NCBI RefSeq assembly: GCF_003334305.1
Contig: NZ_QOWS01000004.1
Strand: one strand, 5' to 3'
Source: Escherichia coli
GTDB taxonomy: Bacteria > Pseudomonadota > Gammaproteobacteria > Enterobacterales > Enterobacteriaceae
Length of the DNA stretch: 64,000 bases
Part shown: piece after piece, positions 1-64,000 of the stretch
Numbering within the stretch: position 1 is the stretch's first letter
How the letters are laid out: each line of letters starts with the position of its first letter
Program-made: the position numbers and the translations under genes
The notes under the pieces: generated by a model
Told to the model about the DNA's origin: nothing
What the model saw: the letters and a program-made list of their open reading frames with translations, nothing else
Databases searched by the model: none

Positions 1-550
1 GCAGGCGCAGATCCAGCGTGCCATAACGCTGCCACAGCAGCCAGCAAGCAATCGCCAGCAGCAGAGTGCCAAGACGCCCCAGCGCAAACCACAGTTTGCC
101 CTCTTTGCTGTTGCTGGTAAGGAACACCGCACACAAGGCCATGACTTCAGCCATTACCACGAACATGCCGAGGTTGCTGGCGATGACGGCGCAGACGGCG
201 GCAGCCATCAACATATTGATCTGCAAGCCGTTGCACTTCACCTGCGCGTGGCGATGCCAGTCAATGTTGTAGAGGCTGACAAACAGACCGCACAGACCGA
301 GCGTAATCAGCCAAATCGCGTTAAGCGGAGAGATTTGCACATCGTAGCTTACCAGCGACAGCGCACCGCTCACGCCAACCGCGCCAGTCAGTACAGTGAA
401 GCCCGCGGCTGCCGTATACAGACTACCAACCGCGCCGCCAATTCCGGCTATCCAGCCACTTAGCGTCTTTTGAAAAGAAAAGAGAAATGCCAGAACAGCG
501 GCGGCGACAAACCATGCCACGCCGCTATTGATCAGGGAAATTGCGCTCAT
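1..550 (-). CDS. hycC: Formate hydrogenlyase membrane subunit HycC, N-terminal part; gene continues beyond window start
   Basis: Minus-strand frame open from ATG at 550-548 to the window edge; translation begins MSAISLINSGVAWFVAAAVLAF (hydrophobic); ATGA overlap with the hycB stop. Confidence 0.85.
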   Translation of the reverse strand, partial: MSAISLINSGVAWFVAAAVLAFLFSFQKTLSGWIAGIGGAVGSLYTAAAGFTVLTGAVGVSGALSLVSYDVQISPLNAIWLITLGLCGLFVSLYNIDWHRHAQVKCNGLQINMLMAAAVCAVIASNLGMFVVMAEVMALCAVFLTSNSKEGKLWFALGRLGTLLLAIACWLLWQRYGTLDLRL

Positions 551-1158
551 TTAGCCTCTCCACTTTGAGCCTGCTGAAACAAGGTGAGATCGCCAAAGTC
601 CGTGTTAAAGGTCAGCTCACGCTTACGTTTGCTGACGCGGGCGATATCGGTGTTATCCACCAGATGCAGGGCTTTAGTCGGGCACATCCGCACGCAGGCC
701 GGACCTTGTTCATCAAAACTGCAAAGGTCACATTTGACGGCGATCGCGCGAATACCCGGCACCCAGTCAAGCAGCGTACTGATACGCGCCGGAGCAGGCG
801 GTGCCGGTGGCGCTTTCGGGGTATTGGCATTTGCAGGAATATCCAGCGGACGGCTGCCGGAAAATTCAATTGCGCCAAACGGGCAGGCGATGCCGCACAG
901 CTTGCAGCTTACGCACAGGCTTTCATTCAACTGCACGGCCCCATCAACGCGGGTGATGGCGTTAACCGGGCAGACCACCGCGCAGGGTGCATCTTCACAG
1001 TGGTGACAGAGCTGCGGCGCAGATTCTTTTTCATTTAGCATCACTCTCAGGCGCGGCATTGATTGCAGGCCGTGCTGGCGATGCGTCTCTGAACAGGCGG
1101 CCTCACAAGTGTGGCAGCCGATACAGAGCGTGGAGTCAGCAATTACAAAACGATTCAC
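547..1158 (-). CDS. hycB: Formate hydrogenlyase 4Fe-4S ferredoxin-type subunit HycB
   Basis: 203-aa ORF with repeated CxxCxxCxxxCP cluster motifs; synteny hycA-hycB-hycC. Confidence 0.93.
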   Translation of the reverse strand: MNRFVIADSTLCIGCHTCEAACSETHRQHGLQSMPRLRVMLNEKESAPQLCHHCEDAPCAVVCPVNAITRVDGAVQLNESLCVSCKLCGIACPFGAIEFSGSRPLDIPANANTPKAPPAPPAPARISTLLDWVPGIRAIAVKCDLCSFDEQGPACVRMCPTKALHLVDNTDIARVSKRKRELTFNTDFGDLTLFQQAQSGEAK

Positions 1159-1282
1159 CAGGCATTCCTCAGGTGATTGTCATTTTTGACGAAAACATGC
1201 CGATGAAATGTCATTTTCGACACTCATCGACACGCCCATCCCCAAACAGGCGTAACGCCTGCAAAACGGGCAAAGCCTCAGC

Positions 1283-1744
1283 TCATGCTGCCGGGCTTTG
1301 TCCCTTTACCAGTTGGCTTAAATTCACCGGCACATTGTTTTCAATGGCGGTGTATAAGCTGTCGTAAACGCCAGCGATTTTTTCGAGATAGTGTTCCAGA
1401 ACCTGTTCGCGATCGCGGATGTTGACCTTGCCATCAATCATGCCGTCAATGCTCAGTTGCGCCTGCGCAATCCGCTGTTTGTCTTCGCCATCTTTTGTTT
1501 CGACGTAATACTCGATGGTGTGGCTGTTAAAGCCATCCGCCAGGGTGACGTAAATACGAAAATGTTCAAAAAGGACGAAACAGAGTTCTTTGTCCGGCGC
1601 GCAGCTCATGGCGTGATGCAGGCGCGCTTTCGATAACGTGATCCCCTGAACCAGCGAATTGCAGTAGATGTGCCACTGGTCCTGTAGGCGACGATGCCGC
1701 TGTGCGATGTAATCGGCTTTCTCGCTTATTTCCCAAATAGTCAT
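1283..1744 (-). CDS. hycA: Formate hydrogenlyase regulatory protein HycA
   Basis: 153-aa ORF (MTIWEISEKADYIAQ...); divergent from hypA. Confidence 0.9.
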   Translation of the reverse strand: MTIWEISEKADYIAQRHRRLQDQWHIYCNSLVQGITLSKARLHHAMSCAPDKELCFVLFEHFRIYVTLADGFNSHTIEYYVETKDGEDKQRIAQAQLSIDGMIDGKVNIRDREQVLEHYLEKIAGVYDSLYTAIENNVPVNLSQLVKGQSPAA

Positions 1745-1780
1745 TGTCAGGTTACCCGTTTAACAGAGATGCCAGCTTTA

Positions 1781-1795
1781 AGCATTTTTTGTGCC
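1781..1795 (-). promoter_or_regulatory. Candidate sigma-54 (-24/-12) promoter for hyc operon
   Basis: Minus strand reads TGGCAC-N7-ATGC with GG and GC at the canonical 10-nt spacing, about 40 bp upstream of hycA ATG. Confidence 0.5.
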
Positions 1796-1851
1796 AACTT
1801 TTAATTTATTGTTATTAAAGAGATTTTTAAGCTAAAGATGAATTTCGTCGC

Positions 1852-1883
1852 CGTGTCGACGTGTCATTTCGACATCATCGACA
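1852..1883. promoter_or_regulatory. Candidate FhlA upstream activating sequence (inverted TGTCGACA/TCGACA repeats)
   Basis: Sequence tgtcgacgtgtcatttcgacatcatcgaca lies between the divergent sigma-54 promoters; FhlA is encoded in the same locus. Confidence 0.5.
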
Positions 1884-1909
1884 TTATTCACCGCAGGGAT
1901 AATCAACAC

Positions 1910-1925
1910 TGGCACAATTATTGCT
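1910..1925 (+). promoter_or_regulatory. Candidate sigma-54 (-24/-12) promoter for hyp operon
   Basis: TGGCACaattaTTGCT about 30 bp upstream of hypA ATG. Confidence 0.55.
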
Positions 1926-1955
1926 TGTAGCTGGCAATAGTTAATGGGAGGCGAT

Positions 1956-2306
1956 ATGCACGAAATAACCCTCTGCCAACGGGCACTGGAATTGATCGAA
2001 CAGCAGGCCGCAAAACACGGCGCAAAACGCGTAACTGGGGTCTGGCTCAAAATTGGCGCATTTTCTTGTGTCGAAACCAGCTCTCTTGCCTTTTGTTTTG
2101 ATCTGGTTTGCCGCGGCAGCGTGGCGGAAGGTTGTAAACTGCACCTCGAAGAACAAGAGGCCGAATGCTGGTGTGAAACATGCCAACAGTATGTGACGCT
2201 ACTGACCCAGCGCGTCCGCCGCTGTCCACAGTGTCATGGTGACATGCTACAGATTGTGGCAGACGACGGTTTACAGATTCGGCGGATAGAAATAGACCAG
2301 GAGTGA
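1956..2306 (+). CDS. hypA: Hydrogenase nickel-incorporation protein HypA
   Basis: Start chosen at MHEITLCQRALEL (116 aa) inside the 120-aa track ORF; C-terminal CxxC...CxxC zinc motif. Confidence 0.88.
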   Translation: MHEITLCQRALELIEQQAAKHGAKRVTGVWLKIGAFSCVETSSLAFCFDLVCRGSVAEGCKLHLEEQEAECWCETCQQYVTLLTQRVRRCPQCHGDMLQIVADDGLQIRRIEIDQE

Positions 2307-2309
2307 GCG

Positions 2310-3182
2310 ATGTGTACAACATGCGGTTGCGGTGAAGGCAACCTGTATATCGAGGGTGATGAACATAACCCTCATTCCGCGTTTCGTAGCGCGCCATTTG
2401 CCCCGGCGGCACGCCCGAAGATGAAAATCACCGGCATTAAAGCGCCTGAATTTACCCCCAGCCAGACTGAAGAAGGCGACCTGCATTACGGTCATGGCGA
2501 AGCGGGCACTCACGCACCGGGCATGAGCCAGCGTCGGATGCTGGAAGTCGAAATTGACGTGCTGGACAAAAACAACCGTCTGGCTGAACGCAACCGCGCG
2601 CGCTTTGCTGCCCGCAAGCAACTGGTGCTCAACCTGGTTTCCAGCCCTGGTTCCGGTAAAACCACCCTGCTGACGGAAACCTTAATGCGCCTGAAAGACA
2701 GCGTTCCGTGCGCGGTTATTGAAGGTGACCAGCAAACCGTGAACGATGCCGCACGCATTCGCGCTACCGGCACACCAGCGATTCAGGTGAACACCGGTAA
2801 AGGCTGCCATCTTGACGCACAGATGATTGCCGACGCCGCACCGCGTCTGCCACTGGACGATAACGGTATTCTGTTTATCGAAAACGTTGGCAACCTCGTA
2901 TGCCCGGCCAGCTTCGATCTCGGTGAAAAACACAAAGTGGCGGTGCTTTCCGTTACCGAAGGTGAAGACAAACCGCTGAAATATCCGCATATGTTTGCCG
3001 CCGCCTCGCTGATGCTGCTCAACAAAGTTGACCTGTTGCCGTATCTCAACTTTGACGTTGAAAAGTGCATCGCCTGCGCCCGCGAAGTCAATCCAGAAAT
3101 TGAAATCATCCTTATTTCCGCCACCAGCGGTGAAGGGATGGACCAGTGGCTGAACTGGCTGGAGACACAGCGATGTGCATAG
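2310..3182 (+). CDS. hypB: Hydrogenase maturation GTPase HypB
   Basis: 290 aa; N-terminal MCTTCGCG metal-binding motif and GSGKTT P-loop. Confidence 0.93.
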
Positions 3183-3445
3183 GCGTTCCCGGCCAGATCC
3201 GCACCATTGACGGCAACCAGGCAAAAGTCGACGTCTGCGGCATTCAGCGCGATGTCGATTTAACGTTAGTCGGCAGCTGCGATGAAAACGGTCAGCCGCG
3301 CGTGGGCCAGTGGGTACTGGTACACGTTGGCTTTGCCATGAGCGTAATTAATGAAGCCGAAGCACGCGACACTCTCGACGCCTTACAAAACATGTTTGAC
3401 GTTGAGCCGGATGTCGGCGCGCTGTTGTATGGCGAGGAAAAATAA
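3173..3445 (+). CDS. hypC: Hydrogenase maturation chaperone HypC
   Basis: 90 aa starting MCIGVPGQI (conserved N-terminal Cys); overlaps hypB 3' end. Confidence 0.85.
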
Positions 3446-4566
3446 TGCGTTTTGTTGATGAATATCGCGCGCCGGAACAGGTGATGCAGTTAATTGAGCA
3501 TCTGCGCGAACGTGCTTCACATCTCTCTTACACCGCCGAACGCCCTCTGCGGATTATGGAAGTGTGCGGTGGTCATACCCACGCTATTTTTAAATTCGGC
3601 CTCGACCAGTTACTGCCTGAAAACGTTGAGTTTATCCACGGTCCGGGTTGCCCGGTGTGCGTACTGCCGATGGGTAGAATCGACACCTGCGTGGAGATTG
3701 CCAGCCATCCGGAAGTCATCTTCTGTACCTTTGGCGACGCCATGCGCGTACCAGGGAAACAGGGATCGCTGTTGCAGGCAAAAGCACGCGGTGCCGATGT
3801 GCGCATCGTTTACTCGCCGATGGATGCGTTGAAACTGGCGCAGGAGAATCCAACCCGCAAAGTGGTGTTCTTCGGCTTAGGTTTTGAAACCACCATGCCG
3901 ACCACCGCCATCACTCTGCAACAGGCGAAAGCGCGTGATGTGCAGAATTTTTACTTCTTCTGCCAGCATATTACGCTTATCCCGACGCTTCGCAGTTTGC
4001 TGGAACAGCCGGATAACGGTATCGACGCGTTCCTCGCGCCGGGCCACGTTAGTATGGTTATCGGCACTGATGCCTATAATTTTATCGCCAGCGATTTTCA
4101 TCGTCCGCTGGTGGTGGCTGGTTTCGAACCGCTTGATCTACTGCAAGGCGTGGTCATGCTGGTGGAGCAGAAAATAGCGGCCCACAGCAAGGTAGAGAAT
4201 CAGTATCGTCGGGTGGTACCGGATGCCGGTAACCTGCTGGCGCAACAGGCGATTGCCGATGTGTTCTGTGTCAACGGCGACAGCGAATGGCGCGGCTTAG
4301 GCGTGATTGAATCTTCTGGTGTACACCTGACGCCAGATTATCAACGATTCGATGCCGAAGCGCATTTCCGCCCGGCACCGCAGCAGGTCTGCGATGACCC
4401 GCGCGCACGTTGTGGTGAAGTATTAACGGGCAAATGTAAGCCGCATCAATGCCCGCTGTTTGGTAACACCTGTAATCCTCAAACCGCATTTGGTGCACTG
4501 ATGGTCTCCTCCGAAGGAGCGTGCGCCGCGTGGTATCAGTATCGTCAGCAGGAGAGTGAAGCGTGA
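3445..4566 (+). CDS. hypD: Hydrogenase maturation protein HypD
   Basis: 373 aa with CGxH and CPVC motifs; start overlaps hypC stop. Confidence 0.93.
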   Translation: MRFVDEYRAPEQVMQLIEHLRERASHLSYTAERPLRIMEVCGGHTHAIFKFGLDQLLPENVEFIHGPGCPVCVLPMGRIDTCVEIASHPEVIFCTFGDAMRVPGKQGSLLQAKARGADVRIVYSPMDALKLAQENPTRKVVFFGLGFETTMPTTAITLQQAKARDVQNFYFFCQHITLIPTLRSLLEQPDNGIDAFLAPGHVSMVIGTDAYNFIASDFHRPLVVAGFEPLDLLQGVVMLVEQKIAAHSKVENQYRRVVPDAGNLLAQQAIADVFCVNGDSEWRGLGVIESSGVHLTPDYQRFDAEAHFRPAPQQVCDDPRARCGEVLTGKCKPHQCPLFGNTCNPQTAFGALMVSSEGACAAWYQYRQQESEA

Positions 4567-5573
4567 ATAATATCCAACTCGCCCACGGCAGCGGCGGCCA
4601 GGCGATGCAGCAATTAATCAACAGCCTGTTTATGGAAGCCTTTGCCAACCCGTGGCTGGCAGAGCAGGAAGATCAGGCACGTCTTGATCTGGCGCAGCTG
4701 GTAGCAGAAGGCGATCGTCTGGCGTTCTCCACCGACAGTTACGTCATTGACCCGCTGTTCTTTCCTGGCGGTAATATCGGCAAGCTGGCGATTTGCGGCA
4801 CTGCGAATGACGTTGCGGTCAGTGGCGCTATTCCGCGCTATCTCTCCTGTGGCTTTATCCTCGAAGAAGGATTGCCGATGGAGACACTGAAAGCCGTAGT
4901 GACCAGCATGGCAGAAACCGCCCGCACGGCAGGCATTGCCATCGTTACTGGCGATACTAAAGTGGTGCAGCGCGGCGCGGCAGATAAACTGTTTATCAAC
5001 ACCGCTGGCATGGGCGCAATTCCGGCGAATATTCACTGGGGCGCACAGACGCTAACCGCAGGCGATGTATTACTGGTTAGCGGCACGCTCGGCGACCACG
5101 GGGCGACTATCCTTAACCTGCGTGAGCAGCTGGGGCTGGATGGCGAACTGGTCAGCGACTGCGCGGTACTGACGCCGCTTATTCAGACGCTGCGTGACAT
5201 TCCCGGCGTGAAAGCGCTGCGTGATGCCACCCGTGGTGGTGTGAACGCGGTAGTTCATGAGTTCGCGGCAGCCTGCGGTTGTGGTATTGAAATTTCAGAA
5301 GCGGCACTGCCGGTTAAACCTGCTGTGCGCGGCGTTTGCGAACTGCTGGGACTGGACGCCCTTAACTTTGCCAACGAAGGCAAACTGGTGATCGCCGTTG
5401 AACGCAACGCGGCAGAGCAAGTGCTGGCAGCGTTACATTCCCATCCACTGGGAAAAGACGCGGCGCTGATTGGTGAAGTGGTGGAACGTAAAGGTGTTCG
5501 TCTTGCCGGTCTGTATGGCGTGAAACGAACCCTCGATTTACCACACGCCGAACCGCTTCCGCGTATATGCTAA
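4563..5573 (+). CDS. hypE: Hydrogenase maturation carbamoyl dehydratase HypE
   Basis: 336 aa; codon at 4563 is GTG; C-terminal PRIC motif. Confidence 0.9.
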   Translation: MNNIQLAHGSGGQAMQQLINSLFMEAFANPWLAEQEDQARLDLAQLVAEGDRLAFSTDSYVIDPLFFPGGNIGKLAICGTANDVAVSGAIPRYLSCGFILEEGLPMETLKAVVTSMAETARTAGIAIVTGDTKVVQRGAADKLFINTAGMGAIPANIHWGAQTLTAGDVLLVSGTLGDHGATILNLREQLGLDGELVSDCAVLTPLIQTLRDIPGVKALRDATRGGVNAVVHEFAAACGCGIEISEAALPVKPAVRGVCELLGLDALNFANEGKLVIAVERNAAEQVLAALHSHPLGKDAALIGEVVERKGVRLAGLYGVKRTLDLPHAEPLPRIC

Positions 5574-5646
5574 TAAAATTCTAAATCTCCTATAGTTAGT
5601 CAATGACCTTTTGCACCGCTTTGCGGTGCTTTCCTGGAAGAACAAA

Positions 5647-7725
5647 ATGTCATATACACCGATGAGTGATCTCGGACAGCAAGGGTTGTTCGACATCACT
5701 CGGACACTATTGCAGCAGCCCGATCTGGCCTCGCTGTGTGAGGCTCTTTCGCAACTGGTAAAGCGTTCTGCGCTCGCCGACAACGCGGCTATTGTGTTGT
5801 GGCAAGCGCAGACTCAACGTGCGTCTTATTACGCATCGCGTGAAAAAGACACCCCCATTAAATATGAAGACGAAACTGTTCTGGCACACGGTCCGGTACG
5901 CAGCATTTTGTCGCGCCCTGATACGCTGCATTGCAGTTACGAAGAATTTTGTGAAACCTGGCCGCAGCTGGCCGCAGGTGGGCTATACCCAAAATTTGGT
6001 CACTATTGCCTGATGCCACTGGCGGCGGAAGGGCATATTTTTGGTGGCTGTGAATTTATTCGTTATGACGATCGCCCCTGGAGCGAAAAAGAGTTCAATC
6101 GTCTGCAAACATTTACGCAGATCGTTTCTGTCGTCACCGAACAAATCCAGAGCCGCGTCGTTAACAATGTCGACTATGAGTTGTTATGCCGGGAACGCGA
6201 TAACTTCCGCATCCTGGTCGCCATCACCAACGCGGTGCTTTCCCGCCTGGATATGGACGAACTGGTCAGCGAAGTCGCCAAAGAAATCCATTACTATTTC
6301 GACATTGACGATATCAGTATCGTCTTACGCAGCCACCGTAAAAACAAACTCAACATCTACTCCACTCACTATCTTGATAAACAGCATCCCGCCCACGAAC
6401 AGAGCGAAGTCGATGAAGCCGGAACCCTCACCGAACGCGTGTTCAAAAGTAAAGAGATGCTGCTGATCAATCTCCACGAGCGGGACGATTTAGCCCCCTA
6501 TGAACGCATGTTGTTCGACACCTGGGGCAACCAGATTCAAACCTTGTGCCTGTTACCGCTGATGTCTGGCGACACCATGCTGGGCGTGCTGAAACTGGCG
6601 CAATGCGAAGAGAAAGTGTTTACCACTACCAATCTGAATTTACTGCGCCAGATTGCCGAACGTGTGGCAATCGCTGTCGATAACGCCCTCGCCTATCAGG
6701 AAATCCATCGTCTGAAAGAACGGCTGGTTGATGAAAACCTCGCCCTGACCGAGCAGCTCAACAATGTTGATAGTGAATTTGGCGAGATTATTGGCCGCAG
6801 CGAAGCCATGTACAGCGTGCTTAAACAAGTTGAAATGGTGGCGCAAAGTGACAGTACCGTGCTGATCCTCGGTGAAACTGGCACGGGTAAAGAGCTGATT
6901 GCCCGTGCGATCCATAATCTCAGTGGGCGTAATAATCGCCGCATGGTCAAAATGAACTGCGCGGCGATGCCTGCCGGATTGCTGGAAAGCGATCTGTTTG
7001 GTCATGAGCGTGGGGCTTTTACCGGTGCCAGCGCCCAGCGCATTGGTCGTTTTGAACTGGCGGATAAAAGCTCCCTGTTCCTCGACGAAGTGGGCGATAT
7101 GCCACTGGAGTTACAGCCGAAGTTGCTGCGTGTATTGCAGGAACAGGAGTTTGAACGTCTCGGCAGCAACAAAATCATTCAGACGGACGTGCGTCTAATC
7201 GCCGCGACTAACCGCGATCTGAAAAAAATGGTCGCCGACCGTGAGTTCCGTAGCGATCTCTATTACCGCCTGAACGTATTCCCGATTCACCTGCCGCCAC
7301 TACGCGAGCGTCCGGAAGATATTCCGCTGCTGGCGAAAGCCTTTACCTTCAAAATTGCCCGTCGTCTGGGGCGCAATATCGACAGCATTCCTGCCGAGAC
7401 GCTGCGCACCTTGAGCAACATGGAGTGGCCGGGTAACGTACGCGAACTGGAAAACGTCATTGAGCGCGCGGTATTGCTAACACGCGGTAACGTGCTGCAG
7501 CTGTCATTGCCAGATATTGTTTTACCGGAACCTGAAACGCCGCCTGCCGCAACGGTTGTCGCCCAGGAGGGCGAAGATGAATATCAGTTGATTGTTCGCG
7601 TGCTGAAAGAAACCAACGGCGTGGTTGCCGGGCCTAAAGGCGCTGCGCAACGTCTGGGGCTGAAACGCACGACCCTGCTGTCACGGATGAAGCGGCTGGG
7701 AATTGATAAATCGGCATTGATTTAA
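5647..7725 (+). CDS. fhlA: Formate hydrogenlyase transcriptional activator FhlA (sigma-54 enhancer-binding protein)
   Basis: Start chosen at MSYTPMSDLGQQ (692 aa) inside the 704-aa track ORF; GETGTGKE AAA+ motif and C-terminal HTH. Confidence 0.9.
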   Translation: MSYTPMSDLGQQGLFDITRTLLQQPDLASLCEALSQLVKRSALADNAAIVLWQAQTQRASYYASREKDTPIKYEDETVLAHGPVRSILSRPDTLHCSYEEFCETWPQLAAGGLYPKFGHYCLMPLAAEGHIFGGCEFIRYDDRPWSEKEFNRLQTFTQIVSVVTEQIQSRVVNNVDYELLCRERDNFRILVAITNAVLSRLDMDELVSEVAKEIHYYFDIDDISIVLRSHRKNKLNIYSTHYLDKQHPAHEQSEVDEAGTLTERVFKSKEMLLINLHERDDLAPYERMLFDTWGNQIQTLCLLPLMSGDTMLGVLKLAQCEEKVFTTTNLNLLRQIAERVAIAVDNALAYQEIHRLKERLVDENLALTEQLNNVDSEFGEIIGRSEAMYSVLKQVEMVAQSDSTVLILGETGTGKELIARAIHNLSGRNNRRMVKMNCAAMPAGLLESDLFGHERGAFTGASAQRIGRFELADKSSLFLDEVGDMPLELQPKLLRVLQEQEFERLGSNKIIQTDVRLIAATNRDLKKMVADREFRSDLYYRLNVFPIHLPPLRERPEDIPLLAKAFTFKIARRLGRNIDSIPAETLRTLSNMEWPGNVRELENVIERAVLLTRGNVLQLSLPDIVLPEPETPPAATVVAQEGEDEYQLIVRVLKETNGVVAGPKGAAQRLGLKRTTLLSRMKRLGIDKSALI

Positions 7726-7734
7726 CTGCAAATT

Positions 7735-7758
7735 GCCGGACAGATCTGCCTGTCCGGC
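7735..7758. terminator. Hairpin between convergent fhlA and ygbA (candidate bidirectional terminator)
   Basis: gccggacag-atctgc-ctgtccggc, 9-bp perfect stem. Confidence 0.5.
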
Positions 7759-7761
7759 ATA

Positions 7762-8115
7762 CTATTCACGAGGTTTTTTCGGACGATATTTTTCCGGCAG
7801 TTCTGGCACCGGACGCTTGTCATCGATGAGATGACGCACGGTTAAGATCGGATGACGCCACAGCATTCTCGGCCCGGCCCAACGCATAATCTGTTTCATC
7901 TCTTCACGCTTTGCAGGCTGGTAACAGTGCACCGGACACTGCTTACAGGCTGGTTTCTCTTCGCCGAACACACATTTATCCAGCCGCTTTTGCGCGTAAA
8001 CAAACAACGCCTCGTAATGCTCCGGCTCCGCTGACGCCTGCGGGCATTTCGCTTGATAAAGATCGATCATTTTTTTAATCGTCAGTTTTTCACGAGAGAT
8101 ACGCTTGCCGGACAT
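7762..8115 (-). CDS. ygbA: Cys-rich small protein YgbA (NsrR-regulon member)
   Basis: 117-aa ORF matching YgbA. Confidence 0.85.
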   Translation of the reverse strand: MSGKRISREKLTIKKMIDLYQAKCPQASAEPEHYEALFVYAQKRLDKCVFGEEKPACKQCPVHCYQPAKREEMKQIMRWAGPRMLWRHPILTVRHLIDDKRPVPELPEKYRPKKPRE

Positions 8116-8132
8116 GCTGCCTCCACCTCATT

Positions 8133-8155
8133 AAGATGTATTTATATTACATCTT
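8133..8155. promoter_or_regulatory. Candidate NsrR operator upstream of ygbA
   Basis: aagatgtatttatattacatctt, an 11-1-11 imperfect inverted repeat 18-40 bp upstream of the ygbA ATG. Confidence 0.5.
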
Positions 8156-8401
8156 AATCTTAAAGGGCACTATGACTCTAAAGAAGAAAGGTTCGCCAAC
8201 CGACGCAATTTTGCGTACTTGCTTCATAAGCATCACGCAAAAGCTGCAAAACAGCATCTTTCCCGGAACCAGCATCAAGAACTCACCGTTCGCTTCTTCC
8301 CCTGAAATGATTAACTCCGGTATCATGTGCGCCTTATGTGATTACAACGAAAATAAAAACCATCACACCCCATTTAATATCAGGGAACCGGACATAACCC
8401 C

Positions 8402-10963
8402 ATGAGTGCAATAGAAAATTTCGACGCCCATACGCCCATGATGCAGCAGTATCTCAGGCTGAAAGCCCAGCATCCCGAGATCCTGCTGTTTTACCGGATG
8501 GGTGATTTTTATGAACTGTTTTATGACGACGCAAAACGCGCGTCGCAACTGCTGGATATTTCACTGACCAAACGCGGTGCTTCGGCGGGAGAGCCGATCC
8601 CGATGGCGGGGATTCCCTACCATGCGGTGGAAAACTATCTCGCCAAACTGGTGAATCAGGGAGAGTCCGTTGCCATCTGCGAACAAATTGGCGATCCGGC
8701 GACCAGCAAAGGTCCGGTTGAGCGCAAAGTTGTGCGTATCGTTACGCCAGGCACCATCAGCGATGAAGCCCTGTTACAGGAGCGTCAGGACAACCTGCTG
8801 GCGGCTATCTGGCAGGACAGCAAAGGTTTCGGCTACGCGACGCTGGATATCAGCTCCGGGCGTTTTCGCCTGAGCGAACCGGCCGACCGCGAAACGATGG
8901 CGGCAGAGCTGCAACGCACTAATCCGGCGGAACTGCTGTATGCAGAAGATTTCGCCGAGATGTCGCTGATTGAAGGCCGTCGCGGCCTGCGCCGTCGCCC
9001 GCTGTGGGAGTTTGAAATCGACACCGCGCGCCAGCAGTTGAATCTGCAATTTGGCACCCGCGATCTGGTCGGTTTTGGCGTCGAGAACGCGCCGCGCGGA
9101 CTTTGTGCTGCCGGTTGTCTGTTGCAGTATGCGAAAGATACCCAACGCACGACCCTGCCGCATATTCGTTCTATCACCATGGAACGTGAGCAGGACAGCA
9201 TCATTATGGATGCCGCGACACGTCGTAACCTGGAAATTACTCAGAACCTGGCGGGCGGTGCGGAAAATACGCTGGCTTCTGTGCTCGACTGCACCGTCAC
9301 GCCGATGGGTAGTCGTATGCTGAAACGCTGGCTGCATATGCCAGTGCGCGATACCCGCGTGTTGCTTGAGCGCCAGCAAACTATTGGCGCATTGCAGGAT
9401 TTCACCGCCGAGTTGCAGCCGGTACTGCGTCAGGTCGGCGACCTGGAACGTATTCTGGCACGTCTGGCTTTACGAACTGCTCGCCCACGCGATCTGGCCC
9501 GTATGCGCCACGCTTTCCAGCAACTGCCGGAGCTGCGTGCGCAGTTAGAAACTGTCGATAGTGCACCGGTACAGGCGCTACGTGAGAAGATGGGCGAGTT
9601 TGCCGAGCTGCGCGATCTGCTGGAGCGAGCAATCATCGACACACCGCCGGTGCTGGTACGCGACGGTGGTGTTATCGCATCGGGCTATAACGAAGAGCTG
9701 GATGAGTGGCGCGCGCTGGCTGACGGCGCGACCGATTATCTGGAGCGTCTGGAAGTCCGCGAGCGTGAACGTACCGGCCTGGACACGCTGAAAGTTGGCT
9801 TTAATGCGGTGCACGGCTACTACATTCAAATCAGCCGTGGGCAAAGCCATCTGGCACCCATCAACTACATGCGTCGCCAGACGCTGAAAAACGCCGAGCG
9901 CTACATCATTCCAGAGCTAAAAGAGTACGAAGATAAAGTTCTCACCTCAAAAGGCAAAGCACTGGCACTGGAAAAACAGCTTTATGAAGAGCTGTTCGAC
10001 CTGCTGTTGCCGCATCTGGAAGCGTTGCAACAGAGCGCGAGCGCGCTGGCGGAACTCGACGTGCTGGTTAACCTGGCGGAACGGGCCTATACCCTGAACT
10101 ACACCTGCCCGACCTTCATTGATAAACCGGGCATTCGCATTACCGAAGGTCGCCATCCGGTAGTTGAACAAGTACTGAATGAGCCATTTATCGCTAACCC
10201 GCTGAATCTGTCGCCGCAGCGCCGTATGTTGATTATTACCGGCCCGAACATGGGCGGTAAAAGTACCTATATGCGCCAGACCGCACTGATTGCGCTGATG
10301 GCCTACATCGGCAGCTATGTACCGGCACAAAAAGTCGAGATTGGACCTATCGATCGCATCTTTACCCGCGTAGGCGCGGCAGATGACCTGGCTTCCGGGC
10401 GCTCAACCTTTATGGTGGAGATGACTGAAACCGCCAATATTTTACATAACGCCACCGAATACAGTCTGGTGTTAATGGATGAGATCGGGCGTGGAACGTC
10501 CACCTACGATGGTCTGTCGCTGGCGTGGGCGTGCGCAGAAAATCTGGCGAATAAGATTAAGGCATTGACGCTGTTTGCCACCCACTATTTCGAGCTGACC
10601 CAGCTACCGGAGAAAATGGAAGGCGTCGCCAACGTACATCTCGATGCGCTGGAGCACGGCGACACTATCGCCTTTATGCACAGCGTGCAGGACGGCGCGG
10701 CGAGCAAAAGCTACGGTCTGGCGGTTGCTGCTCTGGCGGGCGTACCGAAAGAGGTTATTAAGCGCGCACGGCAAAAACTGCGTGAGCTGGAAAGCATTTC
10801 GCCGAACGCCGCCGCTACGCAAGTGGATGGTACGCAAATGTCTTTGCTGTCCGTACCAGAAGAAACTTCGCCTGCGGTCGAGGCACTGGAAAACCTGGAC
10901 CCGGATTCACTGACTCCGCGTCAGGCGCTGGAGTGGATTTATCGCTTGAAGAGTCTGGTGTAA
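8402..10963 (+). CDS. mutS: DNA mismatch repair protein MutS
   Basis: 853 aa with Walker [10 protein letters not shown]. Confidence 0.97.
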
Positions 10964-10969
10964 TAAAAA

Positions 10970-10996
10970 TTCCCGATAGTCTTTTGCTATCGGGAA
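10970..10996 (+). terminator. Candidate mutS terminator hairpin
   Basis: ttcccgatag-tcttttg-ctatcgggaa 10-bp stem; weak T tract afterwards. Confidence 0.4.
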
Positions 10997-11068
10997 TATT
11001 AACGACAACTGACGAATCAAATAAAAATACCCTGTATAATAGGAAAGCTTATTTTACAGGGTAAAACC

Positions 11069-11725
11069 ATGCCATCTACACGCTATCAAAAAATCAATGC
11101 CCATCACTATCGCCATATATGGGTCGTTGGTGATATTCATGGTGAATATCAGTTATTACAATCCCGCTTACATCAACTCTCTTTTTTCCCCGAAACCGAC
11201 TTACTTATTTCTGTCGGCGATAATATTGATCGTGGGCCGGAGAGTCTTGACGTCCTGCGCCTGCTAAACCAGCCCTGGTTTATCTCCGTTAAAGGCAACC
11301 ACGAAGCAATGGCGCTGGATGCGTTCGCGACCGGCGATGGCAATATGTGGCTTGCCAGCGGTGGTGACTGGTTTTTCGATTTAAATGATTCAGAGCAACA
11401 AGAGGCAATAGATCTGTTGCTGAAATTCCATCACCTTCCACATATTATTGAAATCACTAACGACAACATAAAATATGTCATCGCACATGCAGATTATCCG
11501 GGGAGTGAATATCTCTTTGGTAAAGAAATAGCGGAGAGCGAATTACTCTGGCCTGTTGATCGTGTGCAGAAATCGCTTAATGGCGAGTTACAACAAATAA
11601 ACGGCGCTGATTATTTTATATTTGGACATATGATGTTTGATAACATTCAGACGTTCGCTAACCAGATTTATATTGATACCGGCACGCCGAAAAGCGGGCG
11701 GCTGTCATTTTATAAAATAAAGTAG
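11069..11725 (+). CDS. pphB: Serine/threonine protein phosphatase 2 (calcineurin-like metallophosphatase)
   Basis: 218 aa; GDIHG and GNHE metallophosphatase motifs. Confidence 0.9.
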   Translation: MPSTRYQKINAHHYRHIWVVGDIHGEYQLLQSRLHQLSFFPETDLLISVGDNIDRGPESLDVLRLLNQPWFISVKGNHEAMALDAFATGDGNMWLASGGDWFFDLNDSEQQEAIDLLLKFHHLPHIIEITNDNIKYVIAHADYPGSEYLFGKEIAESELLWPVDRVQKSLNGELQQINGADYFIFGHMMFDNIQTFANQIYIDTGTPKSGRLSFYKIK

Positions 11726-11726
11726 T

Positions 11727-11752
11727 CTCATGCTTCTTCTGTGAAGCATGAG
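11727..11752. terminator. Hairpin between convergent pphB and ygbI
   Basis: ctcatgctt-cttctgtg-aagcatgag 9-bp stem. Confidence 0.45.
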
Positions 11753-11775
11753 TAACCAAATGTTATTGCAGGCCA

Positions 11776-12543
11776 TTATTCATTTTTCGCAACCAGCAAA
11801 GAGAGATCCTGCTTCGCCAGCGCGCGACTGGCACTCTCCGGCAAACCGTCGTCTGTGATAATCTGATCAAACTCGCTTAATGGTAACGCCAGCCATGTCG
11901 CCACCTGACCATATTTCGTCGCATCACAGACCAAAACTCGCTGGCGGCTGGCACTGGCAATCGCCCGTTTCACCGTGACTTTATCTTCCGCTGGCGTAGA
12001 AATCCCCCGCACACTCCATGACGATGCAGAAATAAAAGCCTGATCAATCATCAGGCTGCGCAGCATGGTCGCAGCGGCTTCCCCGACACAGGAACGGTTT
12101 TCCCGACACACTGCACCGCCAGTGTGAATAATTGTGCAATTACTGTTGTCGAGCAAGTAGTTCGCAATAACGAAATCGTTTGTGACCACAGTCAGTGACT
12201 CCATGTGAATCAGATGCTGTGCTATCGCTAACGTGGTCGTTCCCGCATCCAGATAGATACAACTTCCCGGCTGAACAAGACTTGCCGCCAGCTTGCCAAT
12301 AGCCGCTTTTTGCGTCATTGCCAGCGCAGTTTTTACCTGATGAGAAGGTTCATGCGCCACGCGTCCCGGAGACTGGACGCCTCCGGACACCAGCACAACG
12401 GCTCCCTGCTGCTCCAGTTTTTGTAAATCCCGACGAATGGTCATATGTGACACATTCATTCTGTCCGTTAGTTCAGCAATACTGACAATGCCTTTTTCAG
12501 CTACCATCTCAAGGATGATTTGGCGACGCTCTACGGGTATCAA
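11776..12543 (-). CDS. ygbI: DeoR-family transcriptional regulator YgbI
   Basis: DeoR-like N-terminal HTH plus sugar-binding domain; start placed at in-frame TTG (255 aa); an upstream ATG at 12573 would give 265 aa. Confidence 0.8.
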   Translation of the reverse strand: MIPVERRQIILEMVAEKGIVSIAELTDRMNVSHMTIRRDLQKLEQQGAVVLVSGGVQSPGRVAHEPSHQVKTALAMTQKAAIGKLAASLVQPGSCIYLDAGTTTLAIAQHLIHMESLTVVTNDFVIANYLLDNSNCTIIHTGGAVCRENRSCVGEAAATMLRSLMIDQAFISASSWSVRGISTPAEDKVTVKRAIASASRQRVLVCDATKYGQVATWLALPLSEFDQIITDDGLPESASRALAKQDLSLLVAKNE

Positions 12544-12738
12544 CTTTTGCTCCTTCCTTTGTCCTGCTGACATTCTACGCTATTTGCCTGCGAAACGTGC
12601 GCGGCGCAACTAACGCTTAGTTCACATAAAATAACACACAATGTTAATTTATGTGAATCAGCTCACCATATCGTTATCTTCCAGCGCTTATATTCACAAT
12701 ATCAAACAAAATATCACTTAAATTAACAAGGAGAGCAG

Positions 12739-13647
12739 ATGAAAACGGGATCTGAGTTTCATGTCGGTATCGTTGGCTTAGGGTCAATGGGAATGGGAGC
12801 AGCACTGTCATGTGTCCGCGCAGGTCTTTCTACCTGGGGCGCAGACCTGAACAGCAATGCCTGCGCTACGTTGAAAGAGGCAGGTGCTTGCGGGGTTTCT
12901 GATAACGCCGCGACGTTTGCCGAAAAACTGGACGCTCTGCTGGTGCTGGTGGTCAATGCGGCCCAGGTTAAACAGGTGCTGTTTGGTGAAACAGGCGTTG
13001 CACAACATCTGAAACCCGGTACGGCAGTAATGGTTTCTTCCACTATCGCTAGTGCTGATGCGCAAGAAATTGCTACCGCTCTGGCTGGATTCGATCTGGA
13101 AATGCTGGATGCGCCAGTTTCTGGTGGTGCAGTAAAAGCCGCTAACGGTGAAATGACTGTCATGGCCTCCGGTAGCGATATTGCCTTTGAACGACTGGCA
13201 CCCGTGCTGGAAGCCGTTGCCGGAAAAGTTTATCGCATAGGTGCAGAACCGGGACTAGGTTCGACCGTAAAAATTATTCACCAGTTGTTAGCGGGCGTAC
13301 ATATTGCTGCCGGAGCCGAAGCGATGGCACTTGCAGCCCGTGCGGGGATCCCGCTGGATGTGATGTATGACGTCGTGACCAATGCCGCCGGAAATTCCTG
13401 GATGTTCGAAAACCGGATGCGTCATGTGGTGGATGGCGATTACACCCCGCATTCAGCCGTCGATATTTTTGTTAAGGATCTTGGTCTGGTTGCCGATACA
13501 GCCAAAGCCCTGCACTTCCCGCTGCCATTGGCCTCAACAGCATTGAATATGTTCACCAGCGCCAGTAACGCAGGTTACGGGAAAGAAGACGATAGCGCAG
13601 TTATCAAGATTTTCTCTGGCATCACTCTACCGGGAGCGAAATCATGA
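12739..13647 (+). CDS. ygbJ: NAD-dependent 3-hydroxyisobutyrate-dehydrogenase-family enzyme (L-threonate dehydrogenase type)
   Basis: 302 aa; N-terminal GxGxxG Rossmann motif. Confidence 0.88.
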   Translation: MKTGSEFHVGIVGLGSMGMGAALSCVRAGLSTWGADLNSNACATLKEAGACGVSDNAATFAEKLDALLVLVVNAAQVKQVLFGETGVAQHLKPGTAVMVSSTIASADAQEIATALAGFDLEMLDAPVSGGAVKAANGEMTVMASGSDIAFERLAPVLEAVAGKVYRIGAEPGLGSTVKIIHQLLAGVHIAAGAEAMALAARAGIPLDVMYDVVTNAAGNSWMFENRMRHVVDGDYTPHSAVDIFVKDLGLVADTAKALHFPLPLASTALNMFTSASNAGYGKEDDSAVIKIFSGITLPGAKS

Positions 13648-14906
13648 TCAAGATTGGCGTTATCGCCGATGATTTTACCGGCGCGACGGATATCGCCAGT
13701 TTTCTGGTGGAAAACGGTCTACCAACGGTACAAATTAACGGTGTTCCAACAGGTAAAATGCCGGAAGCAATCGACGCACTGGTGATCAGCCTGAAAACGC
13801 GCTCCTGTCCGGTGGTTGAAGCCACACAGCAATCGCTGGCGGCTCTGAGCTGGTTGCAACAGCAAGGTTGCAAACAGATCTATTTCAAATACTGCTCTAC
13901 TTTCGACAGTACGGCGAAAGGTAATATCGGCCCGGTTACCGATGCATTAATGGATGCTCTCGACACGCCGTTTACGGTCTTCTCTCCGGCCCTGCCGGTC
14001 AACGGACGTACGGTTTATCAGGGGTATTTGTTCGTAATGAATCAACTGCTGGCCGAATCCGGGATGCGCCATCACCCGGTAAATCCCATGACCGACAGCT
14101 ATCTTCCCCGTCTGGTTGAAGCGCAATCCACAGGGCGCTGCGGCGTCGTTTCGGCACATGTTTTCGAACAAGGTGTGGATGCCGTTCGTCAAGAGCTGGC
14201 TCGCTTACAGCAAGAGGGCTACCGCTACGCGGTGCTTGATGCGCTGACCGAACACCATCTGGAAATTCAGGGAGAAGCCTTGCGCGATGCCCCACTGGTA
14301 ACGGGTGGTTCTGGTCTGGCGATTGGCCTGGCCCGGCAGTGGGCGCAAGAAAACGGTAACCAGGCTCGCGAAGCAGGGCGTCCGCTCGCTGGGCGCGGCG
14401 TAGTGCTCTCCGGTTCATGCTCTCAAATGACCAACCGCCAGGTGGCACATTACCGTCAAATTGCACCAGCCCGTGAAGTTGATGTGGCACGCTGCCTCTC
14501 AACCGAAACTCTGGCCGCTTATGCACACGAACTGGCAGAGTGGGTTCTGGGCCAGGAAAGTGTACTTGCTCCACTGGTTTTTGCCACCGCCAGCACTGAC
14601 GCATTGGCAGCAATTCAACAGCAATACGGTGCACAAAAAGCCAGTCAGGCAGTAGAAACTCTATTTTCTAAACTAGCGGCGCGGTTAGCAGCGGAAGGCG
14701 TGACACGCTTTATTGTCGCAGGCGGTGAGACCTCCGGCGTAGTCACACAGAGCCTGGGCATAAAAGGGTTTCATATTGGCCCAACCATTTCTCCCGGCGT
14801 GCCGTGGGTAAACGCACTGGATAAGCCTGTCTCACTCGCCCTTAAATCTGGCAACTTCGGTGATGAAGCCTTTTTTTCACGAGCCCAAAGAGAGTTTTTA
14901 TCATGA
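13644..14906 (+). CDS. ygbK: Four-carbon acid sugar kinase (DUF1537; 3-oxo-tetronate kinase type)
   Basis: 420 aa starting MIKIGVIADDFTGATD; ATGA overlap with ygbJ. Confidence 0.85.
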   Translation: MIKIGVIADDFTGATDIASFLVENGLPTVQINGVPTGKMPEAIDALVISLKTRSCPVVEATQQSLAALSWLQQQGCKQIYFKYCSTFDSTAKGNIGPVTDALMDALDTPFTVFSPALPVNGRTVYQGYLFVMNQLLAESGMRHHPVNPMTDSYLPRLVEAQSTGRCGVVSAHVFEQGVDAVRQELARLQQEGYRYAVLDALTEHHLEIQGEALRDAPLVTGGSGLAIGLARQWAQENGNQAREAGRPLAGRGVVLSGSCSQMTNRQVAHYRQIAPAREVDVARCLSTETLAAYAHELAEWVLGQESVLAPLVFATASTDALAAIQQQYGAQKASQAVETLFSKLAARLAAEGVTRFIVAGGETSGVVTQSLGIKGFHIGPTISPGVPWVNALDKPVSLALKSGNFGDEAFFSRAQREFLS

Positions 14907-15541
14907 GCGATTTCGCAAAAGTAGAGCAGTCTTTGCGAGAGGAGATGACGCGGATTGCCAGTTCATTCTTTCAGCGCGGCTATGCAACCGGTTCGGCTGG
15001 CAATCTGTCGCTGCTTTTACCTGACGGGAATTTACTGGCGACACCGACAGGTTCATGCCTGGGCAATCTCGATCCGCAGCGGCTTTCCAAAGTCGCCGCG
15101 GATGGCGAATGGTTAAGTGGTGACAAACCCTCAAAAGAGGTGCTCTTTCATCTGGCGCTGTATCGCAACAATCCGCGCTGTAAAGCGGTGGTGCATTTGC
15201 ACAGCACATGGTCGACGGCGCTTTCCTGCCTGCAAGGGCTGGACAGCAGCAACGTTATTCGTCCGTTCACACCATACGTGGTGATGCGGATGGGAAATGT
15301 CCCGCTGGTGCCTTATTACCGACCGGGCGATAAACGCATCGCACAGGATCTGGCGGAACTGGCAGCAGACAATCAGGCTTTTTTACTGGCAAATCATGGC
15401 CCAGTGGTTTGCGGTGAAAGCCTGCAAGAAGCCGCCAACAATATGGAAGAGCTGGAGGAAACGGCAAAGCTGATTTTTATTCTCGGTGACCGCCCGATCC
15501 GTTATCTGACCGCAGGTGAAATTGCGGAATTAAGGAGTTAA
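14903..15541 (+). CDS. ygbL: Class II aldolase/adducin-family protein (3-oxo-tetronate 4-phosphate decarboxylase type)
   Basis: 212 aa; ATGA overlap with ygbK. Confidence 0.85.
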
Positions 15542-15545
15542 TGCA

Positions 15546-16322
15546 ATGCCTCGTTTTGCAGCTAATTTATCCATGATGTTCACCGAAGTGCCTTTTATTG
15601 AACGCTTCGCCGCAGCGCGAAAAGCCGGGTTCGATGCTGTGGAATTTCTGTTTCCCTATGACTACTCCACCCTGCAAATCCAAAAGCAACTGGAGCAAAA
15701 CCATCTGACACTGGCGCTGTTCAATACCGCTCCCGGAGATATTAATGCGGGGGAATGGGGATTATCCGCCCTTCCCGGACGTGAGCACGAAGCACACGCA
15801 GACATCGACCTGGCACTGGAATATGCATTGGCGCTCAATTGTGAACAAGTCCATGTGATGGCAGGCGTCGTGCCCGCTGGCGAAGACGCTGAACGGTACC
15901 GGGCAGTATTTATCGATAATCTCCGCTACGCTGCCGACCGCTTTGCGCTACACGGCAAGCGAATATTAGTTGAAGCACTCAGCCCCGACGTTAAGCCTCA
16001 TTATCTCTTCTCCAGCCAGTATCAGGCACTGGCTATTGTTGAAGAGGTTGCGCGAGATAACGTGTTTATTCAACTAGATACTTTTCATGCGCAAAAAGTA
16101 GATGGCAACCTGACGCATTTAATCCGCGACTACGCTGGGAAATATGCGCACGTACAAATTGCCGGACTACCTGATCGACATGAACCGGACGATGGAGAAA
16201 TCAACTATCCGTGGCTGTTCCGCCTGTTCGATGAGGTGGGATATCAGGGCTGGATCGGTTGTGAATATAAACCTCGTGGCCTCACCGAAGAAGGGCTTGG
16301 CTGGTTTGACGCCTGGCGCTAA
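15546..16322 (+). CDS. ygbM: Hydroxypyruvate-isomerase-like TIM-barrel protein (2-oxo-tetronate isomerase type)
   Basis: 258 aa. Confidence 0.85.
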
Positions 16323-16410
16323 TTCGTTAAATCCCTAATTACAACGTACCCATACATCCCCCCATCTACGGATGGGGTAGGTTAACTATAACTTTCAGAC
16401 AGGGTTTCCC

Positions 16411-17775
16411 ATGTCCACAATTACATTGTTATGCATTGCGTTAGCTGGCGTAATCATGCTGTTGCTGCTGGTCATCAAGGCAAAGGTACAACCATTCGTT
16501 GCTCTGCTCCTCGTCAGCCTGTTAGTCGCACTTGCGGCGGGTATACCGGCGGGCGAAGTGGGTAAAGTGATGATCGCCGGGATGGGCGGTGTGCTTGGTT
16601 CCGTCACTATTATTATTGGTCTGGGCGCTATGCTGGGGCGTATGATCGAACACTCTGGTGGTGCAGAGTCACTGGCTAATTATTTCAGTCGCAAGTTAGG
16701 TGACAAACGAACTATCGCTGCGCTGACTCTGGCAGCGTTCTTCCTCGGTATTCCCGTCTTCTTTGATGTCGGCTTTATTATTCTTGCGCCAATCATTTAC
16801 GGTTTTGCCAAGGTTGCCAAAATATCGCCACTCAAATTTGGCCTGCCTGTCGCTGGAATCATGCTAACTGTTCATGTGGCGGTACCGCCGCATCCAGGCC
16901 CTGTCGCCGCAGCGGGGTTACTCCACGCAGACATCGGCTGGCTAACCATCATCGGTATTGCGATTTCTATTCCCGTAGGGATTGTTGGCTACTTTGCAGC
17001 GAAAATAATCAATACGCGCCAATATGCGATGTCGGTGGAAGTACTGGAACAGATGCAACTGGCTCCGGCCAGTGAGGAAGGCGCAACAAAATTAAGCGAT
17101 AAAATAAATCCACCGGGCGTCGCGCTGGTCACCTCGCTAATTGTTATTCCTATCGCGATTATCATGGCGGGTACGGTTTCCGCAACACTGATGCCGCCTT
17201 CGCATCCCCTGCTTGGTACGCTACAGCTGATCGGCTCACCAATGGTAGCTCTAATGATTGCGCTGGTGCTGGCATTCTGGTTATTGGCTTTACGTCGCGG
17301 CTGGAGCTTACAACACACCAGCGACATTATGGGCTCAGCCCTTCCCACTGCGGCGGTAGTGATTTTGGTTACTGGTGCTGGAGGGGTATTTGGCAAAGTG
17401 CTGGTGGAATCGGGCGTCGGCAAAGCCCTTGCCAATATGCTACAAATGATTGACCTGCCTCTGTTACCAGCCGCATTTATTATTTCACTGGCTCTGCGTG
17501 CATCGCAGGGGTCAGCAACCGTAGCAATCCTGACAACCGGCGGGTTACTCTCAGAAGCGGTGATGGGATTGAATCCGATTCAGTGCGTATTGGTGACGCT
17601 GGCAGCCTGCTTTGGTGGGCTTGGCGCGTCACATATTAATGACTCAGGGTTCTGGATTGTGACCAAATATCTGGGGTTGTCGGTAGCAGACGGTCTGAAA
17701 ACCTGGACAGTGTTAACGACCATTCTCGGTTTTACCGGATTCTTAATTACCTGGTGCGTATGGGCGGTAATTTGA
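16411..17775 (+). CDS. ygbN: GntP-family permease
   Basis: 454 aa, highly hydrophobic multi-pass protein. Confidence 0.88.
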   Translation: MSTITLLCIALAGVIMLLLLVIKAKVQPFVALLLVSLLVALAAGIPAGEVGKVMIAGMGGVLGSVTIIIGLGAMLGRMIEHSGGAESLANYFSRKLGDKRTIAALTLAAFFLGIPVFFDVGFIILAPIIYGFAKVAKISPLKFGLPVAGIMLTVHVAVPPHPGPVAAAGLLHADIGWLTIIGIAISIPVGIVGYFAAKIINTRQYAMSVEVLEQMQLAPASEEGATKLSDKINPPGVALVTSLIVIPIAIIMAGTVSATLMPPSHPLLGTLQLIGSPMVALMIALVLAFWLLALRRGWSLQHTSDIMGSALPTAAVVILVTGAGGVFGKVLVESGVGKALANMLQMIDLPLLPAAFIISLALRASQGSATVAILTTGGLLSEAVMGLNPIQCVLVTLAACFGGLGASHINDSGFWIVTKYLGLSVADGLKTWTVLTTILGFTGFLITWCVWAVI

Positions 17776-17784
17776 CCTTAATAA

Positions 17785-17815
17785 AAAGGTCCGATGGGCA
17801 TCGGACCTTTTATTT
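17785..17815. terminator. Bidirectional rho-independent terminator between ygbN and decarboxylase operon
   Basis: aaaggtccgatg-gg-catcggaccttt, 12-bp perfect stem followed by T-rich run. Confidence 0.65.
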
Positions 17816-18050
17816 AACGCTTACCTTCCACCAGCAGCGGCGGGATGCTCGGCACCATTGGCGCGTCATCAATATCTTTCTGCGTCATGCGGAACGCTTC
17901 GGGATAATGTTCGCGGCTGGTACGGCGCAGCGGTTCGGTATCGCGCCAGGTATAAAGGCAATGCTGGCACTGATATACCGTCCAGACATCTTTCACCGGC
18001 GATTTCGCCATCACTTCAATCTGTTCATCGGCACAACGTGGACAAATCAT
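17814..18050 (-). CDS. ecdD: Small zinc-ribbon subunit of UbiD-type hydroxyarylic acid decarboxylase (EcdD/VdcD/BsdD family)
   Basis: 78 aa with CPRC...CQHC; immediately downstream of the UbiD-like gene. Confidence 0.75.
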   Translation of the reverse strand: MICPRCADEQIEVMAKSPVKDVWTVYQCQHCLYTWRDTEPLRRTSREHYPEAFRMTQKDIDDAPMVPSIPPLLVEGKR

Positions 18051-18060
18051 CTTCTTCTCC

Positions 18061-19488
18061 TTATTTACGTGCAGCCAGCATAGCGGTCAGTTTTTCAGCC
18101 CAGGCTTTGGTTTCCGGTAAATCCACCACCGGTTGGCTGTAGTGACCACGGTTGTCCGGGGCGACAGGCGTAGTGGCGTCGATAATCAGCTTGTCGGTGA
18201 TCCCCGCAGGGCTTGAGCCTGGATCGAGTTCCAGCACGGACATATTCGGCAACTGCACCAAATCCCCTGCCGGGTTCACTTTCGAGGAGAGCGCCCACAT
18301 CACCTGCGGCAGGTTGAACGGGTCAACGTCTTCATCGACCATAATCACCATCTTCACGTAGCCCAGACCATGCGGCGTGGTCATTGCGCGCAGGCCCACC
18401 GCGCGGGCAAAGCCGCCGTAGCGTTTTTTGGTGGAGATAATCGCCAGCAGGCCATGGGTGTACATGGCGTTTACCGCCTGCACTTCAGGGAACTCGGCTT
18501 TCAGCTGCTGATACAGCGGCACGCAGGTGGCTGGCCCCATCAGGTAGTCGATTTCGGTCCACGGCATACCGAGGTACAGCGATTCGAAAATCGGCCTGGT
18601 GCGGTAAGAGACTTTATCGATGCGCACCACGGTCATGTTACGCCCGCCGGAGTAGTGCCCGGTAAACTCACCGAACGGCCCTTCGATTTCGCGTTTACGG
18701 CTTTCGATAACCCCTTCGAGGATCACTTCTGAACCCCACGGCACATCAAAACCGGTCAGCGGGGCGGTGGCGATCGGGTACGGGCTTTCACGCAGCGCGC
18801 CTGCCATTTCATACTCAGACTGATCGTATTTCAGCGGCGTGGCCCCCATCAGCGTGATGATCGGATCGTTACCGAGCGTGATCGCAATCGGCAGATCTTC
18901 ACCGCGCTCTTCTGCTTTATGCAGATGCAGGGCGATATCGTGCATCGGCACCGGTTGCAGGCCGAGCTTACGCTTGCCCTTCACTTCCATGCGGTAGATG
19001 CCGACGTTCTGCTTGCCGAAGTTATCTGGGTCGAGCGGATCGCGGGAAACCACGCAGGCTTTGTCGAGATAGAAACCGCCATCGCCATCGTTTAAACGAA
19101 ACAGCGGCAGGATATCGAACAGGTTAATCTCTTCGCCATCGACGGTGTTCTGCGCCCAGGCTGGATTGGCGCGGCGCTCCGGGGCAATCGGGAAGTTATC
19201 CCAGCGGCGGATAAACTCATCAATCTGCTTTTTGACCGGGGTGTTTGGTGGCAGGCCAAGGGAAATCGCGTGGTTCTGCCAGGAACCGATGGTATTCATC
19301 GTCACGCGGGCATCGGTAAAGCCGCGAATATTATCAAACCACAGCGCGGGCGCGCCGTCGCCGATACGCCCGGTGGCGTTAGCTGCTGCTGCCAGATCCG
19401 GCTCAGCGTTCACCTCTTCGCTGATTTTCAGTAACTGGCCGTGGTCATCAAGCGCCTGTAAAAAGCTGCGTAAATCATCAAATGCCAT
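18061..19488 (-). CDS. ecdC: UbiD-family reversible (de)carboxylase (EcdC/VdcC/BsdC type)
   Basis: 475-aa ORF recognised as a UbiD-family decarboxylase; ATGA overlap with the upstream UbiX-like gene. Confidence 0.85.
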   Translation of the reverse strand: MAFDDLRSFLQALDDHGQLLKISEEVNAEPDLAAAANATGRIGDGAPALWFDNIRGFTDARVTMNTIGSWQNHAISLGLPPNTPVKKQIDEFIRRWDNFPIAPERRANPAWAQNTVDGEEINLFDILPLFRLNDGDGGFYLDKACVVSRDPLDPDNFGKQNVGIYRMEVKGKRKLGLQPVPMHDIALHLHKAEERGEDLPIAITLGNDPIITLMGATPLKYDQSEYEMAGALRESPYPIATAPLTGFDVPWGSEVILEGVIESRKREIEGPFGEFTGHYSGGRNMTVVRIDKVSYRTRPIFESLYLGMPWTEIDYLMGPATCVPLYQQLKAEFPEVQAVNAMYTHGLLAIISTKKRYGGFARAVGLRAMTTPHGLGYVKMVIMVDEDVDPFNLPQVMWALSSKVNPAGDLVQLPNMSVLELDPGSSPAGITDKLIIDATTPVAPDNRGHYSQPVVDLPETKAWAEKLTAMLAARK

Positions 19489-20081
19489 TATTCATTCTCC
19501 TGAGAAAAATTCCGGGCCTGCGGCAATCCTTGCCAGCGCCTGGCATGGGGATGTTCGAGGCCAAATTTATCCAGCACGCGGGCTACCACATGGTGGACAA
19601 TGTCATCTACCGTTTCGGGATGGTTATAAAAGGCAGGCATCGGCGGCACCATCGCCACGCCCATGCGTGAAAGTGCGAGCATATTTTCGAGATGGATGGT
19701 GCTAAGCGGCATTTCACGCGGCACCAGCACCAGTTTGCGGCCTTCTTTGAGCACGACGTCCGCCGCGCGCCCTACCAGGCCATCGGCGTAACCAGCGCGG
19801 ATACCGGCGAGCGTTTTCATACTGCACGGAATAACGATCATGCCGTCGGTACGAAAAGAACCGGATGAGATGATCGCCGCCTGATCCGCCGGGTTATGGC
19901 TGAAGTCTGCGAGGGCAGCAACATCGCGAGCGCTGTAAGGCGTTTCCAGTTCAATGGTGGTTTTCGCCCACTTCGACATCACCAGATGAGTCTCGACATT
20001 CGGCATCTCCCGCAGCGCTTGCAGTAATGCCACACCAAGAGGCGCACCGGTAGCCCCTGTCATCCCGACGATCAGTTTCAT
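19488..20081 (-). CDS. ecdB: UbiX-family flavin prenyltransferase (EcdB/Pad1 type)
   Basis: 197 aa starting MKLIVGMTGATGAPLG. Confidence 0.85.
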   Translation of the reverse strand: MKLIVGMTGATGAPLGVALLQALREMPNVETHLVMSKWAKTTIELETPYSARDVAALADFSHNPADQAAIISSGSFRTDGMIVIPCSMKTLAGIRAGYADGLVGRAADVVLKEGRKLVLVPREMPLSTIHLENMLALSRMGVAMVPPMPAFYNHPETVDDIVHHVVARVLDKFGLEHPHARRWQGLPQARNFSQENE

Positions 20082-20097
20082 TGCTTATCCTCTTAAT

Positions 20098-20113
20098 TGT
20101 TCGTATACGAACA
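20098..20113. promoter_or_regulatory. Perfect 16-bp palindrome, candidate MarR-family operator
   Basis: tgttcgtatacgaaca lies 17 bp upstream of ecdB ATG in the divergent promoter region shared with the MarR-like gene. Confidence 0.5.
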
Positions 20114-20227
20114 TTATTATTAACATACTCCTTCATTTCCACAGCGGCAAGGATTGAAAAGTAACAACATCTTCTTCGTCACTAAAAAACCGCTATGATA
20201 GCGACAGAGAATTAGCCCGGAGTTTAC

Positions 20228-20635
20228 ATGGCGTTACGAAATAAAGCGTTCCATCAGTTACGACAGCTTTTTCAGCAGCACACGGCTCGCTGGCAGCACG
20301 AGTTACCTGACCTGACCAAACCACAGTACGCGGTGATGCGCGCCATTGCTGATAAACCTGGTATCGAACAGGTGGCACTGATAGAAGCAGCTGTCAGCAC
20401 CAAAGCAACGTTAGCAGAAATGTTGGCAAGAATGGAAAATCGTGGCTTAGTCAGACGTGAACATGACCCCGCTGATAAGCGGCGACGCTTTGTCTGGTTG
20501 ACTGCCGAAGGCGAAAAGATACTTGCTGCGGCGATACCCATTGGTGACAGCGTGGATGAGGAATTTTTGGGGCGTTTGAGTGGAGAAGAGCAGGAGCTGT
20601 TTATGCAGCTGGTGCGCAAGATGATGAACGCATAG
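20228..20635 (+). CDS. MarR/SlyA-family transcriptional regulator
   Basis: 135 aa; divergent from the decarboxylase operon. Confidence 0.85.
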   Translation: MALRNKAFHQLRQLFQQHTARWQHELPDLTKPQYAVMRAIADKPGIEQVALIEAAVSTKATLAEMLARMENRGLVRREHDPADKRRRFVWLTAEGEKILAAAIPIGDSVDEEFLGRLSGEEQELFMQLVRKMMNA

Positions 20636-20646
20636 GGGGCAAATTT

Positions 20647-20682
20647 CCGGATGCGACGCTATCGCGTCTTATCCAGACTACA
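20647..20682. repeat. REP-like palindromic element
   Basis: ccggatgcgacgctatcgcgtcttatccagactaca resembles the REP sequences at 42680 and 49183. Confidence 0.5.
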
Positions 20683-20710
20683 AATACACCGACTCACCAA
20701 CCGAAAGAAA

Positions 20711-20740
20711 AAAGGCCAGCCTCGCTTGAGACTGGCCTTT
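20711..20740. terminator. rpoS rho-independent terminator (bidirectional hairpin)
   Basis: aaaggccag-N12-ctggccttt; on the minus strand the hairpin is followed by TTTTTTCTTT. Confidence 0.65.
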
Positions 20741-20755
20741 CTGACAGATGCTTAC

Positions 20756-35352: not shown

Positions 35353-36408
35353 TTACGCGCAGATAAAGTCCAGCACGTCCTTCATGCTTCCCTGTTTGTT
35401 CATCACGTCAAAACTTGCGCATTCGGTCTTCTGTTCGTAGACCGTATTCATGTTTTCGCGAAGCGTTGTAATACGCTGCACCGCCACATCTAACTGACGT
35501 GTGCCATTAATGGGTTCATAGAAAGCCGCCGCCAGAGAGCGTGGTTGATCGGTGCCTTTTTCTGCCAGCGCCCAGGAGGCGTAGGCACGGCTGGCAAAGC
35601 TGTTCTGTTTGCCGGTTGGGGAGACTTTAAGTGCGGCTTCCGTAAAGGCACGTATGGTCTGATTAGCTAACGCTTCGTCACCGCCAAGGTTTTCGACCAG
35701 CAGATCTTTATCAATGCAGATATAGGTGTAGAACAGTGCAGAACCGAATCCGGTTTCACCAAGATGCCCGGCACCGGCATCTTCAGAAGCCTGGCGCAAA
35801 TCATCAACGGCGGTGAAAAAATCATCTTCGACAATCGTTTCACTGACACCAAATGCGTGCGCTACCTGGCAGGCGGCTTCAACATTAAACTCGGGTTTAT
35901 TCGCCAGCATACGACCAGACATGGCAATATCTACCGCCATACGGTCTTTGCGTAACAACGCGAGATCTTCCTCTTTTGGCGCGCGCTTTTCTTCTGCAAG
36001 CTGATGGGCCAGCGCTTTTACGGCGTCAAATTCTGCCGGGCTGATATGGACTAACTGTTCAGTTTCGGCGTTAGTGAGCGGATCTTTTGGTTTTTTGTCG
36101 TTTTTAGCTTTCCCAAGATAATCTGCAATTTTTGCCGCCCATTCGATGGCTTTTTTCTCTTCGATTCCTTTCTCAATCAGGATAGTTGCCGCCTCACGCG
36201 CAATACGCCCACTGCGAATACCAATATGGCCCGCCAGTGCCTGTTCAAAAAGTGCAGAAGTGCGCCACGCACGTTTCAGACTTTTCGAGGAAACGCGCAG
36301 ACGCGTTGCTCCACCCAGCACCACAGTTTTTGGCGCACCGGTATCATCACGGTTAAGGTTGGCAGCAGGGTAAGCGGTTAACAAATGAAGCTGAATAAAT
36401 GTTGTCAT
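35353..36408 (-). CDS. casC: Cascade subunit CasC/Cas7e
   Basis: 351 aa, ...YPAANLNRDDTGAPKT... Confidence 0.92.
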   Translation of the reverse strand: MTTFIQLHLLTAYPAANLNRDDTGAPKTVVLGGATRLRVSSKSLKRAWRTSALFEQALAGHIGIRSGRIAREAATILIEKGIEEKKAIEWAAKIADYLGKAKNDKKPKDPLTNAETEQLVHISPAEFDAVKALAHQLAEEKRAPKEEDLALLRKDRMAVDIAMSGRMLANKPEFNVEAACQVAHAFGVSETIVEDDFFTAVDDLRQASEDAGAGHLGETGFGSALFYTYICIDKDLLVENLGGDEALANQTIRAFTEAALKVSPTGKQNSFASRAYASWALAEKGTDQPRSLAAAFYEPINGTRQLDVAVQRITTLRENMNTVYEQKTECASFDVMNKQGSMKDVLDFICA

Positions 36409-36419
36409 GAGATAGTCCT

Positions 36420-36956
36420 TTATTGATTTTGTTCGTTATCGGCGTCGCCAGCCTGGTAATATTCCAGCGCCCAGCGGATACGGATAAATTCGGTTGGCCG
36501 CTGCTGGCGGCGGTGATGATTGAGCAGGTCGTCGCTCTCCTGGCACCAACGGAAGACCCCCTCTGCCAGAGAGTCAAGATTGACGGAACCGTTTAATAAT
36601 CTGACTGCGCGGCGTAACTGGCGCAGTAATTCATCCGGTGTTTTTACTGCCGACAGACGAGTAAAACGCCCCTTTGACATTACCGCCGCCAGCTGCGCGG
36701 CAAAAGGCTGCCGTTCATCAATAGCTTTAACATTGGCGCTAACTGCGGCTATCAGCGCCAGTGCGGTGATACGCCACTCAGGTTCATCCTGCCACTTTAT
36801 TTGTCTGTTCTTCAGAAACAGGCGAAATCCATCCGTCAGACAAACATCATTAACCGTCGTACTACGCCGCAGACTGGCACGTTCGCCACGTTTCTCCTGC
36901 AATTCCTCGTGCCATTTGCGCAGCGTGGCTTTGTGCTCCTCTTTTACAATACTCAT
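36420..36956 (-). CDS. casB: Cascade small subunit CasB/Cse2
   Basis: 178 aa; position between casA and casC. Confidence 0.85.
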   Translation of the reverse strand: MSIVKEEHKATLRKWHEELQEKRGERASLRRSTTVNDVCLTDGFRLFLKNRQIKWQDEPEWRITALALIAAVSANVKAIDERQPFAAQLAAVMSKGRFTRLSAVKTPDELLRQLRRAVRLLNGSVNLDSLAEGVFRWCQESDDLLNHHRRQQRPTEFIRIRWALEYYQAGDADNEQNQ

Positions 36957-38515
36957 TCAGCAGCCTCCTGCTTTTTCTCCCTGGCGGCTTTAGCACTTTG
37001 CTTCTCCGCCGATGTTGTGAAATATTTCTTGCGCGCGGTCATAACGCGTTTCAAATCAACAGGCTCATATGGATTGGTGAATACACGCTCGTCAAAATCC
37101 TGACGCGCGAATAACCAAATTTCCTTTTGCCATTTGCCGAGTAATTCGTCCGCATCCTGACCTTCTTCAATTTGGCGCACTAACCTCAGGAAGCGATGCT
37201 GAGTTTTGTTCCAGAAGTCGATATCCACAAAACTGAAATCACCCCGTGCACCTTTTGGATCGGAGAACCACGCTTCTTTCAATGCACTTCGTAACAGACT
37301 TAGAATCCGTGAAGCCGTTTGCGCAGCCAGACGCAGTTTCGGTATCTGGCCTTCTTTTTTCTTGAGCAGCAGCGGGAAATGGTGTTCGTACCAACAGCGC
37401 GCTTTCATGTTGTCGAAATCATAGCCAAATCCCCACAGGCCTACTTTTGCCTGTTTCAGACTGCTGGCATTAAAGAGTTTCACCACCAGCGCGGGAAGTT
37501 CCGTATTGTTTTCTGATTTACCCGTTTCGATAAGGCCTAACCAGTCGCGCCAGATTAAACCGCCCGGTTGTGGTTTGACCGAGTAAAACTCGCCCCCCTC
37601 TTTAAGTGGTATACGGTAAGGCGTTAAGGGATGCTGCCACATGGCATAATTCGCACCGTAATTTTTGGTCGTCATCAGGCTCAGGAGCGCGTCGCTCTGT
37701 TCACCGCAAATATCGCAGTTGCCGACTGTCGTGGTATTAAAATCAATACGAATACGGCGCGGCATTCCCCAGTAAGCCTGGAGTTTATTGACCTGATCAT
37801 GGGTTACCACCGCACCGGCCAGTTCGCTGGTTCGCGTCGGGCCAAGCCAGGGGAAAACCAGATCGTCAAATTTTTTGGGTAGCGGTAAGTCGGCTTCATC
37901 CTGCGGCATCACATTGGGCCACAGTTTGCGCCACAAGGGCGTTTGTTGATTGCCTTGATATTCCTGTAATTCAATCAGAGTGGTCATCGGCCCACCGCCG
38001 CGCAAACCGGTGCGATAGCCTTTGCCGCCTGATGGCGCATTTAACTGTAGGGAGAACAGAGCTAACGCGGAACAATGAGGGCATACGTGTTCAGTCACGC
38101 CACGCTTAATAAAGTGGTCTTTATTAAACTTCGTTGTTTGAGCGCCGGGAATCTCAGGCAGTAGCGAAGCGACCTGAACTTTATCTCCCTTGAGCGCCTC
38201 GAAATCCTGCATAAATGAAGGGGAATCTGCCCCAAACTGGAAAGCGTGTTCTAAGGACAGCAATGCTTCCCGTAGCTTTTCAGCCTCCAGTCCGTCTTCC
38301 CAGATATCATCCCAACGACCGTGATTTTTGGGCGCGAAGCTGGTTTGTAGTAGCCCCAGCAAAAACTGCCAGGCCGCACCCTGGAGATCTGCCCGCGGCG
38401 CAGCGATATCGACAACATTTTCATCAGCCAGATCGACTGGTGCCAGCTTGCCTGTCGTTCCGTCTTTAAAACGAACAGGCAACCACGGGGTTGTCAGAAG
38501 TGAAAACGAGTTCAT
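36953..38515 (-). CDS. casA: Cascade large subunit CasA/Cse1
   Basis: Start chosen at MNSFSLLTTPWLPVR (520 aa), preceded by GAGAGG at 6-nt spacing; the track ORF extends to 38584 (543 aa). Confidence 0.85.
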   Translation of the reverse strand: MNSFSLLTTPWLPVRFKDGTTGKLAPVDLADENVVDIAAPRADLQGAAWQFLLGLLQTSFAPKNHGRWDDIWEDGLEAEKLREALLSLEHAFQFGADSPSFMQDFEALKGDKVQVASLLPEIPGAQTTKFNKDHFIKRGVTEHVCPHCSALALFSLQLNAPSGGKGYRTGLRGGGPMTTLIELQEYQGNQQTPLWRKLWPNVMPQDEADLPLPKKFDDLVFPWLGPTRTSELAGAVVTHDQVNKLQAYWGMPRRIRIDFNTTTVGNCDICGEQSDALLSLMTTKNYGANYAMWQHPLTPYRIPLKEGGEFYSVKPQPGGLIWRDWLGLIETGKSENNTELPALVVKLFNASSLKQAKVGLWGFGYDFDNMKARCWYEHHFPLLLKKKEGQIPKLRLAAQTASRILSLLRSALKEAWFSDPKGARGDFSFVDIDFWNKTQHRFLRLVRQIEEGQDADELLGKWQKEIWLFARQDFDERVFTNPYEPVDLKRVMTARKKYFTTSAEKQSAKAAREKKQEAAE

Positions 38516-38612
38516 ACGCATCCTCTCGTAAAAAAGACCATCCCAGGTCGGTTGTCCATCTTTCCATCCTTTTCGGTGTATCAACTATTCAGAGAGTCCT
38601 GTCGCAGACATC

Positions 38613-41312
38613 TCAACCAACCTTGCCAATCAATCCTTCCGTAGCCGAATACCCGCAACTTTCGTCATCGTTGACTAAAATCACGTTTGCCATCTCCGGA
38701 TCTTGTCGCTGTTCAATGCACCACAGCCTGAACGCCTCTCCCTCCAGTAAAGAAAACTCATCCCGATGTTTTTTCCACCAGCTTCGGCGCACTCTGACAA
38801 CGCTCATTTCCCATGCGTGAGCACCGGTGGCATAAGGCTTCACCACACCGTCAATACAGGTAGCCAGCCACAGGGAAACAGACTCCTCAGCCAGACGTGT
38901 CGACAGTTTTTCCGGGAGGTAATCGTTGATATTGGCGGCATAGCCGGGCCTGAAGTTCAGCACAAACTTTTTAGCCATTGCGCGATCGCAGTAATATTTG
39001 CCCACTTGCTCCTGCTCGCTGCGGGCAAATCCTTCCGGCATTACCACGTCCTCACCGTAGACGGATTCAATAAGAAGCCGGGCTGCGTATGGCATCTGAA
39101 TAGCACCTTGCTCACGCAGCACACGCTGCGTCAGCCAGATTCGCCCATGATCGGGATAGACAAATGCACTGTTACGCATGGCACTGCCAAACCATTCGTC
39201 GCCAGGAGAGTCGTCCCAGACGGGAGCCAGAATCAGCAATTCAGGGGGGGAACGCTCGTCCTTTCCGTCACGCTTTAACTGACCATTAATATCGCGGATA
39301 TGCCGCTGTAATCGTCCTGCTCGCTGAATCAGCAAATCAACAGGGGCCAGGTCGGAGATCATTTCGTCCAGGTCAATATCCACGCTTTGCTCAATTACTT
39401 GTGTACAAACAATGACTTGCGACGCTCTCTGTAAACTACAATATTTACCAAAGCGTGCCAGTGTCTCCGTTTCAATTCGCTGGCGATCGCTAAAAGCAAA
39501 GCGGCTATGAAAAAGTGAAAGGCTGGAAGCAGGAATGACGCCGCGGGCAAGCAGCTGACGATGAACCTTAATAGCGTCATCGACAGAATTCCGGATCCAG
39601 GCGATGCATTTCCCCTGACTTACCGCCGATTCGATACGCGCAATACACTCTTGTTCACTATGAAGCCAACCCACGCTGACGCTACGCTCAACGTCTTTGC
39701 GCGTCGCTACCCGGTGTGAGTTCACATCGGATTTCGTGACATGCGTCAGCCAGGGGTAATCATCCTTTTCCAGGAACGGAGCTTCTTGCAGGCCCTCTGT
39801 ACCCCGCGCAAAGGCAGCGACGAGTTTGTCGCGCTGCTGTTGAGATAACGTGGCAGAAAGCAAAATAACGCTGTTTCCGCCACGCGCCTGCCGCTCGATC
39901 AACCCTTCAAGAATGCACGACATGTAAGCGTCACAGGCGTGGATCTCATCAGCCAGCAGGATTTTGTTACTCAGCCCCAGAAGCCGCAGATTATTATGTT
40001 TGAACGGCATCACCGCCATCATCGCCTGATCCAGCGTGCCGACGCCAATTTCAGCCAGCAACGCCTTCTTGTTACTGTCGGCAAACCAGGCCGCACATCC
40101 CTGACTGAACGTTTGTTCATCCGGTTCTTCTGACCCGACTAAATCACCAGACCAGAGTGATTCATTAAAGCGGTCCATTAATGTGCGGGCACTATGTGCC
40201 AGCACCAGGCTGGGGCGGGATTCTGGCGAATAGAAAGCAAGCCAGGTTTTGACCAGCCGATCGTACATGGCATTGGCCGTTGCCATTGTTGGCAGACCAA
40301 AAAACAGCCCCTGAGCTTTCCCCGCAGCTATCAACCTGTGCGCCAGGATAAGCGCCGCTTCTGTTTTACCTGCGCCAGTCACATCTTCCAGAATAAATAA
40401 CTGCGGTCCTTGCTGGCTGATATCCAGATCCAGCACCTTTTGCTGTAACGGTGTCGGATTCTCAATAAAAGGAAACAGCGTATTAATTCCGTTGAAAGGC
40501 GCGACTTTTGCTTTTAGAGGAAAGACGGTTAAGGCGTTTTGAGCCTGAATTAAAGTTTTCTGCCAGTAACCTTTAATATCCATTGGGTGTGCGACGCGTG
40601 GAAAAAATCGCGTTGACGAACCCGTCCAGTCTGCGAGCACGACGGTTGCAGAGATATACCAGGAAAGGTGTTTTATAAGTTCAATGCCCTCATCATCATC
40701 CCAGAATGCGGGGATCTCTATGAGCGGAAACAGTGGTTTGATTTCAAGGAGAAAATCTCGTGCTGCAGCTTTGTCTTCAGGCAGAAAATTATCCAATTCA
40801 TCCATACGATCAGGGGGCCGACCATGATGCCCTGTCGTCACGGGCATCCACATTTCTATCACTCGCCTAAGTTTGCGCGGAGAGAGCGAAGATGAAGGAA
40901 GTAACTCCTGACATTCACTTAAATAATGATTCCACAACCAGTAGCCCAGCGTTGAATGAGAGATTTTTTCGTAATTTTTTCTGGCACCTTCCTGAATCTT
41001 GAGTTCAGGGGGCAGGTAAAGTTGTTGAAAAGAGCGGGCAAATTTTCCAATATCGTGCCAGCACAGCAACCAGGCGAAAAATTGAGCCGCCTGTTCCTTG
41101 TCAGAAATCCCTAATTGACGAAAATAATCAGCCAGCCCGAAGCAATTTCTTTTAACCATTAAATAGCCCATCGCGGCTACATCCAGCGAATGCCAGCAAA
41201 GAAGGTGATAGTCGTCGCCCCCGTCTTTCTCGCCGCGTCGGGTTTTTCCCCAGAAATCAAAAAAAGTCACAATATTTTTATCCTTCAGTAAACTTAAAGG
41301 ATATTTACGCAT
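38613..41312 (-). CDS. cas3: CRISPR-associated helicase-nuclease Cas3 (HD nuclease + DEAD/DEAH helicase)
   Basis: 899 aa; N-terminal HD motif (HDIGKF) and helicase motif GAGKTEAAL. Confidence 0.93.
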   Translation of the reverse strand: MRKYPLSLLKDKNIVTFFDFWGKTRRGEKDGGDDYHLLCWHSLDVAAMGYLMVKRNCFGLADYFRQLGISDKEQAAQFFAWLLCWHDIGKFARSFQQLYLPPELKIQEGARKNYEKISHSTLGYWLWNHYLSECQELLPSSSLSPRKLRRVIEMWMPVTTGHHGRPPDRMDELDNFLPEDKAAARDFLLEIKPLFPLIEIPAFWDDDEGIELIKHLSWYISATVVLADWTGSSTRFFPRVAHPMDIKGYWQKTLIQAQNALTVFPLKAKVAPFNGINTLFPFIENPTPLQQKVLDLDISQQGPQLFILEDVTGAGKTEAALILAHRLIAAGKAQGLFFGLPTMATANAMYDRLVKTWLAFYSPESRPSLVLAHSARTLMDRFNESLWSGDLVGSEEPDEQTFSQGCAAWFADSNKKALLAEIGVGTLDQAMMAVMPFKHNNLRLLGLSNKILLADEIHACDAYMSCILEGLIERQARGGNSVILLSATLSQQQRDKLVAAFARGTEGLQEAPFLEKDDYPWLTHVTKSDVNSHRVATRKDVERSVSVGWLHSEQECIARIESAVSQGKCIAWIRNSVDDAIKVHRQLLARGVIPASSLSLFHSRFAFSDRQRIETETLARFGKYCSLQRASQVIVCTQVIEQSVDIDLDEMISDLAPVDLLIQRAGRLQRHIRDINGQLKRDGKDERSPPELLILAPVWDDSPGDEWFGSAMRNSAFVYPDHGRIWLTQRVLREQGAIQMPYAARLLIESVYGEDVVMPEGFARSEQEQVGKYYCDRAMAKKFVLNFRPGYAANINDYLPEKLSTRLAEESVSLWLATCIDGVVKPYATGAHAWEMSVVRVRRSWWKKHRDEFSLLEGEAFRLWCIEQRQDPEMANVILVNDDESCGYSATEGLIGKVG

Positions 41313-41507
41313 ATATTAAAAATTATCTGTGATATATATCATTCAATAAAATATTTACATTATGAATAATCAAATAATTTTCATCCGTAATATATATGAA
41401 TAATAAACATAGGCATAATATTCACATAAACAATATAAATTAAAAAAGGGTGCAGGAGACCAAACCATCACAATTCAGTACGCGGGGTTTTACCCCCGCG
41501 TGGTGGC

Positions 41508-41660
41508 TACTTCTTCGATTCGTAAGCGAGAACTGCCTTAAACTCCATACCACGTTCTCTGATACTCAACTCACACAACGAGTCGCCTACCATCAGCGTG
41601 AATCCCAGTACTGTAAAACACAGCACTATGATTGCCACAAGGGCATATTTTGTCAGCATG
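41508..41660 (-). CDS. hokX: Hok-family type I toxin (50 aa), not present in the ORF track
   Basis: Manual translation of the minus strand from ATG 41660-41658, preceded by GGGAGG: [50 protein letters not shown], stop TAG. Hok/Gef signature; the hokX symbol is from memory of the K-12 cysH-cas3 gap. Confidence 0.85.
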
Positions 41661-41923
41661 TCTTGCCTCCCTGCAAAGAAGAGACTAACATTCGAATTGT
41701 TTGGGTTCGAACGTAAGCCTCAGGTTGATAGAAATATCGCCTGGGGCTTTTGTCCATCTGGAACCTCGCGAATGCTTAACGCCAGACAGCCTCAAGCACC
41801 CGACGCCATTCTATACCTGATAATTCTTCCAGCGGCGTTCACGTTTAAAATCAGGAATACTGCTCGCAAAATAAAAACGCCCCCATCATTTCTGACAGAG
41901 GCGTTTAATTTATCCGGCAATAT

Positions 41924-42658
41924 TTACCCTTCGTGCAATCCACATTCCCTTTTTAAGCCAAAGAAACGTGTTTCTTCTTCCGACATGCCAGGTTCCCATT
42001 TACGGGTTGTATGGGTATCACCGACCGATAAATATCCTTCATCCCATAATGGGTGATATTTCAGGCCATGTTTTTGCAGGTACTGATAAATAGTTCGGTT
42101 ATCCCAGTCGATAATCGGCAGCACTTTAAATACGCCACGCTGAATTGCCAGCACCGGTAAATTGGCGCGACTGCCGGATTGTTCACGGCGCAGGCCAGCA
42201 AACCAGGTTTGCGCGTTAAGTTCTTTCAGAGCCCGGTTCATCGGTTCGACTTTGTTGATGTCATTGTACTTTTCAATGCCTTCAACGCCCTGTTCCCACA
42301 GTTTGCCGTAGCGTGCTTCCTGCCAGGCGGCGCTTTCGGTAGCGCGGTACACTTTCAGGTTGAGCTTGAGTTTGTCCGTTAACTCGTCAATAAAGCGGTA
42401 GGTTTCCGGGAACAGATAGCCGGTGTCGGTGAGGATCACCGGAATATCCGGGTGAATCTGATTCACCAGATGCAGGCTCACCGCCGCCTGAATGCCAAAG
42501 CTGGAAGAAAGTACATATTCACCGGGCAGATTATCCAGCGCCCAGGCAACGCGGCCTTCAGCGTCCAGTTTTTCCAGTTCGGCGTTAGTTTCTGCCAGCG
42601 CCAGAATGCGATCTACCTTCGGCAGTTCGTTCAGGGCGTTTAGATCGAGTTTGGACAT
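41924..42658 (-). CDS. cysH: Phosphoadenosine phosphosulfate reductase
   Basis: Start chosen at [13 protein letters not shown] (244 aa) inside the 295-aa track ORF, which extends upstream across a REP element. Confidence 0.93.
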
Positions 42659-42679
42659 AGATTCCTCACTGTTTGCCTT

Positions 42680-42716
42680 GCCTGATGCGACGCTCACGCG
42701 TCTTATCAGGCCTACA
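42680..42716. repeat. REP element in cysI-cysH intergenic region
   Basis: gcctgatgcgacgctcacgcgtcttatcaggcctaca; an almost identical copy is at 49183. Confidence 0.7.
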
Positions 42717-42731
42717 AGACCGGGCTGATGG

Positions 42732-44444
42732 TTAATCCCACAAATCGCGCGCCGGATCGAGCACCGGGCGAATGATGCCCGCACGCACCGTAAAGTCGCC
42801 GAAGCCTTCACCCGCTTCGCGCTCTTTCGCCCAGCGCCCTATCAGTTCATCAAGCGACGCCAGGATTTCCGGCTCGGTGATGTTTTCTTTATACATCCGT
42901 GGGATACGTGTCCCAATGCGGTTGCCGCCAAGATGCAGGTTGTAGCGACCCGGCGCTTTACCCACCAGGCCCACTTCCGCCAGCATCGCGCGACCACAAC
43001 CGTTCGGGCAGCCTGTTACACGCATCACGATATGCTCATCGCTGACACCATGTTTCGCCATTAAATTATCGATGTTGTCGATAAAAGACGGCAGGAAACG
43101 CTCTGCTTCCGCCATCGCCAGCGGGCAAGTCGGGAACGAGACGCAGGCCATCGAGTTTTCACGCTGCGGCGTGACGGCATTCATTAACCCGCTCTCTTTG
43201 GCGATCTTCTCGATCTTCGCTTTCTCGCTTTCCGGTACACCGGCGATGATCAGATTCTGGTTCGCCGTAATGCGGAAATCGCCTTTGTGGATCTTCGCGA
43301 TCTCCAGCAGGCCGGTTTTCAGCGGACGCCCCGGATAATCAAGGATGCGACCATTTTCGATAAACAGCGTCAGGTGCCAGTTATCATCAATGCCCTTAAC
43401 CCAGCCAATACGATCGCCTCGTCCGGTGAACTCATATGGACGGATCGGTTCAAATTTGATCCCCGCGCGACGCTCCACTTCCGCTTTAAACGTCTCAACC
43501 CCCACGCGCTCCAGCGTGTATTTGGTTTTGGCATTTTTACGATCGGTTCGGTTACCCCAGTCACGCTGAGTTGTCACGACGGCTTCGGCCACCGCCAGCG
43601 TATGCTCCAGCGGCAGATAGCCAAACTCGCTCGCCGTGCGGGCGTAGGTTTTCTTGTTGCCGTGTTCGATAGAAAGCCCACCGCCCACCAGCAGGTTGAA
43701 GCCTACCAGCTTGCCGTTTTCGGCGATTGCCACGAAGTTCATGTCGTTGGCATGCAGATCGATATCGTTCTGCGGCGGGATCACTACCGTGGTTTTGAAC
43801 TTACGCGGCAGGTAGGTCTGACCAAGGATCGGTTCTTCATCAGTAGTGGCGACTTTTTCCTGGTCGAGCCAGATCTCCGCATACGCGCGGGTACGAGGCA
43901 ACAGATGCTCAGAAATCTTCTTCGCCCACTCGTACGCTTCCGCGTGCAGCTGCGACTCGTAAGGGTTCGAGGTGCAGAGTACGTTACGGTTCATGTCGTT
44001 AGCTGTCGCCAGCGCATCAAGACCGACCGAGTGCAGCATCTGGTGCACCGGTTTGACGTTCTTTTTCAGAATGCCGTGGAACTGAAACGTCTGGCGGTTG
44101 GTCAGGCGAATGCTGCCATAGATGGTGTTTTCACCGGCAAATTTATCGATCGCTTGCCACTGTTTGGTGGTGATCACGCCACCCGGCAGACGACAGCGCA
44201 ACAGCATCGCATGGCGCGGCTCCAGCTTCTGTTCAGCACGTTCGGCGCGGATGTCGCGGTCATCCTGCTGATACATGCCGTGGAAGCGGATCAGCAGGAA
44301 GTTATCGCCCTTAAAGCCGCCGGTCAGACCGTCGTTTAAATCTTCCGCAATGGTGCCGCGCAGGTAGTTGCTTTCAAGCTTCATGCGCTCGGCGTCTGTC
44401 AGTTTACCTTCGACCACTAAAGGCCCTGGATGTTTTTCGCTCAT
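42732..44444 (-). CDS. cysI: Sulfite reductase hemoprotein beta subunit
   Basis: 570 aa. Confidence 0.96.
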
Positions 44445-46243
44445 TAGTAGACATCTCGCTGATAACGGCGCTCTACGCGCAGCTCACTTAAAAATTCATC
44501 CGCCGCTTCGGTGTCCATGCCACCAAATTCGGCAATCACTTCCAGAAGTGCCTGCTCAACGTCTTTCGCCATGCGATTAGCGTCACCGCAGACATAAATA
44601 TGGGCACCGTCATTGATCCAGCGCCACAGCTCCGCGCCCTGTTCGCGCAGTTTGTCTTGTACGTAAACTTTTTCTTTTTGGTCGCGCGACCAGGCGAGAT
44701 CGATCCGCGTCAGCACACCCTCTTTGACGTAGCGCTGCCACTCCACCTGGTAGAGGAAATCTTCCGTAAAGTGCGGGTTGCCAAAGAACAGCCAGTTTTT
44801 ACCCGGTGCTTCGTCGGCAGCACGTTGCTGCATAAAGGCGCGGAACGGCGCGATGCCGGTGCCTGGGCCAATCATAATCACCGGGGTTTCCGGGTTAGCG
44901 GGCAGGCGGAAGTTATCGTTATGTTCGATAAATACGCGGAGTTCGCCCTCTTCTTCCACGCGGTCCGCGAGGAAGCTGGAGGCACCACCGGCACGGGCGC
45001 GGCCTTCCACGTCGTAACGCACCACACCAACGGTGACGTGTACTTCGTTCTCGACTTCCGCCTGCGAGGAGGCGATGGAATACAGACGCGGCGTCAGCGG
45101 GCGCAGCAGATTAATTAGCGCTTCGGCATCAAGCTGTGCCGGGGAGAAACGCACCATGTCAACAATCGGCGTCGTCGCGGCGTAATGCTGTAACTTCGCT
45201 TTATCGCCCACCAGCGGCAGCAGTGTTTCACTGCGGGTAAGCGTGGCGTAATTCTCAACAATGTTGGCGGTGTTGACGGTCAGTTCGAAGTGCCACTGTA
45301 GCGCTTCGTTCAGAGGCAACGTTTTGCCCTCGACGGTGACAGGTTCATCGCCTGTCAGCCACAGCAGTTCGACAAGTTCTTTCACCAGTGCCGGATCGTT
45401 CTGATACCAGACGCCCAGCGCGTCACCCGGCTGGTAACGCAGGCCCGAGTCACCTAAGTCAATTTCGATATGGCGAACGTCTTTTTCAGAGTTACGCCCG
45501 GTAATTTTCTGGTTAACAGAGAGGCTAGCCACCAGTGGCGCGTCTTTGCTGTACGGGCTGGTGTGGATTTCATTTACCGCGCCAGTAGCGACGGATTGCG
45601 AAGGTGCCGCGACAGGCGCACGCGATTTAAGCGCATCAACCACGCGGGCGCGCCACTCGCTGGCAGCAGCCTGGTATTCAACATCGGCATCGACACGGTC
45701 GAGCAGGCGTTCACCGCCCAGTTCCGCCAGCTTGCTGTCGAAATCTTTCCCGGACTGGCAGAAAAATTCATAAGAGCTATCGCCGAGGCTAAACACGGCA
45801 AACGCGGTGTTTTCCAGCTTTGGCGCTTTTTTGGAGAACAGGAACTTATGCAGCGCGACGGCTTCTTCCGGCGGTTCCCCTTCCCCTTGCGTTGACGTCA
45901 CCACGATAAGCAGTTTTTCGCTGGCGATTTGTTTGAATTTATAGTCGCCCGCGTTCACCAGCTTAACGTTCAGTTTTGCCGTCAATAAATCATCGCGTAA
46001 TGCTTCAGCAACCCGGCGCGCATTGCCGGTTTGCGAAGCAGAGATAATAGTTATACCCGGCATTTCTGCGGCTGGCGCTGGCGTCGCTGCAAGCGCAGCA
46101 GGCTGCTGATTGAGCACGCCCCAGAAATAGCCAGAAACCCAGGCAAGCTGGGTGGGAGTTAAATCGGTCGTGGCCGCCTGAAGGCGTGCCAGTTGCTCCG
46201 GGTTCAACGGAAGCAACGCGGAAGGTGGGACCTGTGTCGTCAT
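44444..46243 (-). CDS. cysJ: Sulfite reductase flavoprotein alpha subunit
   Basis: 599 aa; flavodoxin-like and FAD/NADPH-binding domains. Confidence 0.96.
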
Positions 46244-46558
46244 GCGTCGTTATGTTCCAGTAAGCAAAGCTGTTTCTGCGCCCTGTCAGCGCCCATAAAA
46301 CAGAAGAGAAGGTAAGGTTAACGGGGCAAATGGTGTGGATTAAAGACGGGATAGCGATAACTAATAACCAAATCGACTAACCTGTTTTAGCAATAGTCTT
46401 TAACAACAAAATAGATTAACCAACCCAATGAAAAACAAATGAATTTAGCCAATCATTAAGATAAATCAGCGATTTTGCGCAACAAAGTCGTTTTAGATAA
46501 TGCGAAAAAACAGCCTTTCCGGTACTCTACGGCGGTTTTATCGTCCTGTAGAGAAATT

Positions 46559-46924
46559 ATGATGTCCACCACGTTATTTAAAGATTTCACCTTCGAAGCC
46601 GCTCACCGCTTACCACACGTCCCGGAAGGGCATAAATGTGGTCGCCTGCACGGGCATTCCTTTATGGTGCGACTGGAAATTACCGGGGAAGTCGATCCGC
46701 ATACGGGCTGGATTATCGATTTCGCTGAACTAAAAGCGGCGTTTAAACCAACCTACGAGCGCCTCGATCACCATTATCTCAATGATATTCCAGGTCTGGA
46801 AAACCCAACCAGCGAGGTTTTAGCAAAATGGATTTGGGATCAGGTTAAACCCGTTGTGCCGCTGTTAAGTGCGGTGATGGTAAAAGAAACCTGTACCGCA
46901 GGTTGTATCTATCGCGGCGAATGA
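46559..46924 (+). CDS. queD: 6-carboxy-5,6,7,8-tetrahydropterin synthase QueD
   Basis: Start chosen at [18 protein letters not shown] (121 aa) inside the 149-aa track ORF. Confidence 0.9.
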
Positions 46925-47001
46925 TAAGAGTGTGTCGGCGGTCAATTTCCCTTAAGTAACGCTATGTTAGGGTGTTGTGTTCTGGATATCTGGGGCATGA
47001 C

Positions 47002-48273
47002 ATGGAAGACGACTGCGACATTATTATTATTGGTGCCGGTATTGCAGGCACCGCTTGCGCGTTACGCTGCGCACGAGCGGGTTTATCCGTTTTGTTACTG
47101 GAACGCGCTGAAATCCCCGGCAGCAAAAATCTTTCCGGCGGGCGGTTATATACCCATGCACTCGCGGAACTCCTCCCGCAATTTCATCTGACCGCGCCTC
47201 TTGAACGACGCATCACTCACGAAAGCCTTTCCCTGTTAACGCCCGATGGCGTAACGACGTTTTCCAGCTTACAGCCCGGCGGTGAATCCTGGAGTGTATT
47301 ACGTGCACGGTTCGATCCGTGGCTGGTTGCCGAAGCCGAAAAAGAAGGTGTCGAATGCATCCCCGGAGCGACGGTGGATGCACTGTATGAAGAAAACGGC
47401 AGGGTGTGTGGTGTCATTTGTGGTGACGATATTCTCCGCGCCCGTTATGTGGTGCTGGCAGAAGGTGCCAACAGCGTCCTGGCTGAACGTCACGGATTAG
47501 TGACTCGTCCTGCTGGCGAAGCGATGGCGTTGGGGATCAAAGAAGTGCTGTCGCTGGAAACATCCGCTATTGAAGAACGTTTTCATCTGGAGAATAACGA
47601 AGGCGCAGCGTTGCTGTTCAGCGGCAGGATCTGTGATGACTTACCCGGCGGCGCATTTCTTTATACTAATCAACAAACGCTCTCGTTAGGGATTGTTTGC
47701 CCGCTCTCTTCCCTTACGCAAAGTCGTGTTCCGGCAAGCGAGCTGCTGACTCGCTTTAAAGCGCATCCGGCAGTGCGCCCGCTTATCAAAAACACGGAAT
47801 CACTGGAGTATGGTGCGCATCTGGTGCCAGAAGGTGGCTTGCACAGTATGCCGGTGCAATACGCCGGTAACGGCTGGCTGCTGGTGGGCGATGCGTTGCG
47901 CAGTTGCGTCAATACCGGAATTTCCGTGCGCGGCATGGATATGGCGCTGACTGGCGCGCAGGCGGCGGCACAAACGCTGATAAGCGCCTGCCAGCACCGC
48001 GAGCCGCAAAATCTGTTTGCGCTTTATCATCACAACGTAGAGCGCAGCCTGCTATGGGATGTTCTACAACGTTATCAGCATGTTCCGGCGCTTTTGCAAC
48101 GCCCTGGCTGGTATCGGGCGTGGCCTGCGTTAATGCAGGATATTTCCCGCGATTTATGGGATCAGGGTGATAAACCTGTTCCACCGCTGCGCCAGTTATT
48201 CTGGCGTCATTTACGTCGTCATGGCCTGTGGCATCTGGCGGGCGATGTTATCAGGAGTCTGCGATGTCTGTAG
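47002..48273 (+). CDS. ygcN: FixC-like FAD-dependent oxidoreductase (ETF:quinone oxidoreductase family)
   Basis: Start chosen at MEDDCDIIIIGAGIAGTA (423 aa), giving the FAD-binding GxGxxG motif at the N-terminus. Confidence 0.85.
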   Translation: MEDDCDIIIIGAGIAGTACALRCARAGLSVLLLERAEIPGSKNLSGGRLYTHALAELLPQFHLTAPLERRITHESLSLLTPDGVTTFSSLQPGGESWSVLRARFDPWLVAEAEKEGVECIPGATVDALYEENGRVCGVICGDDILRARYVVLAEGANSVLAERHGLVTRPAGEAMALGIKEVLSLETSAIEERFHLENNEGAALLFSGRICDDLPGGAFLYTNQQTLSLGIVCPLSSLTQSRVPASELLTRFKAHPAVRPLIKNTESLEYGAHLVPEGGLHSMPVQYAGNGWLLVGDALRSCVNTGISVRGMDMALTGAQAAAQTLISACQHREPQNLFALYHHNVERSLLWDVLQRYQHVPALLQRPGWYRAWPALMQDISRDLWDQGDKPVPPLRQLFWRHLRRHGLWHLAGDVIRSLRCL

Positions 48274-48524
48274 CCCATAATCTCTGGCGCGTTGCTGATG
48301 CGCCGCACATTGTTCCGGCTGACTCCGTTGAGCGTCAGATGGTACAACGGTTGATTAACGCCTGTCCGGCAGGTCTTTTTTCGCTCACACCGGAAGGTGA
48401 CTTACGCGTTGATTATCACGGCTGCCTGGAGTGTGGCACCTGCCGTTTGCTGTGCGACGAATCCACACTACAACAGTGGCGCTATCCGCCTTCCGGATTC
48501 GGCATCACCTACCGCTTTGGATAA
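48264..48524 (+). CDS. ygcO: FixX-like ferredoxin
   Basis: Start chosen at MSVAHNLWRV (86 aa); C-terminal CxxCxxC motif. Confidence 0.8.
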   Translation: MSVAHNLWRVADAPHIVPADSVERQMVQRLINACPAGLFSLTPEGDLRVDYHGCLECGTCRLLCDESTLQQWRYPPSGFGITYRFG

Positions 48525-48540
48525 ATAATAAGGATAATTT

Positions 48541-49116
48541 ATGCCCCTCTTACACCTGCTCCGCCAGAATCCGGTGATTGCTGCCGTTAAAGATAATGCC
48601 AGCCTGCAACTGGCAATCGACTCTGAATGCCAGTTTATTTCCGTGTTGTACGGCAATATCTGCACCATCAGTAATATCGTTAAAAAGATTAAGAACGCCG
48701 GGAAATATGCTTTTATTCATGTTGATTTGCTGGAAGGCGCGTCAAATAAAGAAGTCGTGATTCAGTTTTTGAAACTGGTGACCGAGGCGGACGGCATTAT
48801 CAGTACCAAAGCCTCAATGTTGAAAGCGGCAAGAGCGGAAGGTTTTTTCTGTATTCATCGCCTGTTTATTGTTGATTCAATTTCGTTTCACAACATTGAT
48901 AAGCAAGTTGCGCAATCGAATCCGGATTGTATTGAGATCCTGCCAGGCTGTATGCCCAAAGTGCTGGGCTGGGTGACAGAGAAAATCCGCCAACCGCTGA
49001 TTGCCGGTGGGCTGGTGTGCGATGAAGAAGATGCGCGTAATGCGATTAACGCGGGTGTCGTGGCGCTTTCCACCACGAATACCGGGGTCTGGACGTTAGC
49101 GAAAAAATTACTTTGA
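48541..49116 (+). CDS. ygcP: GlpP-like glycerol-3-phosphate-responsive antiterminator family protein
   Basis: 191 aa. Confidence 0.8.
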   Translation: MPLLHLLRQNPVIAAVKDNASLQLAIDSECQFISVLYGNICTISNIVKKIKNAGKYAFIHVDLLEGASNKEVVIQFLKLVTEADGIISTKASMLKAARAEGFFCIHRLFIVDSISFHNIDKQVAQSNPDCIEILPGCMPKVLGWVTEKIRQPLIAGGLVCDEEDARNAINAGVVALSTTNTGVWTLAKKLL

Positions 49117-49151
49117 CGGGATAATCGTAACCAATTGAATTTGGTTTGATT

Positions 49152-49220
49152 TGTAGGCCGCACGCCACATCCGACATTCAGCGCCTGATGCGACGCTTGA
49201 CGCGTCTTATCAGGCCTACA
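49152..49220. repeat. REP/BIME-like cluster between convergent ygcP and ygcQ
   Basis: tgtaggccgcacgccacatccg... followed by gcctgatgcgacgcttgacgcgtcttatcaggcctaca. Confidence 0.7.
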
Positions 49221-49263
49221 AGTCCCCAGGCCAGAACCGTAGGCAGGATCATCCGGCAACACG

Positions 49264-50124
49264 TTATTGGCAATCTGCGTGAATGTTTGTCACCAGTGCC
49301 TCCAGCACCACTTTCCAGTCATCAACCACGCCAACATCTGCCTGTGAAAATACCGCAGCGCTGGCGTCATGATTAATCGCCACCACAAACTTGCTATTGC
49401 GTACGCCCGCCATTAACGCTGCTGCGCCAGAAGCGCCAACAACAATACACACCTCAGGTGCCAGCAGATGTCCGGAAATACCAATCACTTTTTCAGCATC
49501 AACGCCACCGTTCATCACTCGCGCCCGACTGTAGCCCACTTCGGCTCCCAGCTTTTCTGCCAGCATAGCGATTTCCTGGTTATCTGCCTCTCCGCCCTGC
49601 CCCACCACCAGCACCCGTCTGGCCTCAGCTAATGGGTCGCGAGTAACATTTTTCAGATCCTCTGTGCTAACCAGCCAGTCGGGAAGCGCACCCGGGACAA
49701 TGTTCAGTTGTTGCATTCCAGAGGGCAACGTGGCGTTTTTCGCTGCTCCCGCCTGACGCGCCAGGGAAAGGCATAGCGGGCGTTTTTCTGTTTGCAGCGT
49801 CGCCGTTAGCGCATTTCCCCAGTGGGATTTGCGCACGCTTACGGTTGGAATATCTAACGAAGTCACCTGGCAGATGCTTGCACCATGTAAACGCCAGGCC
49901 AGCCGGGTCGACAGTTCATCGCCAAACGTTCCCGGCGGAAAGAGAACAACGTCCGCAGGCGTTCGCTGCCACTGTTCCACCAACGCATCCAGCACCTGTT
50001 CCGCCACTACAGGCTGAGGTTCAATCTGCCAGTGCGCCAGGGTACAACCGCTGAAATCCTGCGCCGCCAGCCAGCTTGCTATTGCGGCATTCTCCTGATT
50101 TATTGTCACAATTGCGATATTCAT
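49264..50124 (-). CDS. ygcQ: Electron transfer flavoprotein alpha subunit (FixB-like)
   Basis: Start chosen at MNIAIVTINQ (286 aa) inside the 297-aa track ORF. Confidence 0.85.
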   Translation of the reverse strand: MNIAIVTINQENAAIASWLAAQDFSGCTLAHWQIEPQPVVAEQVLDALVEQWQRTPADVVLFPPGTFGDELSTRLAWRLHGASICQVTSLDIPTVSVRKSHWGNALTATLQTEKRPLCLSLARQAGAAKNATLPSGMQQLNIVPGALPDWLVSTEDLKNVTRDPLAEARRVLVVGQGGEADNQEIAMLAEKLGAEVGYSRARVMNGGVDAEKVIGISGHLLAPEVCIVVGASGAAALMAGVRNSKFVVAINHDASAAVFSQADVGVVDDWKVVLEALVTNIHADCQ

Positions 50125-50900
50125 GGCTGCATCCTTTGGCGTAAATAGTCCTGCCATAGCTTTTGAGCTTTTTCTGCTACCGTTTGCCCATCAATCAGCG
50201 TCGCTCCGCGTCGTTGCTCTGCTCTTGCCAGTTGCAGACACTGCATCGCTGGCATTTCGGCAGCAACAGTTTTACGGATAATTTCTGCTTTCCCCGCAGC
50301 CATTCGCTGGCGCATTCCCGGTACTGGCAAGGCCACTTCACCGCACTGACGCACGGCAATCACCGCAGGCAAGCGAACCCGGCAACAACGCAAACCATGT
50401 TCAGTACGCTGTTCGAGGGTGATAAACAGCGCGTCGAGAGTGAAACGCTCCACCTGGGTGAAGCAGGGCCAGCCCAGCATTTCCGCCAGCAAAAATGGCG
50501 TTTGCCCATTCTGCCCTTCGCTGCTTTGGCAGCCGGTAATTATCAGATCCAGCGGATTCTGATGCTGCCATTCGGCAATATGGCGAGCGACAAATTCCGG
50601 CGCAAAGCGCAGATCTGCCGCCGTCTCCAGCAATACAGCTTCCTCAAACCCAAGAGCCATGAGATAGCGCAGCCAGTGCAATGCCCGTTCATCCCCCATG
50701 CTCAACGCGGTTAAAGACATCGGCGTACCGTTTTTTCTCTGCGCCAACAGCAGCGCGGCAGCGGCCTGTTCATCAGCACCGAGTAAACTTCGCAGTAGCG
50801 AAATATCCGGTCCGCTTTTACCCTGAGCCGCCGCCTGCCACTCTTTTTCCGCCAGCATTCCGGCATCCGGTTCGGCTTTAAACGCTAACAGAATGTTCAT
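50121..50900 (-). CDS. ygcR: Electron transfer flavoprotein beta subunit (FixA-like)
   Basis: Start chosen at MNILLAFKAEPDAG (259 aa); ATGA overlap with ygcQ. Confidence 0.85.
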   Translation of the reverse strand: MNILLAFKAEPDAGMLAEKEWQAAAQGKSGPDISLLRSLLGADEQAAAALLLAQRKNGTPMSLTALSMGDERALHWLRYLMALGFEEAVLLETAADLRFAPEFVARHIAEWQHQNPLDLIITGCQSSEGQNGQTPFLLAEMLGWPCFTQVERFTLDALFITLEQRTEHGLRCCRVRLPAVIAVRQCGEVALPVPGMRQRMAAGKAEIIRKTVAAEMPAMQCLQLARAEQRRGATLIDGQTVAEKAQKLWQDYLRQRMQP

Positions 50901-52215
50901 TCGCACCTCCTACATTTCCCGCCGCCACCAGCGGGAGGGCTTTAGTTTCTGGTGCCCATAGCCAGGTCACAACAAAACCAACCAACAACACTGTCGCCAG
51001 GAGCAATAAGGTGACTTGCATTCCCCACTGCGCCAGCACCCACGGCAGCAGGCCAGTACTTACCGCCGCGCCAAGTCGACTCATGGCGGTGGCAAAACCG
51101 ACGCCCAGCGAGCGAATGTCAGTAGGAAAACTTTCCGCAGGCAAAATGCCCACCAGATTACTGACTGCCGAAATGGTGGTGCTGAAGAGAACAAAAAGCA
51201 GCAGCGTTAATGAACTGCCGGAAGGCAAACAGGCCATGACTACCAGCGTTGCCGCCAGCAGCAAAAAACTTCCCAGCAAAAATTTGCGATGTGCCAGCAG
51301 GTGCGTCAGAACTAATCCCAGCAGCGCGCCCACAATTAACAACGCATTAAGCATCAGGCTGGCAGTCAGCGCATCTTCCAGACCAATAGTCTGGGCGATA
51401 GTTGGCAGCCAGGTATAAATCACAAACCATGGGATTACGAGGCAGACAAAGAAGACGCTGTTAAACGCCGTTCGCCGCCAGTAACGCGAAGAGAACAAGG
51501 TTTTGATGTGTTTATGGGTCGCCGTTACCACTTCATCGCCCAGTAAAACATGGGGACCAAAATAGCGATGCACGATAGCGTGAGCTTCTGCAAAACGCCC
51601 CTGGCGCAGTAGCCAGCGTGGTGATTCTGGCGTTCCCCAGCGTAATAACGTAATCAACAACGCGGGCAGAGCTGCCGATGCCAGTAGCCAGCGCCAGGCC
51701 TCCGGGTTTTCGGAAATAAAGTGATGTCCGGCAATACTTGCCAGCACATAGCCTACGGTCCACACCACGCTGAATGCGCCCAGCAAAATACCGCGATGGC
51801 GGCGCGGGGAAAATTCAGCCAGCAAGGTGTGACCTACTGAATAATCGCCTCCCAGACCAATGCCAATCAAAATGCGCAGTCCAATAAGATGCTCTGGCGT
51901 GGTGGCAAAAAATTGTAAAAACGAAGCAAGCGTAATCAGCAAAAAGCTGAAGGTGAAGATTTTTTGCCGACCAATATGGTCGGAGATCCACCCAAGAACC
52001 AGGCTGCCAAGGAACAAACCAAGGAGCGCCGAGCCGCCGATCATTCCCGCCATAAACGGCGTCAGTTGCATGGCGGGCGTAAGCTGAATAATGGCGTAAC
52101 CAATGACGCCGAGAACATAACCGTCGGTCAGGTGTGCGCCGAAAGTGAGCGCAGCAATGCGGCAGTGAAAACGGTTAAGCGGTAAATCATCCATTCGCAC
52201 CGGTGAAGTGTTCAT
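50878..52215 (-). CDS. ygcS: MFS transporter (sugar/metabolite:H+ symporter type)
   Basis: Start chosen at MNTSPVRMDDLPLNRF (445 aa); 12-TM-like hydrophobicity. Confidence 0.85.
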   Translation of the reverse strand: MNTSPVRMDDLPLNRFHCRIAALTFGAHLTDGYVLGVIGYAIIQLTPAMQLTPFMAGMIGGSALLGLFLGSLVLGWISDHIGRQKIFTFSFLLITLASFLQFFATTPEHLIGLRILIGIGLGGDYSVGHTLLAEFSPRRHRGILLGAFSVVWTVGYVLASIAGHHFISENPEAWRWLLASAALPALLITLLRWGTPESPRWLLRQGRFAEAHAIVHRYFGPHVLLGDEVVTATHKHIKTLFSSRYWRRTAFNSVFFVCLVIPWFVIYTWLPTIAQTIGLEDALTASLMLNALLIVGALLGLVLTHLLAHRKFLLGSFLLLAATLVVMACLPSGSSLTLLLFVLFSTTISAVSNLVGILPAESFPTDIRSLGVGFATAMSRLGAAVSTGLLPWVLAQWGMQVTLLLLATVLLVGFVVTWLWAPETKALPLVAAGNVGGANEHSVSV

Positions 52216-52308
52216 CTTTACCCCTTCATTGTCCGGTAATAAGAACGGCTTCTCGCCTGAGAAGCCGAAAAGGCAACGCCCCGTCATCGCGGAACGCTGC
52301 CTGACACA

Positions 52309-53763
52309 TTATTTTTCAATCGGATAGATAGTACCCGTATTCATAATGCCATTAGGATCGAACTGCTTTTTCAGCCCTTCCAGCAACGCCCACGCGCTGC
52401 CGTGTTCCAGTTTGCTCCAGTGAACGCGATGTTTACCGATACCGTGGTGGTGCACCATCGAACCGCCGAGGCGAATGGTTTCTTCACAGATGATCTTGTT
52501 GAGCGGATTGTGGTACTTGTCGATTTCCTCTTCCGGCTTACAGTCAACGACGTTGTAATCGTAGACGAAGTACATGTTGGTGCCGTTCTGATAGCTATGA
52601 GAGGAATGACCGCCCAGCATGGTGATGTCGTCGGCGTGCGGGAACTCAGTACGAATACGGTTAATAACGCTTTCGTAGATTTCGTGGATGCAGCTCCAGC
52701 AGCCGGACACTTCAGTGGTAAAGCCCATGTTGCCGGTTTTGAGGATCTGCACACGTTCGGCAGCCACTTTATCCGGTCCCCAGTTCAGGTTGTTAAACCA
52801 GGTTTCGATCAGCTTGCTGTCCACGCGCTGGCATTGCGGGTAGCGGGCAACGATTTCCGCAATCCCTTCGCCCGTCGCCTTCGCAATGCGAGGGTTACCT
52901 TCAGCCATAAAGATCAGCACGCATTTTCCGTCTGCAAAATGGGTGAAGTGTTGGGTGCCATCTTCAGCGTCATACAAACGAGCGATCGACGGACGATACC
53001 CTTCCACCATGACTTCACGCAGGATGTTGAAGCCGGTTTTCATGTCTTCCAGGATATAGCCGTAGAAGAGGTTGTTTTCCGGGGTGAATTTAAAGATTTT
53101 CACTGTTACTTCAGTGATATAGCAAAGTGCACCTTCGTTACCGATGATGATGTGGCGAATGTCCGGGCCAGCCGCGCGGCGTGGCACGTTTTTAATGCGT
53201 GTGACGGTGCCATCAGCCAATACTGCTTCCAGACCAACGACCATATCTTCGATTGCGCCGTAGAGTGTGGAGAACTGCCCGATACTGCGGGTTGCTACCA
53301 GGCCGCCCATCTGAGCCAGCGGCTTTGACTGCGGAGAATGCCCCGTGGTGTAACCTTTTTCACGCAACGCATTTTCCAGCACCTCCAGCGGAACGCCACA
53401 TTGCGCCGTCGCCTGCATATTCTCAATATCAATATTAATGATTTGATTCATGGCGGAGCCGTCGAGCACCACCGAGTTTTCCACAACGGTTTCCAGCCCA
53501 CCTTCAGTGGCGGAAGCGCCGGTACGCGGCACACCGTTAATTTTGTGCGCATTCATAAAATTCAGCACACGGGAGACTTGTTCTGTGGAACCGAGTTTTA
53601 CGACCGCTGCCGGAATCGGCAAAGTATAAATACCATGAATATCCGGAAATTTACGAAAACGGTCAATACTGTTCTTCTTTAATACTGTTTCATCGGTAAT
53701 TACGCGATCTGCACCAACAATTTCCTTTAGCTGGTCGACAATCGCTGCGCGAGATAAAGACAT
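52309..53763 (-). CDS. ygcU: FAD-linked oxidoreductase (GlcD / alkyl-DHAP-synthase-like)
   Basis: 484 aa, intact. Confidence 0.88.
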   Translation of the reverse strand: MSLSRAAIVDQLKEIVGADRVITDETVLKKNSIDRFRKFPDIHGIYTLPIPAAVVKLGSTEQVSRVLNFMNAHKINGVPRTGASATEGGLETVVENSVVLDGSAMNQIINIDIENMQATAQCGVPLEVLENALREKGYTTGHSPQSKPLAQMGGLVATRSIGQFSTLYGAIEDMVVGLEAVLADGTVTRIKNVPRRAAGPDIRHIIIGNEGALCYITEVTVKIFKFTPENNLFYGYILEDMKTGFNILREVMVEGYRPSIARLYDAEDGTQHFTHFADGKCVLIFMAEGNPRIAKATGEGIAEIVARYPQCQRVDSKLIETWFNNLNWGPDKVAAERVQILKTGNMGFTTEVSGCWSCIHEIYESVINRIRTEFPHADDITMLGGHSSHSYQNGTNMYFVYDYNVVDCKPEEEIDKYHNPLNKIICEETIRLGGSMVHHHGIGKHRVHWSKLEHGSAWALLEGLKKQFDPNGIMNTGTIYPIEK

Positions 53764-53832
53764 AGTAATTCCTTCCTGATAATAAAAATGGAATAATCAT
53801 TAATAAGAGAAAACAGAAACCACCGTTATGGA

Positions 53833-54618
53833 TTAGCGCACTAAATAACCACCATCGACCACTAATAAATGCCCATTGACATAATTTGAAGCCGGACTTG
53901 CGAGGAATACAGCTGCGCCCATTAAATCCTGAGTATCGCCCCAACGGTTTGCCGGAATATGATCAAGAACGCGCTGATTGGTTTCTGGATTACTGCGTGT
54001 CGCCAGCGTAATATCTGTTGCATAATAGCCAGGGGCGATACCATTTACCTGAATATTATATTGACCTAGCTCATCACAATAAGCTTTGGTGAACCCGGCA
54101 AGAGCATGTTTAGTGGCAGAATATGCAGGTGACCATTGTCCACCTAAGTAAGAGAACAATGAACAGATATTAATAATTTTGCCGCTTTTCTGCGGGATCA
54201 TAATTTTTGCAGCTTCATAGCTTAACTCGAATGCGGCGGTCAGGTTCACATCAATCATCGGATCCCAGTCGGCACGACCGAAGTCCAGCACCTTATTCAG
54301 CTTACAAATACCGGCATTGTTTACCAGAATATCAACTGTACCGAAACGCTCACAGCAAGCAGCGATAATCTTCTGCGGCGCGCCTTCTGCGGTGATATCC
54401 ACCTGCATGAAGTCCACCTCAACACCCTGTTTTTCAATCATTTCCTTTGTTTCGCCGTTATCTTTGACGAAACTAGGAATAAAGATATTTGCGCCAGCTT
54501 TGGCCAACGCCATGGCAAATGCCTGGCCTAAACCGCTATTCCCACCGGTAACAATTGCGGTTTTACCTTTCAGTGAGAAAAAATCCATTGAGAACGCATT
54601 GAGAGATTCGATTGACAT
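53833..54618 (-). CDS. ygcW: Short-chain dehydrogenase/reductase
   Basis: Start chosen at MSIESLNAFSMDFFSLKGKTAIVTGGNSGLG (261 aa), giving the TGxxxGxG motif near the N-terminus. Confidence 0.85.
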   Translation of the reverse strand: MSIESLNAFSMDFFSLKGKTAIVTGGNSGLGQAFAMALAKAGANIFIPSFVKDNGETKEMIEKQGVEVDFMQVDITAEGAPQKIIAACCERFGTVDILVNNAGICKLNKVLDFGRADWDPMIDVNLTAAFELSYEAAKIMIPQKSGKIINICSLFSYLGGQWSPAYSATKHALAGFTKAYCDELGQYNIQVNGIAPGYYATDITLATRSNPETNQRVLDHIPANRWGDTQDLMGAAVFLASPASNYVNGHLLVVDGGYLVR

Positions 54619-54742
54619 AGTTAGCTCCAATTTCCGTAAGGCAAAAAAAAAGAAAGGTAACTTCCCCCGCGAGAGGGAAGTTACCTTTCTCATTATCTCT
54701 GGTAACTGGAGATAATTTTTAGCATAACGGCATAACTGCTAA

Positions 54743-54758
54743 TGTGATCGTAATCACA
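54743..54758. promoter_or_regulatory. Perfect consensus CRP-binding site in ygcW-yqcE divergent promoter region
   Basis: TGTGAtcgtaaTCACA, both half-sites exact with 6-bp spacer. Confidence 0.6.
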
Positions 54759-54936
54759 GTGTGATATTCGTATTGTCAAATAGTTTTAAAAAGCAGAAGC
54801 GTGATTACTCTCACACAACACCTCTGCTTTCCATGTTATTTCTTATTGCAATTACTAGAGACCTGAGAAAAGTAATCCACCTGAAAGGGCGGCTTACTTT
54901 TCTCTTTTTTTTGTCTATTACAAATGGGAATACGAT

Positions 54937-56214
54937 ATGCAACACAACTCATATCGCCGTTGGATAACCCTCGCGATAATTAGTTTTAGCGGCGGCGTTA
55001 GTTTCGACCTGGCTTATTTACGTTATATTTATCAAATTCCCATGGCGAAATTTATGGGATTCAGCAATACCGAGATAGGTTTAATAATGAGTACCTTTGG
55101 TATTGCGGCTATTATTCTTTATGCCCCCAGCGGCGTTATTGCCGATAAATTTTCACACCGCAAAATGATTACTTCCGCGATGATCATTACCGGATTACTG
55201 GGTCTGTTAATGGCAACGTATCCACCGCTGTGGGTAATGCTCTGTATTCAGGTCGCCTTTGCGATAACGACGATTTTAATGCTGTGGTCGGTGTCGATTA
55301 AAGCCGCCTCGTTGCTGGGCGATCATAGTGAGCAAGGGAAAATTATGGGCTGGATGGAAGGGCTGCGCGGCGTCGGTGTAATGTCGCTGGCGGTGTTTAC
55401 CATGTGGGTCTTTTCTCGCTTTGCACCGGATGACAGCGCCAGCCTGAAAACAGTCATTATCATCTACAGTGTGGTTTACATCTTGTTGGGGATTCTGTGC
55501 TGGTTTTTTGTTAGCGATAACAACAACCTGCGCAGTGCCAATAACGAAGAAAAACAGTCATTCCAGCTTAGCGACATCCTTGCCGTTTTGCGTATCAGCA
55601 CCACCTGGTATTGCAGCATGGTGATTTTTGGTGTCTTCACAATCTACGCCATTCTGAGTTACTCCACCAACTATCTGACCGAAATGTACGGCATGTCGCT
55701 GGTGGCAGCGAGCTACATGGGGATTGTGATCAACAAAATCTTCCGCGCGCTGTGCGGCCCACTTGGCGGCATTATCACCACCTACAGTAAAGTGAAATCC
55801 CCTACCCGCGTGATCCAAATCCTTTCCGTACTCGGCCTGCTGGCGTTAACTGCCCTGCTCGTCACGAACTCTAACCCGCAATCGGTCGCGATGGGGATTG
55901 GCCTGATTTTACTGCTGGGATTCACCTGTTACGCCTCACGCGGGCTGTACTGGGCCTGCCCTGGCGAAGCGAGAACACCGTCTTACATTATGGGCACCAC
56001 GGTAGGTATTTGTTCGGTGATTGGATTCCTGCCGGATGTCTTCGTTTACCCGATTATCGGCCACTGGCAAGACACCCTGCCCGCAGCAGAAGCCTACCGC
56101 AATATGTGGCTGATGGGAATGGCGGCGCTTGCCATGGTGATTGTCTTTACCTTTTTGCTGTTCCAAAAAATTCGTACTGCTGATAGCGCCCCCGCAATGG
56201 CTAGCAGCAAGTAA
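54937..56214 (+). CDS. yqcE: MFS transporter
   Basis: 425 aa, hydrophobic. Confidence 0.88.
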   Translation: MQHNSYRRWITLAIISFSGGVSFDLAYLRYIYQIPMAKFMGFSNTEIGLIMSTFGIAAIILYAPSGVIADKFSHRKMITSAMIITGLLGLLMATYPPLWVMLCIQVAFAITTILMLWSVSIKAASLLGDHSEQGKIMGWMEGLRGVGVMSLAVFTMWVFSRFAPDDSASLKTVIIIYSVVYILLGILCWFFVSDNNNLRSANNEEKQSFQLSDILAVLRISTTWYCSMVIFGVFTIYAILSYSTNYLTEMYGMSLVAASYMGIVINKIFRALCGPLGGIITTYSKVKSPTRVIQILSVLGLLALTALLVTNSNPQSVAMGIGLILLLGFTCYASRGLYWACPGEARTPSYIMGTTVGICSVIGFLPDVFVYPIIGHWQDTLPAAEAYRNMWLMGMAALAMVIVFTFLLFQKIRTADSAPAMASSK

Positions 56215-56240
56215 GCCAGGAAAATTACAGGAGAAAAATC

Positions 56241-64000: not shown

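Follow-up and report, generated by a model that had tools for sequence, protein, structure and literature searches.

The hyc-hyp control region of Escherichia coli: divergent sigma-54 promoters, FhlA-type blocks and their spacing across enterobacteria

The short spacer between the divergent genes hycA and hypA raises the question of how two operons that point away from each other are controlled from the same DNA, and of which activator sites serve which promoter. In the stretch of E. coli DNA analysed here (64,000 nt in total, referred to below as the window), this spacer belongs, with a probability of roughly 93%, to the native hyc-hyp control region of E. coli, in which two outward-facing sigma-54 promoters and one or more FhlA blocks form a formate switch. 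These divergent promoters are already known, having been studied since 1990 and found again in genome-wide work; the original description is that of Lutz et al. (1990, Mol Microbiol 4:13), "Characterization of divergent NtrA-dependent promoters...".

Locus and sigma-54 promoters

The locus is hycB-hycA / hypABCDE-fhlA of E. coli, and the promoters and the central enhancer lie in the 211-nt spacer between hycA and hypA. Many RefSeq E. coli chromosomes carry positions 1100-2400 of the window at 100% identity, a match to this segment is present in all of the complete E. coli genomes searched (5426/5426), and the sequence at the locus is 100% identical to that of several non-K-12 RefSeq genomes. 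The features under the segment correspond to the annotated genes hycB, hycA, hypA and hypB in RefSeq. In the ORF map, hypA is followed by hypB, hypC, hypD and hypE and then by a gene for a 692-residue protein ending at 7725, which is fhlA, the gene for the cognate activator of an FhlA enhancer. The names hycA and hypA, which the first-pass annotation had given to these genes, are correct according to RefSeq annotation and NCBIfam equivalogs, and FhlA is likewise named by an equivalog. The genes, leaders and promoters are as follows.

547-1158, minus strand: hycB (ORF map)
1283-1744, minus strand: hycA, formate hydrogenlyase regulator and first gene of the hyc operon (ORF, RefSeq, NCBIfam equivalog NF007567 with 301 bits)
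1745-1770, minus strand: 5' untranslated leader of hycA, with the predicted hyc start near 1770 as judged from the -12 element
1781-1797, minus strand: hyc sigma-54 promoter TTGGCACAAAAAATGCT, with GG at -24 and GC at -12; second-best match of the window; ChIP-seq site OS27
1909-1925, plus strand: hyp sigma-54 promoter CTGGCACAATTATTGCT; best match of the window with two matrices; ChIP-seq site OS28
1936-1955, plus strand: hypA leader, with the predicted start near 1936 and the Shine-Dalgarno sequence GGAGG at 1947-1951
1956-2306, plus strand: hypA, first gene of hypABCDE-fhlA (ORF, RefSeq, NCBIfam equivalog)
5647-7725, plus strand: fhlA, at the end of the hyp transcription unit, encoding the cognate enhancer-binding activator of sigma-54 (NCBIfam equivalog NF011958, 1548 bits, cut-off 830)

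Regarding the promoters, two opposite-facing -24/-12 elements had been proposed at 1781-1795 (minus) and 1910-1925 (plus), with position weight matrix scoring named as the way to check them, and both are present. The string TGGCACAATTATTGCT at 1910-1925(+) is an exact match to TGGCAC-N5-TTGCW and the sole one in 64 kb, where 0.17 are expected, and TGGCACAAAAAATGCT at 1781-1796(-) has one mismatch to this consensus (ATGC for TTGC), matches with one mismatch occurring in the window at chance frequency (4 seen vs 3.8 expected). Scoring with a sigma-54 matrix built from 40 other intergenic-sense E. coli ChIP-seq sites (Bonocora et al., 2015) placed 1909-1925(+) at rank 1 with 20.8 bits and 1781-1797(-) at rank 2 with 16.8 bits among approximately 128,000 positions on both strands; in simulated sequences, 16.8 bits or more turned up 0.36 times per 64 kb, and none of 200 simulations came to 20.8 bits. 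The same order, with the hyp site first and the hyc site second, was obtained with the independent 186-site Barrios-1999 matrix (printed in PMC7658346).

Each promoter faces its gene, with 26 nt from the predicted start to the ATG at hycA and 20 nt at hypA; these values fit the promoter-gene distances in Table 1 of Bonocora et al. (2015), which lists OS27 at hycA (26 nt from the gene, peak score 91) and OS28 at hypA (20 nt from the gene, peak score 201). The 17-nt promoter strings of the window are identical to these two published sites, both of which are flagged there as confirmed in EcoCyc, and the hypA site has the highest motif score of the intergenic table (Bonocora et al., 2015). The hycA leader is strongly conserved (majority-base frequency 0.80; 1745-1769 reads GGTTACCCGKTTAA on the plus strand), and in 1745-1770 neither an obvious Shine-Dalgarno sequence nor a significant predicted RNA fold was detected. 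The Shine-Dalgarno sequence of hypA is invariant in 25 representative spacers and has a mean majority-base frequency of 0.91 over all 81 spacers compared.

Three further observations concern sigma-54 motifs in the window. Taken together, the promoters make up an inverted repeat of 27 nt (1770-1796 and 1910-1936) that is 81% complementary and extends beyond the -12 elements to a common GCTGGCA at both predicted starts, an extension found only in Escherichia. The third-best matrix match, GTGGCACATCTACTGCA at 1660-1676(-) with 15.9 bits, lies in sense orientation inside hycA, too near the hyc promoter for the ChIP-seq data to resolve the two; it was rejected as a promoter, as it overlaps the codons for W-H-I-Y-C and 19 of 80 orthologues lack its -12 GC, having a synonymous TGT instead, and it is probably a coding by-product. 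Outside the hyc-hyp locus the best match, AAGGCGCGACTTTTGCT at 40496-40512(+), reaches 13.6 bits, well below both promoters.

Published data from E. coli and Salmonella bear on the same promoters. ChIP-chip in Salmonella detected sigma-54 binding at both promoters orthologous to those of hycA and hypA, Salmonella microarrays showed sigma-54-dependent expression of hycABCDEFGHI (26-fold) and hypABCDE (5.6-fold) with FhlA named as the activator, and genomic SELEX (gSELEX) gave an RpoN-holoenzyme peak in the hycA-hypA spacer. FhlA with formate is described in published papers as the activator of hyc and hyp, FhlA is reported in one paper to bind upstream of hyc and fdhF, IHF is given in one paper as an activator of hyc and hyp, and ModE is cited as a secondary hyc activator. 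The FhlA-dependent, formate-responsive control of both operons proposed in the first-pass annotation thus agrees with the literature and with sigma-54 ChIP-seq at both promoters. The dependence on rpoN and the position of the transcription starts, on which that proposal could have failed, have in effect been examined by others (ChIP-seq, ChIP-chip, gSELEX and expression in Salmonella), and it survived.

FhlA-type blocks and a candidate IHF site

Between the promoters, and in a second place within the hyc operon, the following candidate regulatory elements were detected.

1854-1884: central enhancer (UAS1), TGTCGAC-G-TGTCATTTCGACA-TCAT-CGACAT (conserved island, FhlA matrix, hexamer cluster, dyad)
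1862-1874, within UAS1: palindrome TGTC-N5-GACA
1870-1883, within UAS1: FhlA-matrix site
1178-1233: second FhlA-type block (UAS2) in the hycA-hycB spacer at 1159-1282 (FhlA matrix, conservation, motif statistics)
1178-1191, UAS2 unit: TGTCATTTTTGACG
1209-1222, UAS2 unit: TGTCATTTTCGACA
1218-1232, UAS2 unit: CGACACTCATCGACA
1802-1814, minus strand: IHF-like site TAACAATAAATTA, with 12/13 matches to WATCAANNNNTTR, between UAS1 and the hyc -24 element

The segment 1852-1883 (CGTGTCGACGTGTCATTTCGACATCATCGACA) had been described as an inverted-repeat block rich in the octamer TGTCGACA, which holds for the symmetry and not for the octamer: a nested imperfect dyad is present, with outer arms TGTCGA at 1854-1859 and TCGACA at 1878-1883 and inner arms TGTC at 1862-1865 and GACA at 1871-1874, and in place of the octamer there are the near-copies TGTCGACG, TTTCGACA and CATCGACA. 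The dyad was missed by a gapless repeat finder because its arm lengths differ by one base. The hairpin energy of UAS1 is ordinary compared with shuffles (z = -0.98), so that the symmetry alone is not significant, and changes in the outer arms across genera, inspected by eye for compensation, were mixed, about half being symmetric. The significance of UAS1 comes from its conservation and from motif clustering. It forms the conserved island between the promoters (1857-1885, majority-base frequency 0.84), and triplets of TCGWCA within 45 nt occur in the window only at 1854 and 1187 and were seen in 2 of 100 shuffled windows. Measured to the centre of UAS1 (1871), the upstream distance is approximately 101 nt for the predicted hyc start, which is usual for an enhancer, and approximately 65 nt for the predicted hyp start; since the latter distance is below the roughly 70-150 bp usually cited for enhancers upstream of sigma-54 promoters, and there is no IHF-like site on that side, the role of UAS1 at the hyp promoter is uncertain.

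Regarding the activator itself, the window was scanned with a published 14-position FhlA matrix made from 13 characterised sites with the consensus TGWC-RAWRAT-GWCA (PMC7658346, Table 2). The best match, TGTCGAAAATGACA at 1209-1222(-) with 17.4 bits, is in UAS2 and the second-best, TGTCGATGATGTCG at 1870-1883(-) with 16.2 bits, is in UAS1; ranks 4 and 5 fall at 1178-1191 with approximately 12 bits, and the best unrelated match has 12.25 bits. The top scores of the two blocks are 4-5 bits above background, a result that is partly circular as the matrix probably includes these very sites, and which indicates that UAS1 and the hycA-hycB spacer are each represented among the characterised FhlA sites. 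Support that is less circular is given by the count of the pattern GTCA-T(3-5)-YGAC, which was derived from UAS1 and occurs 3 times in 64 kb (at 1179, 1210 and 1863, all on the plus strand) against 0.13 expected, by the TCGWCA triplets, and by the hexamers upstream of other FhlA targets, with 3 copies of TCGWCA in the 197-nt spacer upstream of fdhF and 2 in the 148-nt hydN spacer compared with a density of 1.5 per kb.

Two descriptors of FhlA sites were tried and set aside. A 16-mer "consensus", CATTTCGTACGAAATG, as quoted in a review from Leonhartsberger (2000), matches best at 1865 (7 mismatches) and 1181 (5 mismatches), which is on the level of background, and the upstream regions of fdhF and hydN fail with it too; it separates no known FhlA region from background and was dropped, being a poor descriptor and not evidence against membership among FhlA enhancers. 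A gapless 29-nt matrix made from orthologous UAS1 blocks finds UAS1 alone, the units of UAS2 differing by 1-nt indels, and was replaced by gapped patterns, hexamer clustering and the published 14-nt matrix.

The placing of activator sites in the central block is supported, except that this block is not the only FhlA-type enhancer, as UAS2, which lies outside the coordinates of the first-pass annotation, holds the top FhlA-matrix match. In UAS2 the units TGTCATTTTCGACA and CGACACTCATCGACA have the order and orientation of TGTCATTTCGACA and CGACATCATCGACA in UAS1, with single-base differences in the spacers. The string GTCATTTTTGACGAAA in UAS2 is exactly conserved in 73 of 77 distinct orthologous hycA-hycB spacers, and no other non-coding part of the locus is as well conserved. 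The block is situated approximately 730 nt upstream of the predicted hyp start, and its hairpin energy stands out modestly from shuffles (z = -2.15). FhlA reportedly binds between hycA and hycB at a site that is said to be the hyp enhancer (Schlensog, Lutz and Bock, 1994, J Biol Chem 269:19590), and UAS2 (1178-1233) is presumably this known site. The unequal distances of UAS1 from the two predicted starts, with an IHF-like site on the hyc side only, agree with this assignment.

The RNA of this part of the hyc operon was also seen to fold well. The hyc-sense RNA of 1159-1320(-), running from the last part of hycA through the spacer to hycB, has a predicted energy of -65.6 kcal/mol, much better than shuffles (z = -4.55), and in this fold the hycA stop codon is spanned by a hairpin with arms at 1259-1277 and 1294-1312. 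Among the aligned representatives the segment 1240-1282 is present only in Escherichia, Salmonella, Citrobacter and Intestinirhabdus, and several versions of it (Salmonella, some Citrobacter) each have a different palindrome at this place. The fold could serve attenuation within the operon or RNA stability.

On the hyc side, the IHF-like site is adjoined by a tract of 82% A+T that reaches up to about 1841. Counted from the hyc -24 element, 27 of 81 loci have exact WATCAANNNNTTR at this offset and the remaining loci have near matches, and the site has a majority-base frequency of 0.77. The two-promoter layout is refined by this predicted site, which is present on the hyc side only. An IHF footprint at hyc is said to have been obtained in 1994 by Hopper and colleagues.

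Spacing of the elements across enterobacteria

The comparison covered 80 loci from a HycA scan with one genome per species (Escherichia, Salmonella, Citrobacter, Enterobacter, Klebsiella, Raoultella, Kluyvera, Kosakonia, Lelliottia, Pseudocitrobacter, Pseudescherichia and others), and the spacer counts refer to 81 orthologous spacers from approximately 20 enterobacterial genera. The order of divergent hypA, hycA and hycB is kept in 80/80 loci, and both sigma-54 promoter patterns, with their GG and GC dinucleotides, are present in 81/81 spacers. The enhancer core was detected in 72 of the 81; the remaining nine, a group of the Klebsiella/Raoultella type, have a block that is similar but rearranged. 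Alignment of the hycA-hypA spacers gives the core as GACRTGTCATTTCGWCA-N4-YGWCAT (1858-1884 in the window), and the conserved islands are the two -24/-12 elements, the UAS1 core, a TTTAA-N4-TTGAT island adjoining the hyc -24 element, and the hypA Shine-Dalgarno sequence. Mean majority-base frequencies are 0.85 for the hyc promoter, 0.84 for the enhancer core and 0.89 for the hyp promoter, compared with 0.40-0.52 for the segments between them.

The distances between these islands take few values. From the edge of the hyc -24 element to the enhancer core there are only 45, 56-59 or 67-68 nt, from the core to the TGGCA of the hyp -24 element only 45-47 or 57-58 nt (72 loci), and the promoter-to-promoter distance is 92, 102-103 or 112-116 nt. 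The classes are thus about one helical turn apart, and intermediate values are absent among the 81 loci. When counted by genus there were at least four or five separate spacing events, and in a clade of Kluyvera, Pseudocitrobacter and Superficieibacter the core has moved by one turn with the promoter-to-promoter distance still at 115-116 nt. That insertions and deletions come solely in steps of about one turn suggests a role of helical face at both promoters, an argument that is no more than suggestive because the independent events are few. As far as could be found, this comparative phasing pattern has not been described.

Proposed control, alternative readings and known systems

In the proposed mechanism, the hyc promoter (Phyc, 1781-1797 minus, start near 1770) drives hycABCDEFGHI and the hyp promoter (Phyp, 1909-1925 plus, start near 1936) drives hypABCDE-fhlA. 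Sigma-54 RNA polymerase, to judge from the published occupancy, would sit on both promoters as a closed complex, the opening of which would need the ATPase activator FhlA, itself activated by formate. FhlA is expected to bind the TGTC/GACA-type units of 1854-1884, approximately 101 nt upstream of the hyc start, a placing that combines motif and conservation data obtained here with binding known from the literature. IHF may bend the A+T-rich segment at approximately 1802-1835 and so bring FhlA from about -101 onto sigma-54 at Phyc, where, following the general mechanism given in the literature, ATP hydrolysis by FhlA would drive open-complex formation. UAS2, from its distant position, would most likely serve Phyp by long-range looping, with or without the central block; this allocation of enhancers to promoters is one that we infer. 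As the hyp unit ends with the gene for the activator FhlA and hycA encodes the anti-activator, the region sits inside both a positive and a negative feedback loop.

It is about an even bet that the two blocks divide the work strictly, UAS1 activating only Phyc and Phyp being activated solely from UAS2. Such a division is in line with the existence of UAS2 as a nearly invariant block with the best FhlA-matrix match, with the distance of approximately 65 nt between UAS1 and the hyp start, with an IHF-like site on the hyc side only, and with Schlensog et al. (1994), who reportedly place the hyp enhancer between hycA and hycB. The comparative data speak against it, as the UAS1 core keeps to 45-47 or 57-58 nt from the hyp -24 element across 72 loci, and the shifted core of the Kluyvera clade at a constant promoter-to-promoter distance suggests that phase relative to Phyp matters too. 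The whole-turn spacing may therefore be taken, suggestively and from sequence comparison, to keep alive a simpler model in which the central block would also act on hyp. In the fuller form of that model, which we regard as a minority possibility, FhlA at UAS1 activates both promoters, as has been reported of ZraR at zraP/zraSR, and UAS2 has a different or merely supporting function, for example as a loop anchor or, ahead of hycB, at the level of the RNA. Quantised spacing to both promoters, the dyad symmetry of UAS1, two very strong sigma-54 binders only 128 nt apart and the unusually good fold of the hyc-sense RNA across UAS2 (z = -4.55), which makes an RNA role conceivable, favour such sharing; against it stand the unit architecture of UAS2, which is that of UAS1 with a higher FhlA-matrix score, the 65 nt to the hyp start with no bending site, and the reported place of the hyp enhancer. 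The existence of UAS2 also argues against a strictly single enhancer. An arrangement of three sites, in which UAS1 is in helical register with both promoters and UAS2 acts as a second enhancer or loop anchor, is put forward tentatively and is more likely wrong than right.

Readings that dispense with sigma-54 or with FhlA are far less probable. That the promoters are chance motif matches and that ordinary sigma-70 promoters are used could appeal to the commonness of one-mismatch consensus matches and to one weak sigma-70-like match on the minus strand (1944-1917), but sigma-70-like matches are at shuffle level (1 vs 1.4), and the matrix ranks, the invariance in 81/81 spacers, the published ChIP-seq, ChIP-chip and gSELEX occupancy and the published rpoN-dependent expression contradict this reading, to which we give hardly any credence. 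It is also very unlikely that the central block acts at the transcript level, as a terminator or hairpin, or that it is bound by some other regulator in place of FhlA. A terminator scan does flag 1846-1861 with its T-rich tail, and the secondary activator ModE offers a candidate regulator; however, terminator matches are at chance level (1 vs 1.8), the hairpin energy of UAS1 is unremarkable, its motif is common to other FhlA targets, and it lies upstream of both predicted starts, so that neither operon transcribes it. No Rfam family was detected in 1-8000. The reading of the spacer as a formate-responsive sigma-54 control region, with FhlA as the activator, is thus retained.

This region controls the synthesis of formate hydrogenlyase and of hydrogenase maturation proteins, and with it fermentative hydrogen production and acid relief in enterobacteria, and the hyc-hyp spacer is among the strongest sigma-54 binding regions of the E. 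coli genome. Its re-finding mainly shows that real sigma-54 control regions are recognisable from sequence alone, and the whole-turn spacing classes and the nearly invariant UAS2 are of modest value for engineering hyc and hyp expression and for studies of enhancer sharing.

Regarding known systems, the hycA/hypA sigma-54 promoters of E. coli K-12 are the same locus, with identical 17-nt strings, fitting gene distances and the same genes and activator, and without substantive difference. The zraP / zraSR spacer of E. coli likewise holds an outward-facing pair of sigma-54 promoters, both bound in ChIP-seq, with centres 154 nt apart compared with 128 nt here; its activator ZraR is a zinc-sensing two-component response regulator, whereas FhlA is a formate-binding GAF-domain protein. 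In that system the one activator, ZraR, binds between the promoters, and we know of no second, operon-internal enhancer there. Promoters of the nifH and glnHp2 type, which are assisted by IHF, resemble the hyc side, where an A+T-rich, IHF-consensus-like element is also situated between enhancer and -24 element, the candidate site of E. coli hyc having one mismatch to the consensus. Within the FhlA/formate regulon, fdhF and hydN-hypF share with hyc and hyp a sigma-54 promoter and an upstream block rich in TCGWCA / TGWC-N6-GWCA, but these are single promoters without an exact GTCA-T(3-5)-YGAC, and their FhlA-matrix scores of 7-8 bits are lower than those of hyc and hyp.

Follow-up and report, generated by a model that had tools for sequence, protein, structure and literature searches.

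A very probable NsrR operator at the predicted ygbA promoter in the ygbA-mutS intergenic region of Escherichia coli

The inverted repeat at positions 8133-8155 of the Escherichia coli DNA analysed here (64 kb in total, referred to as the window) is, with high confidence, the operator by which the NsrR repressor controls ygbA, with nitric oxide (NO) relieving the repression. The assignment is based on the match to the NsrR motif, on the rarity of such a match and on its strict conservation in position and orientation with respect to ygbA, which were all determined in this study. NsrR binding at the ygbA promoter and NsrR- and NO-dependent expression are taken from the literature.

The ygbA-mutS locus

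Bases 7700-8500 of the window show 100% identity to strain M8 and 99.1% identity to K-12 MG1655. Positions 8116-8401 are exactly the intergenic region between the divergent genes ygbA and mutS, for which the following features are given:

7762-8115, minus strand: ygbA coding sequence, 117 amino acids (open reading frame list, RefSeq annotation)
8120-8124, minus strand: ygbA Shine-Dalgarno sequence GGAGG, 4 nt before the ATG (read from the sequence)
8402-10963, plus strand: mutS coding sequence (open reading frame list, RefSeq annotation)

The ygbA product is a member of the Pfam family YgbA_NO (PF11756, E = 1.4e-40, residues 4-106). RefSeq also annotates fhlA in the window, the record spelling the label flhA. 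The neighbours of ygbA vary within E. coli, as seen in strains Esc15, LR-58-2 and p4A (region corresponding to about 7726-8115 of the window). In some E. coli strains a TOBE-domain gene is located directly downstream of ygbA, where the window has fhlA, and in E. coli p4A both ygbA and the operator are absent and fhlA is truncated.

PGAP/RefSeq places an open reading frame for a 'hypothetical protein' at 8147-8326 on the minus strand, in antisense orientation to the mutS promoter region; its stop codon falls within the NsrR operator. It comprises 59 amino acids in the window strain, 44 in K-12 and 43-59 in other Escherichia, its C-terminus is variable, most of the changes are non-synonymous, and no alignment is obtained outside Escherichia. 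Since length and C-terminus differ among Escherichia, this reading frame is probably an annotation artefact and not a gene.

Inverted repeat and match to the NsrR motif

Two overlapping symmetric elements were located in front of ygbA:

8133-8155, no strand assigned: very probable NsrR operator, 23 bp, 11-1-11 layout, AAGATGTATTT-A-TATTACATCTT (consensus, weight matrix, conservation and published target)
8130-8158, no strand assigned: perfect inverted repeat with the arms ATTAAGATGTA (8130-8140) and TACATCTTAAT (8148-8158) and a 7-nt spacer (repeat search, 100% complementary)

The full 23-bp string at 8133-8155 is AAGATGTATTTATATTACATCTT, which reads AAGATGTAATATAAATACATCTT on the ygbA sense strand, and 17 nt separate the operator from the ygbA ATG downstream of it. 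An 11-1-11 inverted repeat had been reported here in the preliminary description of this DNA. The repeat is real, but taken strictly as 11-1-11 its arms are complementary at only 9/11 positions; the perfect repeat is shifted outward and, in the window allele, adds 3 bp to the operator on either side. For perfect inverted repeats of this kind (arms of 11 nt or more, spacer no longer than 10 nt), the expected number in 64 kb is 0.23.

When the degenerate NsrR consensus AAGATGYATTTNAAATRCATCTT was searched with up to 3 mismatches, 8133-8155 was the sole match in the 64 kb, with 2 mismatches; in shuffled sequence, 0.01 matches per 64 kb are expected. An NsrR weight matrix was trained on the 11-1-11 sites in Table 4 of Mehta et al. 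2015 (PMC5320621), using the 25 distinct ones other than ygbA. With this matrix the operator scores 22.3 bits, the highest value in the window (training sites span 12.6-31.7); of 200 simulations of 64 kb under a Markov model, only one attained this score. The site fits the enterobacterial definition of an 11-1-11 NsrR operator, the palindrome AAGATGCATTT-N-AAATGCATCTT.

The second-best matrix match in the window was obtained at 1194-1216 (16.6 bits, AACATGCCGATGAAATGTCATTT), between hycA (1283-1744, minus strand) and hycB (547-1158, minus strand). Its reverse complement is the 'hycB' site published for CFT073, where ChIP-seq was positive. Since this site is contained in the training set of the matrix, the match is recognition and no independent evidence. 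An imperfect 34-bp palindrome, TTTTGCGTacTTGCTTCATAAGCAtcACGCAAAA, is found at 8209-8242 in the middle of the intergenic region. We do not count it among the conserved elements, since B2-type E. coli have an altered left arm without compensation and the region is unalignable outside Escherichia.

The operators of ytfE, hmp and hcp in E. coli show the same 23-bp layout, with the outer AAG...CTT, the inner ATG/CAT and a promoter-proximal location, and the ygbA site (22.3 bits) ranges between those of hmp (20.8) and hcp (26.6) in matrix score. In contrast to these three, the upstream half-site of ygbA (sense strand) is off consensus at positions 7 and 11 (GTAATAT versus GCATTTN).

It is extremely improbable that a different regulator acts on this palindrome, be it IscR or some other Rrf2 protein, or a NorR-type protein at a GT-N7-AC enhancer site. 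The GATGT...ACATC of the repeat does resemble GATGT-N7-ACATC, the NorR2 motif at hcp of Vibrio (PMC1274295). However, the spacing is N9 here instead of N7, and on this ground a NorR-type site was rejected. Inspection by eye also revealed no adjacent sigma-54 -24/-12 element, GGCAC at 8166-8170 having no TTGC 5 nt downstream, and published genetics place ygbA under NsrR.

Conservation across enterobacteria

The footprint sample consisted of relatives of YgbA from one genome per species, comprising 80 loci, mostly of Enterobacteriaceae, from more than 20 genera (Escherichia, Citrobacter, Salmonella, Klebsiella, Raoultella, Enterobacter, Kluyvera, Lelliottia, Leclercia, Pluralibacter, Phytobacter, Kosakonia, Trabulsiella and others). 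Within the 350 nt upstream of ygbA, the best matrix match always has the same orientation and a distance of 12-25 nt, counted from the start of the protein match, which is the ATG in 78/80. Even when the whole locus of about 3.3 kb is considered, the best NsrR-like site precedes the ygbA ATG by 11-26 nt in 79 of the 80 loci. The median score of the ygbA site is 19.9 bits, whereas the best match elsewhere in the locus has a median of 6.6 and reaches 13.8 at most. In an alignment of 29 sequences from multiple genera, the sole conserved upstream blocks are the operator and the ribosome-binding region, with a purine-rich block at the ygbA Shine-Dalgarno sequence. Judged by this sequence comparison, the site has the fixed position and orientation of a phylogenetically footprinted NsrR operator. 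The reading of the repeat as an NsrR operator, as proposed beforehand, is thus supported by the motif match, by its recurrence at the same position in orthologous loci and by its being a published target.

A divergent mutS is present within the 1.5 kb fetched upstream in 25 of the 80 loci, and the other 55 keep the operator together with ygbA. Because the operator is retained at ygbA also where mutS is no neighbour, the comparison assigns it to ygbA and not to mutS. In Enterobacter, Lelliottia, Leclercia and related genera with a divergent mutS, the gap between both genes amounts to about 510-530 bp, versus about 285 bp. The mutS-proximal part of this longer gap is unalignable to Escherichia, and the ygbA operator is kept.

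The arms of the repeat can also be read as a hairpin of DNA or RNA, formed in the leader of a ygbA transcript with a more upstream start or as an antisense terminator, with no protein site involved. The perfect 11-nt inverted repeat exists, and the window allele folds to an 11-bp stem with an MFE of -18.1 kcal/mol and z = -3.7 (8175-8116, minus strand). Across 67 distinct operators, however, complementarity is limited to 5-9 of the 11 symmetric pairs, and covariation exceeds the shuffled expectation for none of them. Such independent variation of the arms, without covariation, is expected of protein half-sites and not of a hairpin, and led us to reject the latter. Moreover, pair 4/20 is broken (G:A or A:A) and uncompensated in common E. 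coli alleles, the stem is not followed by a T run, conservation falls on the positions of the NsrR half-site and the predicted -10 hexamer, and an Rfam search of positions 7000-9000 at E <= 1 was empty. A hairpin function is therefore given hardly any credence here, and NsrR half-sites remain the preferred reading.

Predicted ygbA promoter inside the operator

The centre of the operator most likely contains the -10 region of ygbA, as indicated by its conservation, and the promoter is predicted as follows:

8144-8149, minus strand: predicted ygbA -10 hexamer TAATAT (operator sense positions 7-12; TAnnnT conservation)
8137, minus strand: predicted ygbA transcription start, A at sense position 19, 7 nt downstream of the predicted -10 (A in 61/65 operators)
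8167-8172, minus strand: weak candidate -35 TAGTGC, 2/6 consensus matches, 17-bp spacer (low confidence)

On the ygbA sense strand, T7, A8 and T12 are found in all 65 distinct orthologous operators and A11 in 63 of them. The hexamer at sense positions 7-12 occurs as TATTAT, TAAAAT, TAGAAT, TAATAT and similar variants, all of the form TAnnnT. Of 50 orientations of NsrR sites at other genes, just 3 have TAnnnT at these positions. The NsrR motif sets no requirement at its central position 12, yet this is an invariant T in the ygbA operators, which suggests a second constraint beyond the NsrR motif. The departures of ygbA from the ytfE, hmp and hcp operators create exactly this TAnnnT hexamer, with the central position 12 fixed as T, so that operator and -10 are apparently built from the same bases.

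A transcription start at 8137 would result in a 22-nt leader, with the operator spanning about -18 to +5. In orthologues from Enterobacter, CTGAAA (4/6) is located at the same -35 spacing. A simple sigma-70 consensus scan of 7700-8500 delivered a promoter-like site for neither ygbA nor mutS, and for this reason the assignment of the ygbA promoter rests on conservation. A measured ygbA start site was found neither in the literature searched nor in the ROSE supplement, and the overlap of -10 and operator is inferred. The preliminary description had expected the repeat to overlap the ygbA promoter, and this agrees with the conserved TAnnnT, the probable -10, in the centre of an operator 17 nt from the ATG.

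The -10-like hexamer in the centre could likewise suggest that the repeat is just the AT-rich core promoter of ygbA with symmetry by chance, NsrR control being exerted elsewhere or indirectly; the missing ygbA peak in ChIP-seq of CFT073 points in the same direction. We consider this to be very unlikely. A1, A2, G6, C18, T22 and T23 are invariant or nearly so in the 65 operators and match the NsrR motif, but have no role in sigma-70 recognition. A second NsrR-like site is not found in the loci, where the best score elsewhere has the low median reported above, and K-12, which carries the same allele as the window, is ChIP-chip positive according to PMC5320621.

The mutS side of the intergenic region

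The upstream end of mutS is defined by published data:

8328-8401, plus strand: mutS 5' leader, 74 nt (start at -74 from the literature, PMC5580658)

Chen & Gottesman 2017 described the 74-nt mutS leader and, at -50 to -42, the Hfq-binding (AAN)3 motif ARN1 (PMC5580658). This motif, AATAAAAAC, is present at 8352-8360, as predicted by the published coordinates. The preliminary description had also placed the mutS promoter in this region, and the published start at -74, corresponding to about 8328, indeed falls inside 8116-8401. Since this start is about 170 bp away from the operator edge, it is unlikely that NsrR at 8133-8155 occludes or controls the divergent mutS promoter.

Hexamers at -10 and -35 that would be consistent with the published mutS start were looked for, and none was convincing: TATCAT at 8321-8326 is too near the start for a -10, and TGaTTAACT at 8308-8316 would have to lie about 5 nt closer to it. 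The mutS-proximal 110 bp or so (8291-8401), comprising promoter and leader, are near-invariant across Escherichia species. The ygbA-proximal half (8116-8290) is a mosaic of divergent alleles.

Operator alleles within E. coli

At least five alleles of the operator exist in E. coli, differing at plus-strand positions 4, 7 and 20 only; the nine sequences compared are identical at positions 8-19. Counts refer to genomes with the exact 42-mer, out of 5426:

Allele A-T-T (positions 4/7/20): window and K-12; 2111/5426 genomes
Allele G-C-A (positions 4/7/20): B2 strains, CFT073 type; 1088/5426 genomes
Allele A-C-A (positions 4/7/20): O157:H7 and LR-58-2; 681/5426 genomes
Allele G-T-A (positions 4/7/20): O111:H8 and A30
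Allele A-C-T (positions 4/7/20): OkiPb01682

The matrix scores of all five range from 20.0 to 22.5 bits, and the allele of the window and K-12 is the most symmetric. The CFT073 site, AAGGTGCATTTATATTACAACTT, is orthologous, has the same position and is identical to the window in the central 12 bp. It departs from the window at positions 4, 7 and 20 of the operator, with 7/11 symmetric pairs compared to 9/11 in the window. The B2/CFT073 allele breaks pair 4/20 and is also the one for which no NsrR ChIP-seq peak was obtained (PMC5320621), whereas K-12 with the window-type allele is cited there as ChIP-chip positive. It is conceivable, although rather doubtful, that the alleles set differing NsrR occupancy and thereby differing NO thresholds or basal ygbA levels between phylogroups. 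If this were true, the 'false negative' of CFT073 would be real natural variation in the regulon.

Published evidence on ygbA and NsrR

The regulation of ygbA by NsrR has been known for some time. A personal communication in Rodionov et al. 2005 states that NsrR (YjeB) of E. coli represses hmp, ytfE and ygbA via a common inverted repeat (PMC1274295). Regulation of ygbA by NsrR is further attributed to Bodenmiller & Spiro 2006 in PMC5320621 and PMC2884951, and binding of NsrR to the K-12 ygbA promoter in ChIP-chip to Partridge 2009 in PMC5320621. In Salmonella, an nsrR mutant showed a 31.8-fold increase of ygbA mRNA (PMC2884951). Mehta et al. included the CFT073 ygbA site among 27 predicted 11-1-11 sites in their Table 4, obtained no peak there by ChIP-seq and interpreted this as a false negative (PMC5320621).

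The nitric oxide-responsive repression suggested for ygbA in the preliminary description is in line with this literature, including the K-12 ChIP-chip result cited in PMC5320621 and the Salmonella nsrR mutant. What does not stand is the novelty implied by the word candidate: the interpretation is supported, but the ygbA operator is already known, ygbA having been recognised as part of the nitrosative-stress regulon of NsrR from 2005-2006 onwards, with its site contained in published tables.

Proposed mechanism

The gene nsrR itself belongs to the core genes of E. coli and is absent from the 64-kb window. The NsrR protein is identical in CFT073 and K-12 (PMC5320621). As a dimeric Rrf2-family protein with a [4Fe-4S] cluster, NsrR would occupy one 11-bp half-site per monomer. 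A dimer on the operator would cover the predicted -10 of ygbA (8149-8144, minus strand) and the predicted start (about 8137), and RNA polymerase would be kept off the ygbA promoter. Upon exposure to nitric oxide, nitrosylation of the cluster would release NsrR from the DNA and allow transcription of ygbA. Because the operator sits over the predicted -10 and start, steric occlusion of the promoter is the simplest mode of repression, and it depends on the predicted positions of both elements.

Loss of DNA binding in response to NO is described for NsrR of Streptomyces (PMC11500311, PMC5411485). The NsrR-hmpA operators of Streptomyces coelicolor represent the same family with an NO-triggered release from an inverted repeat, and complexes of [4Fe-4S] NsrR with DNA have been structurally characterised there (PMC5411485, PMC9338935, PMC11500311); organism and operator sequence are different from those considered here. 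A structure of E. coli NsrR or of the ygbA operator was not found in the literature searched.

Conclusions

As a discovery the present result has little weight, and it shows that a real operator is recognisable from raw sequence. Three small points are added to the known regulon: the operator belongs to ygbA and not to mutS, it occurs as several alleles in E. coli populations, and throughout the Enterobacteriaceae it is conserved jointly with the probable -10 hexamer, both being apparently made up of common bases.

Follow-up and report, generated by a model that had tools for sequence, protein, structure and literature searches.

Predicted layout of YgbI and CRP sites in the control region of the L-threonate-type ygbI–ygbJKLMN locus of Escherichia coli

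We consider it likely (probability about 0.7) that, at the ygbI–ygbJKLMN locus of E. coli, the repressor YgbI switches the ygbJKLMN operon off and that cAMP-CRP is probably needed to switch it on, the operon encoding four steps from L-threonate to dihydroxyacetone phosphate, plus a permease. This L-threonate-type locus has been described before, and both the repressor and the CRP site are backed by published experiments; our only additions are a predicted layout of the repressor-binding sites and corrections of detail.

The stretch of DNA that we analysed (the window, 64,000 nucleotides) comes from the mutS–rpoS region of the E. coli chromosome. The locus within it is 100% identical to many E. 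coli chromosomes, where RefSeq uses the names ygbI, ltnD, otnK and so on. Gene identities were judged against curated NCBIfam equivalog cut-offs, which all six proteins passed. The open reading frames lie where the preliminary description had placed them, and its reading of the genes, with ygbI divergent from ygbJKLMN, holds:

11776-12543, minus strand: ygbI, DeoR/GlpR-family repressor, 255 aa (NF040890 trans_reg_YgbI, 484 bits against a cut-off of 400, residues 1-253; RefSeq coordinates)
12739-13647, plus strand: ygbJ = ltnD, L-threonate dehydrogenase (NF043037, 474 bits, cut-off 350; RefSeq name)
13644-14906, plus strand: ygbK = otnK, 3-oxo-tetronate kinase of the DUF1537 family, intact at 420 aa (NF043035, 600 bits, cut-off 350)
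14903-15541, plus strand: ygbL = otnC, 3-oxo-tetronate-4-P decarboxylase (NF043034, 335 bits, cut-off 250)
15546-16322, plus strand: ygbM = otnI, 2-oxo-tetronate isomerase (NF043033, 395 bits, cut-off 325)
16411-17775, plus strand: ygbN, GntP-family permease (NF007332, 827 bits, cut-off 524)
17783-17812, plus strand: hairpin AAAAGGTCCGATG...CATCGGACCTTTT with ATTT after it, probably the operon's terminator (inverted-repeat scan and sequence)

A simple terminator scan made no call at this hairpin. YgbI has the N-terminal HTH_DeoR and C-terminal DeoRC sensor domains of the DeoR/GlpR family; PF08220 and PF00455 are recorded for a cluster representative (P0004) that is 100% identical to it over the full 255 aa. 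Because stop and start codons overlap at 13644-13647 and 14903-14906 and only 4 bp lie ahead of ygbM, we read ygbJKLMN as one operon.

A four-step pathway for L-threonate as well as D-erythronate, employing LtnD, DenD, OtnI, OtnK and OtnC, was reportedly set out by Zhang and co-workers in 2016. The genes for LtnD, OtnI, OtnK and OtnC are all present in the window, contiguous or overlapping, and make up the L-threonate gene set (the steps are summarised in PMC12540250). The assignment had also extended to D-erythronate, and that half does not stand: a tblastn search of the whole window with Salmonella DenD returned nothing better than E = 1.5. Lacking denD, E. coli therefore encodes only the L-threonate branch. 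The Salmonella cluster has LtnD, OtnK, OtnC and OtnI proteins that are 80-86% identical, in the same order and beside the same divergent ygbI, but it includes denD (its product scores 451 bits against the NF043036 cut-off of 325) and a non-orthologous GntP permease that is 33% identical to YgbN.

The spacer between ygbI and ygbJ is longer than had been thought. Its reported length of 165 bp applies to the longest ygbI ORF (11776-12573, minus strand; 265 aa from ATG 12573), which is an obsolete annotation. RefSeq and the K-12 annotation place the start at TTG 12543, a position kept as TTG, GTG or ATG in 14 taxa, and the spacer is therefore 195 bp. The ygbI transcription start has been mapped to +9 of the old ATG with a -10 element of 'CGTAGAAT' (Mendoza-Vargas 2009), which falls inside the obsolete longer ORF:

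12565-12577, minus strand: ygbI promoter P1, -10 TAGAAT (12577-12572), mapped transcription start about 12565

In other taxa this -10 is kept as CGTA(G/A)AAT.

Repression by YgbI comes from published work in K-12. YgbI has one ChIP-exo site, in the ygbI–ygbJ spacer, and represses ygbJKLMN (Gao et al. 2021 NAR); in RNA-seq, ygbJ, K, L, M and N rise by log2 5.6, 5.2, 5.1, 4.6 and 4.0 when ygbI is deleted, an increase of 16- to 47-fold. Evolved ygbI mutants over-express ygbI plus ygbJ-N, and loss of ygbI in K-12 leads to growth on tartrate. In the literature searched, neither growth on L-threonate nor induction by it is reported for E. coli. The K-12 regulon (Gao et al. 2021 NAR; Sastry et al. 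2019 iModulon; Guzman et al. 2019) comprises the same genes under a single-target repressor, and the K-12 spacer differs from that of the window by two substitutions, neither in a proposed site. Unlike the window copy, which is intact at 420 aa, K-12 otnK is frameshifted by a 1-bp deletion at window position 14792 and has 388 aa. The K-12 publications name no operator sequence, leave CRP out and regard ygbLM and ygbN as units of their own under indirect control. We suggest that this 'indirect' regulation is probably an artefact of the K-12 frameshift, given that the genes of the intact locus read as one operon.

A long inverted repeat dominates the spacer. The arms ttcacataaa (12621-12630) and tttatgtgaa (12648-12657) noted in the preliminary description are both present, 17 nt apart rather than 18. 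The repeat extends further, to 16-nt arms (12621-12636 and 12642-12657) that are 15/16 complementary across 5 nt. None of 5000 dinucleotide shuffles of the spacer matched it, whereas perfect 10-nt arms alone arose in 26 of 5000; a repeat of equal quality occurs at one other place in the 64-kb window. Each arm is one copy of a 15-bp operator-like unit, TGTTw-N5-wGTGA, of which the spacer holds four. Scored with a weight matrix built on site A, the units, together with an intragenic candidate, are:

12621-12636, minus strand: site A', left palindrome arm, reading TGTTATTTTATGTGA (score 23.1)
12642-12657, plus strand: site A, right palindrome arm, TGTTAATTTATGTGA(A) (score 24.8); its TGTGA serves in addition as the left half-site for CRP
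12694-12708, minus strand: site C, TGTTTGATATTGTGA, which overlaps both the -10 and the predicted ygbJ start (score 11.1)
12714-12728, minus strand: site B, TGTTAATTTAAGTGA, in the leader just ahead of the Shine-Dalgarno GGAG (score 19.9)
12123-12137, plus strand: site D, candidate intragenic auxiliary operator TGTGAATAATTGTGC in ygbI, codons C-T-I-I-H (score 14.8)

Within the 64 kb, the 15-mer TCACWTAAAWTAACA is confined to the spacer, where it has three occurrences, against 0.36 expected at the same two-mismatch tolerance, the pattern being derived from the sites that it then finds. In published work idnK promoter DNA pulled YgbI down, and the idnK spacer contains TGTCATTATTTGTGA, with a matrix score of 17.9. 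We infer that the inverted repeat is a YgbI operator.

To follow the units across species, we compared the spacers of 14 taxa, with homologues taken from a protein search and exact-protein contig look-ups; an earlier contig search with YgbI peptides had yielded only four loci. In 13 taxa the recognition helix of YgbI, VSHMTIRRDxQKLE, does not vary, which leads one to expect that its operator is conserved as well. Across the 14 taxa, down to 60% YgbI identity, there is collinear conservation of site A, the -10, site C and site B. At site A, conservation of window positions 12640-12656 extends to at least 10 of the 14; site C is kept in other taxa as TGTTy-N5-TGTKA, its pentamers phased at 10 bp; and site B is conserved in 14 of 14. 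We count 89 TGTKA boxes where 21.6 +/- 4.3 are expected, and 34 same-strand pairs spaced at 10, 20 or 30 bp where 0.2 are expected; because of the kinship of the 14 taxa, both statistics overstate independence. The TGTKA units accompany ygbI into unrelated genomic contexts, and in Yersinia pseudotuberculosis site B is retained beside an orphan ygbI after loss of the operon. A Citrobacter portucalensis copy that adjoins a transposase (L014) was considered as a plasmid-borne fragment, and this idea was dropped for want of a plasmid match.

The left arm behaves differently from the other units. Site A' (12-16 of 16 positions complementary) is found only in the seven taxa whose YgbI is at least 73% identical, and is absent from the seven more distant ones among the 14 compared; hence it is not essential to the system. 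Where it occurs, the symmetry is kept by substitutions mirrored in both arms, giving 16/16 in Salmonella and 15/16 in a homologous locus with many substitutions (P0041). Outside the spacer, no sequence in the window scores higher with the site-A matrix than site D. Of 147 ygbI codons conserved at the amino-acid level, 13 are codon-identical in 5/5 near relatives, and five of these 13 form the consecutive run 12124-12138. This conservation at synonymous sites makes site D a candidate intragenic auxiliary operator, as a prediction from sequence.

The second element of the control region is the CRP site, which lies exactly where it had been proposed:

12652-12667, plus strand: CRP site TGTGAatcagcTCACC, centre 12659.5, 9/10 match to the consensus half-sites
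12689-12694, plus strand: predicted ygbJ -10, TATATT, kept in other taxa as TAnATT at a constant spacing to the CRP site; predicted start near 12701

The bare CRP consensus has four matches in the 64 kb against 1.65 expected, which is not significant, and the case for the site rests for that reason on its conserved position across taxa and on published binding. Footprint-seq lists the K-12 sequence taTGTGAatcagaTCACCata among the CRP sites footprinted in vitro, with an inferred Kd of 8.4 nM, and ygbI<>ygbJ is in the CRP genomic SELEX list. The published bound region is centred at 2861360, about 10 bp from the computed motif centre of 2861350.5; in Footprint-seq the centres are derived from footprints and are off by about 5 bp in the median, and the sequence as printed leaves no ambiguity. 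We rejected a second CRP site built on the TCACA of the left arm, since its partner half-site would be TAACG, with 1/5 matches.

A pattern search puts TGTGA 37 bp from the -10 in 8 of the first 10 taxa, and reading an anchored alignment by eye gives the same distance in the further taxa. The spacing stays at 37 bp although the sequence between the two elements is not conserved. With its centre 29.5 bp upstream of where the -10 begins, i.e. -41.5 from the predicted start, the CRP site is predicted to occupy the position of a class II activator. Like class II promoters such as galP1 and melAB, the predicted ygbJ promoter has no good -35 element; unlike theirs, its left CRP half-site also belongs to a putative repressor unit, and its start is predicted.

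A different account of the palindrome takes it mainly as promoter DNA, with overlapping divergent sigma-70 promoters (TTCACA-18-TATTTT for ygbI, TTCACA-16-GTTAAT for ygbJ) that YgbI would occlude; the -35-like TTCACA of each promoter would come from one arm and its -10-like element from the other. A genomic SELEX study with RpoD holoenzyme did publish 'constitutive promoters' with exactly these hexamers in the spacer, as a prediction, and a consensus scan finds the minus-strand one with a TG extension. The scan returned two sites against 1.1 expected by chance, and the proposed elements fit poorly: GTTAAT is without the critical A at position 2 of the -10, and the mapped ygbI start has a different -10. 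A ygbJ start near 12655 would moreover set the CRP site at about +4, a repressing position that is odd for a catabolic operon. Given also that the left arm is missing in 7/14 taxa while TAnATT at 12689-12694 keeps its spacing to the CRP site, we think this account unlikely. As RNA, the repeat folds at -14.5 kcal/mol on the plus strand and -14.8 kcal/mol on the minus strand (z-scores -5.7 and -4.6), which might suggest a hairpin, terminator or attenuator rather than a protein-binding site. We rejected this idea as highly improbable: the stem is AT-rich, neither strand has a U-tract after the repeat, the terminator scan found none there, and the leader at 12701-12760 is unstructured (z = -0.6). 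The repeat should not even be transcribed, because it lies between the mapped ygbI start at 12565 (leftward) and the predicted ygbJ start at 12701 (rightward).

The ChIP-exo data bear on where YgbI makes contact. After conversion from NC_000913.2 to.3, which we checked on a second site, the published interval corresponds to window positions 12591-12621; it abuts the repeat, reaches no further into the left arm than its first base and spans a stretch of GC-rich sequence that is not conserved. YgbI might then contact this stretch (about 12591-12621, with TGCGCGGCGCA), leaving the palindrome and TGTKA boxes to H-NS or to a GntR/IdnR-like regulator of sugar acids. GntR and IdnR recognise TGTTAC-type sites. 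Binding of H-NS in the spacer was reported in the RpoD-holoenzyme SELEX study. We regard this alternative as rather improbable: the GC-rich stretch is not conserved even in Salmonella or Entomohabitans, while the YgbI recognition helix is invariant. The TGTKA units, by contrast, travel with ygbI and stay beside the Yersinia orphan gene, and the idnK promoter that pulls YgbI down carries such a site.

Returning to control by YgbI and CRP, we propose the following scheme, in which repression of ygbJKLMN by YgbI from the 195-bp spacer is the published step. The YgbI operator unit would be a pair of TGTKA pentamers 10 bp apart. The inverted repeat would comprise two such units tail to tail (A' and A), and two further units in tandem (C and B) would cover the -10 and the leader; with this layout, bound YgbI would bracket and cover the promoter from roughly -80 to +28. 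CRP, whose binding to TGTGA-N6-TCACC was shown in vitro, may activate in the class II manner. A single TGTGA serves both unit A and CRP, and for that reason YgbI would also exclude CRP (anti-activation). YgbI may also regulate its own gene from the same array, possibly aided by site D.

The inducer would most likely be a phosphorylated oxo-tetronate intermediate of the pathway rather than L-threonate itself, by analogy with other DeoR-family repressors and Brucella VdtR. VdtR is a DeoR-type repressor of a homologous ltnD-otnK-otnI-denD-otnC operon that binds several sites in the ltnD promoter; in vitro it is not released by L-threonate or D-erythronate, and induction requires metabolism of the substrate. 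It differs from YgbI in that vdtR sits within its operon instead of being divergent from it, and CRP plays no part in this alphaproteobacterium. E. coli DeoR at the deo operon belongs to the same family, and its operator half-site also begins TGTTA (TGTTAGAA-TTCTAACA). DeoR uses several separated operators and DNA looping. The TGTTA boxes of the ygb palindrome face outward (TAACA-N5-TGTTA) in comparison, each ygb unit is a direct pentamer repeat, and looping at ygb is hypothetical.

More tentatively, and with the odds somewhat against it, YgbI may read a phased TGTKA array of which one pentamer is common to the CRP site, the two proteins competing for the same 5 bp. Escherichia, Salmonella and near relatives would have gained the mirror-image left arm and a unit within ygbI maintained by selection on synonymous sites, which together might permit a loop of about 520 bp, in the style of DeoR, closing down the two divergent promoters. 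The proposed operator and promoter layout names concrete bases for mutation.

All regulatory work was done in K-12, which has a frameshifted kinase gene; 4203 of the 4574 E. coli genomes carrying the segment (about 92%) do not share this frameshift, and a strain with intact otnK is suited to physiology. As L-threonate is a breakdown product of ascorbate, the operon may be relevant to the life of E. coli on plant material or in the gut.

Many E. coli chromosomes carry a copy of 11776-17775 that is 100% identical, and 4,577 of 5,426 complete genomes contain at least 80% of the interval. In RefSeq the genes appear as ygbI (annotated as DNA-binding transcriptional repressor YgbI), ltnD, otnK, ygbL, ygbM, and ygbN. 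The gene identities and divergent ygbI layout given in the preliminary description were essentially correct. The locus is flanked by mutS-pphB on the left and by a hydroxyarylic-acid decarboxylase BCD/MarR module, then rpoS, on the right. This module (17814-20635; decarboxylase subunits D, C, and B and a MarR-family regulator) is missing from K-12, where rpoS directly follows ygbN, whereas Salmonella carries it on the other side of ygbI. RefSeq/PGAP calls the TIM-barrel isomerase encoded by ygbM (15546-16322) an "HPr family phosphocarrier protein" because NCBIfam NF007441 bears that description; YgbM passes the 2-oxo-tetronate isomerase equivalog (395 bits versus a cut-off of 325) and its orthologues carry PF01261, and the name looks like an annotation error.

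Together, the four enzymes of the locus form the published four-step pathway that converts L-threonate to dihydroxyacetone phosphate (PMC12540250). Of the two substrates previously assigned to this family, only L-threonate has its branch encoded here, since E. coli lacks denD; nothing resembling Salmonella denD was found within the 64-kb window. Salmonella and a relative have denD between otnI and a different GntP permease. E. coli ygbN (16411-17775) is only 33% identical to the permease of the Salmonella cluster (L006 726-2222), versus 80-86% for the enzymes, a non-orthologous transporter replacement coinciding with the presence or absence of denD. We found no report of E. coli growth on L-threonate in the literature.

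Published ChIP-exo, deletion, evolution, SELEX, and Footprint-seq work has already identified the regulator, its target, and the CRP site. ChIP-exo in K-12 reported a single YgbI site genome-wide, in the ygbI-ygbJ interval. Deletion of ygbI raised ygbJ, K, L, M, and N by log2 5.6, 5.2, 5.1, 4.6, and 4.0, respectively, and allowed growth on L-tartrate; ygbI mutations selected during laboratory evolution on m-tartrate over-expressed ygbI-N, and an iModulon study concluded likewise. The ygbI-ygbJ spacer is 195 bp long; the earlier figure of 165 bp rested on an obsolete ATG (12573). Current annotation starts ygbI at TTG 12543 (255 aa), and a TTG, GTG, or ATG is kept at this position in every orthologue fetched. 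The mapped ygbI transcription start (Mendoza-Vargas 2009) falls within the old ORF, with a -10 element, TAGAAT, at 12577-12572.

The inverted repeat noted in the preliminary description lies where it was placed, with 17 rather than 18 nt between the perfect 10-mers. A repeat finder showed that it extends further, to 16-nt arms (12621-12636 and 12642-12657; 15/16 complementary) around a 5-nt spacer. Repeats of equal quality occur at one other place in the 64-kb window and in none of 5,000 dinucleotide shuffles of the spacer; the repeat is real and statistically solid. The sequence of its arm is found again at 12714-12728 and, in weaker form, at 12702-12717, and a weight-matrix scan yielded a further copy (site C). 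When each is read on a single strand, all four spacer copies fit TGTTw-N5-wGTGA:

12642-12656, plus strand, site A (right arm): TGTTAATTTATGTGA
12622-12636, minus strand, site A' (left arm): TGTTATTTTATGTGA
12714-12728, minus strand, site B: TGTTAATTTAAGTGA
12694-12708, minus strand, site C: TGTTTGATATTGTGA

Every unit consists of two TGTKA pentamers 10 bp apart, and sites B and C together place four pentamers at exact 10-bp phase, from about -7 to +28 relative to the predicted ygbJ start. The operator half-site of E. coli DeoR likewise starts with TGTTA. With up to 2 mismatches allowed, the window holds three matches to the 15-mer TCACWTAAAWTAACA, all of them in the spacer (0.36 expected), a test that is partly circular because the pattern was derived from the very sites it counts.

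To compare spacers across species, we collected the ygbI-ltnD interval from 14 taxa, with YgbI identities to the E. coli protein of 60-100% (Escherichia, Salmonella, Entomohabitans, Serratia, Pectobacterium, Dickeya, Pantoea, a Citrobacter copy, and several metagenomic relatives). The divergent layout is retained even in unrelated genomic neighbourhoods. Between the CRP half-site and the ltnD start codon the spacers align collinearly, no indel exceeding 1 bp except immediately ahead of the start codon, and four blocks are conserved:

12640-12656, block 1: aaTGTTAaTtTtTGTGA
block 2: CaCc of the right CRP half-site
12689-12694, block 3: TAnATT
block 4: a long block from just after the TAnATT hexamer through to the Shine-Dalgarno sequence

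The 14 spacers contain 89 TGTKA boxes (21.6 ± 4.3 in shuffled sequence) and 34 same-strand pairs spaced 10, 20, or 30 bp apart (0.2 expected), figures that overstate independence because the taxa are related. The recognition helix of YgbI (VSHMTIRRDxQKLE) does not vary among 13 taxa, which leads one to expect a conserved operator. No element of the spacer is less conserved than A': it is seen, at 12-16/16 complementarity, only in the seven taxa with YgbI identity of at least 73%, where arm symmetry survives through mirrored substitutions (16/16 in Salmonella; 15/16 after many changes in P0041). The best arm complementarity in the seven more distant taxa is 6-9/16, which we took as background. 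Yersinia pseudotuberculosis (L012 6440-7771) has an orphan ygbI from which the ltnD-otnK-otnC-otnI-gntP operon is gone; site B and a Shine-Dalgarno remnant, tcaccaaaattaacattggagagg, are still found upstream.

The CRP-like site was confirmed at 12652-12667. CRP genomic SELEX lists ygbI<>ygbJ among its targets, and a Footprint-seq preprint (2026) includes "taTGTGAatcagaTCACCata, ygbI/ygbJ" among its novel CRP sites (inferred Kd 8.4 nM). A pattern search placed TGTGA 37 bp from TAnATT in eight of the first ten taxa, and in an anchored alignment of all 14 the hexamer lines up with these in most of the remaining ones; the intervening bases are not conserved. Setting this hexamer at -12 to -7 centres the CRP site (12659.5) at -41.5 and predicts a ygbJ start at ~12701. 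A centre at -41.5 is the classic class II CRP position. A weak point of this layout is that an RpoD-holoenzyme SELEX study placed its predicted promoters within the palindrome; it also reported H-NS binding in the spacer. Of those promoters, our consensus scan finds the minus-strand one, which could serve ygbI as a second promoter that YgbI occludes directly. Our literature search found no mapped ygbJ start, in vivo test of CRP dependence, inducer, or YgbI operator sequence. A second divergent spacer in the window, ygcW-yqcE (54650-54815), has a perfect GC-centred hairpin with 16-nt arms (54651-54690) adjoining two CRP-like sites, one of them perfect (TGTGATCGTAATCACA, 54743-54758); ygcW<>yqcE is a CRP target in the literature (Kd ~1.7 nM).

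We suggest that YgbI oligomers would occupy A'/A (about -80 to -44) and C/B (about -7 to +28), covering the -10 element, the start, and the early leader. As TGTGA is common to site A and the CRP site, bound YgbI would also exclude CRP from its class II position. Release of YgbI by a pathway intermediate might then permit CRP activation, in which case the operon would need substrate plus low glucose. Phosphorylated intermediates are typical signals for DeoR-family members, and by analogy the inducer may be a pathway intermediate. VdtR, the DeoR-type repressor of the homologous operon in Brucella, contacts the promoter at several sites, and neither L-threonate nor D-erythronate releases it; the substrate must be metabolised for induction.

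The published ChIP-exo interval (2859304-2859334, NC_000913.2) corresponds to 12591-12621 in the window; we checked the +1978 shift on ygbI and the table's.2 coordinates on a second site, dhaK-dhaR. This is a weak point of the model, since the interval adjoins the left arm and otherwise lies on a GC-rich stretch that is not conserved; it may mark just the left border of a large complex.

Outside the spacer, the site-A weight matrix matched best within ygbI, at 12123-12137 (TGTGAATAATTGTGC; site D). Across five near relatives, 147 codons have a conserved amino acid, and just 13 of these use the identical codon in all five; five of the 13 form the consecutive run 12124-12138, the only run of at least five codons identical in all five. 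Such synonymous-site conservation, found in the clade that has A', points to selection on the DNA itself. By analogy with DeoR-type looping, we predict that site D is a candidate auxiliary operator, ~520 bp from A. In K-12, the idnD-idnK spacer (L021 3460-3485; NC_000913.3 4494459-4494484) contains TGTCATTATTTGTGA-tgaaga-TCACG (matrix score 17.9), an element that repeats the ygbJ composite TGTyA-N5-TGTGA-N6-TCAC. Reg-Seq found YgbI enriched on idnK promoter DNA by mass spectrometry. The idnK promoter may be a second YgbI target or an instance of cross-binding.

With 4-bp overlaps at ygbJ/K and ygbK/L, a 4-bp gap at ygbL/M, and a hairpin with a T-run 3' of ygbN, the intact locus reads as one operon. 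K-12 MG1655 otnK (L001 5336-6502) carries a 1-bp deletion (window T14792) that shortens the kinase from 420 to 388 aa. Its final ~35 residues, LKSGNFG among them, are lost, and the deletion also produces the 91-bp "gap" ahead of ygbL. The K-12 allele has an exact match in 371 of 4,574 E. coli genomes, and the other 4,203 fall in the 95-99% band; six among the matches listed in that band differ by one base (61 bases aligned at 98.4%). The otnK of the window is the intact, common form. The separate, indirectly regulated ygbLM and ygbN units of a published account are probably a by-product of the K-12 lesion. A truncated-otnK background underlies all published YgbI regulatory and tartrate work. 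The locus, repressor, and CRP site were already in the literature, and what we add is a concrete operator and promoter model with a few corrections.

Follow-up and report, generated by a model that had tools for sequence, protein, structure and literature searches.

The window, a 64,000-nt stretch of Escherichia coli contig NZ_QOWS01000004.1, carries an operon of three genes and a divergent regulatory gene between ygbN and rpoS (Table 1). The genes for subunits B, C and D are read in that order from the minus strand, with a 1-nt overlap at the B/C border and a 10-nt gap between C and D, and the MarR-family gene hosA is read from the plus strand. A first-pass annotation of the same DNA had named a UbiX-like gene, a UbiD-like gene, a small zinc-ribbon subunit and a divergent MarR-family regulator between ygbN and rpoS; all four coincide to the base with open reading frames within the stated range (17814-20635), and both flanking genes were found. 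The DNA of strain H15 is 100% identical to the window and its genes are annotated alike in RefSeq. The module is a real, intact and already characterized E. coli gene cluster. An Rfam scan returned no RNA family within or beside it. For each of the four products, the structure of a near-identical or clearly homologous protein has already been solved.

Table 1. Features of the ygbN-rpoS interval and its flanks (positions in the window).
Feature	Position	Strand	Details
ygbN (o454), flanking gene	16411-17775	+	
Hairpin, A-run on one side and T-run on the other	17778-17817		Inverted repeat, 19-nt arms, 89% complementary
D subunit gene	17814-18050	-	78 aa
C subunit gene	18061-19488	-	475 aa
B subunit gene	19488-20081	-	197 aa; B stop overlaps C start
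Predicted HosA operator	20098-20113		Perfect 16-bp palindrome TGTTCGTATACGAACA, 17 bp upstream of B start codon
Candidate B-C-D promoter	20122-20150	-	-35 TTGCCG (20150-20145), 17-nt spacer, -10 TATGTT (20127-20122)
Candidate hosA -10	20194-20199	+	TATGAT, 29 bp upstream of hosA ATG, within small palindrome 20189-20205
hosA (MarR-family gene)	20228-20635	+	135 aa; divergent from B-C-D
Presumed REP-like palindromic element	20647-20681		CCGGATGCGACGCTATCGCGTCTTATCCAGACTAC, downstream of hosA
rpoS, flanking gene	20756-21748	-	

Gene products and regulatory signals

The family matches of B, C and D lie far beyond chance, as judged from sequence comparison. B is predicted to be a UbiX-type flavin prenyltransferase making the prFMN cofactor. 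It scored 308.9 bits against the NCBIfam VdcB model (NF041206; cut-off 290) and is identical at 194 of 197 positions (98.5%) to Pad1 of E. coli O157:H7 (PDB 1SBZ). The BagM/FevK model gave B a higher raw score than VdcB (338.8 bits), yet one below its own cut-off of 420.

C is probably a UbiD-family, prFMN-dependent, reversible 4-hydroxybenzoate/vanillate decarboxylase. It scored 788.7 bits against the NCBIfam VdcC model (NF041204; cut-off 650), carries the Pfam domains UbiD_N, UbiD and UbiD_C, and aligned end to end with crystallized ShVdcC (PDB 7AE4 chain A; E = 1.6e-160). R166 of C aligns with ShVdcC R168, equivalent to R173 in the catalytic E-R-E triad of Fdc1; N161, R166, E225 and E269 are common to E. 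coli UbiD in the alignment, and E269 and E274 both lie in the motif EGPFGE (residues 269-274). The UbiD-like protein keeps the conserved active-site residues. By Fdc1 numbering, N161, H183 and E225 would be the metal ligands.

D appears to be a zinc-ribbon protein of the VdcD/EcdD/KpdD class that would bind C and activate it allosterically. It scored 121.2 bits against the NCBIfam VdcD model (NF041205; cut-off 30), matched ShdD of PDB 7AE4 (E = 4e-11), and contains two CxxC pairs (C3/C6 and C28/C31) as well as the contact residues R36 and E39. The role of D-type subunits and the two-CxxC requirement have been described, as has the requirement of VdcD for VdcC activity (PMC8379154). C-D pairing as in the window is found in Sedimentibacter hydroxybenzoicus VdcCD (ShdCD; 7AE4, 7AE5 and 7AE7) and in Bacillus subtilis BsdBCD/VdcBCD. 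ShVdcCD and the window proteins share the catalytic arginine, the zinc cysteines of D and the proline-rich D tail (IPPL). ShdCD belongs to a different phylum, however; its D alignment is weaker than that of C, and the salt-bridge pair ShVdcD R12/ShVdcC D173 corresponds to E12/G171 in the window proteins.

The hosA product is identical at 131 of 134 positions (98%; E = 3e-83) to PDB 8AGA, entitled "Transcriptional regulator HosA", and all other MarR equivalog models scored below their own cut-offs on it. It is predicted to be a MarR-family winged-helix repressor of the B-C-D operon that responds to 4-hydroxybenzoate. For HosA itself, repression of the operon and 4-hydroxybenzoate as the effector have been described (Roy & Ranjan 2016, as relayed in PMC6261655), and release of UMN026 HosA by 4-hydroxybenzoate was seen in EMSA, with a Kd of 4.7 µM (PMC6261655).

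HosA of E. coli UMN026/EPEC has the divergent layout of the window and an operator at the same position relative to the B start. The predicted operator TGTTCGTATACGAACA has no second match in the window at a tolerance of up to 3 mismatches, and it occupies the same place as the experimental HosA binding site (PMC6261655 supplement). The UMN026 site differs from this perfect palindrome by one extra T (GTTTCGTATACGAAC). In 65 loci from other species, conservation of the operator core GTTCGTAnACGAAC is 90% or higher at all but two positions, which stand at 70-90%. Many other genera carry a second copy, CGTATACGAAC, ~60 bp upstream, which E. coli lacks.

With transcription from the candidate B-C-D promoter, the operator would span roughly +2 to +18; across genera, conservation at the TTG and TA..T positions of this promoter is 90% or higher. 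The consensus scan also returned an overlapping alternative B-C-D promoter at 20141-20113; a sigma-70 scan gave no more sites than in shuffled sequence. On the hosA side, the tat.ATagc block around the candidate -10 is conserved across genera. The small palindrome that contains it was considered as a terminator shielding the operon from rpoS read-through and was rejected on the grounds that its stem is not conserved across genera; since only the TATGAT-like core is conserved, a hosA -10 is the simpler reading.

The hairpin downstream of D, whose tail includes the D stop codon (17814-17816), would serve as a bidirectional intrinsic terminator common to the convergent ygbN (plus strand) and B-C-D (minus strand) transcripts. 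Downstream of hosA, the palindromic element, presumably REP-like by the REP consensus, possibly forms the hosA 3' end. B2 strains have a similar element at the matching relative position.

Polymorphism within E. coli and distribution across genera

Base-by-base comparison of the junctions placed 8 bp, GTGCACAG, in K-12 MG1655 where the window has positions 17815-20709 (2,895 bp); the MG1655 ygbN-rpoS spacer is 93 bp. The terminator hairpin is also the left junction of this difference, K-12 identity continuing through 17814. A count over 5,426 complete E. coli genomes gave 2,379 carriers of the module (~44%), with every copy on the chromosome. The module is therefore not ubiquitous at the locus, and its absence from K-12, as stated in the first-pass annotation, is borne out. 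That annotation had also referred the site to the known mutS-rpoS polymorphic region, with which the segment agrees: it is the published "2.9-kb" mutS-rpoS (o454-nlpD) polymorphism in the arrangement called pattern IV. The 2.9-kb segment was reportedly described by LeClerc in 1999 and by Herbelin in 2000. As in pattern IV, ygbN is kept, kpdD-C-B and a slyA-like gene precede rpoS, and K-12 is without the module. The EPEC-type pattern IV has ygbN (o454) on its left (PMC4209514). B2 strains carry other genes in place of the module, and the K-12 8-bp filler GTGCACAG was sought in the B2-type insert and was absent. Used as a strain marker, the module types the window as o454-nlpD pattern IV, neither K-12 nor B2.

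The pad1-yclC-yclD (ecdBCD) genes of E. coli O157:H7 and EPEC, with their slyA-like hosA, match the window in genes, order and chromosomal site. O157-like pattern I strains, in which the module has ~95% DNA identity to that of the window, lack ygbI-ygbN and have D joined to pphB, whereas the window holds the pattern IV allele.

Among the best 80 species loci, HosA was adjacent in 76; at a distance of no more than 6 kb, rpoS was found in 51 and mutS in 47. The hosA-BCD module sits between rpoS and mutS in Citrobacter, Klebsiella, Enterobacter, Kluyvera, Leclercia, Kosakonia, Atlantibacter and others. Judged by this synteny, hosA-BCD has long resided between mutS and rpoS in Enterobacteriaceae, most of whose genera have it there, and because it is so placed, the K-12 state is most simply explained as a loss. 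Klebsiella and Enterobacter species have the module at the same mutS-rpoS site, with C 96-97% identical to that of the window; B is 84-89% and HosA 72-82% identical, and in some of these species hosA and rpoS are separated by ~2.5 kb of additional DNA.

Identity to Pseudocitrobacter is uneven. At the DNA level it is 92-97% for C and D, ~80% for B, 70% for hosA, 85% for mutS and 89% for rpoS, and the jump falls exactly at the B/C border (~19480). With C and D at 92-97% against 70-86% for B, hosA and mutS, purely vertical descent fails for the module as a whole. Tentatively, and with rather less than even confidence, the C-D core of E. coli may be mosaic, having been swapped by recombination between Escherichia and a lineage resembling Pseudocitrobacter. 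In that case sub-operon pieces would be traded at the mutS-rpoS hot spot across genera, not just within E. coli.

It is improbable that the module is instead a recent, horizontally acquired island in the lineage of the window, with the K-12 arrangement ancestral. Such an origin would suit the GC content of B and C (57-58%, against 51.8% for the window), the patchy presence within E. coli, the near-identity of C-D to Pseudocitrobacter and the "promiscuous origin" named in the title of LeClerc's 1999 paper. However, the same module occupies the same mutS-rpoS site in many genera, mutS itself has 56% GC, and allele replacement by recombination accounts for the mosaic without a new insertion. No flanking direct repeats or target duplication, terminal inverted repeats, IS ends or integrase were found at the segment 17815-20709, no tRNA in the window, and no plasmid copy of the module among the 5,426 complete genomes; in these respects the module is unlike a mobile genomic island.

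Predicted function and competing enzyme readings

The module is very probably a HosA-regulated, non-oxidative hydroxyarylic acid decarboxylase operon that converts 4-hydroxybenzoate to phenol, an old Enterobacteriaceae resident lost from K-12-like E. coli. The following mechanism draws on family knowledge and on near-identity to characterized proteins. B would prenylate reduced FMN to prFMN; C would bind prFMN and, in complex with D, reversibly decarboxylate 4-hydroxybenzoate to phenol, and C and D would probably also convert vanillate to guaiacol. HosA bound to its operator, which would overlap the start of the B-C-D transcript, would block transcription, and 4-hydroxybenzoate would free HosA, the substrate in this way inducing its own removal. 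The operon transcript would end at the bidirectional terminator common with ygbN.

The substrate is assigned from orthology and from the effector of the regulator. The first-pass annotation had called the substrate not obvious from sequence; it is indeed unreadable there, but it is no longer an open question, the HosA effector being 4-hydroxybenzoate and the kpdBCD product being phenol in the literature. Klebsiella kpdBCD converts 4-hydroxybenzoate to phenol according to Lupa (2005), as given in PMC6424909. C of K. oxytoca, K. michiganensis, K. indica and K. grimontii is ~97% identical to that of the window, and formation of phenol from 4-hydroxybenzoate has been reported for K. pneumoniae KpdBCD and for the Enterobacter cloacae 4-hydroxybenzoate decarboxylase.

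Operation in the opposite direction in vivo, as a phenol carboxylase assimilating phenol, is very unlikely. The family is reversible and is named in the literature as decarboxylases/phenol carboxylases; the inducer, however, is the acid and not phenol, and enterobacteria bearing homologues yield phenol in the literature. At ambient CO2 carboxylation is disfavoured thermodynamically, and E. coli is not known to possess a pathway that degrades 4-hydroxybenzoate anaerobically.

Still less weight is given to B and C being a spare UbiX and UbiD of the ubiquinone pathway, acting on 3-polyprenyl-4-hydroxybenzoate. B is a genuine UbiX-family prenyltransferase that could supply prFMN to UbiD, and all three UbiD domains are present in C, but C is only 29% identical to MG1655 UbiD and scored 172.8 bits against the UbiD equivalog, below its cut-off of 788. 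UbiD has no counterpart of the D subunit that C would require, a repressor sensing 4-hydroxybenzoate suits catabolism or detoxification, and ubiquinone is made in K-12 although the module is missing there. Just as implausible is a decarboxylase for protocatechuate (AroY-type) or gallate (LpdC-type): AroY structures of the same UbiD superfamily are detectable as homologues of C (5O3M, E = 1e-27; 5NY5, E = 4e-25) and homologues of B and D serve to boost AroY in engineering work, but the VdcC/ShdC match is far stronger, AroY works without a D subunit in the literature while the window operon retains D, and the cognate regulator answers to 4-hydroxybenzoate.

As a 4-hydroxybenzoate decarboxylase, the module would enable ~44% of sequenced E. 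coli to turn 4-hydroxybenzoate into phenol, a gut-derived toxin precursor. The operon, its regulator and the polymorphism are already known and ordinary. New, but minor, are the cross-genus synteny, the conservation of the HosA operator across genera and the closeness of C-D to Pseudocitrobacter; the synteny clarifies in which direction the polymorphism ran (K-12-like strains lost the module) and raises no new question. HosA is already in use as a 4-hydroxybenzoate biosensor. The operon is named differently from paper to paper, as pad1-yclC-yclD, ecdBCD, kpdBCD or hadBCD.

Gene layout and protein families

The window spans the E. coli chromosome from hycC to pyrG and was identical to strain H15 (100%) across the tested 3.1 kb, with the same four products named in the H15 RefSeq annotation. 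The ORF list reproduced exactly the extent first proposed for the four genes (17814-20635), with ygbN to the left and rpoS, with nlpD, to the right. The B stop codon and the C start codon overlap (ATGA), and 10 nt separate C from D, a compact layout expected of one transcript.

Feature coordinates within the window (- and +, strand)
Feature	Position	Strand	Remark
ygbN	16411-17775	+	left neighbour of module
Hairpin	17778-17817		A-run before, T-run after; D stop codon inside
D (zinc-ribbon subunit)	17814-18050	-	78 aa, complete ORF
C (UbiD-type decarboxylase)	18061-19488	-	475 aa, complete ORF
B (UbiX-type flavin prenyltransferase)	19488-20081	-	197 aa, complete ORF
Candidate B-C-D promoter	-35 20150-20145, -10 20127-20122	-	conserved pair; inferred
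hosA (MarR-type gene)	20228-20635	+	135 aa, complete ORF
rpoS	20756-21748	-	right neighbour of module
CRISPR array adjoining cas genes	31897-32535		H15 annotation
hok/sok parts: Hok/Gef family CDS + sok RNA (Rfam RF01794, 113 bits)	41385-41537, 41644-41801
ygcS (MFS transporter)	50756-52164		frameshifted pseudogene per identical H15 record
Second CRISPR array, near queE	58235-59056		H15 annotation

Proteins were scored against NCBIfam models with curated cut-offs: B, VdcB (308.9; cut-off 290); C, VdcC (788.7; 650); D, VdcD (121.2; 30). In the same scan of the module proteins, none of the models for UbiD proper, phenylphosphate carboxylase or BagN/BagM reached its cut-off. C carries three Pfam UbiD domains and aligned along its whole length with Sedimentibacter VdcC/ShdC, for which a crystal structure exists (7AE4; E 1.6e-160). 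Counted along this alignment, R166 of C (motif N161-V-G-I-Y-R166) occupies the position of ShVdcC R168, equated with Fdc1 R173 of the catalytic E-R-E triad (PMC8379154); both glutamates lie within E269-G-P-F-G-E274. Identity to E. coli UbiD is only 29%, with N161, R166, E225 and E269 invariant nonetheless. Loss of the prFMN-site residues had been set beforehand as grounds for rejecting the first reading; since these four residues and EGPFGE are kept, that objection falls. D has CxxC pairs (C3/C6 and C28/C31) of the kind that are zinc ligands in ShVdcD (PMC8379154), and retains R36 and E39 (salt bridges to VdcC) and the proline-rich tail. B matched PDB 1SBZ (O157:H7 'Pad1' UbiX-like protein) at 194/197 residues and the regulator PDB 8AGA ('Transcriptional regulator HosA') at 131/134. 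Family scores and structure matches thus agree with the first-pass annotation of UbiX-like, UbiD-like and zinc-ribbon genes with a divergent MarR regulator.

Regulation and substrate

The B-hosA divergent intergenic region (146 bp) contains one perfect 16-bp palindrome, TGTTCGTATACGAACA (20098-20113), which was the sole match within 64 kb with 3 mismatches tolerated. The PMC6261655 supplement gives GTTTCGTATACGAAC as the HosA site used for EMSA and interferometry, in the context TAATAATAAC-site-AATTAAGAGAATAAACATG; relative to the B start codon, the window palindrome lies where that supplement places the site. Over 65 species loci the operator core GTTCGTAnACGAAC was conserved at 90% or more, save two positions at 70-90%. 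A promoter-like pair just upstream (TTG...17 nt...TA..T) and a TATGAT-like block preceding hosA were likewise conserved at 90% or more. In 28 of the best 80 loci (353 relatives) the exact 12-mer was present once, in the same position. Counted from the candidate promoter, the operator reaches from about +2 to +18, which fits repression by occlusion. The hairpin at the D end of the module probably ends both the ygbN and the B-C-D transcripts.

A second copy of CGTATACGAAC was observed ~60 bp upstream of the main operator in many other genera, by comparison of intergenic regions from other genomes (L029, L034, L074, L049, L053, L071 and L083) with window 20150-20175; in this alignment no second HosA site was recognisable in E. 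coli.

In these families B synthesises prFMN, C performs reversible aromatic (de)carboxylation with prFMN, and D is an obligatory allosteric partner (PMC8379154; PMC5779730). E. coli expressing K. pneumoniae kpdBCD formed phenol from 4-hydroxybenzoate (Lupa 2005, as reported in PMC6424909), and C is 96-97% identical to Klebsiella and Enterobacter C proteins. HosA is freed from operator DNA by 4-hydroxybenzoate, with a measured Kd of 4.7 uM in that study (PMC6261655), and represses the decarboxylase operon (Roy & Ranjan 2016, as cited in PMC6261655). The substrate had been called not obvious from sequence; because of the kpdBCD activity, the C identity and the 4-hydroxybenzoate-sensing repressor, it is, judged by orthology and effector, most probably 4-hydroxybenzoate, and we do not regard the question as open.

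Polymorphism and origin of the module

Walking from both sides, identity to K-12 stopped at 17814 and restarted at 20710; between these junctions K-12 has GTGCACAG versus 2,895 bp in the window, and the MG1655 ygbN-rpoS spacer is only 93 bp. Absence from K-12, initially proposed, was thereby borne out. Coverage of the 3.1-kb query reached 80% or more in 2,379 of the 5,426 complete E. coli genomes, always on the chromosome, so the module is not ubiquitous. In K-12-like genomes the flanks alone matched; in O157-like genomes D adjoins pphB, ygbI-ygbN are missing and the module allele is ~95% identical to that of the window; in B2 genomes its place is taken by genes for an MBL-fold hydrolase and a flavodoxin. 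With that of the window, these arrangements correspond to the four o454-nlpD patterns already published, of which the window is pattern IV (PMC4209514), placing it in the known mutS-rpoS polymorphic region, as proposed; the 2.9-kb segment was first described by LeClerc et al. 1999, according to PMC4209514. No integrase, tRNA, IS end or target duplication was found flanking 17815-20709.

The interval from hosA to the rpoS terminator holds a REP-like palindrome (20647-20681). B2 strains with the other genes have a similar element at the same relative position (L088, a compared locus, about 4880-4940), so the right-hand junction may be common to both alternative inserts.

Relatives of C were scanned using one genome per species (353 relatives; counts from the best 80 loci). 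D was adjacent in 79/80, HosA in 76/80 and B in 66/80; rpoS lay within 6 kb in 51/80, with mutS on the other side in 47/80. Genera included Citrobacter, Klebsiella, Enterobacter, Kluyvera, Leclercia, Lelliottia, Kosakonia, Atlantibacter, Pseudocitrobacter, Franconibacter and Mangrovibacter; the module was inverted in Phytobacter and in Salmonella enterica subsp. arizonae and diarizonae. Its recurrence beside rpoS and mutS in many genera argues that the module belongs to the ancestral mutS-rpoS interval of Enterobacteriaceae. Deletion is the simplest account of the K-12 state. As YgbM occurred in 1 and YgbN in none of these best 80 loci, the ygbI-N cluster seems to have been added in Escherichia. 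The system is already known (genes, structures, regulator, effector, population distribution); the direction of change, a probable deletion in K-12, is a modest addition here.

C is 85-88% identical in DNA to most genera, comparable to mutS (82-84%) and rpoS (85-92%). Against three Pseudocitrobacter genomes (L010-L012), C and D reached 92-97%, versus ~80% for B, ~70% for hosA, ~85% for mutS and ~89% for rpoS. This identity step at the B/C border (near 19480) suggests a recombination mosaic in which the C-D piece was swapped across genera, in agreement with the 'chimeric, promiscuous origin' that the 1999 paper reportedly has in its title.

In 11/80 species loci hosA stood directly beside C with no B detected upstream (L046, L056, L057, L065, L067, L073, L076, L077, L079, L082, L086; examples are Pluralibacter, Cedecea, Chimaeribacter, Rouxiella, some Rahnella and Erwinia endophytica); such lineages may draw prFMN from housekeeping UbiX. 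In some Klebsiella, Enterobacter, Leclercia and Lelliottia species (L017, L019, L020, L025, L027, L028, L044, L047, L064) rpoS is ~2.5 kb farther from hosA than in E. coli, which implies extra genes between them.

Other features of the window

The window encodes an intact RpoS whose sole difference from MG1655 is at residue 33 (E in the window, Q in MG1655); in C600, a K-12 derivative, the rpoS annotation shows an internal stop. In otnK/ygbK (13644-14906), MG1655 carries a 1-bp deletion at window 14792 that truncates YgbK to 388 aa (420 aa in the window strain), which suggests that the K-12 gene is the mutant form. According to the annotation of the identical H15 record, the window has a complete type I-E CRISPR-Cas system (cas3, casA-E, cas1, cas2; 31897-41190). 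The cas3-cysH interval holds a chromosomal hok/sok toxin-antitoxin locus.

Follow-up and report, generated by a model that had tools for sequence, protein, structure and literature searches.

A palindrome between ecdB and a divergent MarR-family gene of Escherichia coli is very probably the HosA operator, with a 14-bp core kept across enterobacterial hosA loci

What does an exact palindrome do when it lies between two divergent genes, and is it read by the regulator that one of these genes encodes? This question is raised by the 16-bp sequence TGTTCGTATACGAACA at positions 20098-20113 of the window, by which we mean the whole 64-kb stretch of E. coli DNA that was analysed. A sequence-only reading had described this element as an exact 16-bp palindrome, placed 17 bp upstream of the ecdB start codon in the divergent promoter of a decarboxylase operon and a MarR-type gene, and had proposed that it is the operator of the adjacent regulator, possibly with phenolic acids as ligands. 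The description of the element is accurate: TGTTCGTATACGAACA is identical to its own reverse complement over all 16 bp, and as the minus-strand gene ecdB has its ATG at 20081..20079, 16 nt intervene and the near edge of the palindrome is at -17. The two ORFs are indeed divergent, and the gap between ecdB and the MarR-family gene comprises 146 bp, exactly 20082-20227. In the window, TGTTCGTATACGAACA is the only perfect 16-bp palindrome, but the chance expectation for such palindromes per 64 kb is 0.98 by analytic calculation and 1.28 by first-order Markov simulation. As the count in the window thus about equals chance, palindrome statistics for the window were dropped as support, and the argument rests on location and conservation. 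For the 146-bp gap alone, the chance expectation that can be derived from the per-pair match probability is 146 x 0.25^8, i.e. ~0.002.

The genes on both sides of the palindrome can be assigned with some precision. The 3-kb stretch around it recurs with 100% identity in many E. coli chromosomes and was found in ~2380 of 5426 complete E. coli genomes, and at the identical loci RefSeq annotates the subunits B, C and D of a non-oxidative hydroxyarylic acid decarboxylase, a MarR-family regulator, and the GntP-family transporter YgbN. The first gene of the operon, ecdB (19488..20081, minus strand), encodes the 197-aa subunit B, a UbiX-family flavin prenyltransferase that scores 308.9 bits against the NCBIfam model VdcB NF041206 (cut-off 290), in agreement with RefSeq. 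It is followed on the same strand by ecdC (18061..19488), whose start overlaps the ecdB stop and whose product, the UbiD-family decarboxylase subunit C, reaches 788.7 bits with VdcC NF041204 (cut-off 650), and by ecdD (17814..18050), which encodes the small subunit D (VdcD NF041205, 121.2 bits, cut-off 30). The ygbN gene at 16411-17775 faces the end of ecdBCD in convergent orientation, and no HosA box was found ahead of it in the window.

On the other side, divergent from the operon, the MarR-family repressor gene (20228..20635, plus strand) encodes a protein of 135 aa that matches the entry 'Transcriptional regulator HosA' (PDB 8AGA) with E = 3e-83. Only three differences, P81A, I98V and G119A, occur in 134 aligned residues, and two of them, P81A and I98V, are common to the UMN026-type allele, of which 102 residues were compared. 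With that allele, the HosA of the window shares 100 of 102 residues in the N-terminal and DNA-binding part. Judged by these protein matches, the adjacent MarR-type regulator is HosA. The ORFs past hosA were recognized by eye from their translations as rpoS, nlpD, pcm and surE, and these neighbours identify the locus as the polymorphic mutS-rpoS region.

For HosA, an operator has already been described. According to later papers that cite it, including two preprints on HosA structures, the study of Roy & Ranjan 2016 (Biochemistry 55:1120; doi 10.1021/acs.biochem.5b01163) reported that HosA of the uropathogenic E. coli strain UMN026 represses the non-oxidative HAD operon as well as its own gene, and that 4-hydroxybenzoic acid (4-HBA) acts as inducer by binding to HosA, which disrupts DNA binding and leads to derepression. 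The same citing papers relate that the palindromic HosA site lies downstream of the transcriptional start site (TSS) of the operon, and that a steric block to RNA polymerase had been suggested; in what the cited HosA papers relate, 4-HBA is also a substrate of the encoded decarboxylase pathway. Binding of HosA was later demonstrated by EMSA and biolayer interferometry (BLI) with a 43-bp DNA probe that contained a 14-bp TFBS, from which 4-HBA released the protein, and ITC gave a KD of 4.74 uM (PMC6261655, Science Advances). The EMSA was repeated by a second group (PMC6694116, Nature Communications).

How does this published site relate to the palindrome of the window? The supplementary oligonucleotides of PMC6261655 give the site in the context AATAAC-GTTCGTATACGAAC-AATTAAGAG, and positions 20099-20112 of the window are base for base the core of these probes and of the UMN026-type genomic allele. 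A 1-base gap in the alignment of probe and genome is due to the probe end AAACAATG and not to the box. Table S1 of PMC6261655 additionally shows, on both probe strands, an imperfect 15-mer, GTTTCGTATACGAAC, which contains an extra T; this version was rejected, as the genomes have the 14-mer GTTCGTATACGAAC, which was settled when five E. coli alleles, among them the UMN026-type, were aligned. Going by these genomic alleles, the 15-mer arose in typing or in text extraction, and anyone who copies the oligonucleotide could be misled by it. The proposal that the palindrome is the operator of its MarR-type neighbour is therefore borne out, as its inner 14 bp are the published HosA site, and the comparative analysis described below agrees. 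Also the expectation of a phenolic acid ligand was right, as binding, release by 4-HBA, and repression have been published for a near-identical allele, and the EMSA with and without phenolic ligand that had been suggested as a check is already in the literature (PMC6261655). As to operator, regulator, ligand and mode of action, the HosA system has thus been known since its publication in 2016, and the HosA site already serves as a part in biosensors for 4-hydroxybenzoate and parabens. The sequence-only reading had picked out a true operator from the letters alone.

The extent of the functional unit can be judged from the conservation of the site. Eighty loci encoding HosA relatives with 98% down to 60% identity were sampled from more than 20 genera, including Escherichia, Citrobacter, Salmonella, Klebsiella, Enterobacter, Kluyvera, Kosakonia, Phytobacter, Lelliottia, Leclercia, Atlantibacter, Rahnella and others, and the window together with the 74 loci in which a B-subunit gene is divergent from hosA gave 75 regions for position-wise comparison. 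The motif GTTCG-N4-CGAAC, which in the window is GTTCGTATACGAAC at 20099..20112, is present with zero or one arm mismatch at all 80 hosA loci. Of the 75 regions, 72 have arms without any mismatch, and the three others, all of them Rahnella loci, deviate by a single base; only one of the ten arm positions varies at all, with G in 72 of 75. Substitutions inside the 14-bp box are almost completely restricted to the four central bases, which read TATA in 30, TACA in 22, TATG in 10, TGTA in 9, CATA in 3 and TGTG in one of the regions. Accordingly, the information content per column amounts to 1.8-2.0 bits for the arms and 1.1-1.8 bits for the centre, and the flanking columns have 0.1-1.5 bits, with the sole exception of position +16, an A in 74 of 75 regions (1.9 bits). 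The spacing between core and start codon is 15-19 nt in most loci. The most conserved segment of HosA itself, in an alignment of 81 homologues, comprises residues 58-72 in the predicted recognition-helix region, with a conservation of 0.93 versus 0.67 at the C-terminus, and this conservation runs parallel to the invariance of the arms.

The outer base pair that extends the symmetry to 16 bp behaves differently. At the outer 5' position, T occurs in 40, C in 29, A in 5 and G in one of the 75 regions, a symmetric T.A pair is found in only 26 of them, and even within E. coli the position can be T or C. Because this outer pair is neither conserved across genera nor fixed in E. coli, the functional unit is 14 bp long. 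The 16-bp palindrome at 20098..20113 is thus real as a sequence, but the unit that is conserved and that has been used in experiments is the inner 14 bp at 20099-20112, and this box is to be regarded as the operator proper. It is present as a single copy in the window, where further HosA boxes were not found beyond chance, with one 1-mismatch match at 41699 versus 2.5 expected. In four natural Escherichia loci, including that of E. coli BroCaecum-55, a central A-to-G exchange results in GTTCGTGTACGAAC, which breaks the perfect symmetry, and the centre of the operator therefore evidently tolerates change. The 14-bp unit and the map of its tolerant positions should be useful for the engineering of HosA-based sensors.

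Some loci deviate from the usual arrangement. The distance between hosA and the B-subunit gene is 145-199 bp in 73 of the 74 loci and 598 bp in the remaining one, which belongs to Enterobacteriaceae bacterium LSJC7. Compared to the usual ~170 bp, something, possibly an insertion, may separate hosA from the operator in this organism, and the HosA box is still positioned 16 nt from the ecdB ATG. Six loci lack a B gene, and there hosA directly faces the C-subunit gene, in front of which the HosA box has been kept, with perfect arms in four and one mismatch in two cases. These loci are from six species of Pluralibacter, Superficieibacter, Cedecea and some Rahnella, and as the UbiX-like gene is missing, the organisms presumably rely on another flavin prenyltransferase.

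In many species, a second HosA-like element can be recognized. This distal box, G-N2-CG-N4-CGAAC, e.g. GATCGTGTACGAAC, was detected in 35 of the 75 regions when up to two arm mismatches were allowed. Its distance to the proximal box, on the upstream side, is 56-57 bp and that to the ecdB ATG ~72-77 nt; 4 nt remain between its end and the predicted -35 hexamer of ecdB, and the corresponding position of the window would be ~20155-20168. Its carriers are mostly not Escherichia but Klebsiella, Enterobacter, Kluyvera, Lelliottia, Leclercia and others; in Escherichia, the distal box is degenerate or absent, and the intergenic region is ~25 bp shorter. From the arrangement of these motifs, one may tentatively consider a two-box architecture that serves repression by two dimers or allows the hosA and ecdB promoters to be controlled separately, and from which Escherichia would have lost the distal box to retain a single operator, although we regard this as rather doubtful. 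If it were true, the single-operator layout of E. coli would be a reduced form of a two-box layout that is common in related genera. No description of such a two-box architecture was found in the later HosA papers covered here; the layout is the only possibly new element of the present analysis, and the in-silico survey of Roy & Ranjan 2016 may possibly include it. A compensation of the lost distal box by the 16-bp extension was considered and rejected, as there is no association (Fisher p = 0.09) and the trend is opposite.

The position of the box can also be considered relative to the promoters. For ecdBCD, a -35 hexamer TTGCCG at 20145..20150 and a -10 hexamer TATGTT at 20122..20127, both on the minus strand, can be inferred from the cross-genus alignment, in which TTG of the former and TA...T of the latter are invariant. 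The pattern TTGnnn-17-TAnnnT is found in 74 of the 75 regions, in 73 of which it lies 7-11 nt upstream of the box. A promoter TGGAAA-17-AATAAT, which a consensus scan had placed such that it overlaps the edge of the palindrome, was discarded as the main promoter, as its hexamers are not conserved, unlike those of TTGnnn-17-TAnnnT. With the conserved hexamers, the TSS of ecdBCD would be near 20115, 2-3 nt before the box, which would thus cover approximately +3 to +18, i.e. it would be located in the initially transcribed region without overlapping the -35 and -10 hexamers. This predicted position agrees with the published location 'downstream of TSS', as the work of Roy & Ranjan 2016 is related by later papers. 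Between box and start codon, the Shine-Dalgarno sequence GAGG can be read at 20089..20092 on the minus strand, 7 nt before the ATG of ecdB, and GAGG recurs at this position in other genera.

On the hosA side, a probable -10 hexamer TATGAT is found at 20194..20199 on the plus strand, inside the 6-1-6 inverted repeat CGCTATGATAGCG at 20191-20203. This repeat is invariant in the E. coli alleles, and a pattern scan reports a terminator-like element here on the minus strand. It was also considered as a second HosA operator, but its arms are unlike those of the HosA box. A function as minus-strand terminator was rejected as well, as across genera only TAT[G/C]AT is kept, at a fixed distance to the hosA ATG (27-32 nt, in 67 of the 75 regions). 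This selective conservation is the reason why CGCTATGATAGCG is better read as the hosA -10 region, and most likely the repeat simply holds the hexamer.

Taken together, we conclude that the palindrome is the operator at which HosA represses ecdBCD until 4-HBA arrives, to which we assign a probability of roughly 93%. To this conclusion, the present sequence comparison contributes the identity of the regulator, the identity of the site, and the conservation of the site and of its position. Mechanistically, a HosA dimer would read GTTCG and CGAAC, two arms with a centre-to-centre distance of 9 bp, across a 4-bp centre that tolerates exchanges. The protein would then occupy the first turn and a half of the transcribed DNA, directly before the ribosome-binding site, and as the site is just downstream of the ecdBCD promoter, bound HosA would block RNA polymerase at initiation or at promoter escape. 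In this bound state, the operon for a 4-hydroxybenzoate/vanillate-type decarboxylase would be off, and binding of 4-HBA would cause HosA to leave the DNA, whereupon the operon could be transcribed. The allele of the window differs from 8AGA by three residues and has T instead of C at the outer flank, and presumably it behaves likewise.

Could the palindrome, instead of being a protein binding site, act mainly as RNA? If transcription starts near 20115, the entire palindrome would be part of the transcript, which folds to a 6-bp stem with a 4-nt loop, and such a 5'-terminal hairpin might stabilize the ecdBCD mRNA or modulate access to the Shine-Dalgarno sequence. The variable positions would be in the loop and the invariant ones in the stem, a pattern that is expected of a hairpin too, and as the arms are invariant, there is no covariation that could tell a DNA site from an RNA stem by sequence alone. 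However, the hairpin has little stability (-5.8 kcal/mol, z = -1.3, a level also reached by 23 of 200 shuffled sequences) and does not involve pairing to the Shine-Dalgarno sequence, and the stable G+C-rich stem and the compensatory changes that characterize structured 5'-UTR hairpins or Rho-independent terminators were not seen, the latter in none of the 75 regions. Moreover, the arms are frozen in sequence and not merely in pairing, which points to a base-specific reader, and the distal motif copy found at 35 other loci keeps the CGAAC arm in a position that should be untranscribed if both promoters have been placed correctly, being upstream of the ecdB -35 as well as of an inferred hosA -35 that was read by eye in one locus. 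A mainly RNA-based function is therefore very unlikely, and the hairpin may have a secondary role at most.

It is likewise most unlikely that another regulator, e.g. CRP or a protein of the GntR/FadR-type, uses the palindrome and that its MarR neighbour is coincidental. CRP sites have the outline TGT-N10-ACA (TGTGA-N6-TCACA), and GntR/FadR sites have a GT-N-AC core. Compared by eye with these consensus sequences, TGTTC-N6-GAACA does show the outline TGT...ACA, and the GTATAC in CGTATACG resembles the GntR-family core. In the half-site TGTTC, however, the critical G and A of TGTGA are replaced by T and C, and the window palindrome thus lacks the conserved G:C at position 4 of each half-site of a CRP binding site; in addition, the outer T of TGT is the very position that varies (see above), so that the outline vanishes in many species. 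In case of GntR, the central GTATAC is the variable part of the box, although a GntR core would require these very bases to be constant. All 80 loci furthermore have the box together with hosA, and direct binding of HosA to this DNA site has been published (PMC6261655, PMC6694116), which argues against a different reader and also against a function that is restricted to RNA. As chance alone yields about one perfect 16-bp palindrome in 64 kb, one could in principle assume a fortuitous palindrome without function in this AT-rich intergenic DNA, or else a bidirectional terminator-like hairpin, as a pattern scan flags the plus strand with a T-rich run after the palindrome. The probability of this is practically negligible: the box is kept at a fixed position in all 80 loci while the flanks drift, and this conservation refutes a chance origin, the stem is of low stability and contains no more than 3 G-C pairs, and no plus-strand gene ends upstream that would need a terminator.

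The HosA operator of the window can finally be compared with known systems. Its closest counterpart is the HosA operator of E. coli UMN026, which has the same 14-bp core GTTCGTATACGAAC in the same position between hosA and the B-subunit gene and is served by the same regulator (100/102 identity over the part compared). In UMN026, a C directly precedes the core on its 5' side, whereas the allele of the window has a T, by which the perfect symmetry is extended to 16 bp, and a few bases of the flanks and of the Shine-Dalgarno region differ as well. Outside of HosA, PcaV of Streptomyces coelicolor offers a similar arrangement: it is a ligand-released repressor of an aromatic-acid catabolic operon, with a palindromic operator in a divergent intergenic region, and the sequence of this operator presumably differs from that of HosA. 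PcaV (PDB 4FHT/4G9Y) is among the closest solved HosA relatives (E = 3.9e-17) and, like HosA, a MarR-family repressor that answers a hydroxybenzoate-type ligand, but it belongs to a different phylum, responds to protocatechuate, and controls the pca operon. More generally, the operators of MarR, SlyA, OhrR and HucR are, like that of HosA, short palindromes or pseudopalindromes that are read by a winged-helix dimer, and operators of the MarR family are typically located at or just after the promoter of a divergent target, from which small phenolic ligands release the protein. What sets the HosA operator apart from these generic sites are the arms GTTCG and CGAAC, which are specific to HosA, and its predicted position downstream of the -10 hexamer, clear of both promoter hexamers.

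Follow-up and report, generated by a model that had tools for sequence, protein, structure and literature searches.

The Toxin Gene in the cysH-cas3 Gap

The window analyzed here, a 64,000-nucleotide stretch of DNA from Escherichia coli, carries cysH and cas3 side by side on its minus strand, with the cysH stop codon beginning at 41924 and the cas3 open reading frame (ORF) starting at 41312. The initial annotation had pointed to the 611-bp gap between them, which runs from 41313 to 41923, and had read in it a 50-codon minus-strand ORF preceded by a strong Shine-Dalgarno sequence. Both are present. When the minus strand of region 41200-42200 was read for all ORFs of at least 20 aa, a coding sequence of 50 aa plus stop was found at 41507-41659 (minus strand); its TAG stop lies at 41509-41507, and the Shine-Dalgarno sequence GGGAGG lies at 41671-41666 (minus strand), separated from the ATG by 6 nt. 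The first ORF track did not show this ORF only because it had a cutoff of 60 aa. The whole gap is 100% identical to many RefSeq chromosomes, in which the ORF, likewise located between cas3 and cysH, is annotated as "Hok/Gef family protein" (WP_000956460.1). This gene is referred to below by its literature name, hokX.

A profile search bears out the earlier description of the product as Hok/Gef-like, as the peptide matches Pfam HOK_GEF (PF01848) with an E value of 3.5e-11 over model positions 1-42 of 42. It has the hallmarks of this family: it is about 50 aa long, has a transmembrane segment near its N-terminus, and is conserved in its C-terminal part, which includes Cys and AYE. In an alignment with HokA-E, a comparison that the initial annotation had proposed as a check, residues C14, T16, L28, E30, E39, and A45 are invariant. 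The closest relative is HokE of K-12, with 78% amino-acid identity, compared with 33-50% for HokA, C, D, and B and about 40-43% over the full length for plasmid Hok proteins (3596 plasmid records). The best NCBIfam matches are the HokA and Hok-family models, both with scores below the curated cutoffs (57.7 bits versus 89 for the HokA equivalog model NF007290; 41 versus 73 for the Hok subfamily model NF007279). HokA identity was dropped on account of this score, and the peptide falls outside the narrow NCBIfam Hok subfamily model, which leaves its membership of the Pfam family unaffected. One residue of the transmembrane segment varies among alleles: codon 15 (window 41616) encodes Phe in the window and in B strains (WP_000956460.1) and Cys in the six other sampled alleles (WP_000956458.1), Cys15 being the form in most other hokX alleles, and HokE has Leu at this position.

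The sequence upstream of the gene is equally recognizable. Positions 41644-41801 (minus strand), corresponding to a conserved hok leader and sok region, match Rfam RF01794 ("sok") end to end, from model position 1 to 157 of 157, scoring 113 bits (gathering score, 59; E value, 1.4e-26); this is the sole Rfam hit across the whole window. Because RF01794 is oriented like the hok mRNA, the strand of the hit is that of hok and not that of Sok. Matches to ctRNA_p42d, Spot_42, and ncr952 (41866-41966) were set aside as they lie far below the gathering score and reflect the terminator hairpin of cysH, which comprises 14 pairs followed by a U-run (41866-41908).

It might be argued that the ORF and the hairpin that follows it arose by chance between two genes, or that they serve to regulate cas3 or cysH, given that an ORF of 50 aa is short, that it is located upstream of cas3, and that the cysH terminator is also within the gap (41875-41906). 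Such an explanation is refuted by the two profile matches, one for the protein and one for the RNA, and by the distribution of the locus, which is conserved as a discrete cassette even in strains devoid of cas genes.

The hok mRNA and Its Predicted Folding

The probable -10 element of hok, TATAGAAT (41808-41815, minus strand), was placed 6-7 nt upstream of the conserved 5' end GGGUGC. It aligns with TATAAT of hokC and is kept in all alleles, while the sequence further upstream is variable; on reading that sequence, no good -35 element was found. A consensus promoter and terminator scan of the region left both the hok and the Sok promoters unscored; its only hits were the cysH terminator and, within hok, a single site that resembles a promoter by chance. 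The positions of the two promoters accordingly come from homology and from the start annotated for sokX.

The full-length hok mRNA is predicted to be about 360 nt long (41441-41801, minus strand). Its 5' end was placed by the start of the RF01794 match together with the alignment with hokC, hokB, and hokE, and its 3' end by the U-run after the 3' fold-back element together with the stop of homology, which is seen both in strains whose cas genes are of the E1 type and in those that lack cas genes. This boundary of the cassette is sharp, as similarity ends exactly at 41441, after the U-run, in many genomes of both kinds (cysH-hok-iap and E1-type). The transcript itself probably ends at 41442, about 40 nt beyond the hairpin that follows the stop codon. 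That GC-rich hairpin, CGCGGGGG-UAAAA-CCCCGCG, occupies 41481-41500 (minus strand), just as the initial annotation had placed it; it is perfect, follows directly after the TAG stop, and has no U-run after it in the sequence. It is probably the stem that protects the 3' end of a processed, active form of the hok mRNA.

Aligning the locus with hokE, hokC, and hokB brings out several conserved segments: the 5' end GGGUGCYUGAG, a block AAGCCCC...GAUAUUU..CUAUCAACC complementary to the Sok terminator, the start region of hok, and the post-stop hairpin. The 5' element GGGUGCUUGAGGCU (41788-41801, minus strand), which corresponds to the tac element of R1 hok, is invariant in hokX, hokE, hokC, and hokB save at 1-2 positions. 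The 3' fold-back element GGUCUCCUGCACCC (41448-41461, minus strand), which corresponds to fbi of R1 hok, is followed by U6 at 41447-41442, and its hokB equivalent is GGCACCCC, again followed by a U-run (UUUU).

In the minimum-energy fold of the 361-nt RNA (41801-41441), which has a predicted energy of -132.8 kcal/mol and z = -4.26, the 5' GGGUGC..GAGGCU pairs with the 3' GGUCUC..GCACCC, so that 41801-41788 closes on 41461-41448 in the manner of the tac/fbi end pairing. Changes between alleles keep these pairs: a C-to-U change yields a G-U pair in one allele (L011), and a U-to-C change converts G-U to G-C in another (L009). Within-species variation contains almost no true compensatory changes. 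In the Rfam consensus, GGGUGCUUGAGGCU pairs instead with AAAAGCCCC at 41750-41743. When the last 40 nt are removed (end at 41481), the RNA is predicted to refold (z = -3.92), with a local 5' hairpin and a new hairpin whose loop, CCCAAACAA, is complementary to the 5' end of Sok. Both the full-length and the trimmed fold are minimum-energy predictions from a single sequence, and their ensemble frequency is 0.0001. The GGGAGG of hok is base-paired in these predictions as well as in the hairpin of the Rfam consensus.

The Antisense RNA SokX

The initial annotation had expected an antisense Sok RNA at about 41660-41860, together with an overlapping mok frame. The first expectation was roughly right. 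The 59-nt sokX of K-12 (b4701) maps by alignment onto 41699-41757 (plus strand), with 56 of 59 bases identical, and its start position is homologous to that of sokC. Upstream of it lies a promoter, TTGCCT and TAACAT separated by 17 nt (41663-41691, plus strand), which was read from the sequence and is identical upstream of K-12 sokX. It aligns with the regions upstream of sokE, sokB, and sokC and has 8 of 12 consensus matches, below the threshold of the scan. In the predicted fold of SokX (-24.7 kcal/mol, z = -4.49), the 5' tail is left unpaired and the rest forms a strong terminator hairpin with UUUUGU after it. On the sequence and the K-12 annotation, the locus thus has a cis-encoded Sok with its own promoter and terminator, overlapping the leader. 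RNA-seq reads on a "sok_15/sokX" element have been reported in O157:H7 EDL933 (EHEC) (PMC5331693).

Variation of the leader among alleles clusters at 41692-41716, the stretch that pairs with the 5' tail of Sok, and includes a 1-nt indel and the 3 nt by which K-12 sokX differs; no variation is seen among alleles in the region of the Sok terminator or at the start of hok. Any change in this variable stretch alters both partners at once. One possible cause of the clustering is that alleles or paralogues have diverged in their recognition specificity.

A Leader ORF as a Candidate Equivalent of mok

The second expectation, an overlapping mok frame, was not borne out, and a short leader ORF is found instead. 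In the ORF list and the alignment with paralogues, the canonical long overlapping mok frame is absent from the hokX leader; the position of the mokC/mokB start codon reads AAC in the window, and hokE likewise has no start codon there. The leader contains two nested ORFs that share one stop codon, a TGA (41655-41653) overlapping the ATG of hok in the sequence ATGCTGA. The longer one, of 34 codons (41653-41757, minus strand), starts with an ATG at 41757, with GAGG 6 nt ahead of it, and was considered as the equivalent of mok. It was rejected as the conserved element, as only three of eight sequences (the window, L014, and L008) have it intact, while in the other five (L009-L013) it is shortened to 18 codons. 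The shorter one, of 12 codons, starts with an ATG at 41691, 8 nt beyond the 5' end of Sok. This 12-codon form is identical in all eight sequences, and no Shine-Dalgarno sequence precedes it.

In every allele compared, the stop of the leader ORF lies on the hok AUG. According to PMC9841398, mok of plasmid R1 need be translated only up to the hok start region, and a leader ORF that stops on the hok AUG could serve likewise. The leader ORF is thus a candidate functional equivalent of mok by analogy with R1. However, since a mok-type start codon is absent and the 12-codon ORF has no Shine-Dalgarno sequence, coupling through the leader ORF is uncertain. On a less ordinary reading, hokX and hokE would form a mok-less subgroup of Hok loci run by the 12-codon leader ORF via termination-reinitiation.

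Distribution and Forms of the Locus

The cysH-cas3 gap is a known locus, annotated in RefSeq and named and mapped in several papers. The locus adjacent to cysH is called hokX/sokX in PMC7232551, PMC12736100, and PMC3903273, and the first of these identifies the hok of the cysH-iap region as a homologue of hokX of E. coli B; hokX and sokX are also listed with standard toxin-antitoxin genes in PMC11598369. In a set of 237 urinary isolates, hok and sokX adjoin cysH in 90% (PMC12736100), and Almendros et al. (2014; PMC3903273) reported the hok sok system of the CRISPR-I locus in every strain save those whose cas genes are of the E2 (K-12-type) variant.

In our genome comparison, some part of the 371-nt hok mRNA region is matched in 5416 of 5426 complete E. 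coli genomes, and at least 80% of it, with an annotated Hok/Gef family protein, in 4147 of the 5426; the 3' untranslated part of hok is present in 3926 genomes. Roughly 1270 of the 5426 keep only the first 154 nt or less, as does K-12. The gene order is cysH-hok-iap in strains without cas genes and cysH-hok-cas3 in strains with E1-type cas genes, as in the window. With a RefSeq annotation, a name in the literature, and a presence in about three quarters of complete E. coli genomes, the locus is therefore an ordinary one.

K-12 and B strains carry damaged copies. In K-12 MG1655, the gap has only sokX (b4701) annotated, on the strand opposite to cysH and cas3. By alignment, the K-12 sequence matches that of the window almost perfectly between the cysH stop and the hok ATG, the ATG included, and is unrelated beyond it, the break in homology falling 1-3 nt after the ATG (41655-41659; about 3305 in sequence L002). 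It follows that the leader and sokX were kept and the toxin gene lost: K-12 retains the hok promoter, leader, sokX, and start codon, and the toxin is absent, unlike in the window, where the copy is complete. That E1-type and E2-type sequences part just after the hok ATG places the boundary of the cas-cassette replacement inside hok.

The B lineage, in which the locus was first named, has hokX/sokX at the same genomic position (cysH-iap or cysH-cas3), and a B-derived strain encodes the same protein as the window, WP_000956460.1. In this strain (NEBExpress, L008 3326-3500), homology stops at 41485, within the hairpin, and a transposase gene of IS421 (IS186 family) comes next; the strain belongs to a subclass of genomes whose homology breaks off at this point. 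With IS421 in the post-stop hairpin, the B-strain copy has lost its 3' fold-back element, whereas the window copy is uninterrupted, with no insertion sequence found in the hokX/sokX of the window. In K-12, IS186 lies immediately 3' of hokC and of hokE, a comparable position, and the hairpin GGGGG-N5-CCCC looks like a recurrent target of IS186. The hokA locus of K-12 has an IS element as well.

Functional Gene or Remnant

A rival reading is that the locus is an evolutionary remnant that retains hok/sok sequence and makes no toxin, hok going untranslated for want of the canonical mok start. We consider this unlikely, though several observations speak for it. The mokC/mokB-type start codon is absent from hokX (AAC) and likewise from hokE, and the conserved 12-codon leader ORF has no Shine-Dalgarno sequence. 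The gene was lost in the roughly 1270 genomes mentioned above at no obvious cost, the B-strain copy is interrupted by an IS element, and the five hok loci of K-12 were described as non-functional by Pedersen and Gerdes (1999), as cited in PMC7232551.

A dead gene, however, should gather non-synonymous changes and frameshifts, and the coding sequence has not done so. A comparison of coding variation sampled seven alleles that differ by up to 5% in DNA; the 153-nt coding sequence has nine variable sites, eight of which are synonymous, the remaining one being the F15/C15 difference. The more divergent alleles, with 95-99% DNA identity, all encode WP_000956458.1. In addition, hok has a strong Shine-Dalgarno sequence, and the stop of the leader ORF stays on the hok AUG in every allele. 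Judged from the sequence and predicted folds, the regulatory parts also look intact: the 5'-3' fold-back pairing, the post-stop hairpin, and the promoter and terminator of Sok are all kept. The synonymous bias and the retention of these elements argue for purifying selection on hokX and against a dead remnant.

We put at about 85% the probability that the cysH-cas3 gap holds an intact chromosomal copy of hokX/sokX, a type I toxin-antitoxin locus of E. coli, with a mode of working that would, by analogy, resemble that of R1 hok/sok.

A Possible Relation to the Adjacent CRISPR-Cas Genes

The location next to an E1-type CRISPR-Cas cassette could hint at a functional coupling, either by read-through from hokX/sokX into cas3 or by an addiction module that guards the cas genes. 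The two genes lie on one strand, with some 130 nt between the predicted end of the hok mRNA and the start codon of cas3; the terminator scan found no local terminator hairpin there, so that read-through could feed cas3 expression. Against this, hokX/sokX persists in strains that have lost all cas genes, and coupling of either kind appears very improbable.

Cas3 itself (window 38613-41312, compared with 1157-4000 of sequence L001) has 947 aa in the RefSeq annotation of strain 120899 and 899 aa in the window. Truncation of cas3 in the window was ruled out, as both lengths end in ...GKVG and other genomes also have 899 aa, the length common to the window and other E1-type strains. The shared C-terminus means that the difference is an internal insertion or deletion. 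In strain E2865, cas3 is marked as a pseudogene with an internal stop.

Comparison with Known hok/sok Systems and a Proposed Mechanism

Among known systems, hokE/sokE of K-12 is the closest paralogue, with the same leader architecture and a similar Sok promoter. Like hokX, it has no mokC/mokB-type start codon and has an AUG just before UAGUC. There are also differences. hokE occupies another chromosomal site, adjoining ybdK, and in K-12 has IS186 downstream; its upstream AUG shares the reading frame of hok, but hokX differs by 4 nt, which makes its leader ORF stop on the hok AUG.

The hok/sok system of plasmid R1, whose mechanism is summarized in PMC9841398, shares with hokX/sokX a Hok-family peptide, the structured leader of RF01794, a cis-antisense Sok, the predicted pairing of the 5' and 3' ends, a tail of about 40 nt beyond the hairpin, and a leader ORF ahead of the toxin. 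However, mok of R1 has 70 codons and overlaps almost all of hok, while the leader ORF of hokX has 12 codons (34 in the window allele) and, unlike R1 mok, extends no further than 4 nt past the A of the hok AUG. In addition, R1 hok/sok is plasmid-borne and hokX is chromosomal, so that post-segregational killing makes no obvious sense for the latter.

On the R1 paradigm as summarized in PMC9841398, from which each of the following steps is carried over, a weak promoter would give rise to a stable hok mRNA of about 360 nt (41801 to 41441). Pairing of its 5' end with the 3' fold-back element would render the full-length mRNA inert, neither translated nor bound by Sok. Slow 3' trimming by about 40 nt, up to the hairpin at 41500-41481, would remove the fold-back element, upon which the RNA would refold and expose the leader. 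The short-lived 59-nt Sok (41699-41757, plus strand) would then pair through its 5' tail just upstream of the leader AUG at 41691, and this pairing would block the entry of ribosomes and mark the duplex for RNase III. Upon depletion of Sok, the short leader ORF would be translated through the hairpin that hides the GGGAGG of hok, ribosomes would stop at the UGA overlapping the hok AUG, and synthesis of Hok would become possible. Hok would insert into the inner membrane and collapse the membrane potential, leading to death or dormancy. In the searchable literature, no experiment on the toxicity of hokX, repression by SokX, or 3' processing was found. Candidate roles for the chromosomal copy are growth arrest triggered by stress or phage, persistence, or that of a selfish remnant.

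Perspectives

The recognition of hokX in this window fills a gap left by an ORF track that is blind to genes of less than 60 codons. Beyond annotation, hokX/sokX is a useful marker of the boundary at which the type I-E cas cassette has been swapped or deleted in E. coli, a use already published (PMC3903273). Finally, the intact copy described here would be better suited to experiments on chromosomal Hok than are the damaged loci of K-12 or B strains.

What the first reader, a model, noticed from the sequence alone, without database searches (positions are those of the whole stretch)
41313..41460. Extremely AT-rich block immediately upstream of cas3
About 150 bp of near-pure A/T with phased A-tracts abuts the cas3 start and the 3' end of the hok locus. 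This is typical of H-NS nucleation sites and may explain silencing of cas3, and possibly antisense transcription into hok.
Basis: inference. Interest (0 to 1): 0.3.

Follow-up and report, generated by a model that had tools for sequence, protein, structure and literature searches.

The report
AT-rich promoter region of cas3
The very A/T-rich stretch is the promoter and leader of the CRISPR nuclease gene cas3 in the commonest E. coli version of the system, an ordinary kind of control region that probably combines an activator site (Fnr/CRP type) with DNA that the silencer H-NS would like, and not a curved "phased A-tract" element.

Summary
The AT-rich block is real. Positions 41313-41441 are 15% G+C, the lowest in the 64-kb window (tied with a CRISPR leader). 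Its A-tracts are not helically phased and its predicted curvature is ordinary; it is TpA-rich instead. The last ~20 nt of the flagged interval (41442-41461) are the 3' end of hok mRNA.

The block belongs to the CRISPR-cas module. Genomes without cas genes join iap to hok at about 41441. It is the promoter and leader of cas3 in the non-K-12 type I-E variant, found in 51% of complete E. coli genomes. K-12 has an unrelated, less AT-rich sequence here, so K-12 promoter data do not transfer.

cas3 most likely starts at GTG 41270, not at the annotated ATG 41312. The conserved proximal half carries a CRP/FNR-type palindrome (41329-41342), centred 65.5 nt before the GTG. That is the position of the Fnr site that activates cas3 in Citrobacter rodentium. 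The palindrome lies 34.5 nt from a conserved TAAATAT.

The distal half is dimorphic in E. coli yet stays ~15% G+C. This fits composition-dependent binding such as H-NS, but occupancy is untested. It is a known kind of element and of modest interest.

The parts
41442..41461 (-). 3' end of hok mRNA: GGUCUCCUGCACCC (41461-41448, fold-back element pairing with the 5' end GGGUGC..GAGGCU at ~41801) followed by U6 (41447-41442).
   Evidence: The 368-nt hok RNA folds with 5'-3' pairing at -133 kcal/mol, z = -5.3. Rfam sok/hok-leader hit at 41644-41801, 113 bits. Coordinates. Genomes lacking cas genes share sequence with the window from ~41441 rightwards.
41346..41441 (.). Distal half of the AT-rich block. 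It is dimorphic and poorly conserved in sequence, but ~13-16% G+C in every allele. It is a candidate composition-dependent target (H-NS; possibly UP-element-like DNA for RNA polymerase alpha).
   Evidence: 1074 genomes are >=95% identical and 1620 are only 60-80% identical. Window vs strain 2013C-3264: 20 mismatches and 5 gap columns in the block, against 0 mismatches in the 859 flanking bases from 40671 to 41659. G+C is 0.125-0.155 in all alleles, and 8 of 20 changes are A<->T.
41329..41342 (-). CRP/FNR-family type inverted repeat ATGATATATATCAC (core 12-bp perfect palindrome TGATATATATCA). Its centre, 41335.5, is 65.5 nt upstream of GTG 41270.
   Evidence: It matches 8/10 to TTGAT-N4-ATCAA with both TGA/TCA cores intact. 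No equal site occurs elsewhere in 250 nt. 2.7% of shuffles have such a site anywhere and 0.06% have one at this position. Similar sites sit at the same position in Salmonella, Citrobacter, Klebsiella, Phytobacter and Intestinirhabdus orthologues. It is conserved in both main E. coli alleles. The C. rodentium Fnr site lies at -69.5 (PMC12669028).
41322..41327 (-). GATAAT hexamer, an alternative -10 candidate. A start near 41315 would put the palindrome between -35 and -10.
   Evidence: Own scan. It is invariant in E. coli but not conserved in E. albertii, Intestinirhabdus or strain SCPM-O-B-8794.
41301..41307 (-). TAAATAT, the favoured -10 element (hexamer AAATAT 41306-41301). Its last base is 34.5 nt from the palindrome centre, the geometry of a class II (-41.5) activator-dependent promoter.
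   Evidence: Coordinates and spacing. It is conserved as TAAATAT/TAAAAT in all nine aligned Escherichia, Pseudocitrobacter and Intestinirhabdus sequences, at the same spacing.
41292..41296 (-). Predicted transcription start (A at 41294), giving a 24-nt leader. This is inferred and has not been mapped.
   Evidence: Geometry. There are no experimental data.
41281..41285 (-). AAGGA ribosome-binding site, 10 nt before the GTG.
   Evidence: Sequence. It is invariant in the E. coli alleles.
41268..41270 (-). GTG, the probable true start codon of cas3 (885-aa product, CDS 38613-41270).
   Evidence: Homology to orthologues begins at residues 15-17. Codon 15 is GTG/TTG in 11 of the 12 closest orthologues. 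GTG is the first start of intact 885/886-aa ORFs in Escherichia sp. MOD1, Intestinirhabdus alba and E. coli GPEC1042, where a +1 T insertion puts the ATG out of frame.
41310..41312 (-). ATG annotated by RefSeq/PGAP as the cas3 start. It is probably not used and has no Shine-Dalgarno sequence.
   Evidence: and the evidence given for the GTG.
38613..41270 (-). cas3 of the non-K-12 type I-E variant, followed by a 97-bp, 47% G+C spacer and casA (ATG at 38515).
   Evidence: Variant naming follows PMC12736100.
41507..41801 (-). Intact hok/sok type I toxin-antitoxin locus (Hok ORF 41507-41659; leader/Sok region 41644-41801). It lies upstream of cas3 and is co-directional with it.
   Evidence: In K-12 only the sokX remnant is left.

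Best explanation
[quoted passage not shown] It sits at the outer edge of the CRISPR-cas module, where that module meets the 3' end of the hok/sok locus.

SHOWN:
- It belongs to the cas module.
- It is absent from K-12.
- Its proximal 84 bp are almost invariant in ~2770 E. coli genomes.
- Its distal ~100 bp exist as two alleles that differ by ~20% yet both keep ~15% G+C.
- cas3 homology and intact ORFs begin at GTG 41270.

INFERRED:
- Transcription starts near 41294 from a weak -10 (AAATAT, 41306-41301) with no usable -35.
- The promoter depends on a CRP/FNR-family activator bound to the palindrome 41329-41342, centred at -41.5. This is the positional homologue of the Fnr site that switches on cas3 in Citrobacter rodentium under anoxia.
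- The surrounding TpA-rich, 15% G+C DNA, especially the distal half, is a likely H-NS (xenogeneic silencer) target. H-NS there would keep the promoter shut when the activator is absent.
- Read-through into casA-cas2 across the short, GC-normal 97-bp spacer is possible but not established.
For: LOCATION AND OWNERSHIP. cas-less genomes join iap to hok, and the shared sequence with the window begins at ~41441. The block occurs in 2776 of 5426 complete genomes, always with this cas3.

K-12 DIFFERS. Its cas3 upstream is 133 bp at 37% G+C and shows no similarity left of 41657. In K-12 the AT-rich control DNA lies between cas3 and casA instead (414 bp, 29.5% G+C), where this variant has 97 bp at 47%.

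START CODON.

CONSERVATION. 41262-41345 is >=95% identical in 2758 of 2774 genomes. 41268-41312 has 0 mismatches even against strains whose cas3 coding DNA differs by 8%.

ACTIVATOR SITE.
- It matches the consensus 8/10 with intact cores and is unique within 250 nt.
- Shuffle frequencies are 2.7% anywhere and 0.06% at this position.
- Across 78 orthologous loci anchored on the conserved Trp codon, 7 of 14 such sites fall at -82.5 to -90.5; the window's site is at -83.5.
- I reproduced the published -67.5 position for 'Escherichia alba' (L015) (PMC12669028 source data).
- The Fnr site at -69.5 is genetically validated in C. rodentium (PMC12669028).

GEOMETRY. The site centre is 34.5 nt from the conserved TAAATAT. 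No consensus sigma-70 promoter was found in the block, as expected for an activator-dependent promoter.

H-NS PLAUSIBILITY. The composition and TpA density exceed those of the validated K-12 H-NS target. Composition is conserved across the diverged alleles. 10 of the 12 closest orthologues have <=34% G+C in the 150 bp upstream. H-NS silences cas3 in S. Typhi (PMC8039139) and in stationary-phase K-12 (PMC4782391).
Against: - No transcription start, footprint or ChIP data exist for this allele. TSS, -10 and activator dependence are inferred from geometry and conservation.
- E. coli does not appear in the published list of species with a predicted Fnr site, although EDL933 was included in that survey.
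- Neither half-site has the first T of TTGAT (ATGAT / GTGAT). The site is therefore as good a CRP site (TGTGA-N6-TCATT) as an FNR site, and the activator's identity is open.
- The site is degraded in some Escherichia lineages with intact cas3 (MOD1 ACGAT..GTCAC; SCPM-O-B-8794 has none).
- Other -10-like hexamers exist (GATAAT 41327-41322; TGTAAATAT 41359-41351).
- For H-NS: the patch is short (~170-200 bp), is not curved, and has only one 2-mismatch match to the reported high-affinity motif TCGATAAATT. In K-12, which has a different promoter, the hns effect on cas3 is small in log phase (PMC7019758, PMC4782391).
Confidence: 0.6

Rival explanations
1. The block is primarily an H-NS nucleation site, built from helically phased A-tracts (curved DNA). 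H-NS spreads from it and silences cas3, and no specific activator site is involved.
For: Extreme AT content and TpA density. AT content is maintained in both diverged alleles. H-NS control of cas3 is reported in S. Typhi and K-12 (PMC8039139, PMC4782391).
Against: There is no A-tract phasing (35% of shuffles match or exceed the periodicity). Predicted curvature is ordinary. The patch is short and flanked by 50% G+C DNA. The most conserved part is a specific palindrome plus core promoter, not generic AT DNA. This reading does not explain the positional conservation of the TGA-N6-TCA site across genera.
Confidence: 0.22
2. The promoter is a different one inside the block. It uses GATAAT (41327-41322, start ~41315, possibly a leaderless mRNA on ATG 41312) or the extended -10 TGTAAATAT (41359-41351, start ~41344). 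The palindrome then overlaps or follows the promoter and acts as an operator for repression by CRP/FNR or another dimer.
For: GATAAT is 5/6 to consensus and is invariant in E. coli. The PGAP-annotated ATG sits 10 nt downstream of it. TGTAAATAT has a TG at the extended -10 position.
Against: GATAAT and the TG motif are not conserved outside E. coli, whereas TAAATAT and the palindrome position are. The ATG is out of frame in lineages with intact cas3. The validated orthologous site in C. rodentium activates rather than represses (PMC12669028).
Confidence: 0.12
3. The block has no dedicated function. It is a spacer or scar at the edge of a horizontally acquired module, and its composition reflects donor DNA or mutational bias.
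For: It lies exactly at the module boundary. The distal half is highly variable and has indels. IS elements insert here.
Against: cas3 needs a promoter, and this is the only non-coding DNA upstream of it. The proximal 84 bp are more conserved than the adjacent coding DNA. The two alleles keep 15% G+C after ~20% divergence, far below any plausible neutral equilibrium for E. coli.
Confidence: 0.05
4. The block fires transcription on the + strand into the hok 3' end, producing an antisense RNA that affects hok.
For: Several weak -10/-35 combinations lie on the + strand (for example CATAAT 41414-41419, start ~41426). TANNNT hexamers occur at 18 per 130 bp, against 2.5 on average.
Against: None reaches the 9/12 consensus threshold, and the tool's scan finds no promoter in the block. 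Such hexamers are expected from composition alone. There is no Rfam hit. This part of the block is poorly conserved. The known hok regulator Sok acts at the 5' leader, 200-350 nt away.
Confidence: 0.04

Closest known systems
[quoted passage not shown] 2025, Nat Microbiol, PMC12669028)
   Same: The cas3 genes are orthologous (the window's Cas3 is 67-75% identical to Citrobacter, Salmonella and Klebsiella orthologues). A TGA-N6-TCA inverted repeat lies at the same distance from the conserved GTG start: -65.5 here, -69.5 in C. rodentium, and -64.5 to -70.5 in the published cluster.
   Different: The E. coli site lacks the outer T of TTGAT in both half-sites, and E. coli does not appear in that paper's list of species with a predicted Fnr site. 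Fnr dependence is untested in E. coli. The E. coli upstream DNA is far more AT-rich than, for example, Intestinirhabdus (45% G+C).
cas3 transcription unit of Salmonella Typhi, silenced by H-NS (Medina-Aparicio et al. 2017, as summarised in PMC8039139)
   Same: The Cas3 is orthologous (a Salmonella Cas3, S. enterica subsp. diarizonae L020, is 70% identical). Its upstream region is AT-rich (26% G+C in 150 bp). cas3 has its own promoter.
   Different: The upstream neighbour differs and the sequence cannot be aligned. The H-NS effect was shown there and not here.
E. coli K-12 Pcas / IGLB region between cas3 and casA, silenced by H-NS and relieved by LeuO (Pul et al. 2010; Westra et al. 2010; cited in PMC7019758)
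   Same: It is AT-rich control DNA of a type I-E cas locus at the same chromosomal site (29.5% G+C over 414 bp, 19% minimum).
   Different: It lies in a different place (between cas3 and casA, not upstream of cas3) and has no sequence similarity. In the window's variant that spacer is 97 bp at 47% G+C.
E. coli K-12 cas3 promoter with a CRP site (Yang et al. 2020, PMC7019758)
   Same: It is the same functional slot (cas3 upstream, next to the sokX/hok remnant), and a CRP-family activator has been reported for it.
   Different: The sequence is unrelated (TATGAGCAGCATCGAA, 37% G+C). The hok ORF is deleted in K-12. The hns effect is small in log phase.
Classical curved-DNA H-NS nucleation sites (e.g. 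proU, bgl regulatory regions)
   Same: High A/T content next to a promoter.
   Different: There are no phased A-tracts and no predicted curvature. There is no good match to the TCGATAAATT motif (motif recalled from Lang et al. 2007).

Membership tests
H-NS (xenogeneic silencer) target region | A/T content far above the genome average | tested here: met
   15.4% G+C against 51.8% for the window, and lower than the validated K-12 IGLB target.
H-NS (xenogeneic silencer) target region | TpA-step-rich, flexible AT DNA (preferred over rigid A-tracts, per Gordon et al. 2011, from memory) | tested here: met
   0.19 TpA per step against 0.044 window-wide.
   The 10-11.5 bp periodicity is matched or exceeded by 35% of shuffles. 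Curvature falls at the 12th-53rd percentile.
H-NS (xenogeneic silencer) target region | Extended AT-rich tract allowing filament spreading or bridging | tested here: inconclusive
   Strongly AT-rich DNA spans only ~170-200 bp. 50-bp windows below 35% G+C run with interruptions from 41112 to 41481, and the cas3 body is 51% G+C.
H-NS (xenogeneic silencer) target region | H-NS occupancy in vivo and derepression in hns mutants | not testable with these tools
   Only precedents are available: S. Typhi cas3 (PMC8039139), and K-12 cas3 up 8-fold in stationary phase (PMC4782391; a different promoter).
Class II CRP/FNR-dependent promoter | Inverted repeat matching TTGAT-N4-ATCAA (FNR) or TGTGA-N6-TCACA (CRP) | tested here: met
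   ATGATATATATCAC scores 8/10 to either consensus and both TGA/TCA cores are intact. 2.7% of shuffles contain an equal site.
Class II CRP/FNR-dependent promoter | Site centred at -41.5 relative to the transcription start | tested here: inconclusive
   The site is exactly 34.5 nt from the last base of the conserved AAATAT hexamer, which gives -41.5 if the start is 41294. The start has not been mapped.
Class II CRP/FNR-dependent promoter | Positional conservation with an experimentally validated orthologous site | tested here: met
   The site is at -65.5 from the GTG, against the published -64.5 to -70.5 cluster. 7 of 14 sites in 78 orthologous loci fall at the same anchor distance.
Class II CRP/FNR-dependent promoter | Dependence of transcription on the activator | not testable with these tools
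   This is validated only in C. rodentium (PMC12669028).
Consensus sigma-70 promoter | -35/-10 hexamers with at least 9 of 12 matches at 16-18 bp spacing | tested here: not met
   The tool scan finds none in 41313-41441 on either strand. The best combinations in my own scan score 8.
hok/sok type I toxin-antitoxin locus (applies to 41442-41801 only) | Hok ORF, Sok/leader RNA family match, and pairing between the 5' and 3' ends of the mRNA | tested here: met
   A 50-aa Hok ORF annotated as Hok/Gef. Rfam RF01794 hit of 113 bits. End-to-end pairing with z = -5.3.

The most novel reading that the evidence does not exclude
The commonest E. coli CRISPR-Cas system (the non-K-12 type I-E variant, 51% of complete genomes) is switched on through the conserved palindrome 41329-41342 by Fnr in anoxia, or by cAMP-CRP. 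That would make it a member of the Fnr-controlled cas3 group described in 2025. On this reading the published survey missed it for two reasons: the site is sub-threshold for the FNR matrix, and RefSeq places the cas3 start 42 nt too far upstream. The AT-rich dimorphic segment upstream would then provide a second, H-NS-dependent lock, and the two recombining promoter alleles would set different expression thresholds.
Probability: 0.3. Interest if true: 0.55.

Novelty: new member of a known kind. Interest (0 to 1): 0.3.

Why it matters
Why native E. coli CRISPR-Cas is silent in the laboratory has mostly been studied in K-12. K-12's control DNA is organised differently and is unrelated in sequence to that of the variant carried by half of all sequenced E. 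coli.

This work pins down the control region of that variant: its boundaries, the true start codon, the conserved core promoter with a CRP/FNR-type site, and the variable AT-rich upstream half. That turns a vague 'H-NS probably sits here' into specific, cheap experiments.

It also flags an annotation problem. The ATG start creates false 'frameshifted' cas3 pseudogene calls and shifts motif positions in comparative promoter surveys.

The element itself is an ordinary regulated promoter of a horizontally acquired operon.

Tried and rejected
- Phased A-tracts and curvature: rejected by Fourier analysis of AA/TT and by three wedge models.
- A structured RNA in the block: no Rfam match at E <= 1.
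- A protein-coding ORF in the block: only mechanical 33-37 aa ORFs with no support.
- Repeats linking the block to the CRISPR leader or elsewhere in 31.5-41.7 kb: none found.
- H-NS high-affinity motif TCGATAAATT: one 2-mismatch match in the block, so uninformative.
- Transfer of K-12 cas3 promoter data (CRP site, hns effect): rejected, because the K-12 upstream sequence is not homologous.
- A consensus sigma-70 promoter on either strand: none found.
- Retrieving the C. rodentium site sequence and the per-genome Fnr table from the paper's supplements: the tables were truncated in the held copy.
- Published H-NS ChIP data for E. coli strains with this variant: none found.
- IHF and second CRP half-site candidates in the distal half: seen by eye, not conserved between the alleles, and not pursued.

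Full report
WHAT THE WINDOW IS. The region is the iap-cysH interval of an E. coli chromosome. Positions 41100-41900 are 100% identical to strain 120899. All the genes below lie on the minus strand, listed here from high to low coordinates:
- cysJ, cysI, cysH;
- an intact hok/sok locus (Hok ORF 41507-41659; Rfam sok/hok-leader match 41644-41801, 113 bits);
- the flagged AT-rich block;
- cas3 (ORF 38613-41312), then casA and the rest of a type I-E cas operon;
- a CRISPR array (31897-32669), followed by iap, which is on the + strand (30778-31815).

THE OBSERVATION. The A/T richness is real and exceptional.
- 41313-41460 has 19.6% G+C and 41313-41442 has 15.4%, against 51.8% for the window.
- The most AT-rich 148-nt window of the whole 64 kb starts at 41300.
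- Only 0.19% of windows are as AT-rich.

The 'phased A-tracts' are not there.
- A-tracts are few and irregularly spaced.
- AA/TT periodicity at 10-11.5 bp is no better than in dinucleotide shuffles (35% of shuffles do as well).
- Three wedge models predict ordinary curvature, at the 12th-53rd percentile of the window. The angle tables were recalled from memory, so this is semi-quantitative.
- The block is instead TpA-rich (0.19 per step vs 0.044).

BOUNDARIES.
- On the right, 41442-41461 is the 3' end of hok mRNA. The sequence GGUCUCCUGCACCC-U6 pairs with the 5' end GGGUGC..GAGGCU in a fold of -133 kcal/mol, z = -5.3.
- Genomes with no CRISPR-cas here (for example APEC 16-1068 and an ST131 strain) run from the iap stop codon through 58 unrelated bases straight into AAAAAAGGGTGCAGGAGACC. 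The block therefore belongs to the cas module and ends at ~41441.
- On the left, the annotated ATG (41312) is probably not the start of cas3. tblastn homology to orthologues from other genera begins at residues 15-17. Codon 15 is GTG or TTG in 11 of the 12 closest orthologues.
- In Escherichia sp. MOD1-EC7003, Intestinirhabdus alba and E. coli GPEC1042, the GTG is the first start codon of an intact 885/886-aa ORF.
- In MOD1 and GPEC1042, a +1 T insertion between ATG and GTG puts the ATG out of frame. PGAP therefore labels the GPEC1042 gene 'frameshifted' although it is intact from the GTG.
- The GTG (41270) is preceded by AAGGA (41285-41281). The ATG has no ribosome-binding site.
- The AT-rich tract 41271-41441 (17% G+C) is thus promoter plus leader.

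IT IS NOT THE K-12 SEQUENCE. K-12 MG1655 carries the other type I-E variant. Its cas3 is preceded by an unrelated 133 bp (37% G+C) and then by the sokX remnant. Similarity to the window starts only at 41657.
- The published K-12 findings on this promoter do not transfer. These are a CRP site TATGAGCAGCATCGAA, only a slight increase in an hns mutant in log phase (PMC7019758), and an eight-fold increase in stationary phase (PMC4782391).
- The window's variant has been called 'var. B-8552' (PMC12736100).
- In K-12 the AT-rich, H-NS- and LeuO-controlled DNA lies between cas3 and casA (414 bp, 29.5% G+C, 130-bp minimum 19%). In the window that spacer is 97 bp at 47% G+C, and the AT-rich DNA lies upstream of cas3.

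POPULATION PATTERN. The block is present in 2776 of 5426 complete E. coli genomes, once per genome.
- Its proximal part (41262-41345) is >=95% identical in 2758 of 2774 genomes.
- Its distal part (41346-41445) is bimodal: 1074 genomes at >=95% and 1620 at 60-80%.
- Against strain 2013C-3264, the window shows no mismatch in the 859 flanking bases from 40671 to 41659, but 20 mismatches and 5 gap columns inside the 130-bp block.
- Promoter alleles and cas3 coding haplotypes occur in all four combinations among the window, L007, L008 and L009. The segment has therefore been exchanged by recombination.
- Both alleles keep 12.5-15.5% G+C. 8 of the 20 differences are A<->T changes, against 3 of 73 in the flanks of another strain pair.
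- Composition, not sequence, is what is retained in the distal half.

THE CONSERVED CORE. The proximal half holds a perfect 12-bp palindrome TGATATATATCA. As a 14-mer it reads ATGATATATATCAC on the cas3 strand, at 41342-41329.
- It matches 8 of 10 consensus positions of the FNR site TTGAT-N4-ATCAA, and equally the CRP core TGTGA-N6-TCATT.
- It is the only such site in 250 nt. An equal site appears in 2.7% of shuffles of the block, and in 0.06% at this position.
- Its centre is 65.5 nt upstream of the GTG.

Campbell et al. (PMC12669028) showed that in Citrobacter rodentium an Fnr site centred 69.5 nt upstream of cas3 is required for anoxic induction of cas3 and for CRISPR immunity. They also found that predicted sites cluster at -64.5 to -70.5 in 13 of 32 Enterobacteriaceae.
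- I reproduced their -67.5 for 'Escherichia alba' (= Intestinirhabdus alba, L015) using the GTG start.
- I found equivalent sites in Phytobacter, Salmonella diarizonae, Klebsiella grimontii and a Citrobacter MAG, and weaker ones in C. sedlakii.
- I anchored 78 orthologous loci on the conserved Trp codon of the WGK motif. Of the 14 sites with intact cores, 7 lie at -82.5 to -90.5, and the window's site is at -83.5.
- The palindrome centre is 34.5 nt from the last base of a TAAATAT (41307-41301). That element is conserved at the same spacing in all nine aligned Escherichia, Pseudocitrobacter and Intestinirhabdus sequences.
- With a start at A 41294, the site sits at -41.5, the standard class II geometry (established knowledge of CRP/FNR promoters). 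There is no usable -35.
- The tool scan finds no consensus sigma-70 promoter in the block.

MECHANISM PROPOSED.
- Shown: position, ownership, conservation pattern and start codon.
- Inferred: a weak, activator-dependent cas3 promoter (start ~41294, 24-nt leader) driven by Fnr or CRP bound at 41329-41342.
- Inferred: an AT-rich surround, above all the distal half, that H-NS would be expected to coat.
- Both features would keep cas3 off in aerobic, glucose-rich laboratory culture.
- H-NS silencing of the orthologous S. Typhi cas3 unit is reported (PMC8039139).

CAVEATS.
- E. coli does not appear in the published list of species with a predicted Fnr site, although EDL933 was included in the survey.
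- Both half-sites lack the outer T of TTGAT.
- Some Escherichia lineages have a degraded site.
- Other -10-like hexamers exist (GATAAT 41327-41322; TGTAAATAT 41359-41351).
- The AT-rich patch is short and not curved.
- The TCGATAAATT motif is essentially absent.
- In C. rodentium, cas3 is induced far more than casA-E (log2 4.9 vs 1.2-1.6; source data). Control of the whole operon from this promoter is therefore not assumed.

THE hok ASPECT. hok lies upstream of cas3 and is transcribed in the same direction. An 'antisense into hok' transcript would need a + strand promoter in the poorly conserved distal half. Only chance-level hexamers are there. Read-through from hok into the cas3 promoter is conceivable, because no canonical terminator was called by the scan. 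A local hairpin does end 4 nt before the U-run. This was not tested.

VERDICT. The composition claim is right and the structural claim (phasing) is wrong. The functional guess (H-NS) is plausible but unproven and incomplete. The element is the cas3 promoter and leader of the non-K-12 type I-E variant. It is a new member of a known kind: orthologous promoters have been characterised in C. rodentium and S. Typhi. I rate the interest as modest (0.3). It is raised a little by three points: the testable idea that the commonest E. coli CRISPR-Cas system shares the Fnr/CRP switch, the start-codon misannotation, and the sharply bounded promoter dimorphism.

Noticed in passing
window 41268-41312: The RefSeq/PGAP start of this cas3 variant (ATG 41312) is probably 42 nt too far upstream, and GTG 41270 is the likely start. 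A +1 T insertion between the two makes PGAP call an intact cas3 'frameshifted' in strain GPEC1042. The misplaced start also shifts promoter-motif positions in comparative surveys.
   Followed up: yes
window 41346-41445: A sharply bounded dimorphism: two alleles differ by ~20% (1074 vs 1620 genomes), while the flanking cas3 and hok DNA can be 100% identical. The alleles occur in all combinations with cas3 coding haplotypes, which implies short-tract recombination or balancing selection on the promoter-distal segment.
   Followed up: partly
window 38516-38612 (cas3-casA spacer): The spacer is only 97 bp at 47% G+C, with a weak hairpin plus T6 (38549-38530). In K-12 it is a 414-bp AT-rich H-NS/LeuO-controlled region. 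The AT-rich control DNA sits in a different place in the two E. coli type I-E variants.
   Followed up: partly
window ~40054-40204 vs L001 (strain 120899): Strain 120899 is identical to the window around the block. It carries a 144-bp in-frame duplication inside cas3 (947 vs 899 annotated aa) and is only 97% identical further into cas3 and casA. The window therefore comes from a different strain.
   Followed up: partly
L010 (strain EC6622) ~ window 41377; L005 (E. coli C122) ~ window 41485: Insertion sequences break this junction. IS1 is inserted inside the AT-rich block ~65 bp upstream of the annotated ATG. An IS421-family element abuts the hok 3' region in E. coli C, which has lost the cas genes.
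   Followed up: partly
window 41442-41801 vs K-12 (L002 9313-9460): The hok/sok locus is intact here (50-aa Hok, full mRNA with 5'-3' pairing). K-12 retains only the leader/sokX part, with the Hok ORF and 3' end replaced.
   Followed up: yes
window 57842-59188: The second very AT-rich stretch (down to 16% G+C) matches the position of the second CRISPR array, between ygcE and queE in the closely related strain 120899. It is probably that array's AT-rich leader.
   Followed up: partly
L013 (Pseudocitrobacter vendiensis contig): The contig carries an E. coli-like junction of the hok 3' end, the AT block and cas3 (Cas3 92% identical), including the +1 T insertion. This is either recent horizontal transfer or an assembly or taxonomy issue.
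   Followed up: no
window 41875-41906 (- strand): A strong intrinsic terminator lies after cysH (14-bp stem plus T-run). It attracts weak, sub-threshold Rfam hits (ctRNA_p42d, Spot_42) that are almost certainly just terminator resemblance.
   Followed up: no

Follow-up and report, generated by a model that had tools for sequence, protein, structure and literature searches.

REP elements, also called PU, are imperfect palindromes of 35–40 nt with a GTAG head at the 5' end, and several hundred copies are found per genome. They are recognised and cut by RayT/TnpA_REP, a domesticated transposase. REP and BIME elements have been known since the early 1980s, REP/PU reportedly having been described by Higgins (1982), Stern (1984) and Gilson (1984), and protection of the upstream message has been described for the REP between malE and malF.

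The published definition comprises a GTAG sequence 5' of the stem and a mismatch or bulge in the stem, which is required for RayT binding (PMC3479197). Units of the z1 class (classes as in PMC3333891) possess the GTAG head, a 7-bp outer stem, an AA/GC bulge, a 5-bp inner stem and a loop of 4–5 nt. The REPIN/RAYT systems of Pseudomonas fluorescens and other bacteria are likewise built from short GTAG-tagged palindromes, often arranged as inverted pairs and tied to a single-copy tyrosine transposase. Another group, the BoxC, PIT and TMECO triplex-motif repeats (PMC4666352), resembles REPs in being intergenic, G+C-rich and palindromic, but forms an unrelated sequence family, CCCTCNCCC-N3-6-GGGNGAGGG-N3-GGGNGAGGG, without the GTAG head.

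The window analysed here, a 64-kb stretch of Escherichia coli chromosomal DNA, contains three full REP units, located between cysI and cysH (site 1), between ygcP and ygcQ (site 2) and beside the rpoS terminator (site 3). The motif lies where the first-pass annotation had placed it, and the limits obtained from the sequence check are listed in Table 1. All three sites are strictly intergenic, and none holds a BoxC, PIT or TMECO repeat.

Table 1. Features at and around the three REP sites of the window.
Feature	Coordinates	Strand	Details
Diverged REP (site 3)	20646..20681	-	GTAGTCTGGATAAGACGCGATAGCGTCGCATCCGGA; 50.9 bits, covariance model
rpoS intrinsic terminator	20709..20742	-	15-pair stem, then T-run
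cysH CDS, 244 aa	41924..42658	-	start ATG 42656-42658, GAGGA Shine-Dalgarno upstream
Mechanical ORF, GTG start, 295 aa	41924..42811	-	crosses the REP and runs 80 nt into the 3' end of cysI
cysI-cysH intercistronic spacer, 73 nt	42659..42731	-	annotation transferred from strain E2865 and K-12
z1-class REP, cysI-cysH spacer (site 1)	42680..42715	-	GTAGGCCTGATAAGACGCGTGAGCGTCGCATCAGGC on the GTAG strand; 57.4 bits, covariance model
ygcP-ygcQ convergent intergenic region, 147 nt	49117..49263	.	holds the y'-z1-y'' BIME
Decayed y-type unit, left (site 2)	49153..49176	+	GTAGGCCGCACGCCACATCCGACA; aligned to intact K-12 BIMEs
z1-class REP, BIME centre (site 2)	49183..49219	-	56 bits, covariance model
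Decayed y-type unit, right (site 2)	49239..49258	+	GTAGGCAGGATCATCCGGCA; 21.8 bits, E 0.005, covariance model; alignment

The three full units are 36–37 nt long, carry the GTAG head on the minus strand, and in every copy unpaired AA and GC separate the outer from the inner stem. A degenerate core of 20 positions, GATGCGNCGC-N1-12-GCGNCTTATC, matches exactly three times in the 64 kb, while none of 100 dinucleotide-preserving shuffles of the window contained any match, and a regular expression taken from the published family pattern recovers the same three units. Class and register were set by aligning the window copies with 22 REPs from K-12. With a covariance model built on 25 sequences, the three window copies included, a scan of the window with filters off revealed no REP beyond the three full units and two decayed ones. 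Over 25 REP units 94.7% of the stem cells are paired, compared with 21–39% in slid controls, and at three stem pairs the y and z1 classes differ by a switch of G-C/U-A or A-U/G-C.

Judged by their sequence, sites 1 and 2 are z1-class units. They show no difference from the published class and match the K-12 z1 units of malE-malF, pgi-yjbE and lamB-malM in all but the loop; the site-2 unit is identical to the yjbB-pepE REP of K-12 at 37/37 positions. The stems of the two units are identical and their loops differ by one substitution and one indel (GTGA at site 1, GTCAA at site 2, on the GTAG strand); each has a folding energy near -21 to -22 kcal/mol, with a z of about -5.4 to -5.8. Near-identity holds for these two, whereas site 3 is a related copy, with 29 of 36 aligned positions identical to site 1 and seven different. 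Its inner stem is z1-like and its outer stem y-like, and it is a diverged z1/y hybrid REP.

The proposal that these are REP/BIME elements was borne out by the GTAG head, the bulged hairpin, the z1-class sequence, the intergenic location, the y-z1-y arrangement at site 2 and the high copy number; the head and the bulged stem fit the published definition (PMC3479197; PMC3333891). The three sites are thus almost certainly copies of the E. coli REP (PU) family. The motif is indeed repeated elsewhere, so the refuting condition named in the first-pass annotation does not hold: each of the 5426 complete E. coli genomes has it at 33 or more places, with counting stopped at 40 per record. In a 290-kb sample of K-12, 21 strict matches were found, all of them intergenic when checked against gene tables and among them the textbook malE-malF, aceA-aceK and lamB-malM sites. 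With a looser expression the sample yields 32 units, a density of about 110 per Mb or, by extrapolation, about 510 per genome, and an earlier census, as cited in PMC12306157, counted 496 REPs. The rayT gene lies outside the window; it is flanked by BIMEs in K-12 and is present in 3575 of the 5426 genomes, being absent from about a third. Since REP is an abundant and long-described intergenic element, its presence here is an ordinary finding, and the window copies are of a known kind and add nothing new about the family.

At site 1, 16 nt separate the cysI stop codon from the GTAG, which is on the mRNA-sense strand, and the 36-nt REP is followed by 21 nt containing a GAGGA Shine-Dalgarno sequence and then by the ATG of cysH. 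The REP lies inside the cysJIH transcript and would be read through within the operon, because no T-run follows it and a sequence scan found no sigma-70-like promoter between it and the cysH start. The malE-malF and aceA-aceK BIMEs of K-12 are similarly positioned between cistrons of one operon, with the GTAG of z1 on the mRNA-sense strand and no T-run after the repeat, but site 1 has a single z1 unit without y partners. Three units are found at this junction in related Escherichia lineages (L008, L010).

RNA folding, proposed in the first-pass annotation as a check, gave a stable hairpin at site 1 of -21.9 kcal/mol (z -5.35), and none of 200 shuffles was as stable. By analogy with malE-malF, the REP co-transcribed in the cysJIH mRNA would form this hairpin of about -22 kcal/mol, which may impede 3'-to-5' exonucleases and so allow the cysJ-cysI segment to outlast the cysH segment. 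Shielding of the upstream cysJI message would be the most likely role of the site-1 REP, which may equally be a fixed neutral insertion; that protection here has a measurable effect is given slightly less than an even chance. For the three sites together, REP family members forming mRNA-protecting hairpins of the family type are, with considerable confidence, the best explanation. The site-1 REP is found in 5420 of the 5426 E. coli genomes, and thus persists although rayT is present in just 3575; such fixation would also be expected of a neutral insertion with no route of excision.

It is also conceivable, though short of probable, that all three derive from a selfish repeat mobilised by RayT and are neutral remnants of it: having landed in tolerant intergenic DNA, they would be fixed or kept as nothing removes them, and would do nothing for the host at these sites. 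In line with this, deletion of the site-1 REP in silico left the predicted accessibility of the cysH Shine-Dalgarno sequence and start codon unchanged. Variation within the hairpin argues the other way: among seven aligned E. coli site-1 sequences the outer stem is invariant, and the changes, which sit in the inner stem, keep the RNA pairing. Three stem substitutions were seen, all C-to-T on the mRNA-sense strand, and each leaves a G.U wobble in the mRNA hairpin. The pattern comprises three sites only, with a probability of about 1 in 8 by chance, and the same C-to-T changes would be expected if the non-template strand underwent transcription-associated deamination.

The cysI-cysH junction was compared across 78 species representatives of the Enterobacteriaceae. 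The spacer is longer than 20 nt in 69 of them and nearly always contains a palindromic repeat or a strong hairpin. GTAG/CTAC-tagged REPs of several species-specific classes account for 42 of the long spacers and CCCTCTCCC/GGGAGAGGG-type repeats for 16, at least eight of which fit the BoxC/TMECO consensus; the other 11 inserts are mostly strong hairpins. Junctions filled by BoxC, PIT or TMECO repeats occur in other genera, as in Pseudocitrobacter faecalis, Kluyvera georgiana, Buttiauxella and Cedecea davisae. Such occupancy, by at least two unrelated named repeat families, speaks against purely neutral leftovers when set beside the K-12 sample, where 18 junctions hold a REP against about 300 annotated features, or roughly 6%, although the 69/78 figure may be inflated by shared ancestry and gene conversion. 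On the opposite side, the remaining nine species have a bare junction of 12–20 nt without a hairpin, hence the hairpin is dispensable there, which weighs against a role at site 1 and in favour of neutrality.

The structured repeat at most of the enterobacterial cysI-cysH junctions examined is the sole mildly interesting point here. Selection for some stable structure between the two cistrons might have made the junction a place where repeats land convergently, but this is considered unlikely. If the repeats were captured repeatedly and independently, as opposed to gene conversion having remodelled a single old insertion, the CysJI:CysH ratio could be tuned by the hairpin. The occupied junctions raise the question of whether the amount of sulfite reductase relative to PAPS reductase depends on the repeat.

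A different function, termination or attenuation of transcription, which would reduce read-through into cysH at site 1 and define the convergent ends at site 2, is distinctly unlikely. REPs can cause transcription termination (PMC3479197), and the terminator scan detected no other intrinsic-terminator-like structure between the convergent genes at site 2. However, the termination suggested in the first-pass annotation is not supported for the intrinsic type, as no T-run follows any REP in the window; the same scan does detect the cysH and rpoS terminators nearby. Moreover, a strong stop at site 1 would leave an essential sulfate-assimilation step undersupplied, because there is no promoter-like site between the REP and the cysH start.

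The REP also bears on the start of cysH, for which the longest open reading frame begins at a GTG within cysI. The first-pass annotation had argued that the REP inside this extension speaks against the longer start, and the comparison agrees: CysH homologues from 80 species align from residue 1, and the upstream spacer varies from 12 to 234 nt with neither its length nor its sequence conserved. The long frame is a mechanical artefact, a spurious 5' extension. The short cysH start is thereby confirmed, and the 73-nt gap in the cysJIH operon is explained.

Site 2 is the only site with alternating y and z orientations and linkers, the latter of 6 and 19 nt. The inverted REP-like unit noted earlier at 49152 does exist, but it starts one base further on, is of the y type and lacks 11 internal bases (GATAAGGCGTT). 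Taken alone it scores 8.7 bits (E about 5) with the REP covariance model, and its nature shows only when it is aligned with intact BIMEs. A third unit, overlooked in the first-pass annotation, is separated by 5 nt from the stop codon of ygcQ and is missing about 14 internal bases. Both decayed units carry GTAG on the plus strand. The site is thus a y-z1-y BIME, a layout shared with aceA-aceK, gmhA-yafJ, malE-malF and lamB-malM; unlike those of malE-malF and aceA-aceK, its two y units bear internal deletions. It can be flagged in annotation as a decayed BIME between ygcP and ygcQ.

The ygcNOP and ygcQRS transcripts converge, and the central hairpin of site 2 might form a cap at the 3' end of each. 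Of the 5426 E. coli genomes, 4813 carry the full ygcP-ygcQ region. The decay of both y units argues against strong selection on the whole BIME and, together with the divergence of site 3, would also be expected of neutral leftovers.

A role at the DNA level, with the REPs organising local supercoiling by binding DNA gyrase, IHF or DNA polymerase I, is very improbable. Interactions of all three proteins with REP/BIME have been reported (PMC3479197), and IHF sites are found in the conserved long linker L of BIME-1, made of z1 and y units, whereas in BIME-2 short linkers join units of the y and z2 types (PMC3333891). A lone unit with neither partner nor linker is present at sites 1 and 3, in this also unlike the inverted doublets of REPINs, and site 2, with z1 in place of z2 and decayed y units, appears to fit neither the intact BIME-1 nor the BIME-2 layout.

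REPs close to a stop codon could act instead as translational down-regulators, where the hairpin stalls the terminating ribosome and leads to tmRNA-dependent loss of the upstream protein, a mechanism reportedly described by Liang, Rudd and Deutscher in 2015. For the window this is quite improbable. As quoted in PMC12306157 from Liang et al. (2015), the effect concerns REPs that follow the stop codon of the upstream ORF by fewer than 16 nt. Site 1 is beyond the limit as quoted there, with 16 nt between the cysI stop and the GTAG and 20 nt before pairing begins. The decayed y unit, 5 nt after the ygcQ stop codon, is without its inner stem. The site-3 hairpin, which starts 13 nt past the TAG stop of a MarR-family gene, is weaker, with a centroid of -14.5 kcal/mol.

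As for the preferred reading, family-type mRNA-protecting hairpins, the site-3 hairpin could cap the MarR-family transcript and might slow terminating ribosomes. The REP lies between this gene (20228-20635, plus strand) and the rpoS terminator, and is beyond that terminator on the rpoS transcript. The segment flanking site 3 is strain-variable, as just 2383 of the 5426 E. coli genomes carry it, which is in line with a neutral origin of this copy.

The three intergenic palindromes, at the cysI-cysH junction (site 1), between ygcP and ygcQ (site 2) and beside a MarR-family gene and rpoS (site 3), are almost certainly members of the REP family. An E. coli REP is defined as a 35-40-nt stem-loop with GTAG on its 5' side and two mismatched bases separating the outer stem from the inner one (PMC3479197, PMC3333891), and the units in the window show every sequence feature of this definition. 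Exactly three matches to a degenerate core of 20 positions occur in the 64 kb, as against none in any of 100 shuffles, which rules out a chance palindrome. The motif is present at all three places named by the first-pass annotation, which had called the copies near-identical. This description is accurate for sites 1 and 2, which differ in the loop alone, but site 3 is more distant, differing from site 1 at 7/36 positions, and is rightly termed related.

Positions of the REP units and adjoining genes in the window
Feature	Position	Strand	Sequence
REP, site 1	42680-42715	GTAG head on -	GTAGGCCTGATAAGACGCGTGAGCGTCGCATCAGGC
REP, site 2	49183-49219	GTAG head on -	GTAGGCCTGATAAGACGCGTCAAGCGTCGCATCAGGC
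REP, site 3	20646-20681	GTAG head on -	GTAGTCTGGATAAGACGCGATAGCGTCGCATCCGGA
Left y unit, ygcP-ygcQ	49153-49176		
Right y unit, ygcP-ygcQ	49239-49258		
MarR-family gene	20228-20635	+	
cysH	41924-42658	-	
cysI	42732-44444	-	
ygcP end	49116	+	
ygcQ end	49264	-	

Alignment with 22 units from K-12 assigns the three copies to class z1, with a y-like outer stem in site 3. On the REP alignment 94.7% of stem cells are paired, versus 21-39% with slid partners. In three stem pairs both bases distinguish class y from class z1, which amounts essentially to one class-level difference per pair rather than to many independent events. A covariance model of 25 units, whose training set includes all three window copies, scores sites 1, 2 and 3 at 57.4, 56 and 50.9 bits; with filters off, its scan of the window found no further full REP copies. 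A scan of the whole window at Rfam gathering thresholds returned only the sok RNA and no REP family, a result that is neutral on identity.

The first-pass annotation had staked its reading on the motif being repeated elsewhere in the genome, and it is: matches to the 38-mer occur in at least 33 places in every one of the 5426 complete E. coli genomes searched, with counting stopped at 40 for any record. The strict core has 21 matches in a 290-kb sample of K-12 taken from six positions, and comparison of each with the gene tables places 21/21 between genes. Among them are the textbook sites malE-malF, aceA-aceK and lamB-malM as well as the two flanks of rayT, the gene of the domesticated transposase that recognises and cuts REPs. 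A looser regular expression finds 32 units in the same sample (14 y, 13 z1, 2 z2 and 3 unclassed), or ~110 per Mb and roughly 510 per genome, an extrapolation that is rough, since the sampled DNA is limited in length, ranges unevenly from 0 to 12 units per 50 kb and happens to take in the rayT and mal regions. An earlier census, as cited in a passage of PMC12306157, gives 496 REPs per genome. The K-12 yjbB-pepE unit is identical to site 2 at 37/37 positions. The window elements are ordinary REP/BIME elements of a long-described kind, and the first-pass observation of them is correct.

On the mRNA, the 73-nt cysI-cysH spacer consists of the stop codon, 16 nt, the GTAG and hairpin (36 nt), 21 nt with a GAGGA, and the ATG. 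The hairpin folds with -21.9 kcal/mol (z -5.35). No T-run comes after it, the stretch from the REP to cysH lacks any sigma-70-like site, and a terminator-like site for the operon is located downstream of cysH (41906-41875); the REP is therefore read through in the cysJIH mRNA. In the fold of the 73-nt spacer, the Shine-Dalgarno sequence shows a hint of weak pairing with the bases that immediately follow the stop codon of cysI. Occlusion of the cysH ribosome-binding site by the REP is ruled out, as in silico removal of the element leaves the predicted accessibility unchanged: calculated in a context of 171 nt, the probabilities of being unpaired across the Shine-Dalgarno sequence and the AUG are 0.76/0.77/0.16/0.22/0.31 with the REP versus 0.75/0.75/0.17/0.23/0.32 without it.

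A mechanically called ORF (41924-42811, GTG start, 295 aa) overlaps cysI and crosses the REP, and the first-pass annotation had doubted the longer cysH start on the latter ground. The objection is borne out, because the annotated 244-aa protein, which starts at 42658, is matched by CysH homologues of 80 species from its first residue onward, and the sequence upstream of cysH, 12 to 234 nt long across species, is unrelated in content; the longer ORF is thereby ruled out. Within the literature collection searched, no paper ties cysI or cysH to REP, and the RepRanger supplements do not contain these genes. Ostrowski et al. 1989 reportedly remarked on sequences resembling REPs in the interval between the two genes.

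The identity, the structure potential and the co-transcription context are demonstrated, as is the lack of signals for an intrinsic terminator or a promoter; a role may be proposed from the known behavior of the family. REP hairpins hinder 3'-to-5' exonucleases and so stabilize the upstream mRNA (PMC3479197). At site 1 the hairpin would impede these exonucleases and favor cysJI over cysH, and its counterpart at site 2 would cap the two convergent transcripts. By this analogy, measurable protection of the mRNA at site 1 is possible, though slightly less likely than not.

Among the 5426 E. coli genomes, site 1 is present in 5420, site 2 in 4813 and site 3 with its flanks in 2383. Site 3 lies within a strain-variable segment beside rpoS, which K-12 does not have. 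The site-1 REP of K-12 (28335-28371 of its locus, L002) has an extra base inserted into its stem, GATAAGAACGCG, and is for this reason missed by the strict pattern. As rayT is found in only 3575/5426 genomes, the site-1 REP persists without the transposase. Its outer stem is invariant among seven aligned E. coli sequences, and its inner stem shows three substitutions, occurring in E. coli APEC E16002, AREA_505 and A10 (L088, L089 and L090), all of which are C-to-T on the mRNA-sense strand and yield G.U wobbles in the mRNA hairpin. This pattern is suggestive of constraint at the RNA level, although the sites are few and a mutational bias would give the same pattern.

Three-unit forms of the junction occur in E. 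albertii (L010; z2-y-z1) and in a divergent lineage labelled E. coli (L008; z1-y-z1), and in 0/5426 of the E. coli genomes. Because the cysH-adjoining unit and both flanks of these forms match the single E. coli unit, the latter is probably a collapsed three-unit cluster, or the cluster its expansion. A 136-nt z2+y spacer is present in 6/5426 genomes labelled E. coli, for example N96 (331-466 of locus L092), and is similar to that of a Pseudocitrobacter vendiensis record (L009).

Across the family, in a set of 78 Enterobacteriaceae species with one representative apiece, the spacer between cysI and cysH measures 12-234 nt (median 97). It contains GTAG/CTAC-tagged palindromes in 42 species, CCCTCTCCC/GGGAGAGGG-type palindromes in 16 and other inserts, mostly strong hairpins, in 11. 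Units of the E. coli type scoring at least 50 bits are confined to Escherichia loci, with scores of 30-42 bits in related genera. Of the 16 CCCTCTCCC/GGGAGAGGG-type spacers, at least 8 fit the published BoxC/PIT/TMECO consensus (PMC4666352), and triplex-motif repeats of this kind take the place of REPs in other genera (loci L013, at 5949-5969, L021, L022, L072, L075, L080, L081 and L083). The recurrent occupation of this junction by different repeat families is the sole point with potential for novelty. The remaining nine species have a bare spacer of 12-20 nt without a hairpin, which fits the main rival to a protective role, in which the copies are left over from a selfish repeat and are neutral.

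The decay of the y units at site 2 also fits this rival. Alignment shows that the 147-nt ygcP-ygcQ spacer has the y-z1-y layout, in alternating orientation, of intact K-12 BIMEs. The left y unit lacks 11 internal bases and is not significant alone (8.7 bits, E ~5), and the right one lacks ~14 and is significant (21.8 bits, E 0.005). The first-pass annotation had noticed the left unit, starting it one base early at 49152, but overlooked the right. The left flank of this BIME (49125-49152; AACCAATTGAATTTGGTTTGATTT, starting with AACCAATTGAATTTGG) resembles that of the K-12 nlpE-yaeF BIME (L003, 16030-16054; AACATTTTGAATTTGCACGTTTTTT), a likeness that may represent a BIME flanking motif.

The window is E. 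coli chromosome, and its order of genes agrees with that of strain E2865 and K-12: the MarR-family gene, rpoS, CRISPR-cas type I-E, hok/sok, cysH-cysI-cysJ (-), queD-ygcN-ygcO-ygcP (+) and ygcQ-ygcR-ygcS (-). Around the two main sites its sequence matches E2865 and many other strains with 100% identity. The sok antitoxin RNA (41644-41801, -; Rfam RF01794, 113 bits) lies just 3' of cysH, and a Hok/Gef family CDS adjoins it in the closest annotated genome. The annotation of E2865, the genome nearest to the window, lists cas3 as a pseudogene interrupted by an internal stop (L001 4215-6914; window ~38600-41300). Two CRISPR arrays built on the type I-E repeat of E. coli, CGGTTTATCCCCGCTGGCGCGGGGAACAC, with a 61-nt period, occupy 31897-32669 and 58358-58947, with ~13 and ~10 repeats, respectively; a short degenerate array (repeats 57769-57903) lies upstream of the second. 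Between anchors at 20560 and 42400 the window exceeds E2865 by 243 nt, so E2865 itself is not its source; the difference may be caused by a differing number of CRISPR spacers. An inverted repeat at 10946-11020 has arms of 34 nt that are 74% complementary and separated by 7 nt.
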